From Tubulanus polymorphus (Eukaryota; Animalia; Nemertea), in assembly GCF_964204645.1 (NCBI RefSeq), contig NC_134025.1, forward strand, positions 9,238,001 to 9,302,000: DNA of 64,000 bases. Direction: 5' to 3'. Under the pieces are notes generated by a model. The model did no database searches. It worked only from the letters and a program-made list of their open reading frames with translations, and was not told where the DNA came from. How positions within the stretch are numbered: the first letter of the stretch is position 1; the number at the start of each line of letters is the position of its first letter. A program made the translations under genes and the position numbers. Below are positions 1 to 64,000 of this stretch, piece after piece.

Positions 1-128
1 TAATCTTCTTAAGTCGTTCAGTTTTGATGCACATAATTTCACAACATATGTCGCATTTGAAAACATTTGTTTTCTGAATGTGTGAATATGTTATTTTAAG
101 CAGTTTATTTTTGAATGTAATTTTTCAG

Positions 129-8739
<8,611 letters not shown>

Positions 8740-9848
8740 ATTCTTCCTTCGATATGTGGAATTATTATCAAGCGTGCAATGATGGATTTTATACAAAATG
8801 AGTAGACCATATGAATAAGGTGTACGTGCCTAGCATGTGAAATGACATTTAAACAAAGGCTAAATGCCTGCAATATATAAACATTGTGTTGGAATTTGTG
8901 ATTGCTGATACAGTTTATAACTCTTGTAGAATTATTAGATTCTCACTGAAACACCTTTGGAGAAGTGCACATGTTTTACTAAGTTTTAATTAAGGATACT
9001 TGGAGAAAAAGAAAAACACGTGTAATCGTCTGTCCTATCTCGGGTGTACGCGGTACATAGATTTGACAAACCTGGATAGGTACCCAGTATGCTTCCGTAT
9101 GATAGCATGGTTTAACAATGATTCTCGTGATTGATCTGTTAGTTATTATTGAATGATTTTGAGTGAGAAAGATACGTGCCGTACATTTTTGCTCCCTACC
9201 AACTTGTGTGTTTAATGAAAAAAGCAGTTAGTCGCTTTGCAAAACAAGAAGAAAAAGAATTTAACTATGGTGCTACTTCCATTCTGTGTTATGTTGTGAT
9301 AATCTACAAGAGGAATTTAGGCCCCATCTTGTATAAATTCATCAAAGTATTTAGATAGATTTTATAAATGCTAAACTGACATTGTTGTGTTGTTTTTAAA
9401 ATCAATGCGTGTTTCTCTATCGGCTTTAGCGACTTGCATCTACTTATCCTGTTCACCTATTCATGTATGCAAGGGATAGTCTATAAAGTGTGATTTCGTT
9501 TAATCCATGTTATATGCCTACTTGCTATTCACATGTAACAGATGTGATACTTAAACCTTTCAAAGTAGCAGTGAATGTTTACCATTACATGAAAAATCCT
9601 CCGCAATATGGTAAGCATACAATGAACTTTAATTTGAACAAATTAGATATTTCTTGTAGCTACATTACACTTTAGCTAGTCTTACATATCAAATTTAAGG
9701 TGCGAGTAATTAAATGTAGTATTTATTTAGGAAATGTACTTTTCTCGTAATAGCTTCAAGAAAAAGCTTTAAAAAGTATTTATATGATAAGTGATGAGAA
9801 ATGAGAAAAGTAAGGAATCGTTTATTTGTGATGCATAACGATCTTTTC

Positions 9849-9854
9849 AATAAA
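9849..9854 (+). terminator. Candidate polyadenylation signal (AATAAA) of the NBEAL gene
   Basis: AATAAA about 1.1 kb after the stop, followed by a GT/T-rich tract (TTGTTCTGTTTGTCTTGTTTGTTT), about 240 nt before the AMD1 start codon. Confidence 0.5.
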
Positions 9855-10023
9855 CTTCTTAGTATGATAATCATATGATATTGTTCTGTTTGTCTTGTTT
9901 GTTTCGGTAAATAGCACGAGTTTATTCTACTGTATATGAATGAATATCTAGGAACCCGGAAGAAGGAACCAACCTTTGACAGTTGCCTGAGCTGAACTCG
10001 TCAACTATTAACACTGTACAGCC

Positions 10024-10053
10024 ACGGAGCTCTCGGTCCTGCGGACGAAATAA
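10024..10053 (+). promoter_or_regulatory. Candidate non-AUG (ACG) upstream ORF in AMD1 5' leader, (M)ELSVLRTK*
   Basis: cagccACGg is an optimal Kozak context around a near-cognate codon; 9 sense codons then TAA, ending 42 nt before the AMD1 ATG. Function inferred only. Confidence 0.35.
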
Positions 10054-10095
10054 ACACAGTGCCCTGGGACTTTTTGACATTTTGCGATATCAACG

Positions 10096-13000
10096 ATGGC
10101 AAATGCGGTAAATGGAAATGATTTTTTCGAAGGAACTGAAAAATTATTGGAAGTTTGGTTCGGCTCAACAACCGATGCAAAAACCGCCGATTTACGAAAC
10201 ATTGACAGGTACGTACCGTACTCGTAGAGTAGTAGACCATTAATTGATTATCCACAATTACTAATTAGTGTAGGTACTGTACTAGTGTACATACAATACA
10301 GCCCAGCTAATATTGAAGAAGGCTAATACTACCTGAGCCTTTCAACCAACAGTGGATGTCTCTACAATACCATTGGCATTTTTTAAAAGTTTTTTTTCAC
10401 AAATATTCTTGAATATGATTATCTTTCTCATTACGATATGATAAAACTGATAAACGTCTTTAGTCGATGCATGTTAAAACACATCTATTGTCATTTTGAT
10501 AGCTATTTTTTAACAACAGCTAGGTATTAGACTAGGGTTAGGTTAGTCTGAATACCAGTCGTTGTTACTGTTCCGTGGAAGACTAGGTTGAGTATAGTCA
10601 GTAACCTGTCTGTGGTTGAGATTTTAAAAGATTACCACCGATGATTAGGTAACTAATTGAGTAGTGCTACTTAAAACCACGGTGGAAAAGACCCAGTGCT
10701 AGCAATATGCCCTGGGTTCGAATAGGCCCTACTGGTTCAAAGAAAAATTGAATATTTCATCACAGTAGATTTGATTAATTTACGATCCTTTGACTATTTG
10801 ATCTTTCTTCAGGTCATTTTGGGAATCTTTGCTGGAAAAAGTAAATTGTCAAATCATTTCTTGCAAATCCATAGATGGATTGGATGCATATGTTCTCAGG
10901 TAAGAAGGAATTTCATTTACCAGTATCTTACACCGGTTTAAGAGTAAGCTTACTTTATATAACAAATGACTAAACCAAATTCTTAGTTCAAGATTTTAAT
11001 AATTTTTTGGATTACCGCCATTTGAGTTATTTTGATTAATTCAAATTATTTCTTAAGATTGAAAATGTATCCTAATGTTAAATTAATGTCAATTTTTTAG
11101 TGTTTATTGAAATGGATTTTGATTTAAATTCGGTTTTTTCTTGCAGTGAAAGTAGTATGTTCATATCGAGGAACAGGTTCATTCTGAAGACCTGTGGTCG
11201 TACGACATTGTTACACGCTGTTGACTCGTTATTGAAACAAGCAAAAGAAGAATTAGGATTTGATACAATCGCGGTAGGCCTAATTACGCCATCCTTTGGG
11301 CCCCCAATAATGGAAACCATTATTGGTTTCGAATTTGATTATGCAAAATAATTTCTACTCTTTTAAGGATGTATTCTACTCAAGGAAGAATTTTCTGCGG
11401 CCCGAACTTCAACCACAAATTCATCAGACATTTGAAGATGAGGTATGAAAAACCTGGTTTTATTCAATTCATTCTTGTACTGTAAAGATTAATTAGTAGG
11501 CCTACCTGTAAGATATATTGTGTTCATGAAAATCAAATATTGACTGAACTTTGATAAGGCGATCATCTTGATAACACGGAAGGTTAATTATGTATATTCT
11601 TGTCTGGTTATGAATGTATTTTCATAGTCAACATTTTAGAGATCGCTGTCATTAGTGTCAGACCCAGTTCAAAATATTTCTAAGAAATCACCTGCTTGAA
11701 ATATGATCTCATTGAATTCTAATTGAACAACACGAATCATATGATCTAATATCTCCCATCAGGGTCATATATTCAGAATCAAATGACTTGCACTGGTACT
11801 CGACGCATATCTACCAAATGGAAAAATTTCTGAACTTTTCCGATACATTTGTTACCATAATTGTAGTTGGTAAATAAATGTAGCAAAAAGTTACTGCGAT
11901 TTATTGAAGTACATGCCTGGTATGTCATAAGTGGCAGAAATTGGGCCAAGAAATGCTTAACTTTTGATTGAATTACATGTATAGGCCTATATTGTTATAA
12001 ATTGGAGCAAATAGCTATAGACTACGAGATATCAGCTGAGCCTTGCCCACTAGCGCTATGTAACAGCCATTGAAAAGGTGGGATAGATTTTAAAAACCCA
12101 TATTAAGGAATATTGATATTAACAACCTGTAACAAGCATCCTGTAACAATGTTCTATAATGAGAGACTGCTCGAGTATCAGGCTGCAACCACTCCATCCT
12201 GTTACAAGTGGCAACAACACAGGTGATTGTGTAACAACCTGGTGATGGTTACTATTACGTAGTGGAAATCTAGTAGTATCAATGAAAGTACTTTTAAATC
12301 AGTTATCAGACTTATTTCTATCAATGATTGTATTTCATCTACCAACATGTATCGTAACTTCTGTTTTATTGTCTTCTTTTAATAGGTTACGCATCTTGAT
12401 GAGATTTTTGATGGTAAGTGGATATGAATATCAATACATCTACCTCTCACTAAAAATTATGATATACTATGTAGAAAAGTTGAAAAAAATATTCTTTATC
12501 ATTCATTAGATGGTGCTGCTTATGCCCTTGGTCGCTTGAATGCCGATTGCTGGTAAGTTATCGCCTGTTTCAGAATTTCTCCGAATTTGTTGACGAAGTC
12601 TTAAGATTTTATTATTTTTTTTGGCAGGTATTTGTACACCCTGGATATTGTTGGTGTAGAGGAGCCAGATCAAACCATTGAAATATCCTTTGATACTAAA
12701 AGAAAACATTTATTTTTATGTCATCGAAAACATGAAAATTCTGTTATTCCCATCAATTTCTGATTAGAATAATCATTCTTTGCTTTTATGTATGTACATG
12801 ACTAACAGCTTTAATTGATACCTATTGGATAAAAAAACTATTCATCGATAAAAAGTGCCTTCGATAGATACTTGTTGATTTATTCCATCCCCTTAACCTG
12901 CAAACTTGCTGATGTCAGATCTTGATCCAGAAATTATGAGTATTTTCACGATTGAGAAGTGTAAGACTGGTGCTGAAGCTACAAAGGTAAATGCAAAAAA

Positions 13001-14959
13001 AACAAATCGATGCCATATACAATTTGCAAGTTTGTGTTTATCATTGTGTCTACACCTATAATGTACAATGTACATATACACCTGTTTTTTTACAGATGTC
13101 TGGTATTGATAAGCTGATCCCTGGAGCGATTATTGACGATTTCCAGTTTGATCCATGTGGTTACTCCATGAATGGGCTCTTACCAGAGGTAAAAAGAAAA
13201 GCTTACAAGCATAATGATTTCGCTACTGAAATCAGTACCATAAGTGTTCAAAATCCCTAGATCTAGGCTAGATCCAGTAATACGTGTGTATATGTTGTGT
13301 ATTAATTCAAAATGATTTCCCCTATCTGCTGAAGTTTGTTTCCTACTTGTTTCTTGAATTTTTAGAGAAAGTTATGCAGCAGAAATCAAAAGGTTGGATT
13401 ACATTCTTCGTGCACTTCAAACATTTTTAACCTGCTAGTTTTAAGTGGGCCTATGAAGTGATTCAAACATGCCTTTAATGATAAGCTTGATAAGCTCCAC
13501 TTCTATTTAGTGAAATTTAGCATTTTTAGAGTGCAATGCTATAACCTCATGAAAAGTAGGCTTATTATGAAGTTCAAACCTCGCAATAGGTATTGTTGGT
13601 ACTGTTTTAGCCCACTCATGTTATTGTGTTCACTAATAATCTTAAGTCCCTGCAGCAAGCTTTTAACATGTTCTATGATAGTGGCAAGGTCATTGGTCTC
13701 CGTATATGTTCACCAGGGGGTGTTGAACATTTTCCAGCAATTCAGACCACTACTCCAGTGGGCATGGTCTCCCTTTTTCTGTTCCAAAATTCCTATTCAG
13801 TGATGAATTTTACTATAACCTGTTTAATTCACCCGCCAATTCAATAACCCGTGGTGCTAAATACTACTCCTTTGAATACCCGGTACTACTTCATCAAAGT
13901 TTTAGGATGTGCTTACAAATCTTTTTTAGCCCACTTGGGACATAAGTCCCAGTGGGCTATTGCGTTCACTTTTCATTCGTCCGTCGTCCGTTCGTAGACG
14001 GAATCCAGTTATTTTGGGAAGTTTTGAAGAAGCTTCAAGATAATGTCTTGATATCTGGTTTATACATGTATCTACCCTAGACACATCTTCAGCCCAAAAA
14101 CTGGCCCTGTTAGAATCAAGATGGCCAAGATTTTGTAGTTTATGACATGTTCTATGACTGTGGTGAGTTTCAAGGTCATTGGGTTTTGCATATGGTCACC
14201 AGGGGGCGTTGAATAGTAGAATTACTTAGTATTTCCATATTAAATTGGTAACGAGGCATATTTTGTTATCACAATCAATTACAAAATCATATCTGCTGAC
14301 ATGTTCTATGATTGTGGTGAGTTTCAAGGTCATTGGTTTCTGTATTTGGTCACCAGGGGGCATTGAATATTGAAATTGTTAGATTGTTGAGCATTGGAAA
14401 CCACTTCCCAAGTGGGCATGGTGTCCCTGGACCCCTAGTTTAACATAGATTTAGTGCTTTACTTCATTGTGTTATTCAACATCTCATTTGGAAAATATCA
14501 TCCACATCACACCAATAACAGTTCGTATCTTGAAACATGGGCAAATATAGACGAATATAGCAGATTTTCTGATGTTTTGATTTCAGACTAAGTATTTCAC
14601 GATTCACATCACACCTGAAGAAGGGTTTTCGTACGTGAGTTTTGAAAGCAACGTTGAACAGAAATGCTACCAGCAACTATTGAATATGTTGATCGACACT
14701 TTCAAACCTGGGAAGGTTTTGGCCACTCTTTTCGCAAACAATGTAACTATTTTTTTCCGAAAAACATTCTTTCGAAAATCAGTTTATGCGACGAATATCT
14801 ACGGTATATGATTTGTATTTTCAGACGTCTTATGCTAGTGATTCTTTGAAGCTGTTCGAACGCGATGAACCGTTGCCGAACTTCAAGTGTTCGGACAGAC
14901 AATTTTGTCGGTTCAAGAATTATAACCTTGTTTACGCTCACTTCAAGAAAAATGGCTGA
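10096..14959 (+). CDS. AMD1: S-adenosylmethionine decarboxylase proenzyme
   Basis: Exons 10096-10208, 10813-10899, 11147-11273, 11368-11442, 12386-12413, 12510-12552, 12628-12682, 12906-12986, 13096-13188, 14587-14742, 14825-14959 join in frame. Motifs FFEGTEKLLEVWF, YVLSE|SSMF (pyruvoyl self-cleavage site), ILKTCG, FYSRKNF, PDQTIE-LLMSDLDP, FDPCGYSMNG, TIHITPE, SYVSFESN. Confidence 0.97.
12683..12905 (+). other. U12-type (minor spliceosome) AT-AC intron in AMD1
   Basis: 5' ATATCCTTT, branch CCTTAAC at 12891-12897, 3' AC at 12904-12905; removing it restores the conserved QTIE|LLMSDLDP frame. Confidence 0.93.
13604..13775 (+). mobile_element. Short, internally deleted HINE-family copy
   Basis: Starts TTTTAGCCCAC, carries one internal unit (ACATGTTCTATGA..AAGGTCATTGG..CACCAGGGGG..TTGAA) and ends CAGTGGGCATGGT, as in the adjacent copy. 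Confidence 0.6.
13922..14441 (+). mobile_element. Non-autonomous Helentron-like (HINE) element in AMD1 intron
   Basis: T-tract insertion site, 5' subterminal IR/hairpin GCCCACTTGGGACATAAGTCCCAGTGGGC, GTCC/GTC microsatellite, two ~155-bp internal repeats, 3' subTIR CCCAAGTGGGC plus short palindrome ending CCCTAGTTT; the layout typical of HINE/DINE elements. Confidence 0.8.
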
Positions 14960-15313
14960 GGGTACGCCTTGTCTCGAAACCTACAAGGCTCCAATTCATC
15001 GCCTGACTATGTTGTATATAACGCAATATCTCATCAAAATTCGAATCGTAGAAATGAGCTCAATTTTCTTCGGCTAACAGGCATCCGTGATAATCTATTT
15101 GTGTGTAATTTATGCTTCGGGTGCAAGCTTTTGCAAGATTTTTGTCTTCAGTATTTTGACAAAGTTTCGAAGCTCAATTTGTTAACCATAATATGCTACC
15201 AATCCGTCTTTCTGTGGCGTTCTCAAAGAGCTCGTCGTAAGCACTGGCAAAGATTCCAACTGACAAGTTTTGGGTTTGCTGAATCATGTAAGTATTATCT
15301 AATTCGTATGTAA
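14960..15313 (+). other. Open in-frame extension (117 sense codons) immediately after the AMD1 TGA; candidate readthrough tail
   Basis: AAT GGC TGA GGG TAC GCC TTG TCT CGA... stays open to TAA at 15311-15313; the ORF-track entry 14969..15313 is in the AMD1 frame. Confidence 0.55.
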
Positions 15314-15506
15314 TTCAATGAGATATACAGTATTTGAAGCATTGTTGTTAATGTTGAAATATTTTATAGATTCTTTGTTCTGGAAAATTGTTTATTGATT
15401 TTTCACTTGAGGGGTAATATTTTATGTATTTTATCACTGTGAATCTTGCTGCTGGTATCTTTGTTTAACTTTTACAGTTCTCAATGAAACGTTAAGGGAT
15501 AGTGTA

Positions 15507-15730
15507 CAGTCGACTCTGCTTTATTTTCACATATTTCGTAGACGTTGGCAAGTTTTTTCAGGTCAGACCTTTGTTAAATAATTTATTTTACTCGTAGAAA
15601 TAACTCGTATTTTTGCTTAATCTGTACTAGATTTTTGGTCCATTTAGTGAAATTACATAGTTATCAAAGCAGTTAATGATTACTGCTGAGATTGTCAGCA
15701 CAAAAGTGGCGAGTTAAGTGGAGTCGACTG
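15507..15730. mobile_element. Tc1/pogo(Tigger)-like MITE, 224 bp, downstream of the AMD1 stop
   Basis: TIRs CAGTCGACTC / GAGTCGACTG flanked by TA on both sides. Confidence 0.75.
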
Positions 15731-16438
15731 TACTAGTGTTCAATATTCATAAGTATTCAAATATTTTTTTAACCAATTGGAAAAAATCTTCCCAAAAAAA
15801 TAATTATATTGCAAATATTTTTTGAAAATGTTTCTTGTATATGCATGATTCTTGTTAATAAAGGTTTATCTTATTCAATATCGAGTTATTCCCTTCAAAC
15901 AAAAATACATCCTCTTTATGTATTTTTGCTTCAATGCATTGTACATCCTCCCATTTTCAAAGTATGGATAAGAAGTAAAGTTGAATGTCGTTAGTACAAT
16001 TCTGTTTAAGATTTATTAAGTTTATAAGCCAGTTTATTTTGATGACTTCCAGCATTTGGATAATACAAAACCCATTTAATACGACAATTTCACTTTTGAC
16101 CACAAGATTCGTATTTACGAAGTTCCACTGTATAAAAGATATGTAAAGATAACTTGAATTTGAAGCGTCTCAAAGGAAAATGGCTTGCCTCCCTACCTGG
16201 CTCGATGATGGATCACAAGAACAAAAAGACGTAAATAACTTTCATTATACTCAAATAAATCTAATATTCTATGCATTGGCACAATAAACGGATAATCTAC
16301 CATAATCTGGACAATTCTGTTTCACCTACCGTTGTACAATATTTTTGTGTGCTAAAACTTCACAACAGAATCATATGCAAGTTATTTGACCAAAAAAAAC
16401 AGTAACTGAAGCTACATCTACACTAGCTTCTTATAATA

Positions 16439-17213
16439 CAGTCAACCTTGGTTAATCCGTATCACTAGGGACTGTGCTTTTTAGTACGGATTAAGTGATA
16501 TACGGATAACAGATAATTCGTAATTGATACGATTTAACTATTACCCATATAAACTATGATTTAAGTGCACAATCCGTATAATAGCTGGTTTAGTTATCTC
16601 TCAAACCGTGGACGACTATTACAGTAGAACTAACGATCCATTTGCCATTTGGGGGGGGATAAAAAGTTCATAGTATCCGATGGTCCATTGGTGTGATGAA
16701 ACACAAACCAACTGGTTTCAGTAGAGTAGGACTATTTGAAGTCATTGTCTGTTTAGTACAGATAACCCACGGACCATGTACTTGAGGGCGATTCATCAAA
16801 GGACTTATGCTGATTGACAGATAATAGCATCTGTACTGTATATTTAGTGAAGCTTGAAACTATGAGATTGATGAATTAACTTCAGTGTTTTCTGGAGTTT
16901 CTCATTTCCTACTGACCACATTAACCTCATTAGATTACAATTCAATTAATTTCATGTTTATACTTTTGTCACTTCAAGTGTATGTTCCTAACAGCTGATA
17001 CAGCTGATACGGATTACACATAAGGATTTACATATAAATTGGACAACGGGACCATGCATTTGTCTACGGAATAAGTGAAAATACGGATTATGGAGTACGA
17101 ATTAGACACTGAATTTCAAAGGGCATAACGTCATTGAAAAATGGGACCAATTTATTTATACGGAATAAGCACTAATACGGTTTAACCGGAGACGGATTAA
17201 CCAAGGTTGACTG
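16439..17213. mobile_element. pogo/Tigger-like MITE, 775 bp, between convergent AMD1 and CLYBL
   Basis: Perfect TIR CAGTCAACCTTGGTTAATCCGT / ACGGATTAACCAAGGTTGACTG, TA target duplication, multiple subterminal TACGGATTA repeats; no transposase ORF. Confidence 0.88.
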
Positions 17214-17554
17214 TATGCGGGTGATGCATCTACGCTAGAAACATGGGTTCAATGTAGTTTTTTCTATGAAACCCGCATTTAATAAATCCTTCTAGAAAAG
17301 AGATCACTCTGCAAGTAAGTGTAAACGCTTCCCCGGGTTTTTATAAAATCCGCGTTTACCAAAATGCGGGTTCACCAATCTAGTGTAGACGGCTTATGTA
17401 GTTCTCCAACTATACACGAAAAATGATGGGGACTAGCGCAGTAACGACCTCTTGGTATCACAGTAAACAAGCCAATATCTTCCAATGTTTCAAGCATAGT
17501 TTAACATCTCGCAAGCATATTTCTAACTTATCCGGAGAGCATTTCCATCTCGAC

Positions 17555-18947
17555 TCAAGTTGGTTTTTTCGTAGAATTTACAAGATGTACAATGTTCTTA
17601 GCCTGGATATATACCGGCATATCAATCATTTTTCCATTGAAAGTAAATGCACCCTGAAAAATATTTCATTCATATATCCACTTATCTCGTGTTTTGAATG
17701 AATATACTGTCATTTGATTCAGTGATTAACAAACCTTTCCAGATTTTTGATGGGTATCGAATGCATCTATAAGATCGATGGCCCATTTGATCTTTTCTTT
17801 ATTCGGTAAGAAAGCCTCTTGTACAACAGGAACCTGCATTGGATGAATAACTTGTTTGCCAAGATAACCCAGTCTGCGTCCTTCTTCCGCCTGCTTCCTT
17901 AAACCATCCACGTCTTGAATGAAATAAGTGTAGCCTATAGTGAATAAGCCAATAACCGGTAGTTTGCCTATTCGAAACAAACAATGAAAAATTATTTAGG
18001 CCTACCTTTGAAAGCTGTATACACCGAATCAATAGGCTGTAAACCGAAAGCTTTTGAAGTTATCACAAACAACTGCCGAGCTGCCATTAACTCAGTCAGA
18101 TCAGGAGTCCTTTCAGCACCTAAAGCATTGACGAGTCCACATGATACGATAAGCAAAGACATGAATCTTAGAAAATACATCAGTACACTTTACAATACCA
18201 ATATCGGCAGCGAAATCATCCGTTCCGAACACGACACCTTCTAAATTGAATTGCTCTTTTTCTGATAGCTCGCATCCTTTCTTACAGATTTCTCTCATGA
18301 ACGTGAATCCTAATGCCGTTTCGATCATAATCGTCAGAGCGATTTTCTTTTCTAATTTTCGATCACCCAAATTTTTCTTGAACTCCTCAGCAAACTATCA
18401 AACAAAAAGATATATGATAGGATATGCAGGTAAAGGTTTTTTTTTTCTTTGAGAACACATACTTTCTCCATCTCTTCCGGTGATTCTACTTTAGGCAAGT
18501 TAATCATGTTCGGTAAACGTTGCGACGAAAGTACAGTTTTCAGATCATCTTTGCCAAATCCGCTTGAAAACGAGTTAATTCGTACTGAGGATTCTGTTCG
18601 TGGTTGCAATGTCAATGTTTGTAAAGCTTCCAAAACATTTTTCCGAGCGATGTCCTTGAATCAGAATTGACAAATAAATACAACAGATGATACGCAAAGG
18701 AAATTAAATCAAGCTGAAAATAACCTACTTTGGCATTTACGGCGACTGCATCTTCGCAATCCATCACAACGCAATCGACGTCAAGACTTTCAACTTTCTT
18801 GATTTTTTTCATATCGCTGGCCGGTACATAAAGAAAAGCCCTCCTAGGTGTATACGTACTTTGCATAGCTACCTGATGATATCTATTGATAACCAGCTTT
18901 GCTAGACTTTGTGTAAATGGTCTACTTCGATACAGTGTGAAAGCCAT
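17555..18947 (-). CDS. CLYBL: Citramalyl-CoA lyase / citrate lyase beta-like protein, mitochondrial
   Basis: Exons 18947-18729, 18654-18463, 18394-18199, 18119-18006, 17913-17735, 17653-17555. Motifs PRRAFLYVPA, DCVVMDCEDAV, SVRINS, LPKVES, MIETALG, VVFGTDDFAADIGA, GKQVIHP, GAFTFNGKMIDMP; N-terminus resembles a mitochondrial presequence. Confidence 0.96.
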
Positions 18948-20269
18948 GAATACTGCCCTACATTAATTAATTAGGAAATAGAAATTAATGAAACCTAGAA
19001 AAACAAACCGTTCAATAACACAAAACCAGGAATTATATACATATCAATTACTAATAGTAGGGGCAATACCTGAATAAAGATATCTATTTTAGATTATAGG
19101 TTATATCAAAGCTGTCTGTAGCAAATTTGGCAATAAGTTTATGGAAATTACAATCAGTCAGTGGCATTTTAAATTGCTCTCGAAAATCTAGAAACTTTGC
19201 TTATGGATATAGACCAAAGACAAAAGTGTTGTCTCAGCTTGTCAAGGACAAAGCAAAGGTCGGTTGCCGCAAACGAGGCTGAGAGGAGAAACATTTACAT
19301 TCTATAAGGAGATCTCTAGGAGTAGGGATGTCTCTAGGACTATTGGTATACCTGCCTCTCTCAATTTGGAAAACTTATACGTCTGAATAGAAATGTTCAG
19401 GTTGGTAATTAGTGCGATTTTTGACAGGTTTTTTGCAGTTCTCAAGTGTGCTGTCAGTTTCAGCCGGCCCGACAAAATTCGAACTTTTTTAACACTTGAA
19501 TGAAGTTAGAATCTGACAATTAACAATTGCTCGTACGACACTGCATGCAGAGTGAAAGGGCCATATTTATCGCCAAAAGTCTTTGAATTATATTTATTTA
19601 CATTACAAGTTCACTTTCACTTTCTACTCCACACAACTGCACAAACTCAGATGGATGCTCGTACCACCGGAATCAATTCAATCAAATTAAACATTTATTC
19701 CATGAATATAGTTAATAGTATGATTGCGCTTTTTCGCTTTAATTTACGCCTCGTCGAATGAATGGTGAGCGAAATCGATATTTTAACATTTAGGTACCTT
19801 TTTGTTAGTTGAATCTGACAGTTATTGAACGTTTTTTGCTATATAAACGTCATATTTAAGGCCTCAGATATTTTTCTTGTTGACTTATCGATCAAGTCAA
19901 TTCAATATATACTGGCCTACAACATACAGTTAATGATTGGTAGCAGGTCAACTCGTGTCCTATTGCTGACAACTCTCGTTTTGACAAGCTATTCCCTTCA
20001 ACTTAAAATACTTATTTAGCCTGTTTAATTTTTGAATTGATGCTATGATTCCTGTTTGATGCCAAAACAAAAAACAAGAATTTTCCTTATTAATTAGCCA
20101 ATTGCGACATCGATCAGGTAACAGGCCTGGGCCTATACGCGCGATTGAAGATACTTTTGCTTTCTGTGAAAAAACCTTTTTTCTGATATAATGTTTTTAT
20201 ATGTTGGCTGGTATTTTTATCTTTGTGAATACCAGCAAGATGCTAGGCCTAGGCCTATAGGGCCTATGA

Positions 20270-20398
20270 AATATCAAGAAACGTAAGATAAAAACCCACT
20301 ATCTACAGATTAAAAGAATTTAAAAACAAGAATTTATTTATTCAATCTAAAATATAGAATACACGACGTTTCGATCTCACCCTAGAGATCATCGTCAG
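20270..20398 (-). mobile_element. Penelope-like element terminal fragment with minimal hammerhead-like motif
   Basis: Minus strand: CTGACGA-T-GATCTC(TAGGGT)GAGATC-GAAACGTC followed by AATAAA and a T-rich tail; resembles PLE pseudo-LTR ends. No helix I partner is visible. Confidence 0.5.
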
Positions 20399-20673
20399 CC
20401 TCCGATGGACTATTTCCGACTAACTGACACTCAGAGAATGTCAGGTGTTCCAGACTGCACATTGAAAAACTGTGATATGAATCAGCGAATAAATCAAACA
20501 AGTCAAATTTAGCTTTGGGTAGCCTTCAAGTATTATTGTGTCAATTTATAAATTTACATGTTTTCTGTCGTGCAGCACATTTTACTTGGCAGATCTGGCC
20601 TAGTTTCAATTTTCACTTTCTTGTTTCATACCGCTTTTGTCCATTTTATATTTCAAATTAATAAGTTCTTAGG

Positions 20674-23600
20674 CTATACTTTGCTTTCCTTTGACACACC
20701 AGTTTTAGTAGGCCTTAAACTATTGCTGCTCCAATCATTGACTCTCTTTGCTTTAGTGTCTGTACTCTGATCAAGGCTAGATGAAGTTTCTTTTTGATCT
20801 GGATATAGAGTGTTGTATGTTTTCTGGCATTCATTCAGAGTTCTGTCAATTTGTTTCAGGGACCTTTTTGAATTTCTCAATGAATTTGACCTATTCAGAC
20901 CTGCTGCACCTTTTGTTTTAGCCTTTTTACTCTTTGTAATAGCCATGTCTACACTTTTCAAGATGTCACTCTTTTTTTTATCAACAAACATGTATTTCAT
21001 TTCGTCTTTTTTATTAAGATTATCGACATCTATTTTATGGCTTAGGATATCCCTTTCAGCCGTAGGTCTATCAAGTGCAGACACTGCAGCAGTGGTCCTG
21101 TCATAATGGTGTCTTGAGGTTTGTTGATAATTACTTCCATCTCCAATATCCTGATATACTGGTACTGTAACATTGATTTTACACATTGTTCAGTACGATA
21201 GTAATAGTAATTCGATTTTAAAATGCAGACATGATCAAAATGTTATATTTACCATTTTCGGCGGATGAAATGTGATCCCGGAACACTGCATCAGAGTCGA
21301 GTTCTGTGTCAACATCTAGCAGTTTTTCAACGCTGTCTACAAGCTCATAACTTCGTTTGCACAATACATCTTCTGCGTTAATATAAGCAGTATTTTTCGG
21401 TTGCGTTACAGTGTTTGTGATAGTGTCTCTGAATTTATTTCCTCCTGTACTTTCTTTTACATCCGTTGTTGGGTCAACCTTGTGAGTATCCCGTATTTTT
21501 TTCCGCAGTTCTTCAGCAGTTCTGAAAGTTCCAGTTCTTTGCTTCTCAGGCATTTTTACGCCGAAGTAGTTCATGGTTATATCCTTTTCTGTGTTTATTG
21601 TAGGATATTTCCAAACAATTTCATCAGTATTTTCCTCCGAATCCGTATTTTGATATTCATCATTCATCTGCTCCCTGGACTGGGCGGCATAAGATTTTTG
21701 ATACTTCAAAGATTTTGGTTGAATTACTCCTTGAAGCATCGTCACACTTCTTTCCATATTACTATCGATTACTATATTATTAGGTCTATATTGTGGTTTG
21801 TTGAAATGATCGTAGCCTGTAAACTGTCTCTGTTTGTTGATCATCTCTTTTCCTTGTTCAATAGTGGCGTATTCTATGACTGGTTTGATCTTACAAGCCG
21901 TGTCAGGAATGAATGGATGTTTCTTGATGTACTCCATCAAATGATTGCGTAACTTTTCTGATGGGCCCTCGGGAGACGTTTTTCTTCTAGTATATCGGTT
22001 CATGTCAGGGGTCATTATTTTAATTGGTTTATCTTCGATTGTCGTTTCAAGCATAGTTTGATCAAGACCATATTTTTTTGATTTACCATATAGAGTCCCA
22101 AATTTCTCTGAGTCAAACCTATCTAGTCTTTTAGGCAAGCTTTCTACGATGCCAAATTTTCTAAATCCTCCAGCGTTTAGTTCTACATTACCAATCGTTA
22201 GTTCATCATCATTATTTGTATCGATTTCCTTTAAACAATTTCCTCCATACTCGATATCTTTGTCCGTTGCACTGATGTATAAATCATCATCTTCAACTTC
22301 ATCCTTCAATTTAGTCATTGATTCATTCATAATCATAAGATTGTCTTCCCTGATCTGCGATTTTCGTTCGTATTCCTCCTTGATCTGAAGTTTTACCTGT
22401 GCCAGGCAGCAGTCGTACGCCAAATCAATTAGTTTTGTTTGATTGAATGTTTGTAGCTCGTAAGTCTGGTCGTTCTTTTTGTATCCTATTAATCTGATGA
22501 AGTCTTCTCCGTATTTTGTTACAGCGAGTATTCGCGTTGCGAATATACCGTTGTATTTCTGGAATTAGAACGATGGAAGGATCGCTTTGTTGGTGATATA
22601 AAAAATCAGAAAGTCATGAGATTCTCAGTTTATCGAGTTATTAAGATGTTTCGAAAATATTGTTAAGACGATTTCATTAATAGAAATTAAATGATTCTAA
22701 GTAGTTAACTGACTGATCAGTGTTGATAGTGATAGACAATTTCGGAGCCAAAGGGAAAAATAGAATTTAATACAATATACTAAATCTTTCAGTATATTTT
22801 GTTGAATTTAAAAAAAAGGTACCGGCTGCATGTACCGGTAGTTCAAAATGGTGTATTCAATATGGGGTCATTCATTTATTACGTACGCATTAGGGGAGGG
22901 GGAGGCGTCAGTGCAATTGCCTACTGTAATGCTTAATGTATATGAAAAAATGGCCGATTTTGCGTAGAGAGGGGGAGGGGGTTGAAAAATTCAAATTTTA
23001 TGTATACGTAATAAATGAATGATCCCTATAAAGTATTTCTTACAAGAAATACTTTATATTGTACCAAAGGCAGTGCATGGGTGACTATGATGCTTTTATC
23101 GTCCGACTCACTTTGATGATTTTGAATTCATCCTTCCACGGAGAAATCAATATATTTCGTATATAGCACTCCATCAATGGTAGAACTTGTAGGGCTTGTT
23201 CTCTTGTATTTTCATTTTCCCAGATATCGATCAGCTCCTTGTATATCATGTGTATCAGGGTATTATCGATTTTGTCATCTTGTTCGCTGGAATAAACAGA
23301 AAATTATTAATCGACAGAATCAGAGTTTTTGCATTCCAGACAATTGGCTTAAATCCTCCAGGCCAGATATGGTTCAGTATAGCCATTACCCAGACGTTTT
23401 CAAACCCATTTATTTCTTGAGATCGATCAAACAATCCAAACATAGTGGAACCTCATTACAATCAACTTCAGGGGACCGGAAATCTGTTCGCTATGACCCA
23501 TAGTTCGTCGTATCCAGTATGAAATTATTTAACTGGTCGTAAATCAGATTGATGAATCGGTTAATAGTTCTTATCTGTCCTATACTATCGAGAGTGAGAA

Positions 23601-23806
23601 TGTTTTTCTGCCCGAATTCTTATCAACCCGACGAACTTTATCCAACTTAGATTCATCGCGAGAGTGTCTCATACTCACAGTAAATGAGTCTTCAGTGAAA
23701 GTTTGAATCTTTCGAGCTTCAGTACCGATTCATTTTGATACGGCGAACTGCCCGGAACGCTTCGTCTTCGAACTATCGTACTATGATATTGTTCTTTAAA
23801 ATCCAT
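20674..23806 (-). CDS. SPATA2: SPATA2/tamozhennic-like protein (N-terminal PUB-like domain, long low-complexity C-terminus)
   Basis: Exons 23806-23679, 23286-23112, 22558-21253, 21164-20674 join in frame. MECYIRNILISPWKDEFKIIK|KYNGIF...FIRLIGY...IDLAYDCCLAQV fits the SPATA2 PUB pattern (NL..PW.KEF..IK.Y.G.F ... L.GY ... A.E/D..LA.V). The end of the last exon is less certain. Confidence 0.8.
22865..23026. mobile_element. Small MITE (PIF/Harbinger-like ends) in SPATA2-like intron
   Basis: TIR GGGTCATTCATTTATTACGTA / TACGTAATAAATGAATGATCCC with internal G-rich blocks. Confidence 0.75.
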
Positions 23807-23986
23807 AAATCTAAAAATAAATGGTTGAGAAAGTATACGAAGAGGATTTTCTCTTAAATGCGGTTACTCCTCAAATCGGTTTTCGAGTTTCCTTGAGAAA
23901 CAGGGGGATTTCTCTGGAAACCAATCCCAATCAGAAGGGCCTTGGTAAAAGATGATATGGCTAGGTCCAAAAACTAACAATATCTG

Positions 23987-24076
23987 ATATATATATATAA
24001 TGTACATATATGTATATGTGTATGTATATGTGTGTATGCATATGTATATGTATATGTATACACATACATACACACA
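23987..24076. repeat. Compound (TA)/(TATG)/(CA) microsatellite
   Basis: Directly visible low-complexity repeat. Confidence 0.8.
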
Positions 24077-26293
24077 TAGTTTCCTGGTGGTATTTCTGAT
24101 GATCTTCGTAGTTTGACAGACTAGTTTGTCATTGAGAACTATCGGAGTACTAGTGTTATATTTAGAATAGCCACATCATCATTATAGTTATAAGATGAAG
24201 GTTTTTTTGTTATACTTCATGTACTTGATTATCATTAAATACATGTACACATCTCACCTGATTGGGCAAGTGCTTGGAAATCCTCTCTTCTCTTGTAGGG
24301 GCTTCATGTATTTTAGTGTATGACTCAATATTCTTCCTTGATATTTCGTCGCATAAAAATTCGCTGAATAGTCGACTAGTGATTGTGTGTGCATAAAGTC
24401 CACACGTTATGAATAACTCGGGGAAATCCCCAGTGTCAGTTCGTGATATACTTTTTAACAAACGTTAACAACATGCTGAATTTACAAAATTACCCCGTTT
24501 TCTATAGCCTACAGTACACATACTACCACTACCATTTTAGTTGTTACCATTGCGTAATTTTAAGTGAACTTAAAAGAAATGTCCAGGTTTTTAAAAGGAT
24601 TGTATGATAAAGTTAATAGTGGTCATTATATTTTTTCAATTACTTTTAGGAAAATGAATTTGATCTGTTTACTTGTAATATACAAATGTCATTATTTATA
24701 TTTTTAGTATATGATAAGGGCCTATTGGTCTATCACACTCTGACTTATTCAAATTTCGTCAGATCTGTTCGTTGTAACTGATAGTTCGTTATATCCGGTT
24801 TGTAATGATAAGAATTGTCGAAATTGGGACGAAATTCTAGATTTGTGATAAAAACTGATGAATTGTGGTATCCGAGGTGGAGGTTCATGAATCAAACATT
24901 CTTATGAATTTTCAAACAAAATTTGCATCTCCTATGAGAATTCATAATTTCCATGGCACCTAATTGATGAAATCTTGCAATAGAAATAAGTCATCGGTAA
25001 TGAATTGAGATGATGGTCATTATACATGGATGATAATTTGTGTATAGGTGTGCAGGGAGGGGAGGGGAGAGGGGAGGAGGCACTACGGGAAATTCAGCTA
25101 ATTAATTAATTCCATCCAGTTCATCATTCAGCATTACAACAACTTTTACTGCATCATTAGCGCCGATGACACATTGTTTGAATCACAATCAGGTTAGACT
25201 CATATATGAGGTGTGAGTTTCACATGCTCATGGAACAGTTCCAGTCGTCGTCGTTGTCGTCCGCTGTCAAAAACTTACACATCCCCTGGCGGGCACACCC
25301 AATATTTGACTCACAATATGAAAATAGCGGCCCATTTGAGCGCGGTATATTCTCCGAATGTCTAGAAATCTGGAGTATTTAGGTAGCTGCTGTGCGGAGG
25401 ATGCGGAGGGCTCCTTTCATAATTCGTCAGTAAAAGCTCACTAAAACTAGTTTGTTTAGACGCGAATAGTTGCTTGGATACACAGAATGTTCTTCTGTGC
25501 CGTGATTTTTACAGCTCATAATTGGAAATCTTCGTTCATCGCCAGGTTGTATACAAACTATTAATGTTACTGCACACCACCGCCCTGCTCATGTGAACGT
25601 ATACGACATTTTTAGAAGCACAGCTTTTTCTACATTTTTTCCAATCCCTCTCCGCCAAAGCAATATATGTTGCAAAATCCCATAATGGAAGTTGAAAATA
25701 ATAAAACTCGAAGTCGTAATGTTTCGAAATTTTATAATTTCAAACGTTTACTATAAAAGTTGTCAACGAAAATATCTGATTTTATAGATTACATGATGTT
25801 AGATAAGAAAGCCCTCTCTTAGATTAGTTTGTAGTTAGGCTGTATCCTTCAGAATGGTCGCAGGGACTTTTATCGTACGTATTTGAACGGACTTCCAATT
25901 ATCAGGTCATGCATTAGTATTGTATTTGATCTTTTGAAGGATTTGCCTTCATTTGCCCGTTTAAAAGTACAAGTTATTAACGATTAACTCATATATCAAA
26001 AGGATTGCGTAATAGGGTTATAGATGGAAGTGACTGGATTAATGTACTGTACGCAAAAGCTTGAAAATCATTTCACCTTTTGCCATAAAAGTACACGTAA
26101 AGTGTATCAATCACCAGTCATTTCTCTCTGAATCTTCAGGGTGTTAGCATGGAGTGTTGTCCCTCTCAAAGGTAGGAGAAGAGTGTGTAGGCCTATGTAA
26201 TCTCAATTACTGGCCAAATTGTTTAAGGGCCTTGACTATTGCAAAGATGCATGTTTCAATATAGTTTTGTTATTTTCTGAATGCTTGCACATG

Positions 26294-26529
26294 TTTTAGC
26301 GCGCTTGGGTCTTAAGTTTAAGCGGACTATTGCATTTACTTTTCATCTGTGGTCCATAGATGGAATCCAGTTATTTTGGGTGGTTTGAAGACGCTTCAAT
26401 GGGTTGTCACAATATTAACACATATATCTACGTACCACACAATCTGCAGTCCAGGGCATGCTGAATATTAGAATTATTAGATTTTCAAGCATTTCATCGA
26501 GCGGACATGTGTCCCCGGACCCCTAGTTT
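26294..26529 (+). mobile_element. HINE-family copy, deleted and diverged
   Basis: TTTTAGCGCGCTTGGG..., GGAATCCAGTTATTTTGGG..TTTGAAGA.GCTTCAA and 3' GTGTCCCCGGACCCCTAGTTT match the 13922-14441 copy. Confidence 0.7.
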
Positions 26530-27426
26530 GTGAGTTGAAAATATATTTTGCCAGTATTTCAAACTTGATTGAACAAAACAATATTGTTTTTATATGAAAT
26601 ATTATCGAAATATAAAATCTTACTTCATGCGAATCCTGTTACTTTTATTTACCAGGTATTACTAAACGACATACCGGTACTTGATTAACGACATTCAATA
26701 AAAACATTGCAGTTTTCTTACAAAAGTTCTATTATTACGCTATTGACTAATTTGACTAATATGCGTACATCTACAGTGAAAATGAATAGGAAGTATGTTA
26801 GGGAATTTCAACTTTCCGTTATGGATATTGCGGTCATTTTCTTGTGACAAATATAATCAAGTGTTTTCGATAACGGAAATATACTCCACTGTCATCAACG
26901 CGCAGTCGTTATTTGCTCAATGTGGGACCCATGAGTAATCTGTTCAATTAGTACATCGATAATAGAATAGAACTATACGGCAATAATAACTACTGGTACT
27001 AATATCGATACTGTTATTTGGGTTTCCCCACGGCCAGGTGGAGCTATTATTTAAACATTGGAAATCAGCTGATTTTCATTTCACATTCAGTATACCGGGT
27101 ATATTTGTTGCGTACGGAACTACTGGATATATGCCTCCGTATTACAGGTAGAATTGCATAAATCTCTATCAATAATGGATAAAAGGACTCTTCTGTTATG
27201 TATGACGAGTGTTCTATGAAAGTGTACTGCTCACTGAATTACGTTATATTCTGTTAATTTTTTAGTTTCGTTTTTATCGATGTATTTCATGTCTGAAAGG
27301 TGTTCTCGAAGTAACGGTTCATTGGAGACTTTTCTCAACGACTTTTATATAACAGGATTTTCTTCTATTTTTTTCAGCGCGAGTTTGGCGGCTGAAGCTA
27401 TAAATGAAAATGAATCAACAGTTAGC

Positions 27427-30329
27427 ATGGCCGCAGATTTGGTATTGTTACGTCACAGAGAAACCGTTGAAGTAAATGGACCGACGAATGCGCCTTGCAC
27501 CGATGGCTGCGCGAAGCTGGATAAACAGAACAACATTGTTAAGGACATTAATCGGTCTAATGGGGATGCACTGATGACTGGAATCAGGGATTTTAGCGAA
27601 CCAGAAAATGACAAGAAACCCGGCAATGACGCGATCGATGCACCCGTTCATATCCGCATCGATAAGGGAACTTCGTCTTCTGCCAACTCGACTCCTAGTA
27701 AATCTACTAGTAGCAGCGGTAGTAGATCGAGCGCGCCGATTGAAATTCCTAGTCGTCCGATAACCGAGACAGTTCATCTATCTCTACCGGGAGCTCACGG
27801 CCATCAGGTTCACCCAGCCGCGCATAAACGCACTCAAAGCTTCGGTTCCCAACGGCCAAAATATGATTCATTCAAATCGATTCCCGAGGTGACCGCCGAG
27901 GCGCGGCTCGTGTTAGAGCAATATTTGCAACGAAGTTTCAGTCACAGTGATTTGTCCCCTCCTCTTAAACACGGCGCGAAAAAAAATGAATTATCCATAA
28001 TTGAGGAGAAGTCTGGATACTTAGCAGCTCCGCCTGCCGCAGAACCGGGAGCTATAAGGGAGACTCATTCAGATTCAGGAGCTGATGGTTCTGTTAGTCG
28101 CAATAGACGACCTAGCTATGCTACGGCGACTGAAAATCTTTTCTTTCCAGGCAAGCCGTCAACAACCGGGCAAGCCGAAGGCCAAGCCATCAATGAGGAA
28201 CGTCATACGCCCGATTCATTGGAGTGGGACCTGCGCGAAAATATCGCAGATTATGACCGCAGAAATTCGTTCTCGTCGGAAAAAGAAAGTTCCGACGAGG
28301 ACCAGGAGAAGTACCATTCGAAAAAGAAAAAGAACTATTTCAAACGCGCACAACAACGAATCCGAGAGAGCTTCCGCCGGAGATCGCAGTCATCGGGACT
28401 CCGAACTCCGGATAGCGATCGTTATCGGAGTATTACTCCAAGTGTTACAACGTCTGCATCTGGTGAAATTTTGGATGATAATATGACAGACGCTTCCAGA
28501 GAACAGCGATTTCAACTCGTTTCCCCGGAGGTATCACAGGATAGAAGTTTTTTTATGTCTATATGGAGAAAATTAAGGGCACCATCTAAAATCAGGAAAA
28601 GCTCTTTGAAGAAGAGTGAGTATCTTTTGTTACTTGAGGTTTTGATTTTTCTTTCAACAACAAATTCTAGATTGAATAACAATCGCTGATTTTAATTCAT
28701 TATTATAGGAAATTCATCGAAAAGTTCTTCGAGTCATTCAGATGCTGGAGCCGGTGGTGGTAGCATCGAAAGTCCCGTGAAGGCGAGGACTCCGACCGAG
28801 ATATTCGAGGATGTATTAAACCGTCCAAGCAGCGGGCCCATACCATCAGACAGCTCATCAATCGGAAGACCTACCAATATATCTCGACCGGTATCGAGAT
28901 CCGGATCTCAGCGGTCTATGAGTTCCTTGCGAACGGATAAACATAGACCTAGTGTACATAAGCAACATTCGTTCAGAGGTCGATGTTCTTATGCGCATTC
29001 GCACAGTCATTCAGCTCAGGGTCCTGATCGTTCCACTCTTTCATTACCAGGTAATTGTTTGTTGGAATTCGAATTCGAATGGCTTTAATCAATTTCCTAT
29101 TGTTATCTCGATTTGTTTTCGTTGCAGGTCTCGTCGCCCAAGGAGGACACGAACCCGACATCGCAGCATCTAACAAAGAAGCAAGGCGTCGTGCGTTACG
29201 TAAACAGTTGGAGGAGAATGCACAATCTGATGGAATAGCCGCGTCAAAACCAAAAACTCCAGATGGAGTCGATGGAGGTAAGGAATTTTTTTCTTGTGCA
29301 ACAAAAGAAAAAGATTGAAAAATTAAACCATTCAGAGTGAATTGAACTGGGATTGATGTGATTGATTTTGTAGAAGGAAGTGATAGTGGATCTTCTCCGG
29401 AAGAGAAACGGATCAGCAACCGTTCTCTGTCCGAGCAGGTTGATATGTACGCGAAAGCTGCGGAAAAATTAGATAACATCGCGGACAGGTTAACTTGTCG
29501 AAGTCCTTTACCAGAACCAGGACCACAGGGCGGTACATCAGGTACCACCGAACAATGTTCTTAAGTTTGCCATGTTCCGTTAAGTTTGATTGATTGTAAT
29601 AAATAGTTCTTCTATTTGAAGCTGGAGCTTCTTCTCTGGAGAAGAAAATCGCAGAAGTTTTACGCAATAAAGGAGATAATATGCACCAGGTATATATTTC
29701 GTCGAGAAGGGTTTTTAGAATTTCTATTACCGATTTCAAACGTTTAGAAATTTTACATCGCCTTATTCCAGTCGATGATTCCTACCGATGCAATTGTGCA
29801 ACTTGTAAAACACGCAAGCTACAGGAAGTTCAAGAAGGTGTTGAAGAATCAGATGAGACAGGGAGAAAACGAGATGGCTCAGATCGCGTTGTTGTTTGAA
29901 GTCACGAGAGTTGCGGTCGACTTCGCTGGTCACGGTGGAGCATTGGCGATGAGATTAAAAGAAATGAGTCTCAAGTATTTCGAGGATAAATTTGCAAATT
30001 GGGTTATCGGTCAAGGTGGCTGGGTAAGATTTAGAATTTTTCAACATGCACATGGCCTTCAACTGATTCCCTTCCAAGTTTTAGAACAGAATAGGTTAAC
30101 TTAGTGGGACCATTCTTAATTCCAAAAATAAAAATTCATTCCCAAGGAAACAGATTTAATTATGTCTCCTAAAAATGTCAGTATGCGCTGTATCGAAGAT
30201 GTTTTTGTCCTGTGCAACCAAACTATTGAGGTCATTTTGATTATTATAAAGATGTCTTAATTATTTTAGGATTCAGTAATTGAGAGCGAAGAAAATGAAG
30301 AAGATGAAGATCAAGGGACACAAGTTTAA
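27427..30329 (+). CDS. Bcl-2 family protein, Bcl-G (BCL2L14/BCL2L12)-like, long Ser-rich disordered N-terminus, no C-terminal TM anchor
   Basis: Coding exons 27427-28615, 28709-29050, 29128-29277, 29374-29541, 29622-29689, 29772-30023, 30270-30329 join in frame. BH3-like IAEVLRNKGDNM, SYRKFKKV, QIALLFEVT and BH2-like YFEDKFANWVIGQGGWDSV; acidic tail ending GTQV*. Confidence 0.78.
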
Positions 30330-33300
30330 CATGCATAATTACAAAATTGGGTATCATTGATACAATTATTTGAGCCGATAACTAGATAGCAGGCCAGTTG
30401 GTGAACTATTACATGTGCTGCGTAGTTTATTGTGTAGTACTCTCTCTAATGAAGACAGTTTGAATCGTGTGTGTTGCTGATTGTATAGCGATTTCCATAT
30501 ATACAATGTATATACAAGGGTCCGATCTCAAAGAATGGGTATCAAAATGTTTGGTGGCCATTCATGGTTTGTCCTTCACACAGTCACTCCAAAAATCCAA
30601 AATATAAACCCCTAGAAATAATAAGACAAATTTGGAAAGTTCCTGTGTTCAGTTATAACTGTTAAAAGTCATTGAAAATGAAAAATTTTTAACACACATA
30701 AGTAAGTGATTGATTGTGAATGGATAATTAATTGACTTGAAACGAATTCCAAAAATATGCATGCATTGAGATTAGAATTTAGCTCTTTCTATGGTGTATC
30801 TGTCCAGTCTATGACGCTGGTCCTAGGTCAACAAAAGGTAGTTATCTAGATCTTCCATAAAACTGTGTTTGAATTTTAACAGTCTGTTTTAAAATAATAC
30901 TTAAACTTAATTGTCAGTTGATATAATCTCAGCAGCTAACATGCTCAACTAACGAATTGATGATTTTATGCATGATATTTAGATGCATCATTCACCCCAT
31001 GACAAATGAGATGAAACGATTTAATAATCTGAAGGAATAGTGGTATGTATACACGTGTATATATTGACGAATATGCCACAGTTTGGGTTGTTTTCTACGA
31101 TGAATGTTTAGCGTACCTATAAGAAGCTTATTTTGGATTCGCTTTATTCGATTTGTGACTCCGTATTCGTATTTTTGGTTTTCACTGCATTTATGAACAT
31201 GGAAAACATTTTCTATTGCACATGGTCACAGTCAGTGTGTGTAAAACATAGAAGCTACTGTAAGAAAACAAGCTTTCTGTCCGAAGCTATTTTGGTCGAA
31301 TGGTATACTCGCTATTTAGTAAATCAATCTTGTCAACTCAATCTATAAAATCTGTTAATATCTGATTATGTATTTATTTTAAAATGTTATCGGCTTTATA
31401 AGTTTTTTACATTCCAGTTGTCTATCAATGTTGCTGTATGAATGTAATTCATTGAATGTAACTGTTATTTATATCAAAGTTAATCTTGCCTTCTGTATTT
31501 ATTGAATAACACTAATCGTATGAATCGCTCAGTAACGAAGGTATATAATGTATGTATATATGTTGGATACATAGCAGATGTTCGTCTATTTTTAAATCTG
31601 CATTTGAAAGAATTTTTTGTCGAGTTCCGTAGCTAGTTTTTGGTTCAGTGTAACTTATATCGCGATGCTGTACAGGCAATTTTTGTTGGTCTCTCTGAAC
31701 TGCTTTTTTTTCAAGCATGTGTGGATTTGTTGAGCTATGACTTTTACTAACAAAACTGGTTTATTATCTCGACTACTAGAGAGCGAACCTTGCTTCGAGA
31801 ACTAATCCAAATTTTGTGTGTGATAATGTATCTTAATTTGTGTTTTTATGCGTTACACAATATTTGAATCATCATTTAACATTTTGCAGTGTCAGTTTTC
31901 ATAGGTTTAGATTTGCCTTGCCGCAATGTCCAATGTTAATGATTTTGAGATTTGGTTATTTCTACTGAAGATTTTATACGAAATGTTTTTCTTATGCTTC
32001 GTACGGTTTAGTATGATATTTAGTTCTATGCAAACATTGTTGTTATTGAATGGTTACGCGTGTTCAAGCAATGTTGTTTTTTTTTTAAATTTATCTATGC
32101 ATGTTCGTGTTAGGGAAATATTTTATTCCACTTTCATGTGCTAACAAAAAAGTCCCGAGACGAAACTTGATTTTATAAGATCGAATCTTGTGAAGAGCCA
32201 TTCGCAACTAAATATCAGAGACGTACTAGTTTCTTCGAAGAATATTACATCTTAACTAGTTTTTAGACATGTAATGATTGAAATCATTAATCCAATAGCT
32301 GCTTGTGCATCATCTATGTGCCTAATCTACCTGTGATAAGAAATATTGGACCAAAATAAGAGCTCGACTTATTCTATCCATTGCTTTGAAACATCCATTA
32401 TCTAGTATATCTATATATTATTGTTCCCGCGGGAACCAGTCAGCTCGTCTGGTATTCAGACTTACTTATACCGTAATAAGAAAAAAATGAGAAATACAAT
32501 ATTATAATAATCATATGTTATTGCTAACTACTGATAATTTTTAATAGTAATAACAGCTACTAATAATATTTTTGAGGTTATCAATTTTTAAGGTACATGA
32601 GAAATTTTATTAGTATTGCAGATTTGTTATTATTTTATATGACTTTGCTTATTCGTGAAAATTACGATTATTTGTCCACCAATTTTTTATACCTGATCAC
32701 TCGCATCAGCCACAATCACTTTCACGAGAATCGCTAAAACAAACCTCGTCCATCGAGTGGAAAAGTTCGCTTTGCATTAAATGCAAACGTGAACGAATCC
32801 AAAACCTGGCCACTGTTGTTTGGATAAAGATAAAAAAACATATCTTTTAAGAAACACTTCTTTATTTTAATCGATTTTTGTTAATGAAAATCATAATTTG
32901 TACAATGAACTGCTGGAAATAAAATAAATGAATATAGATGAGCAAATAAATGAACGAATAAATGATTGTTAGAATAAATGTGTAATACAATCTATATTTT
33001 AGTGTTGTTGTTTTTCAATTTTTTTCGAGTACGGATGCAGTTTCCCAATATCGATTAACAACTTAACGGACAGAATGAAAATCGACTGCAACGAGATTCA
33101 AAAGTTTGTATCTAAACCCGACTCTGGAAGACAAAAATGATGGCGTAATTTTTTATTGGTGAATGAACCGGAGGGGCGTTCTACATGCCCATTTGCACCT
33201 AGCCTCGCAATTTAAAACGCCTCACTAATGAAAATTACATGATTTCCAGAAAATGTGTTTATTGCAATTGATTAAAGACCATGGAATGTTAGACGAATGA

Positions 33301-33366
33301 TGTCGGATCAACACATACACACTCTTATGACAACGTTTCTCCTGGGAAGCTGGTTGTTAGTTTATT

Positions 33367-36300
33367 TCATGCACGACTGATCTTTTTCTTCGGAGTTTGA
33401 AACTGTTGCGACTTTTGTCGATGAAACGATGTCCGCCTTGTTAATGACGGCCTCCTGCCGCTTGCCACTCCTCCCCCAGCATCCGAATTCACTGACGTTT
33501 TCCGCGTCCTGCTATTTGTTCGAGTGAGTACTCCCGTTGACGATGCTTTAGATGGATTCAAATTCGCTGAAAAATATTAGATTTCGATCATGCGCCGCAT
33601 AGTAGTGAAACGACTGTGCAACACTAGCGTGCAAAAATAGATCGATTTGATAGATCAAATTGACCAAAACCTTGCGACACAATTTTTTTTCTCGTTTTAA
33701 TGGTTCCGGGTGATAGTTTTGCGGCGAGAGAATACTAAAGAATACTAAAGAAGTAATTGACAGTAACGTACGTACGTGCCTTGGAATATATATTATATAT
33801 TTACCAGTTAGGCACACGATCTGACACAATAGTAGCGTGTCTTTGGTCTTAAACATATGATTACCAATTATAACTCTTTCTAGAAATTAACTAAACCGTA
33901 TAATTAGGTCTGCTTCAATTGATCATATTATTATCATAGGCAAAGGTCTCAACGTGGACTTAATCAAAATAATCCACTATCTACTCCTCTCAAGAATTAA
34001 TCCTTTATCAAACATGTTATGTTTGGGGTTCGTATACGTACATATGAAATCCAAATTCTCCTGGAAACCGCTCAATAAGGGTACAAAAGTTGGTTTTCCG
34101 CCAGGATCAGCTTCATCTGATTATGGAAAATACGAATGAATTTTTAGAAATATTTTGAAATAGAAACGAATTACTAATAACTTAATCATCGTGATAGTCA
34201 AAAATGCGGAATGTATGCCAAGCCCGTAGCCAGGAAGGGCCATTCTTAAATTATGAAAGGGCACTTTTTACATGTTCTGTATCCCCAGCAAGCGAGCACC
34301 GCAGATGCGATGCTGAGACTGCGGGTCCTTCCCCAGAATATTTTGATAAAATTATCCTCAAAAATGCATTCTCCGAGCATCTGGTGAAAATTTTGGCTCA
34401 AACTTGGGTCACCGTAGCCTAGATTGACAGCAACATTTAACATATGTAGGTCCTATCAAAAAATATTTTTACTACAATTATGAAGAGCACTGTCTAAAAA
34501 AGGAGCGTTCGTTCGAACACACCCTATAGCCGGCTTTGATGTGTCGCACGAATTTTCTCTTTACCGTTGCACCCGCTCTCAATTAGGCGTATATATCAAT
34601 AACCAGGCAGTGTTGATATTACATTGATTTGGTCGTTATTAAATATTAAATGAATCATATAATGCAGGACGTAACAGGAAGATATATTTAATCTATTCCT
34701 GCATCGTTATTATACGTTGCGCGCAGCAACAAACGGCCGAACAAAAACTGCAATAGTTCCCGTGTTATGATGGGGAGATAAAACACAACGGGGGTGCATT
34801 TGAATTAACCGATTAATTTTTAACGCTATCGCCCGTGGTAACGTGGCTCTCCGAGGATTATGAGAGAAGCGCATAAATCACAAATACGTATAGTTTGATA
34901 ACGATTCGATGTCGTTATAACGATGGTACGGCACATCTTCCATCCGCGCGCGCGATCAAATTCGTGCCGGCGATGATTTCAAGTCTCTTAATGTTTCCAT
35001 ACGATCGTCACGTCGACACGATCCAGACCGGAGTACGGAAAATAGCTTTCACGTGTTCATTACCCTCGACAACCGTCCGGCCCATAATTCGATCTTGATT
35101 AATTTATATATCTTGACAGGTGATGCAAAGATCTAAATAGGCCTTTCATATAAATCGCCGTTCTCGCTATGTTTGTAAATGAAGTCATTCGGGTTGGATT
35201 TTCAAGCATAATAGGCTGAGGTTGGGAATGGTTTCGTAACGTAAAATAAAAAATAAAACGTGAAATAATGTCTATTCAAGAAATTTTAGTTCAACAAGCC
35301 TAAAAGCAGTTATTCTCTCCTTTCCACCACAGGGGCTCGTACTTGAATTTTGGGGGTGAACTGTAGCTTAGATCATCCAGTATCCCAGGTTCCTTGTGGG
35401 GGGGGGGGCTGCTCCCCTACCCCCGCTAGATACGGCCCTGCATTCGAAAGAATAAGAACGTTTAAAATGTAGAATTTCTATCTTACTTTCGACTCTGACT
35501 AGAACTAAAGTTTCTCTGTTGTTGAAATATGTAGTTCCGTAAGCTTTTGGATTCCAGCGGATATTTTTCAACGTTCCCGTTTCGTCTGATAGTTCAACTA
35601 CATCTGAAACAAAAAATCTTAAAACATGCTTTACCCGCATTCACCAATCATTTATGATCGAGTGAAATGATCGAGTGTCTAAATTTGTTGCGATTTTAAT
35701 CTGATTGAAAATGAACTGATTTCAATAACAAATCTAACTCATTAAATCGGGTGCAAAAACGCACTTCGTCAGATTTGGTTAAAGAACGAACAGTTTTAGA
35801 AATCGAATGAGAATGTATAAATGGGGGGAATATTCGTGGCGTCGGTAGCGTTTACCTTCATTCTGACATTCACATCTTGTTTTGATATTTTCCAACAGAA
35901 TATGGTTCCTACAGTTCGGGTTGAAAATCTCTCTTTTGTCGTCTGTAGGAAGAAAAGCGAAGAAAGATTTCCTAAACGATCGACTTATCGTGAAAGCAGA
36001 CGATCTTATTCATACATCAATAATGAATTGAATTCGTCTCGGTTTAAGCGCGTGTTATCTCGAATAAGGAAATTGAGTGGTCGATTTTTTAATACGATCC
36101 AATTTACTCGGGCTTGTATTCGTAAATTGAAACGCTATACAGTATTGAATTCGCGGTTCTGCGTGCAAATAAAACGGCACACCACTTATATTGAAACTGT
36201 AAAAAAAAAGAAACCATCGCTGACACAGGATAGCTATGTAGAACTAAAACGATTTGACTTGCAAATAACTGTTCTCCGAATAGAACGGAATGCGTGAGAC

Positions 36301-37099
36301 ACACGAATGTTGAATCCGATTCTTTATTAACCATTGATATATCGAAAAATACAAGAAAATCTATCTTTCGAGTTCATTTACTATTCATATATAATGATAA
36401 ATTAAGTATGGCTGTTGGATTGTTTGGTAGGATAACAGATTAACGCTTTATAATTAGTTTAATGCTGTACAGTACATATAAAACCATATATGTCTTTATG
36501 TGACCGGCCTGTGACGAATCGGTGTGCATAGGTAAACCATAAAACTATCATTAATCTTGTACAACAAGCAAGACGACCGATGTTTTATTTCAATCCAACC
36601 TAATCTTATTTCTATAGCATGCCATGTTAAAATGCTCAATTGTTGTTTCCAGGCGATCGGAGCGAAAAAAGATATTTCATTTATGTATTCTTTTGTATTT
36701 CTATATTCATATGAAAATGACCAGTATATTTCTTATTTCAGTACAATTTAGAACAGCCAAAAAAATCCACAAAGTCTTTGAAAATGAATGTTCACTAGTT
36801 TGAAGAATATTTCAGTCAAATTGAATTTTTCCACGAAAAGGGAAGAAAATTCTACAGTGGGTGTCCTTTAATTAAATCCTGTAGGAATTCCAATTCCACA
36901 TAAAGAATGATTGATTAGCGGAACAAATCGAAAAGCTCTCGCAATTAGATCTATCGATTTCGATTAGAAATAATATGAAAACAAACGATTTTCTATGATG
37001 TAGGTTTTTTAGAAGGGTTTTTCATGTATAAAAACACAACATATACAACTAGATAGATGAATAATGAAGCTTACCTCCGTATCTAACAACGATGAACAT
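33367..37099 (-). CDS. CXorf65/C22orf15-like uncharacterized protein
   Basis: Exons 37099-37075, 35942-35856, 35603-35487, 34116-34042, 33566-33367 give MFIVVRYGDDKREIFNPNCRNHILLENIKTRCEC...DVVELSDETGTLK...RETLVLVRVE...FVPLL plus a basic tail, the pattern of this family. Confidence 0.8.
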
Positions 37100-38437
37100 T
37101 TTGTATCACTGAAGTTTTTTCTTAATGTTCTAACTGTTGGGGATGTGAGTATTACAAAAATATATTCACGTTTCAGCACAAATTACTACTTTTTTCATCG
37201 TAAGCTGATGCTCGTACTTGTTTCATAAGACTTATTTGCCCGAATTTCCGTTTTAGAATAACGTATACTCTCATTGGATGAGAACATATCCCATTTAGAA
37301 AAAAATCACTATATCTAACTATGCTATGGTATTATAAATCCCGCTCATTACTGGCGCGTTATGGTATGTTTTTGTAATAGAATCTAGAAAATCGCACTGA
37401 AAATGCTCTCTGTGCATTGCTGTCATTGGACACGATACAGTTCCTCTGGAACAAACTACCGTCTGGAATCGCGCCGCGATAAATATCTGCTGGCCAATCA
37501 AACAACTCCTGGCCGTGACATCGCAAACACGCGAACCTTGTAATAAACTTCGACTGTTTAAATCAGCGATATCGAATAGTCATTTTATACCTATTACTAT
37601 TAGTAGTACGATCATTAAACGAATCCGTCACGAATTTAATGAAAGTCTACATTAATCAACAAACTATGAAAACTATAACCAAGTGGAATCAATTATTCTA
37701 AATTTTGAAAACATAATCAAGCGATTTATGAATTAATATAATAGTTATTTCAATTATATATATGTATATCTGTTTGAATATGAATGCAATATTTATATAT
37801 AATCCATATCTATTTGTAAAAATCAAATGAAGTAAAAATGATTTACTTCCATTTCAACTTTGGTTAATCATAAGTTTACATAGTGGTGATAATAGCAAAT
37901 TGTGTAAAGTGGCTATTGGTAAAACGTAACATATTTTATCTGATTGTCGTTGAAGCGAATTTATTCTTTGACCTAAATATCTGGAAACCAGTAGGCTATG
38001 TCATTTGTCTGTGACACTGTACTAGCAGTACTGAAATACCGGACAATTGGTTCGAGTGAGCTAAAAAAGGATCGAAGTAGATTTAACGCCAGAAAGTTCT
38101 AATTTTTCTTTGTTATGGATAATTCAGTGTGATGGTAACATATTGGCCTGGTTGCCTATCGATCGTGGTGTTACGAAGGTGCTGTCAGTAGAGCAGCACT
38201 GGAAATAGCCAACGATATAGCACTGAAACAGGAAAACAGATCGAGCTTTGTTTTTCGAATGTACTAAAATACCCGAGATAGGTTTTAGAGTCGAGGTATA
38301 GTTCAACGTTGACACATTTCAAGTATATATCTCAGGGATCATTGCCGCTATCATAAATATAGCTTCGACGTCATGGGGAAATCGTGAGTCAGACCATCGA
38401 AATAAATTACGAGAGGGTATCCAACAGAAAGGAAAAA

Positions 38438-41400
38438 ATGACTGGTTTAACTAAAGTGTCGTCCATAGATATAGTGAATGATGAGGGACACCATGAAATC
38501 CAGCTTCTATTGGGTGACATTTCATCATTACCCAGTACGGATAAAGTGGACTTCATTGTTGTTTCGGCTTATCAAGGTAAGCATAACGTATATCCATCTT
38601 CTATCTTATCTCACTTGTTACTTATTATTTTATGTTGCTACTATGTGTTTATATTGATAGAAATTCTTTCTGGCATTCATTATATTTGTTTAAACCTGTT
38701 TTAATGGATTTACGGATAGTAATGTACTTTTTGTTCCATAAACGTTGTATATGATCATATCGTATAGATTTAGAAGATGCAAATGTTGTTTGTTAGATGT
38801 CTAATCCAATAGGCCTATGTCTTTTGGCAATTTTCATATGAAAATGAACTGTCGGATTTAATGGATATTTTTGTCTGTATTTTGTAAGAAATCTATACAC
38901 GTAGCCCGAAAAGTGTCACCGGTGCACTGTACCACAACCTCGGTATCAACGTCCTGGAATTGTCCCGTGATAAAGCTGAAGATCTAAGAAAAAATTTCAG
39001 CTGTTGGTTTTCTAAACCGCTCGACGCAAAACAACCTTACGGGTTAGTATTTTTGGAAATAGAAAAATTAGAAATCTTTCAGGTGTCCTCAGCTTATACT
39101 GCAGGGGCGAATTTATTGGGTGATCTCGAGGGTCTGAACCCCTGTCTTCTCATCGAGGTTGCCCTTTTCGTAAAAACAGAGATCGTGAAAACCACCCTAA
39201 AAGATGCAATTTCCGAGAGGATGAGTATTAAATTTATAGGTTTTAACGATCACCTCAATGGACAGGCAGGGTCACTCCCGAGTCCACCCCCTAAATCCGC
39301 CCCTGATCCAAGTTCCAACCAAACCTAACCTCTCTTAACACAATAACTGCTTCGATGGTATTACTAATTTTCAGACCCGACCCTTTATACAACGCTACGC
39401 CTTTAAACGGTTATTAAAACCAAGTCTTAATATTCCAGTCGATTGGTGTGTTTTGAACCGGCAGATAAAGATCTCGGTGACATCGGTCAAATCGTCGGCG
39501 ATGTATTTCGCTGTATGATACCCGCTTTCAAAAACAAGCCAAGCTCAGCTATAACACCGATATTATCCACTAATATTCTAGTAAGTTCTCGTAAGGAATC
39601 TCGAAATTCGTTGTCAACGTAGTTATCCATTGAAGAAAGAACCCACGACAGTTTTGAAAGTGACTCATAGAATTATCTAGTCTAAACGACACTCGGCAAT
39701 AATGTTAGTTTTCTCTTCAATCGAATTATAGACGGTCCACTTGTCTATATGGAAGCCAACCATGATCATACCCAGTCCTGGGTGCAGGGGATGCGCATCC
39801 CCCTGAAATATCAAGTTGCCCGGAAATCTTACGGCAAAATGAAATATACTAAACTGATACCTAAACAAGTTTAAATTCATATCAGCCTCTCTCTGTATTT
39901 CCAAAAATGAGTTTAGATTTGCCCTTTTAACAATAATCTTGTCAGGGAGGGGTGCACTCCTTATTTTTCGGAGTGCACCCCTCCCTGAATCAGACCCTTG
40001 ATCCACCCCTAAATACATGACAGAATGATAATGTTCTATTTTTTTACACAGCCAGATATGATCGCAGATATGCTCGATTCGATTGTGAATGCAGCTGCTA
40101 ATTGGATATTGGCGGGACTACCTTTGGTTTGTTTAAAGATTGTCGCTTATACAGATGAGAAAATTGAAAAAGCTGTTAAAAATCCGCAGATGAAGATTTT
40201 AATCGACCTTTTCAACAAAGAAAAGCAAAAATGGGAAAACCGAAAAATTCAATGGAAGGTTAGAATAGAATGATCATGCATTTAATATCAGGACAATGTT
40301 TGTGAAATATTCTTTAAATCATCCAAAATCTTCTTGACAGGAACCAAATATTCTGTACGACATATTCGTATCGTATTCGGAGAAGGACGAGCATTATGTT
40401 AGACAAATAAAAGAGCAATTAGTAAAGGATAACGAAGGAATTAGAATTTACTCTGAAAAACACAAATTAGACCTGAATGAAGTTTGGCAAAAAGAGATCT
40501 ACGACACGATGACCACTTGTCTTAGGTATATATTTTCAATTCTTTGTGAGTGGAATTCCAATCATTTCTGTTTTATCCGTGATATGGATATCTCTAACGA
40601 CTATGTAAAACTGATTACGGACGGTTCATTTTAATTGAAGGGTGATGCCAGTTTTAACGCCGAACTATTTATCGTCTGCTGAATGCGTAGAGGAATACAA
40701 TATAGCGATGTGTTGCAGTCGTGCTATGCATCGGGATCTTTTGGCTCCGCTTTATGTTCAACAGATCGACCATATTCCTGTTTATATGCAACAGATTCAA
40801 TACCTGGATTGTACGTAAGTTCAACAACCGTCGGGATTTTGAAGTTGATTGAAGAGAAAGGAATCGTGATCCCAGAATTATTGGGGTTACTGGTTGAATC
40901 ACGAAAAGTACTTGTTCATTTCTGACACTCCACTTTATAGAATATGTTTCTTTTTCTTCCAGTAAGTTGGCCGATGTGACAGAAGGTTGCGAAGTTTTCA
41001 CCAAGTCCGTACTCAATCGAAGATTTTCGCAGATGGTCGGACGTAAAAAACGCGCCGAATATGACGTATTCGTCTCGTATTGTCACGCTAACACGAAGGA
41101 AGCGGAAATTTTCGTTGACAAATTAAAAACGTTAAAACCAGATTTAAAGATCTTCTTCGATAGACACGAATTACAAATCGGTACGTATCTAAATAGAATT
41201 CAGAATTCTAAATTTAAAAATCGCATAATTTAGCTCAGAACTCCAAAAAAGGGTTTTCAGTTTACAAATACATACGCATCCAGACGGAATTCCGCCACTT
41301 AAATTCGAGGACTTCAAAATGATCTATTATTTTCTAAGGTTATTCAGTTGGTTTAGATAACTATTTAGCTTTCGGACTCATTGATAATAGGTTTTTTATC

Positions 41401-43115
41401 ATTTATGTCTTCGAAGGGGTTTCGTGGCAACAGATACTGTACCACGCAATCGACTCATGTAACGTCGTTTTGGCTTTGCTGTCGCCGAGCTATATCGAAT
41501 CTGCAGTTTGTACCGAGGAATACAACTTGGCTTTAGCATCCCATCTGTCTTGGGTAAGTCGATGCATATATAACATTGGCGTCATTTAACGACAACTTTA
41601 ATCTTGTTATCTAACCTTAATGGTCCAATTGTTTATCAGGAAAGTGAATTAGAATTGGTTCCGATCGCTATAGAAGAGATACCGAATATTAAAGAAGGGT
41701 TTCGTTACGTGCCTGCAGTCGACGCTACCGATAGTAATTCGTTTAGTGACGCAGCCAACGCGATATGTCGCGGAGTTATAAATTTTCTGGATGTCGGAGC
41801 CATCAATTTTGAGATGTTTCACGAAACTCGGGTAAAGCGATGCTATACGATTTCAAATGTTAACGGCTCCTGCTGCGATGAATTATGTCCGTTGGAATTC
41901 CGGAAGCTGTGATTGTAAATAGCAATCATATCCTTTCATGATATAAGGCTAAAAATGATACCTTGTTTATCTAATCGGCCGAGTAATTTTGTAAATCGTA
42001 ATTTGTAATCAGTTCATTTCAATAGCTGCCGGGTCTGATGGTTAGCTTGATCATGATTTAAAAAGGTAAATGTGCTGGGTAGATAGGCGGCCGGCTAGGT
42101 CAATTCTTAAGCTCAGCTGAAATGAGAGACGAGGTATCGATTTTTCAGCCGAAAGGTAATCTTCTTTCCATCATAAATTGTATATCATTTTTCCACCAGG
42201 TGAAGCACAATATCGCGATGGCACTGTGTAATTCTCGCAAAGCCTTTTTCAACCGCACATTCCAATTCGACGAAGATAATCAACTGAAACCGAAGAAACC
42301 AACGAACACCGTTCCGAACAAAAACGAAGATAAAAGACATGCAGACAATTTTTCGTGCGACATTTTCATTAGCGTCAGTCGAATCGATAGACATTACGGT
42401 TACGGTTTGAAGCACATACTCAGCAATATGTCCGATGATAAGTTGGTCGTTCATGTCGACTGTGACGCGGAAACGAGCCAGCTGTCAAAACTGAGCAATT
42501 CCAGACTCGTCGTAGCCATTTTGTCGCCCGGCTATTTGGCTTCGACGCGAGAAAACCAAGAACTACACAGCGCGCTGTGTCGTCACCGGGCATCAGTCGG
42601 CAAACCTGTTCTCTACGTCATCCAAGCGTCGAAGTTGAACGCGAATCCGATTTATGCCCACCTTATCCCTTGCAATATTGCCTGTCACGATAATTTCTGG
42701 GCCGATCACTTGGGGATTTTTGGATGCAGAAATAGAAAAGCTCATCTTCCGTCAAAGGCAACCATTGCGATGACCGTGGCCGCCGAAGATATAATTTCAA
42801 TTTTGTCAGAAAAAAGGTATTTTTCCGAATCATATGAAAATAGGAATATATTTCATAGCGTTTTGAAAATAAAATGTAATTTCTGAAATCTGCGTCTATT
42901 TTAGAACGGACGTTGGTAACGATATCCTGATTAATATTGTTTCGAAAGTTTCTGGCAAACAGGCAAATAAGACGATTGACATCCCGAAAAATGTAAGTTG
43001 CCGTACGTACATATGGTCAGGTTCTGAACAAAATTCAGAAAAATATCGTTTAAAATGCTTATATTTGCAGTTTTTGAAAGGTGTCACACTCGTTAAGAAT
43101 GCCAAGAAATCATAG
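38438..43115 (+). CDS. N-terminal macro-like domain plus three tandem TIR (TIR_2-type) domains
   Basis: Exons 38438-38576, 38889-39042, 39439-39580, 40052-40258, 40341-40525, 40641-40814, 40963-41180, 41417-41553, 41640-41831, 42200-42816, 42905-42992, 43071-43115 (TAG) join in frame. N-term IQLLLGDISSL..VDFIVVSA (macro-like GDI motif); TIR1 YDIFVSYSEKD..LTPNYLSSAECVEEY; TIR2 YDVFVSYCH..IFFDRHELQIG..LLSPSYIESAVCTEEY; TIR3 CDIFIS..ILSPGYLASTRENQEL. No TM segment or LRR seen. Confidence 0.85.
39102..39306. mobile_element. MITE-like element with CAGGGGCG..CGCCCCTG ends (related ends near 35330-35440 and 54016-54310)
   Basis: Imperfect TIR CAGGGGCGAATTTA / TAAATCCGCCCCTG; similar termini recur in other introns of the window. 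Confidence 0.55.
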
Positions 43116-45119
43116 TTTGTTGTCGGGCCAGCCTATGATCGAACGAATTGAAGCGGACTGTAATTTAAGGACAATAAACATATTTTGAATTAGAATGGAA
43201 TATTTCCCCACTTATCACGGACGAATCATATCGGTCGAATTTTTTTCACCAACTGAAATGTAAAGAATGTCCGACTTTTTGACGGAAGGTTGTCGTTTTA
43301 AATAAAATTATATTTAAAAGTTTTTCTCTTTATAGTTGTCTTAGTCGGACGGAGCTTGTCGACCTTTTCCATCTCAGTGACCGGGCCACTTTTCCTAGGT
43401 TATCAGAAATCGGGCTAGTGGTGATTGAGAGTAGACCGATATATCGTCAAATGCGACAGAACCTTGTGGTTTTAGGCGACGGCGATGTATTACGGAGTGA
43501 GTCAACAGCATCGCAACAAGGATCTTCCTCTGGCACGTGGGTAGCTGACCGTACGCTGCTGCCATCTATGTAACTTCGCTGTCAGCAGAATGTGGAGGCG
43601 GAAATGAACTGAAAATGGTAAATATTAAAATTTGAGTTTGAAAATTTGGGCCTCAAAGAAATTATCGTCAGCACAATTACCACATGTCATTGGCAATGAT
43701 CGACACTAGCAAATAGAAGAGTAATCTCCAGAAGAATTATTGATCTAAACCGAGTTGAACACTCGGCAAGAGGAGGCGGCCTGCTGTTTTTGCGAAGGAA
43801 GGATGTCGTGGTAAGATTTTTTTTTCTGTACCTTTAGTGACTGTCAATGGCGGTTGAGTGGTTGCGGTAGGTTAGTAGTAAGAAGTTCATTGACGTTAAT
43901 GATGAATAAATTATGAAGGATTCCTCAAGCCCACAGTTAGAATTAGCCCATTAAATTTAATTTCTAAATGCATTCAGGATTAGGCCTAACCACTCATACC
44001 TACTTACCTTTACCCTGATTCAAATACTGAATGTTCTCATCTAACGATATCTTAGGTGTTTCCTCTAACTTTCACGCATGCTGATCAGATTGAAAAACAA
44101 AAAGAGTAACTTGAAAGTTTATTGACGCCTTGAGAAATAACAGGCCTATATTGTTGCTTAACAGTCTCAACAATGAATACATGTAATATGTATAAAGATC
44201 AATGTTAGTTGTTTTGAGTATGGATACATCAACAATTGGTTTAAATTGTCAGTTTAACCAGTCTAGCCCCGATATTGATGGCATAGTGCAAATTCACTCA
44301 TGCAATACCTTAGTCTGTAGATTAATCAGCGAAAAGACAAGAGAAACTTACAAGATGTAAAATTTGATTAACTAAAAAAATAGGTTCCAATATTCATAAC
44401 TGTAATTGATATTTTCAAATGCTATGCTTATGACGTATTCAAATTGACTCACACAGTATCCCTTGAATAATGCTAGCAGTTAGCAATGCATAGAAATTAT
44501 TTGTAACAGGATTTTTAAAAATCACTATTTGAATCACTATTATGACAGTGAGGGTAAAGGCTAGGCAATATTTCACAATATTACTGAATGTGAAATGTAC
44601 TTTGTCAAAAAAGTGTTTGGGAATGTACCACTTTCAAATCCTAAAACAGGAGGATGAGAACACTTCTGTGCAAATTCTAATTGGCTTTGATTCAATTTTC
44701 AAAAGCAGTTGCTGTGATTGTTTTAATCTACGCTTTTCTTGGCCAACAATTGTTGATATACATGTGCTTTGAAATAGATTAATACGGCCAGCAATGTGAA
44801 ATGATCAGCTGCGCTTAATCTTATCAATTAATATGTTTTGATTAACTTCAATATCATTGGGCACGTGCTCAGGCTTATTTTCCCTTAGGTTTACCATGGA
44901 ATAGTCCGTGGGTTTATCTTGGAGTAAAGGTTTACTGAGTACTGCTTACAATTATCCTTATTTTCAAGAGGGCTGTACAGAATTGTGGGGTAGGATAAAT
45001 CACCATTTTAAAAGCTTGATCTCAAAAGTACATGTCAGATCATGCCTATTAATTTCATTTGAATGCTTATTTATATTTTGCCTTTCTGCTAATTGAGCAT
45101 TTGTGTATTTTAAAAGAAT

Positions 45120-45191
45120 AGCTCTATAAAAGATGTCCTTCAAAAGACCTTGGCAAGCTCTATAAAAGATGTCCTTCGAAGGACCTTGTCA
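45120..45191. repeat. 36-bp direct tandem duplication
   Basis: AGCTCTATAAAAGATGTCCTTCAAAAGACCTTGGCA followed by AGCTCTATAAAAGATGTCCTTCGAAGGACCTTGTCA. Confidence 0.8.
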
Positions 45192-48100
45192 CGCGCAAGA
45201 CTGCTTAATTGCGACAATATCATCATATCGTCCCTAATCGTGTGCATTACAGTCGGTTTTAACTATTTCGAAGAATAAGATGACAATTGTCTGTCGTGCG
45301 ACAGGCAGAGCCTTCTTAGAGCGAAGAGACAGTCTCTACGAATCAAATTTATCAAGTTGCATTTATTTTTAGCTTGAAATAATGGAGAGATGATGTTCCG
45401 GTGAAGATTTTGTTCCAAGTTGTCGTATATTCGGCTTCGATCAATATTTCATGTCCTGTTGCCGAGTATCTCCAAGCACTATTAATTTCATTACCTCCGG
45501 GTTGGGTTTGAGCTCAGTGATTTGCATCGCGAGAGGCCCCTGTACGTACTTATCCGATAAGATTAAAGCTTAATTAACGTTCATGTCACGTTTGTTGTTA
45601 TGATAGACAATTTATGTACCAGCCTTATGTCGAGAGATCGTTCAATATGAAGGTTATGAGGTTGCATTAACCGCGTTAAAGGATACGTTATGATGAACTC
45701 TTTATTTTGTACTGTCAGGCCTATAGCCTACATAGATTATAGATAACAATTAAATCAAAATGAATATTAAAAAAAAGCTACTGATTGTTTGACTTATGAA
45801 ATCGAAGTGCACCGTTATACATGGCAATGCTTTTTCGATAGGTTTTAGGAGTCAAAAACTACTTCTGGATTATACTATTTCATCAAATTTGCTAAAAATA
45901 GTTTCTGTTGCAATTGAATGTGTAGATTATCCGCAATAATTCTACATTTTGTCTGTTTGAGAATATTCGGCAATTATTTGAATGAGCTTTGATTTTAGCT
46001 TCTTCGAAGTCATATGTCTTTAAGAGAATGCGGCGGGGTCTTTTTACAGTATTTCGAGTGTTTTCCTTCCAAAATTAGAAAGCTGTATATCATAGATATC
46101 AGTTGAAATGTGTGATTTAATCAAATAAAACAACCCACCCTAGGATTGTCCCCAGCATTAGAATTTTTAACTCAAATATGTGCATATGTTATTTGTCTAA
46201 TTTCATCACAGCCGGTTATTTAGGCCTGTGCGTTTTCAGTTTTCAACAGTCAACTCATGCGAATCAGTATTTAAAAAAAATCTAGTTGGCAGCACGTTCA
46301 GCCTCGTGTGCTACTAGAATAGAATGTTTCATAGTCATCAATGATTTCCTGTCAAATATTACCGGATTTAGAACCGTATATTTAATTTCGGATTTCCTGA
46401 ATCGAATATCCACGTTGTATCACCTTTTATGTCGGATAGTTTTGTATATTTATCAAGCGATTTCGGGCATATAGCGTTACGTGCAGTTGGTCTAGACGCT
46501 TACGGATAGAAGATAGGTTTTGATATAATATCATTGTCGACTAACCAAACCGACGTCAGTCCATGCCTCAGGAAAACAGGAAGTTGTAGCGCACTAGAGG
46601 AAACCTACTGGGCATAGTATTGATAATATACTGCTATATTGGTATTCATAGCGCGTTCAACTAATCATGAACGGCAATCCGATGTATTGATTCAGTATTG
46701 ATAGTCGTATAGAGGATTTCCCGTAAACATTTTGCTCAGAAAATCAGACCTTTAGTTTATTACGGACGGGCGGTTGGCGGTCTATGAGGTGAGATCACAT
46801 ATTTTCTATTGATCGCTTGTAATCACTAACTGTCACCGAAAAAAAAGTGTATCAGTATGAAACGACGTAATGACGAGACAGTCACGATTAAGACTTGTGC
46901 GTCACTCTATTTCATTGTCATTAGGTCTAGTCATTGTCATTTCATTGTCAAAGTGATTTTTCGTGACGTAGAATGAAAACGATCGGAGTGTTCGCAAAGA
47001 AATTGACTCGTACTGTAGGAATGTAGCTATACATGTAGGAATAGGTGAATATTCATATATTCTCTTCTGCTTTTCTGTATCATAGTGAGACTGTATCATA
47101 GTGAGACTATGAGATGTTTTTTTTTCCGTCTTGATTGTCAATATAAATGCTGTTTGTTTGTTGTATGCGCATAAGATTCAAAGGTTTTTCGTAGAGAATT
47201 CTGGCATCTGTCCACTTTAGGGATCATTATTAGTTTGCAGAGTTCAGTGCCAATGTCATTATTTGCTTTTGCTATCTCAGTACTCTACTACGTGATGTCA
47301 GTGCACACACAGATCATATACGGTATTCACCTTTTCTAGGTAGTGCTGAGTTTGAAATCTTACGGTGACCATTAGCACCCCAACATTTTGGCATAAAAGG
47401 CTAGAACTAGATAGAGTATAGGGTATATGCTCTGCATATAAAATATCCTCAAAATACTCCATACATCCAGATACACGCAGATACTGCAGATATATTCAAA
47501 CAGGACCTCTTTCAGGGGATTCAATTCTGTTGTAAGACTATTTACAGCTTCTCTCCTAACGATGACGCATTGATTCAAAAGTGTAGTAATTTCATAGTCA
47601 ATGTGACAGGCCTTGAGCACTAGTGTATACCGGTAGGCTTATATATTTGAGCAATGTCTCGGCTAAAGACTATTAGCCATCATCAGGCGTACTGAGATTA
47701 GATTTTCTAACGCTTCCTGATAGTTAATTAAATGAACTTTAGGAGTCTTTTTGATAAGTGCATCGTCACATTGCATGTATATGATATGTATTGGACATGG
47801 GACAAATTTTGTTGAATATATACCAGTAACAGCTGTTTATGGTTGTTATCGTGTACTGAATATTTATTATTAATGTTATGTTATATACAATTTCACCGCG
47901 ACAATGTCATCGCACTTCGTCGGTCAATCAAATTATTCTTCTCTTTGCCAGAGTTACGCCGAACAATGCCTATTCGGCGTGCTAATCGACGTCGGTTTAT
48001 CAGTTGAGTTTCATTAAATCCCGTGATACGGTTATAAATCAGATTTCCGTTAATGTTGTCTGAATGTCTGCGGCGACGAATTTTCGACGAATTTGAAATT

Positions 48101-48398
48101 CAAATGAAATCGCGTTTTTGTCCGCGCTAAATCGAGATAACTGGCTTAACTCGGGAAATGTGAGTCATTATTTTTCAGCAGTGTTTGCATAATTAATCAT
48201 GCGTTTTATATTCAAGCTTCATATTTTCATGTGACTTTAATTGTCTCATAGTATTCCGCTGATCACGCTTCTATAAAGCGCTACCAGCAGATTATGATAC
48301 AAATACCGGGACTTTCAACCGTTTCGAAACTTTCTCATTTCAGATTCGACGTGAATATATCGAAAGATGCGCGTACAACGACGACCGATCAACTGATA

Positions 48399-51300
48399 AT
48401 GGATAAGAAATCACCGTCAACCTCTCGGAAGTATTTCTCCGGCTTCGGCGCGACAGCGACTGAGTCGACACTGGCGGGCGAAATAACCGAGAAAAAATCC
48501 GGCCGGCGGAAACACGACAAAAAGTTCAATTCGCGTTCGTACAATTTGACGACAGGCGACGTCAAGACGAACCGTCGCCATCCGAAGTTTCTATTCCGAC
48601 GTTTCAAAAGCGAGCAACGGACGCAGGCGGTGACGTCGACGTCGAACTGCGCCGCGAATAAAAAACTGCCCGAGCTATCGTGGCAGAGATCGAGTTCGGA
48701 AAGTTCCGGTTCGTTAGAAGGCGGTGGCGGTGCCTGTATCGCGTCGGCGCCAGGTAGAAGCTCGGTGCCGAAGAGTCATTCGATCGACGAACTGCTGGAA
48801 AAATGCGATCTGAAGCAACAGCGTACGAGTGAACGAAAGTCGCGAAAGGACATCAGCCGGTTGCGATGCGTGCTCGCGTACACCGGCGCGAAATTCGGCG
48901 CGACGCCCGTGTTACCGATGTGCGGCCACGTGAACTGTCATCGGCGAGATTCGGTATCGGTATCCGTGCAGACGGACGACACGAGAATCAACAAGAACGA
49001 CGCGACGACGGACGATCGAACAACGTCGTCGTCGTTCAAAACATTTACCGGAGAATCGACCGCCTCTTCTCGAGACAATCAGCAAATTGAAACGGACGCT
49101 TCGAAGAATTCGAACGACCTCAAAGTTAATTGTTCGACGTCGAATGAGCTTAGTCATCATCAGTCGCAATCTGCATTTAAGGCCGATGAAAGCGAAGACC
49201 GGCGAACTGAAGATGTCTCGGAAGCGGATATCGAGATCGCGAGTGGCAAATACGTAGCTCAGGGAAAGGACGATAAACGCCGAAATAGTGATGATTTGGA
49301 TAACGAACTCGCTCTCTCTCCTGACTTATTGCATCCATCGGCGGAGTTAGGGTTCAATCGTAGCCGTCCGTGTAGTCGTAAATCGAGTACCGGTGACTCG
49401 GCTGTAGATATGAGACCGCCGTTGTCCGACGATGACCATAGCGAAACCCGTGCTCCTCCTCCTCCTTCTGCTCCTCAACTGTCTCAATTAGAACTCGTCG
49501 CCCATTGGCCTCGGTTGCATAAAGTTCCGTTTCTGGAGAGTCAAACGCCGTCGTTCACGACGATGTCTACGGTGCCGCCGTCTGTTGTCATAAGCGATCA
49601 CAGTATATCCGACGAGCGCGCTAGTCCACCGGCGACACCTGGTGACGATTTATTGCTGAAATGCGACGACGAGGCCGTCACATCTACCTCGTTGACGTCT
49701 TGTCATTCTAGTCCGATAACGCCACCATGTGAGAATCTTGGCATCACGTTCAAAGCATCTGAGTCGTATACAAGTTTTGAATCGAGCGGTGGACTTTCAT
49801 CTCAGGCTTCCTTCGACACGGATGATGATATGGCTTGCGGCGAGACACAGCTACCAGTCGTCAAAATGAAAAAGGTTAGCATCAGTTACCTCAACTCATA
49901 ACATATTACCTCATTATGATAAACCAATATATCAGAAGATTCGAAATATACGATGAATGGGATACCGGCGCTCACCAGATGGCGCAACGAAACACCGGGT
50001 TATACGTAGTGAAAATCAGTTTATTTTCAATGAAATTTGAACTTGATTTTTAGGCTGCCACAGATATGATATCTGCTTTCTCACTCAGTCTATGTTATAG
50101 ATTTCACTGGAAATTGATTTAATAATGAGATTTTAATTGAAATGTAGAATAGAAATTGAATCGCCGTATAACCCAGTGCTAGTAACGATCCTCGGCCCGG
50201 TTTTATAGATTGGTATTACCTTTAACCCAGGGGCTAATTCAATTAACCCCTGGGTTCAAGGTAAAACCAGTCTATAAAACTGGGCCCTGCTGGATTATTG
50301 CTGAATCCTTGCTTGCCACTGTAGCGTTGCTGGTATCCCATTCTCTAACAGATTTTCTGGTCGCATTTTTGGAGCATCAGTCCATGCGTAAAAAATCCCC
50401 CCATGCCCACACCCGGTTAAGTGAAAACTGGCATAGGTTTATTGTAATTAAAAAAAAAATATTAACCTTAATTTCATACAGAGTAAATGAACAAGTATCA
50501 TGCTTGCTGAAGTCCAAAGGACATTATTAGCAATACATCGAAAGAATTATATATGTTATGTAATGGGGAACATTGTTACTTAAATTACAAGAATTTACGT
50601 TTGAATGATATACCAGATATTTATAGCAAGGAAAATAATAATAACTATCAATACCATTATCATTATGATAAGAATAATAGCAATGGCAGTGATAATCAAT
50701 TATAGCGAATATAGTTATGATCATAAATAGTACTAGTAATGATGATGACAATGACAATCAGGGCAAGGTAGCCTAATGAGTAGCGTAATGAGGTTCCACT
50801 GTGTTTGCTAATGCTTTCGTAACGATTGCCTAAAACCGAAGTTGAATCTAGCTTTCAGGATTTTTTCCTACACTTCGTAATGAAAATTACAATAAAAACC
50901 CGTATGAACTAAATCTTCATTTGATACTTGATTTATTTTTCTTTTTTGTGACTCGCAGAAATTCATCAAGCGCCGCACATGTATACCGCATGATAAATCA
51001 ATGATTTCCATATAGAATGACACGATATTAAGAGAAGCTAATCCTGATTGACGATAATGTGTGAAATCTTGATTAGTTCGAATGAGCTGAAAAAAGAGCT
51101 CATCGGCGATACCATTATCATAGAACAGTTACATGCGATGAAAGCATTCGTGGTATTGCTTTGTTTTCGTTGGTTTTTTTCCTTTCGTCGAATATCATAT
51201 AATCTATTTCAAAGTTTCTCTCATGTTCACAAATTCGTCACCACATTCAGCAACAAATATTGCCGAGTTTGTTTATACCGAGCTACAATCTCCATGGTAA

Positions 51301-52439
51301 CACTTGGAATCGTAAATATTACACTGATAATATAGATAACGCCTTATTTATACAGTTAGTGACTGAGATAATAACTGGAATTTGCCGCCGCCCCGCACAT
51401 GTTGATTCTACTAGTGTTGATTCGTCATTGATGTTTTGGAAAGATGAGTTAATTTTCTACATGTGCAAATAAATATAGGGTGTTTAGAAAGAAACAATAG
51501 TTTTCGAGGAAAAAATGAAGGCGAAATCTGTATAACATGGTCATTAAGCGGCATGAAATGAGGCATGTGTGGTTCCACCATCATTGCTAGGTGCTGCCAT
51601 CTGGTTATACGCAAAAAGATTACCTCTTTCATAAATCACCCTGTCAATGATTCTATCATTACTCCAAGGTGCGAGATAAACCTCAGATATACATTTATGC
51701 CATGTGTGTATATATCGAAGAAAAAAATGAATTTAGCATTTTCACGTCGGTCTGACCAATAATTTTTTCGGGTGCGCTTGCTTGCGGTTCTACTGAATAA
51801 CTGACATTTTTTTTTGAAACCTTATTTCGGCTTGGAATTATTGTTGCTTTCCTCGTGAGAAGATGAACTGGTGTTCGATTTTTTAACGCTACCAGAATAT
51901 TGTCACGGCGCTCGCAAGCGGTAAATTAGATTGGTTACCGGTCACTCACCAAATACGTCATCTTTTTTCATGAGAAAATACCAATTAAGGAAATTGAAAA
52001 AAATGAGATATGTTTGGCTATTGCGGATTTTCTGGTTACTCGATTATTTATAGGACGAAATCTACTTTCGCGGGGCGTGTTTTTCGATAAGCTTTTGTTG
52101 CTGGATCAGATTTTTTTTCTCGTTTTTTAGCACTGATGCCATTGCAGTTATTAAAACCGTATATATACGTCATGACTCCACGAACAAAAACGTAATCAAC
52201 TGTGGAGTACGAAAACCATTATTTATGGGCCCGAAATAGATTATGATATGTTTGTTGTTTAGTATAAAAATGAGGAAGTAAAGACTGAGTGACGTATGTA
52301 GTAGTAGTACTGCTGCGTATATATCCATAGCCATGTTTATGACATCACAAAAACCACAGTATTGACACAATTAAATGCATTGTGAATGAACCATACGCTA
52401 TTGCCGCCACAGTGTGTTGTTATATAGAGTGGTTTAGAA

Positions 52440-52491
<52 letters not shown>

Positions 52492-55400
52492 ATGTATTAT
52501 CAAATCACATTAAATCCAACACAACTGTACTGCGGAATATCTGTGCTATATGCTGGTTGTATAGTACGTTTTTAATCTTCGGATATCGGTTGGATTTTTA
52601 TTTCGCGTGTACCGGTCGGTATATAGCCTATAGCGTCGGGTATAGTAGTATAATCGTAGGGATTCCGTTGAATTATTCAGAGACCGGTTAACAATCGCGA
52701 ATCGCGAAAATACCTCGATGGCCGGGCTACGATCCTATTTACCGATCCGATCGAAAAACGCTGTTGTTCAGCACCGGTGATAAGACCAGTCGCGGTTATT
52801 GGAGCTCTTATCGGCTTCGAAGGCAACAGTAGGCAGATGCGGAGTGCGGAAGAATAGGCTGAATGAATACGCAGCTGCTGGATTATTGTGCTGTTGCGGA
52901 ACGCGCCGCGGTAGCTGAAAACATTCTAGGTTGCACCGTACGGCGTACGCACCTGTAGAATCATCATTCAAACTCGGATAGTTTTTTTCGCTAGTCAAAA
53001 AGCTTGCGTCATTTCGGATTATTAGGTTCACCGAGTGTTTAGTACAGTTGTATCATTCTCACTGTCAGTAGTTGCATGTACTCTGTAATACACGTATAGC
53101 TTTACACGATGACACGATAGAGGAGTGCTTGTACTAAAGATATCAGATGGCTTATTATTATATATATATATAGCTTTCGTTAACGGTGCATTCGCTGTCA
53201 ATGTCATCGCGACAGTAGTCCTGGACGCCACTCAATACTACCTACGTATGTCACTGTAACTCTCTCTCTCCTCACTTCGATAGTTCTTAATTCAGACGCG
53301 ACGTATACACCGCTATTTCAAGGCTGTTTTGAGACGCGAATTATCGAGTGACACGGCTTTGATTTTTCCGTCATCGGATTCTTAACTAATGTGCCGGCGC
53401 GGCGTGCTTTGCGTTCAGTTTTGCCAGTTATAAATTGTTCGTCGGATAGCTCTGATTTCTTCGATTTCATATCGATAATGTTCAAATCGGATTACGAATA
53501 CCGCACTACATCGTTCCACGCGGATTGTAAAAGTTAGTACGGACATATCTGGATTATTATTTTTTTTTTCGCCGAATTTGAATAACCCGTAGATTCAATC
53601 TTGTAACCGACGATTTAGAGCGGGCAAACGTCGTTATAGAAATCATGGATGCGCCGAATAAGTCGATTACCGCGTTTTCGTTATCAGGCGATGCGGCTAG
53701 TTTAATAATCAACGTCGACGCTAATAATTCGAAACTATGCGTTCATAACAATTCGAACGGATCGAGTGGCAGCGATTGCGAATCGGACGAGGTACAGCAC
53801 GAGCCGCCGTGCGAGTGCGACGCGTGTTTCCTCGATCTCGAGGATAACAACAGCGGCAGCGGTACCGACGAACCTCCCGCTAAAACTATCAGAAAGGTAC
53901 GACGATATTCTCATATATAGCTTTCATTCATATCGTTAGTTCCGTCGGTGTCCGATCCGGCCGGACGCACTCAAATCCACAAAGATGGAGATCAAAAAAG
54001 AAATATGATGATTTTCAGGGGCGCACCTGGGGGGAACTTTGACAGGTGCGCAAAGAAACAAAAAGGGCATATGTATTGAAATAGGGCAAGTTAAGTATTC
54101 ACGCAGCCGAAACAAGGGTCTTGAAAATTTTGAAATTTCAGTGCATTTCCTTGAGGTACATTTAAGAGGATATATGCTACATCTTGTGCTGTAGACTGCT
54201 GTCTTTTAAGTTGTGGGTGGAAAAAGTGCCTCGAAGAAACATATTGCCATTATATTTTCAAAAGGGCACGGGAAAATTGTGACGGGAGCAACGTCTAGAT
54301 CCGCCTCTGATTTTTGCTCATTTATGACGAAGGGCTGCGCATATGTTCCTAAAAATCAGACCCTAGTGTGAAGTTATATTCATCAGCACAATGTTATGAT
54401 AGAAAACCTTAGTAAGAAATGTGCATTCCAGGCAGGGGTGCTTAATGTACTGAAGATGTACGTATCTGGTATCTCGGTAATGTTTTCCTGCGGGATATGC
54501 CCGATAGGTTTACGTCCGTCTTCTAGTGGCATTCGCTGTTCGCTGAACGTTGTTTTCTTCTTGGTTCACGCATTAGTATACATTCTCTGAAACAGTTTAG
54601 TAAATTCACGTAGCATTCTAAGATAACACTGACAACTAATGAGTTATTAAAAAGACCTTTAGTCCAGTTCTAGTTCAAGACATCTTTCAAATCATAAGGT
54701 GTAATTTTTTCATTCGAAAGCCCCGCCCAGTAGTTAAGACTGTAATTATACTCCAAGAATCAAATCCTGGCAACTGTAACTGCCTTTACGTAAGATCTGT
54801 GTCAAAAGGTATAATTTTCTTATCTGCTGGTGGGTATGTCCTTGTAAAAGCTGAACTATTATACAATATATATATGGTGTTTCGTTATATATTCTAGAAT
54901 TTCTTGACTGTTGGCTGTTTCTATACTGGCTGTTGTAAATGAATCCATTGACGAGGCGGCATCGGCGCAGTAGCCGGCTCTGCGCTCATAGTAAGATAAT
55001 AGCGTTTCATAAATCCCAGGATAGCGATCTAATTACTGATCCGTTATCAAATTCATTAACTTCATATCAGACCGAGCAATATGAACAGTACTGTTTACTT
55101 GCCGAACGAACGTTTGAATTGATAATAACTGTGTATTAATGTTTTTCTGTTTAGTACAGTTTTGAAAGGGTTTATAGGCCTGTTATATGAACTGGATCAG
55201 AATTCGGTACGAGTAAAGGTCACGCATGTCATATTTTAGATTAAACTGTAGATGTCCGAGTTCAAGTGTTATCCACACAGTAGATAGAAAATGGCCTTTG
55301 ATAAGCATTAGGATGTGAATGATTTTTCGTTGGACAACACGTTATGGATTCAACTTTTCACAATCTGTAACACGCTGGTTTTTCTCTCTATCTGTACAGT

Positions 55401-55894
55401 GCGGCGTATGTGAGAATTGATTAATCTTTAACTATTGAACTTTTGAACTCAGTAAATGATTAACTGTTCAAAACAAGACTGTTTTATATTTACGTATATA
55501 TCTGGTATGCCATTGTCCACGATCTAATGAAAATTAAGAAAATAGAAGTTCATGGAGCAGCCAATTAAGTCAGCTCGGGACTGCCGATGAAAACCCTGCG
55601 AGTAGAGTTGATGATTGTGTTGTGGATCATCACCGATGTTGGGCGACTAGTGCGATGTCGGGCAACTAGTCCGGCAGTGGCAGTAGCTTAAGAGAGTTTA
55701 CGTCGAAGCAACACTAATCGTGCATCATCTCAGCACAACTAAGATGTGCTCGAGATCACAAGCTTTCCCGTTGTTTCAAATACTTGAAAGGTTTTCGCTT
55801 GATTTACCATATAGCGTGTCAATTTCAAAAAGATCCATTTTGAGAAGCAGGACTGGAAAAGCTTTTAGATTAGTTGTCGAGAAAGAATGCAAAC

Positions 55895-55993
<99 letters not shown>

Positions 55994-58909
55994 CATTAAC
56001 ACTCAGTGATGCCCGACATTTCGGCTAATCTACGACAACAAGCACTCTCTCCTGCTGCGTTGCCCGGTGACAGCGGCCACATTGATAGTATATTAACTTT
56101 GATATATTTACCAATGTCATAATTTGCAGTAGTCGTGTTAATCGAACTGCCATCGTCAGAAATATCCCGATGATTTTAACCTGACCGAGTAACCATGGTT
56201 ACCACACCTGCTCTATTTGAACGATGCGAGGTTCGTCGATGTAGGAGGGTCGGGCAGCGGTCGGAATCGGTCCATTGTTGGTTCGATCAGTTTGTCTCAA
56301 AATATCTCAAACGATTATCACGTATTTAGGATGTTTTATTCGGCGTAAGCCGCACGTATTCAATTCCTGCATCACTTAAGACGTTTGGTTAATCGGAAGT
56401 AAAAGGATCGGCTTCCCGTGATATTATATACATCGACACATTTTTCGAATAGACGGAAAGGGATCAAACCGTATTCATTGCTCAGGGGCAGGTCCGGAGG
56501 CACTTATCATGGAATTGCAGGAAAAAGGACGCCTCGTCTTGTGAGATAGTGGTGAAGATCGCATGTGAAACATACAAAAAAAGTAAAAAGAAAATGAAAA
56601 TTTCAAGAAAATGTACAGATACACACAAAACTTACATATTAGCAGCGATCATACAAGCATTTTTGACGGACGCCAAATTAGGCCTGGAACAACTGTTCAC
56701 ACGGGTGCCGATTAGCCCGAGTCAAATTTCGCCTGACCAAAAATGTTGGACCAGGTCTGAGCCAAATTTTAGCAAGGGTAAAATATTACATATGAGTTGC
56801 AACTGGTTCGGGAAGTAACTCACTTCACTTTATTTAAGCATTGTTTAGCAATGAGAGTGGTTTACGTGTGAATGCGCTCTCTAATCAGGCACGAGCCAAA
56901 TTTGTTGCGGGCCTGATCGGGGCCAAATTGTCTTCATTTGTGGTCGCGGCTGTAGCAAGCTATGTAACATTTGGAGACAAGATTGTCATCGGAATCATCA
57001 CATTTGAATACGAATATTAATGCATATGTTTTTTTTTTCTTACAGGTCAGCTCGTGGCGAAAAATCCGAAACGTCGTTCATTGGTCGCCGTTCGTGCAGC
57101 AGTTCAAAAAACATCGGTATCCATGGGTACAACTCGCAGGTCACCAGGGTAAGCGGCGAAAAATAGTTGCTAGGCAAATTGATGAACGAGAAGTTGACGA
57201 ATGGCGTTATTTAAGTGGTGTTTAATGATCAATCACGTTCTCTCTCTCTCTCTCTCTCTCGCTCTCTGTTAATGGTTCGCTGTTTGATTAAGAGCTCGTT
57301 GTCCTAAATTGATGACTGGCTCGGAAAAACGGTGAACAACTTGTCAAGAGTAAACCCGAATAAATCCCAGAATAGAAATGAAATGTAGCTTTTAACGCCA
57401 TTCCGAAAGTGAATAGAACGAGTCTCAAAGCTAAGGCTGATTTAGGAATGTTCTCTTAGGGCAGTGCATATGTATCCTAGGAAAAAGTTTGGGGGGGGGT
57501 TGGAATGCGTGTCCTAAGCACACCTAGAACATAGATTTTCGGCATTTCTTATGATGTCTACATCGTAGCTTCCCAAGAATTTCTTGTCAACAAAGTGAGC
57601 ACATGCCAGCCTCACCAAGTCATTATTACCACTTGCTATCATAAAACTCTTTTTCAAGGGGATCCTAGTGATCGTACAGCCTTTACAAGCTCTGTTCAGG
57701 TCCCTATCATCAATCTACTAATTCGGTATGTTCCGTGTATTCCGTTTTTAATTTTGCATTCCTTTTGATTTATGATGAAATGTATGTATTATATATTCGA
57801 GCAATTGCCCAACCTGTGCATAACTGATAGCCCATACTTCCCTACACCGCAGCAGGCCTGCGAGGATCCTGAACGGACAAAATCAGATGAATAAACATTG
57901 CTTATTATATCGCATTTATTTGTCTTGATACATCTTATCTGAAAAGGAATTCATACATATCCCGCTGCTTTAATTGCATCTCTATAACACATACGTTCAA
58001 TTTGTCACCACTTCTAGTGCATATCTCTTCGTCGGCTAACAACTGTGACAGGCTTTTACATCGCGCAGAAAAAGTGAAAGCTCTTCAGTGTCATCAGTAC
58101 ATCCGGAGTGCTGGTTTACTGTCAGATCTCGGTTTTCTGCGCAGCCATTTCCGGTGATATTTTATTAGTCTGTCGGGATGTAAAAGAACCTAAAATGGGG
58201 CTCACGATGGAAACGGTTCGTTTATTTCTCGTCTCGCGCATTCGAGTCACGAGTGTGTGGTGGCGGGCTCTTATGTTTTCACGAAGTGCATCGCGATTAA
58301 TCGCCCCGATATGACACGAGAGTTTCATGAGGAAAACACCTCCGAATATTGAGCTTCTTTATGAGGCGTGATTACTTATCGCGTACGTTTATTGACGTCG
58401 ACATCAAAAACTAATCAAAATGTTTCCGCTCTTATTGTGAGTGCGACGACAAATAGACAGCGATATACGTCGGTAATGTCGCGCCGCTAAGTCGGCCGAT
58501 TATGCGCATAGTTGAAGTAGCGAAACAAAACACCAGTAGATTAACTGCTAATGTCGCACATGATTTCGATAGTCCAAGCTAGCTTAAGCTATGGCTGTAC
58601 CTTTTTGGACTCGGCTAAACGACCAATAATCACCATTTATGCTTGTAGAATCAAAATCCACGAACCAGTTTCTAAGACTTGGGTGTCTTAAGTTATCCGG
58701 AAAAAAATTATGCCTAATCTTTTAACTAGAAGTCATGGAAATATGATATTTAGAATAATGAATAATGTTCCAATACTATTACAAAATAAATCTGGGCCCA
58801 AGTTAGTACCTAGTGTGTAAATTATCATGGAATATTAATCGGATGATACAACATATCTATCTCACGTTTTGATGAATGCTCCCTGTTGAAATACACATAT
58901 ATGTGTATG

Positions 58910-58993
<84 letters not shown>

Positions 58994-61530
58994 TGAATAT
59001 TTGTTTTTTATCTGCTAGTCAAATATAAAATTCATGCATGTGTCTTGTATAAATATAAGCTGTGTACGTACACATGATGAATTCAGGGAATTCTTTTTCG
59101 TATAAGGTTTTGCATTTCAGAAGGAGCTGCAGCTTAGTATTAAGTCATCAGTTGATTTCGATGCTTGTGTAAACAACGTTCTCAGCTTAGTTCTGCACTT
59201 CATTCAATTTACCGAATTTGTCTACCTCGTTTCTATGACTTGTTTTTATGTCTTTCCTAATGAGTCCTGATACTTTGATGAATATTTGATGACGGATTTA
59301 GCGACGAAATTGGCAGGCCCTGGCGCTGAATAAATTGTCAACTTTTTTTATCTCCTCTATCTGATGACATGTCTATGATGTTATGGAGGCCTAATGCAGT
59401 TTTTCTTTTTATTTTTGTCAGGCAATTTCCGTGCTGGCGACCAAGGAACAATTTTGAAGAAGTTGTGTTCTCGCGAACAGAAATGTCTAGATAAACTTAT
59501 GAAAGACATTTTACGTCCCTACGTGCCGGAATATAAGGGTGAAGTTATCAAAGACGAAGAAAGTATCCTTTAACAGTGAAATTGCGGATCCTTGCATAGG
59601 CACAGTCCTGGGGCTGGTTTTATAGACTGGTAATACGTTTAACCCCGGGGCTAACTTCTGTCATTTTCAATTTAGTTAGCCCCAGGGTTAAAGGTAATAG
59701 CGGTCATAATAAAACCGGCCCCAAGAGTTTACACCTATTGACAACTATAGGACTATAGGTTGAATTAACCCACCGTGGATGGATTAAGTTACGACTGATC
59801 TATAAACAGCCAGCCCTTGGTATTTACAGAGTTCGCGTTTTTCGCCGTGAAATGTGTTTCAAAGAGTAATTTTCAATCCAGTGGAGTGAGTAACAGGATT
59901 CCTAATGCAATTTATAGAGATCTCCTCCAGCATTATCATCAGTAGATTTCCGTGTTCGCCGAACAATTGACCTCGAGCATTCTGAGATATCAGGGGAGAA
60001 TTATCGCATGAATAAATCAAATGATGTAAAATGTAGCTGTCATTTCCAAAATATCTAACGTCAAGATCTTCTCGGCAATAAATCGTTAGCGACATGTTTC
60101 ATGCCGTTATTTTCTGTCGCCGATAACCTATTCCGGTCAACGGCGTTCAAGGGTATTTCTGCGGATTTTCTGAGAACAATGTTTTGCGTATAGAGTTTCC
60201 TTGACCGAATTGTACTAGAATATATACAAATGCAGGATCTACTCTGCGAGTTTGACTCTCCTTGCGTCATGGACTGCAAGATCGGAGTACGCACCTACCT
60301 CGAAGAAGAATTACAAAAAGCCAGAAAAAATCCACAGTTGCGAAAGGTAACAGATCATAAACCAGAGGAGAACCTAATCAGTGGCCTCGGGGAAGGGGGG
60401 AGCTTATTTTGCTTATCTCGGCGGAATTTATTCTTGGAATTGCAATATATTACGCGCACTGAAGCTTTGTTGTAAGTAACTCTGATTTGGACCGTGATAT
60501 GATAATTTGGTTATTTCACTTCTTACTGAATATTGAATGAACTAACCAATATAATGAACATATATTCTGATGCTCGGAAGTATTGAAGTGTTCGATGCTC
60601 GAGGGTTTAACTTTATTTAACTTGATAATACTGCAAGTACAAAAACATCTGCTGCAAAAAATATTGTATTTCATAAGTTTTCATAGCGATTGTATTCATA
60701 CGTACTTTATCCTTGAGCTCTAGGCGTTGAAATTGATTCAATATCAATTATGCCTGTTATCAAAAATTCATAATACGGGTAACTAGTCTTTATGAATTTT
60801 TGCTGTTATATATAGCCCAGACACGGATAAAAACTGGACTAAACTCAATTCTAAAGCTTACCTTCGCTCGTGTTGGTTGTATCATTTAACAAACGTGAGA
60901 CCAGGTCCAAAATCAACCCTATTATGCAGTATGAAAGAGTATAAAAGTGGCAGTAGTAGTATGGTTTCAGCAAAAATAAACCTGGGTTCCTGCCATAGAA
61001 ATGCTAAACACTGTACTGAAATCAGTCTTCAGCGTTGATCTCAAAGTAGGGATTGTTAATTATTTGTTTGGTCGATTTCGTTTGATTTGTTCCAATTTAG
61101 TGCGAAACAGGGTGTTTAATTTTGAAATTGGAAATCGAAGTACAGATGTAGTTGTGTAAACGGCGGTCGAATTTACAGAACTTGTTGTATAAATTGAAAT
61201 ACTTAATACATACATAATTGGAAATTTCGGTTCCAGTTCATTCAAACAATCTTCGCTTCAGCATTAGAAACGGGGTTCATATTGTTTATCAGTCGCGTCT
61301 GAAAATTTGTTCATGATCTACCAATTACATTTAACTAAACACTGAATCTAGAAAATGTTTTCTAAATTCAATGTTTTTAGGATATGTACGATAAGATGAT
61401 AGAGATCGACCCTAATGAACCGACTGAAGACGAACACAAAAACCAAGGCATCACGAAACCGCGTTACATGCAGTGGCGCGAAACGATAAGTTCGACAGCT
61501 AGTCTGGGATTCCGTATCGAGGGGATCAAG
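48399..61530 (+). CDS. ITPKB: Inositol-trisphosphate 3-kinase (ITPKA/B/C family), long isoform; 3' exons beyond the window
   Basis: Exons 48399-49874 (disordered N-term), 57046-57148 ([33 protein letters not shown]), 59422-59562 ([20 protein letters not shown]), 60219-60346 ([22 protein letters not shown]), 61381-61530 ([32 protein letters not shown]). Paralog identity not resolvable; linkage of the first exon is inferred from splice phase. Confidence 0.92.
50194..50287. mobile_element. Short palindromic MITE, family shared with 59610-59722
   Basis: GGCCCGGTTTTATAGATTGGTATTACCTTTAACCCAGGGGCTAA...TTAACCCCTGGGTTCAAGGTAAAACCAGTCTATAAAACTGGGCC forms a near-perfect hairpin. Confidence 0.75.
52444..52483. 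repeat. (TA)n microsatellite
   Basis: Directly visible. Confidence 0.9.
53645..53896 (+). CDS. Alternative first (or cassette) coding exon of the IP3 3-kinase
   Basis: ATG in good context (atcATGg), 84 codons with coding-like composition and a CECDAC motif, ending KTIRK|gtacga in phase 0, compatible with the acceptor at 57046. Confidence 0.65.
55897..55991. repeat. (TA)n microsatellite, about 95 bp
   Basis: Directly visible; explains the YIYIYI ORF. Confidence 0.95.
57239..57267. repeat. (CT)n microsatellite
   Basis: Directly visible. Confidence 0.85.
58914..58994. repeat. (TA)n microsatellite
   Basis: Directly visible. Confidence 0.95.
59563..60218 (+). other. U12-type GT-AG intron in the IP3 3-kinase gene
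   Basis: 5' GTATCCTTT, branch TTTCCTTGAC at 60196-60205, 3' AG 13 nt later with no polypyrimidine tract; splicing gives [12 protein letters not shown] in frame. Confidence 0.9.
59610..59722. mobile_element. Short palindromic MITE inside the U12 intron
   Basis: GGGGCTGGTTTTATAGACTGGTAATACGTTTAACCCCGGGGCTAAC...GTTAGCCCCAGGGTTAAAGGTAATAGC..ATAAAACCGGCCCC; homologous to 50194-50287. Confidence 0.75.
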
Positions 61531-61693
61531 GTGAGTACAGCACGACGTCAGTACAGGCTGATTGGATTTGCATCGCGGTAGCGTCTTCTTTTCTATCTCT
61601 TGTCTCCCGTTAAAAGGAATCAAACCGCGACCGAAACTTCAGCTTAGGGCGACGCATAAAAACTTGCGCGGCATAAAACATAGCCTACTGGTA

Positions 61694-61718
61694 CATCATC
61701 ATCATCATCATCATCATC
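61694..61718. repeat. (CAT)n microsatellite
   Basis: Directly visible; explains the poly-His ORF. Confidence 0.85.
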
Positions 61719-63023
61719 GCCTGGCATTTCTATCCAGAGATTATATACTGGCATGTCTGTTTTTGACATCGCGATTACCATTTTAGAAAAAGCATCCATC
61801 TATTATTACATTTTCTAGAATACAGGAAAATAATCATGCGCTGAATTAAGCTTCGAAAACTGATCCGTATTGTGATTATTATCTTCATTAGGCAATGCTT
61901 CAAAATTTTCAAAATCATCCGTTTTCAATTTCATTTACGAAACTGAGAAGAAAGGAGAAGAATTTAATGATATTTCTTCATTAGAATTAAGGCCATTCTA
62001 GTTGAATCGGGCATTTTCACTTACTGTAATATCATACCAGCTCGTATGCTGGAAGACTAACGAAGGGTATTCGTTTCATTCTAAGGCAGACGTCGTGATG
62101 ATGTGGAACGAAATCAATTCAGATTTGGCCGACGAACAATCGATAGGTATTCACATCAGAAAAGATCACGCGGGGAGTGTGTGTGCGCGTCGGATCAAAT
62201 GATTTTTCCCCCTCCCTCTTTTACCCGTTTAGATTTACGTCTCCAGCTGCACCTTCAAACGTCGAGCGAGCGCACAACGACGAGTCTGATTGATAATATG
62301 GATTGAAACATGCACCGAGAGAATGCCGCGCAAGATGACAATCATTGCAAAAACATCCCTTTCCTTTTTGAAGAAATTTCCTCGTCAATATAAATAACGC
62401 GAAACATCGACATCTGTTCGATAGCTCGGTTTTTCATTCGTGCTCCACGATTCTGTACAGATGTTTTACCTGCCAGCATTTCACAGATTGTTTCCCAGTT
62501 AGCCCATCCTTTATACTATACTAGGCGCGAAGTCAAACTACGGCTCCTCGCCAAAATCTGATGATGATGTTACCATGCCGCTCTATCGTATTAGTCCGGA
62601 TATACAGTGAACCCGCGATATGCCGCCCTCCCATATACCGCCACCCCCGCATACCACCAGGTTTTCTCAATGTACATCTCAATACAAATACATAGTAAAA
62701 CACCCCCGTGACTGTACATGATGAAATTTTTTCTAAAAGAATCGCGTCGATTTTTCTTACGAAATGAAAAAGAAATTCTGCTATTGTTATTTCATATTGC
62801 TTGTATTTACTTGTAGTGCTATAACAACGCAGAGGTATGTACCGGTTACGTGATGACGATGATAGGGAACGAGCATCATTCTGTCCATCATTTTTTTCTT
62901 GCCTGCTATATATTTCTCATACCCGTCTTCTCTCATTCATCCGTGTTCTCTCTTACAATCTCTAAATACCGTAATATATATATATACATATTATACTAGC
63001 GACATAAGTTCTCGTTATCGATA

Positions 63024-63532
63024 CGAGGGTTGATCAACTTTGCGCAACGACTGAAAAATGATACGAGAAGTGGGATTAAATTTTCACTTCGCGCTGCACA
63101 GCTGCCAATCGTCAATCATTTTTTGGCGCCGTAGAAATTGTTGCAGCAATGTTCATATACATTGATAACTATCATAGGTTATGTACTGATGTAAGGGGTT
63201 TGCATGAGTCCATGTGCACTACGTCATCAACATTGGCGTATATTGTGATTAGATATATTTCATAACTCATATTTTATTGTTGATAATTTCTAATAATTAT
63301 TTTTTCACAAGATGTCAAATATATATCGAGGCTAGTCTATTTGCCATGCAATTGTCGATATATTCAAATGCAATAGTACATTATTGATCCCTAATATAAT
63401 ATAATTCATATTATATTATTTGTTTATTGCCGACAATATTAAGCCATATACTGTACATATTATTTTTCAAGGCTTCAATAAACCTTCGCATTTATTTTCT
63501 TGTTATATATCGCCAATTTTGATCAACCCTCG
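63024..63532. mobile_element. Mariner-like MITE, about 510 bp
   Basis: TIR (TA)CGAGGGTTGATCAA / TTGATCAACCCTCG; left TA intact, right flank TC; no ORF. Confidence 0.7.
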
Positions 63533-64000
63533 TCTGAAATCCTGTGCACATTTATTAATTGATGATGAAATGCTTATTTATATATATTAGCATTACTGAA
63601 TGTGCTGGGTATGTAACATTAACTTAGCGATGTTAGTCGTTAAAAACAAATTCACATTAATCATAGTTGTGACATCGTTTCTAGGGCAGAGTACAATCCA
63701 AGTTCTTATGCTATTGTAGCACCTATTTTCAGTCCTATTTCATTAATTTTGACGATTTAATCATTCGAGCTTATTATTTTTTCTTATATGAATAAATTTC
63801 GCAGAACTTTTACTATTGTTGGTAGATCTCCGTCGTTGATTTTGATTATATCAATGAAAATATAGATTTTATTTGTAAGCTTCATTCTGATTTTTCTTTG
63901 ATGCATGATTGGATATTGAGCCGATGAACCGACTAAGCCAGTGCCCGTTTTATTCGAAGTTGCAAAATTCACTGTTAGTCTTAGTTAGAACTGAGCCACT

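Follow-up and report, generated by a model that had tools for sequence, protein, structure and literature searches.

Organization of the AMD1 locus in Tubulanus polymorphus

The window analyzed here, a 64,000-nucleotide stretch of T. polymorphus contig NC_134025.1, carries an intron-rich gene for S-adenosylmethionine (SAM) decarboxylase, AMD1, on the + strand, with the features listed in Table 1. The 11-exon model, from the ATG at 10096 to the TGA at 14957 to 14959, gives 993 nt with one stop codon. The AMD1 exon tested was 100% identical to a 330-aa database protein named Tubulanus polymorphus (P0002), which matched PF01536 across residues 9 to 327 (E value, 2.5e−118) and thus belongs to the eukaryotic SAM decarboxylases. 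In an alignment of 122 AMD1 proteins, 87 ended 13 residues past a common anchor, the window protein ended at 12, and none extended beyond 40. The TGA is the normal end of the enzyme.

Sequencing runs X2 and X3, from two studies, were treated as transcript assemblies because their contigs skip introns; none of the runs is recorded as RNA. Seven of the 10 introns within the AMD1 CDS corresponded to joints listed for contigs of these two runs. The AT-AC intron has donor and branch-point sequences of the U12 type. Short uORFs are carried in the spliced 5′ leader.

Table 1. Features of the AMD1 locus and its 3′ extension (positions within the window)
Feature	Position	Strand	Remarks
AMD1 5′ leader intron	9611..9951	+	Run X2 contig pieces 9300-9609 and 9951-10205
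AMD1 CDS	10096..14959	+	11 exons; 330-aa S-adenosylmethionine decarboxylase
AMD1 exons 1 to 6	10096-10208, 10813-10899, 11147-11273, 11368-11442, 12386-12413, 12510-12552	+	
AMD1 exons 7 to 11	12628-12682, 12906-12986, 13096-13188, 14587-14742, 14825-14959	+	
AT-AC intron within AMD1	12683..12905	+	Joint 12682 to 12906, AT..AC, runs X2 and X3
Canonical AMD1 stop TGA	14957..14959	+	Context TGA-G; putative readthrough site
In-frame AMD1 tail, 117 codons	14960..15310	+	Sole Met is the final codon
7-bp hairpin, 6 nt past the stop	14966..14989	+	Weak candidate readthrough stimulator
Moderately hydrophobic 17-aa segment ahead of the motif	15164..15214	+	Mean Kyte-Doolittle hydropathy 1.38; candidate degron
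Spiralian motif V-F-x-W-x-S-x-[KQR]-x-[KR]-[RKH]-K-x-W-x-R	15206..15253	+	Candidate core of an arrest peptide; first Trp, 15215-15217
Ten extra codons and second stop TAA	15281..15313	+	Relatives stop at the codon matching 15281-15283 or one later
Remaining AMD1 3′ trailer, AT-rich	15314..15900	+	Extends beyond 15900

An open frame follows the AMD1 stop in the spliced transcript

In silico translation continued past the TGA gave 117 sense codons closed by a TAA at 15311 to 15313, reproducing both the coordinates and the translation of the open run given in a preliminary description of this locus, while the other two forward frames contained 5 and 11 stops across the same interval. That description had put the chance of such a run at roughly 1 in 1,000, an estimate supported by dinucleotide shuffles, in which at least 117 codons stayed open in 54 of 50,000 sequences of the composition of the tail and in 15 of 50,000 when positions 14960 to 15880 were shuffled. 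The GC content fell from 39% within the tail to 29% over the following 351 nt. Over the whole tail, codon usage was background-like and uninformative (−0.171 per codon versus a background mean of −0.172), as expected because the linker ahead of the conserved motif described below is free to vary (113 to 300 codons).

The assumption that this region is unspliced 3′ UTR was borne out by the contigs. In one X2 contig, 14742 is joined to 14825 and the sequence then continues unspliced to 15614, spanning both stops, and an X3 contig has the same joint and is unspliced to 15267; at the last AMD1 intron, this was the sole joint seen in X2 and X3 contigs. A donor-like GTAAGT at 15288 had been flagged as able to alter the tail end. 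It was unused in the X2 contig covering 14825 to 15614, although contigs drop rare forms and the caution still holds for a possible minor isoform. Within the tail, X2 and X3 differed from the window by a single substitution (15059 C>T, Leu to Phe) and showed no indels. A one-base deletion was present in X2 at 15563, beyond the tail, and run X5, which carries the same species label, was ∼82% alike in two CDS pieces. Neither X4 nor X5 gave any match over the tail, a result that carries no weight either way. No in-frame ATG precedes the motif in the tail of the window or in that of a clitellate-like locus (L008), and translation of the motif therefore needs readthrough or a rarer route.

Long tails and stop codon context across AMD1 loci

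Eighty AMD1 loci, 78 with a measurable stop, were fetched from metagenome contigs with an AMD1 alignment. Near-duplicates (L021, L055, L070, and L072) and stopless loci (L032 and L060) were dropped before counting, eight loci under bacterial record titles were kept out of all counts, and a search of viral contigs for AMD1 loci returned none. In a tree of the quick type, in which the spiralian clade had an SH-aLRT value of 85, L003, L004, L007, and L008 were placed beside the leech Helobdella, L006 beside Aplysia, and L001 and L002 among spiralians; the grouping of L019, L062, L069, and L077 follows best hit and C terminus instead of the tree.

At all seven spiralian loci the frame was open directly from the stop. 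The five complete tails were each at least 100 codons long (126 to 250), the two truncated tails remained open until the contig end (67 and 75 codons), and none of the 14 runs in the other frames at these loci reached 100 codons. Tails at non-animal loci (n = 49) had a median of 11.5 codons, with one of the 49 reaching at least 100, or 1 of 12 where 351 nt were available. Arthropod-like loci (n = 12) had a median of 46 codons, taken over closed tails, and six unplaced loci had tails of 17 to 83 codons. A comparison of invertebrate AMD1 3′ trailers had been suggested in the preliminary description; it places long open tails in spiralian loci, with nemerteans represented by the window alone.

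The stop context of the window, TGA-GGG-TAC, lies outside the UGA-CUAG programmed readthrough class. The earlier remark that the CTAG motif is absent thus stands, but its reading as a weakness falls away, as TGA-G was the context at 14 of 19 spiralian and arthropod-like loci versus 5 of 49 others. The hairpin just past the stop was not significant in the window (z = −1.42; 18 of 200 shuffles as good, with fold limits picked after inspection). Stronger hairpins were found at a similar place in the clitellate-like loci L003, L004, L007, and L008 (z scores of −2.1 to −4.1), none tested after the stop in L001, L002, and L006 was significant, and the stems were not superimposed in a DNA alignment of the window with four relatives. 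An Rfam search over 9300 to 16700 gave no SECIS match; one sub-threshold snoRNA match was taken as chance. This result, together with the TAG that replaces TGA as first stop in L006 and L011, argues against selenocysteine, and the locus does not qualify as a selenoprotein with a C-terminal extension.

A peptide motif is conserved in the second half of spiralian tails

The second half of the tail had been singled out earlier as hydrophobic and then Arg/Trp rich, and it is there that a conserved spiralian motif is located. Its core, [VI]F-x-W-x-S-x-[KQR]-x-[KR][RKH]K-x-W, is present in the window and, in some form, in all five complete spiralian tails; the L002 variant is without the Phe and the L006 variant without the second Trp. 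A profile built from these five tails, leaving out the window, ranked the window tail first among its 2,819 six-frame segments (E value, 1.6e−4; next, 0.065), and the tail scored 20.5 bits versus 16.2 for the best of 5,000 shuffles (0 of 5,000 as good).

A search of 1.84 billion proteins, using a profile that included the window, returned 19 hits, of which 18 ended in the motif and one was a repeat protein. Three of the 18 were query members and 15 were new, all of them unnamed or “hypothetical.” In five of the new proteins, AMD1-like C-terminal residues are followed by a Trp at the place of the TGA and then by the tail, an arrangement that would fit gene callers reading TGA as Trp; no AMD1 link was seen in the other 10. 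A profile of the 15 new proteins gave the window an E value of 4.7e−9, but these proteins were found by a window-containing query, and the leave-window-out result is for that reason the clean test.

Across 20 relatives, the Phe was present in 19 and the second Trp in 17; the first Trp, the Ser, and the Lys, which served as the anchor, were present in every one. Nine motif-region columns of the window match the commonest residue of the relatives. In a 17-codon block compared among six sequences, codon positions 1, 2, and 3 had identities of 0.56, 0.60, and 0.34, respectively, and 67 of 120 same-residue pairs used different codons; at the third codon positions of the window, identity with the relatives has drifted to 0.28. 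Since the changes are largely synonymous, the constraint on the motif is at the protein level. The hydrophobic 17-mer had a median hydropathy of 1.75 over 21 sequences, with 13 at 1.6 or above and several low (0.69 to 1.38), and it is followed by a net charge of +4 to +11 in all 21. A Pfam search with the tail found no family. The word-based homologue search produced one candidate and none scoring, and querying PDB sequences with the tail itself and with two profiles gave one chance hit (E value, 1.4) and nothing else.

The nemertean tail ends differently from those of its relatives. Where most relatives have their stop, the window has GAA (15281 to 15283), and its stop lies 32 residues from the first Trp versus 22 to 23 in all 20 relatives. 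A penultimate Pro is found in 18 of the 20, and the last residue falls 11 after the second Trp column in 15 of them; the window is without the Pro and ends Ile-Arg-Met, so that it departs from its relatives in both stop distance and terminal residues. Arrest in the nemertean would consequently be expected within the tail, or in a weaker form than in relatives.

Comparison with known tails and arrest peptides

The vertebrate AMD1 C-tail, first described by Yordanova et al. (2018), is entered by a subset of ribosomes that read through and pauses them at its second stop through a clamp/hook mechanism (PMC13025110; PDB 9Q7Q). Readthrough of human AMD1 is reported at about 2%, with reporter loss proceeding via hydrophobic segments, BAG6, and the proteasome and the pause being unneeded (bioRxiv 2022.07.20.500724). 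A ribosome peak at the tail end was confirmed with no queue found (PMC7089771), and the inhibition in the original titration test is stated to have come from the vector and the readthrough signal instead of the test sequence (PMC8831848).

The window tail resembles the vertebrate one in extending the same gene in frame (117 versus 127 aa; spiralian tails, 113 to 300) and in its layout, a variable front being followed by hydrophobic segments and then, at the C terminus, by a conserved peptide of basic and aromatic character. Like it, the window has a long ORF directly behind the AMD1 stop in the mature mRNA (X2 and X3), and this ORF is conserved with a constrained C-terminal peptide, here across spiralians only. 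The penultimate Pro of the spiralian relatives is also shared with the vertebrate tail. When Phe111 was placed by eye on the motif Phe, Ser115 and Arg125 matched and Lys117 and Arg121 met Arg and Lys, whereas both spiralian Trp residues were without a vertebrate match, and Phe124 met Gln in the window and Leu in 14 of 20 relatives. In this register the human tail ends 7 to 8 residues before the ends of the relatives and 17 before that of the window. In the vertebrate tail, the last 11 residues before the second stop hold the FRK clamp (Lys117, Arg121, and Phe124) and the Arg125 hook; neither was recognized by eye in the window: counted from the stop, these places hold Ala, Lys, Leu, and Ile, and in the Phe111 register they hold Arg, Lys, Gln, and Arg, 17 residues too far from the stop. 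The tail was for this reason not filed in the vertebrate C-tail family. No vertebrate AMD1 tail was returned by the word-based, PDB, or 1.84-billion-protein searches, the presence of PDB 9Q7Q in the searched copy being unconfirmed. By analogy, the window tail is likely to work as the vertebrate C-tail does.

One AMD1 extension from an invertebrate has been published before, in a single row of a supplement. Jungreis et al. (2016) list Anopheles gambiae AGAP009619, the SamDC orthologue, as a readthrough candidate (PMC5100048, Supplemental Data S1, row 270). As in the window, its TGA-G is followed by an in-frame extension, which is conserved and 268 codons long; unlike the window, the Anopheles gene is from an insect, and it is one row among 353 candidates in a study whose main text leaves SamDC unnamed. 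The Drosophila SamDC orthologue is marked there as non-readthrough, and abundant readthrough was found only in Pancrustacea (PMC5100048); the spiralian case is therefore not explained by that background. The arthropod-like tails at L005, L010, L016 to L018, and L069 share the TGA-G context and an F-x-W core with the spiralian ones but end F-x-W-x(2-3)-K-[IV]-[SV]-stop, 5 to 6 residues after the Trp and without the RK-x-W half, and a comparison of spiralian and arthropod motif profiles was not significant (probability, 0.6%; E value, 0.089; six columns).

Outside AMD1, XBP1u and hCMV uORF2 also encode short C-terminal peptides that act in the exit tunnel (PMC13025110), and W249 of XBP1 lies 11 residues before the last, as does the Trp in the commonest spiralian layout. 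These belong to other genes with other sequences and are reached by normal translation, not readthrough, and the likeness is one of spacing only.

Tentatively, and at somewhat less than even odds, AMD1 readthrough into an arrest peptide may be an ancestral bilaterian device, with the vertebrate clamp/hook peptide, the arthropod F-x-W-x-x-x-K-I-S end, and the spiralian double-Trp motif derived from one hydrophobic-F-x-x-x-S-x-K peptide whose distance to the second stop was re-tuned. If so, few conserved readthrough events in animals would be older, and a single gene would offer a natural series of arrest peptides that have diverged from one another, in which the nemertean shows arrest uncoupled from the stop.

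Proposed function of the tail and alternative explanations

The frame behind the AMD1 stop is open, it lies in a spliced transcript, and no in-frame start precedes the motif, which is conserved at the protein level; in relatives the motif sits at a near-fixed distance of 22 to 23 residues from the second stop. The tail is a real, conserved feature. The suggestion in the preliminary description of an invertebrate counterpart to the vertebrate AMD1 tail is accordingly upheld, spiralian loci having kept long tails and a peptide-level motif, with readthrough itself a prediction. For all steps beyond the conserved open frame and its conserved peptide, we infer from sequence. The tail is probably a programmed readthrough extension that brings about arrest plus degradation of the longer AMD1 (estimated probability, ∼0.62). 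A few percent of ribosomes would pass the TGA-G, perhaps aided by the 3′ hairpin, and would translate a linker free in length and sequence. The Trp/Lys/Arg motif would then engage the exit tunnel and delay termination or elongation near the second stop, and the hydrophobic segment would be captured by BAG6-type quality control. Readthrough would in this way subtract from AMD1 output, probably as polyamine feedback. By analogy with the vertebrate tail, the spiralian layout fits both activities, the hydrophobic segment serving degradation and the fixed-distance Trp/basic motif acting in the exit tunnel. In human cells, repression did not need the stall sequence and no ribosome queue was observed, so degradation may weigh more than arrest.

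A hydrophobic stretch followed by a basic flank is the general layout of tail-anchor signals. The 17-mer, with hydropathy of at least 1.6 in 13 of 21 sequences and its positively charged flank in all 21, could thus mark a stable, membrane-anchored AMD1 isoform. We consider this unlikely: hydropathy is low in several sequences including the window (1.38), the exact Trp, Ser, Lys, and Trp with a fixed stop distance are more than an anchor needs, and the vertebrate counterpart is degraded (bioRxiv 2022.07.20.500724).

If the tail were a conserved degron only, with normal release followed by destruction and no meaningful ribosome arrest, the rescue of human AMD1-tail reporter loss by proteasome inhibition with the pause sequence unneeded (bioRxiv 2022.07.20.500724) and the tolerance of the window for a second stop shifted by 10 codons would both be accommodated. 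The fixed 22- to 23-residue spacing, along with the Pro that is penultimate in 18 of the 20 relatives, points instead to a geometry relative to the peptidyl-transferase center, and a degron alone is also unlikely, if a touch more so.

The loss of the conserved end with 10 extra codons, the background-like codon usage, the weak hairpin, and the amino-acid-changing linker variant at 15059 (C>T, Leu to Phe; X2 and X3) would all suit decay, in this nemertean, of a module that functions in annelids and molluscs, the open frame being a relic. Such decay is improbable given an AT-rich frame that stays open across 117 codons (∼1 in 1,000) and nine motif-region columns kept while third positions drifted to 0.28 identity.

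The motif might also be reached by alternative splicing, reinitiation, frameshifting, or selenocysteine, as contigs drop rare isoforms and the usual first stop is TGA. We regard these routes as highly improbable: each of the seven spiralian loci has an open frame that starts directly at the stop, no in-frame ATG precedes the motif in the window or L008, L006 has TAG, no SECIS was matched, and the last intron showed a single joint (14742 to 14825). That an ordinary 3′ UTR is open in this frame by chance, a 1-in-1,000 event expected somewhere in any genome and compatible with background-like codon usage, is already refuted by the same motif lying in frame behind AMD1 at independent spiralian loci.

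Relation to published AMD1 tails

The AMD1 tail has so far been described as a vertebrate feature. A literature search, whose scope stopped short of the taxonomic survey in the 2018 original and of some supplements, found no report of spiralian AMD1 readthrough and no paper pairing “AMD1 tail” with “invertebrate”; SamDC is absent from the main text of a 2026 Drosophila readthrough preprint and from part of one of its supplements. The purpose of the tail is disputed, the queue model having lost support (PMC7089771, PMC8831848, and bioRxiv 2022.07.20.500724), and the trigger is left undecided by the 2026 structural study (PMC13025110). Nemertean, annelid-like, and gastropod-like counterparts show that a tail of this kind is kept by selection beyond vertebrates and beyond the readthrough-rich insects and crustaceans. 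With the residues under selection named, simple mutagenesis can separate arrest from degron function in what is a candidate new eukaryotic arrest peptide. Public collections also contain unnamed “hypothetical proteins” that bear this motif, and AMD1 3′ extensions would account for them.

Termination context of AMD1

Most protostome AMD1 enzymes (protein set P0035 to P0149) carry a proline-containing motif directly before the first stop codon, and its form is fixed by lineage: molluscs have RP[VI][IL], insects FPS or YPS, chelicerates APS, and annelids PP-x. A proline-containing C terminus could slow termination and favor readthrough. The enzyme encoded in the window lacks such a motif. The second codon after TGA-G was frequently TTA or CTA (loci L001, L004, L007, L008, L010, L015, L017, and L019), an arrangement that resembles the UGA-CUA signal displaced by one codon; in the window this codon is TAC.

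L015 (positions 1031 to 1282), an AMD1 locus without group placement whose enzyme ends in Pro-Ser-stop, has a tail of 83 codons that carries neither the spiralian double-Trp motif nor the arthropod-like F-x-W motif, and a long hairpin (z = −3.3) starts 7 nt past its TGA. An AMD1-like gene without introns in L020 (region 4546 to 4635), also present in the near-duplicate L021, stops in the canonical readthrough context, TGA-CTAG, and its tail of 29 codons has a basic Phe-Pro stretch at the end.

Leader, introns, and surroundings of AMD1

The spliced AMD1 leader contains a 13-codon upstream open reading frame (uORF), with its ATG at the splice junction in an A(−3)/G(+4) context, which is overlapped by a second uORF of 21 codons with Ser as its last residue. 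This leader arrangement is possibly a counterpart of the vertebrate MAGDIS uORF. A 7,587-nt contig of run X2, which like run X3 is taken as a transcript assembly, contains this leader and reaches 6.7 kb upstream, which suggests that transcripts of the neurobeachin-like gene and AMD1 may abut or overlap. By the U12 consensus, the donor and branch point of the AT-AC intron are of U12 type; a literature search identified no paper on AMD1 with a U12 or minor intron.

Features of the AMD1 region (window coordinates)
Feature	Position	Strand	Remarks
Neurobeachin-like BEACH/WD40 gene, upstream of AMD1	1-8739		One exon of ~3.9 kb
Intron in AMD1 5′ leader	9611-9951	+	Within leader region 9590-9990
AT-AC intron within AMD1	12683-12905	+	U12-type donor and branch point; joint confirmed in runs X2 and X3
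High-copy repeat, AMD1 intron 9	13920-14440		Very large summed contig depth
High-copy repeat, downstream of AMD1	16055-16135		Very large summed contig depth

Separately, SAM decarboxylase genes of eukaryote type were found on contigs titled as bacterial genomes (L081 to L084 and L086), the titles naming Myxococcota, Bacteriovoracaceae, and Verrucomicrobiaceae.
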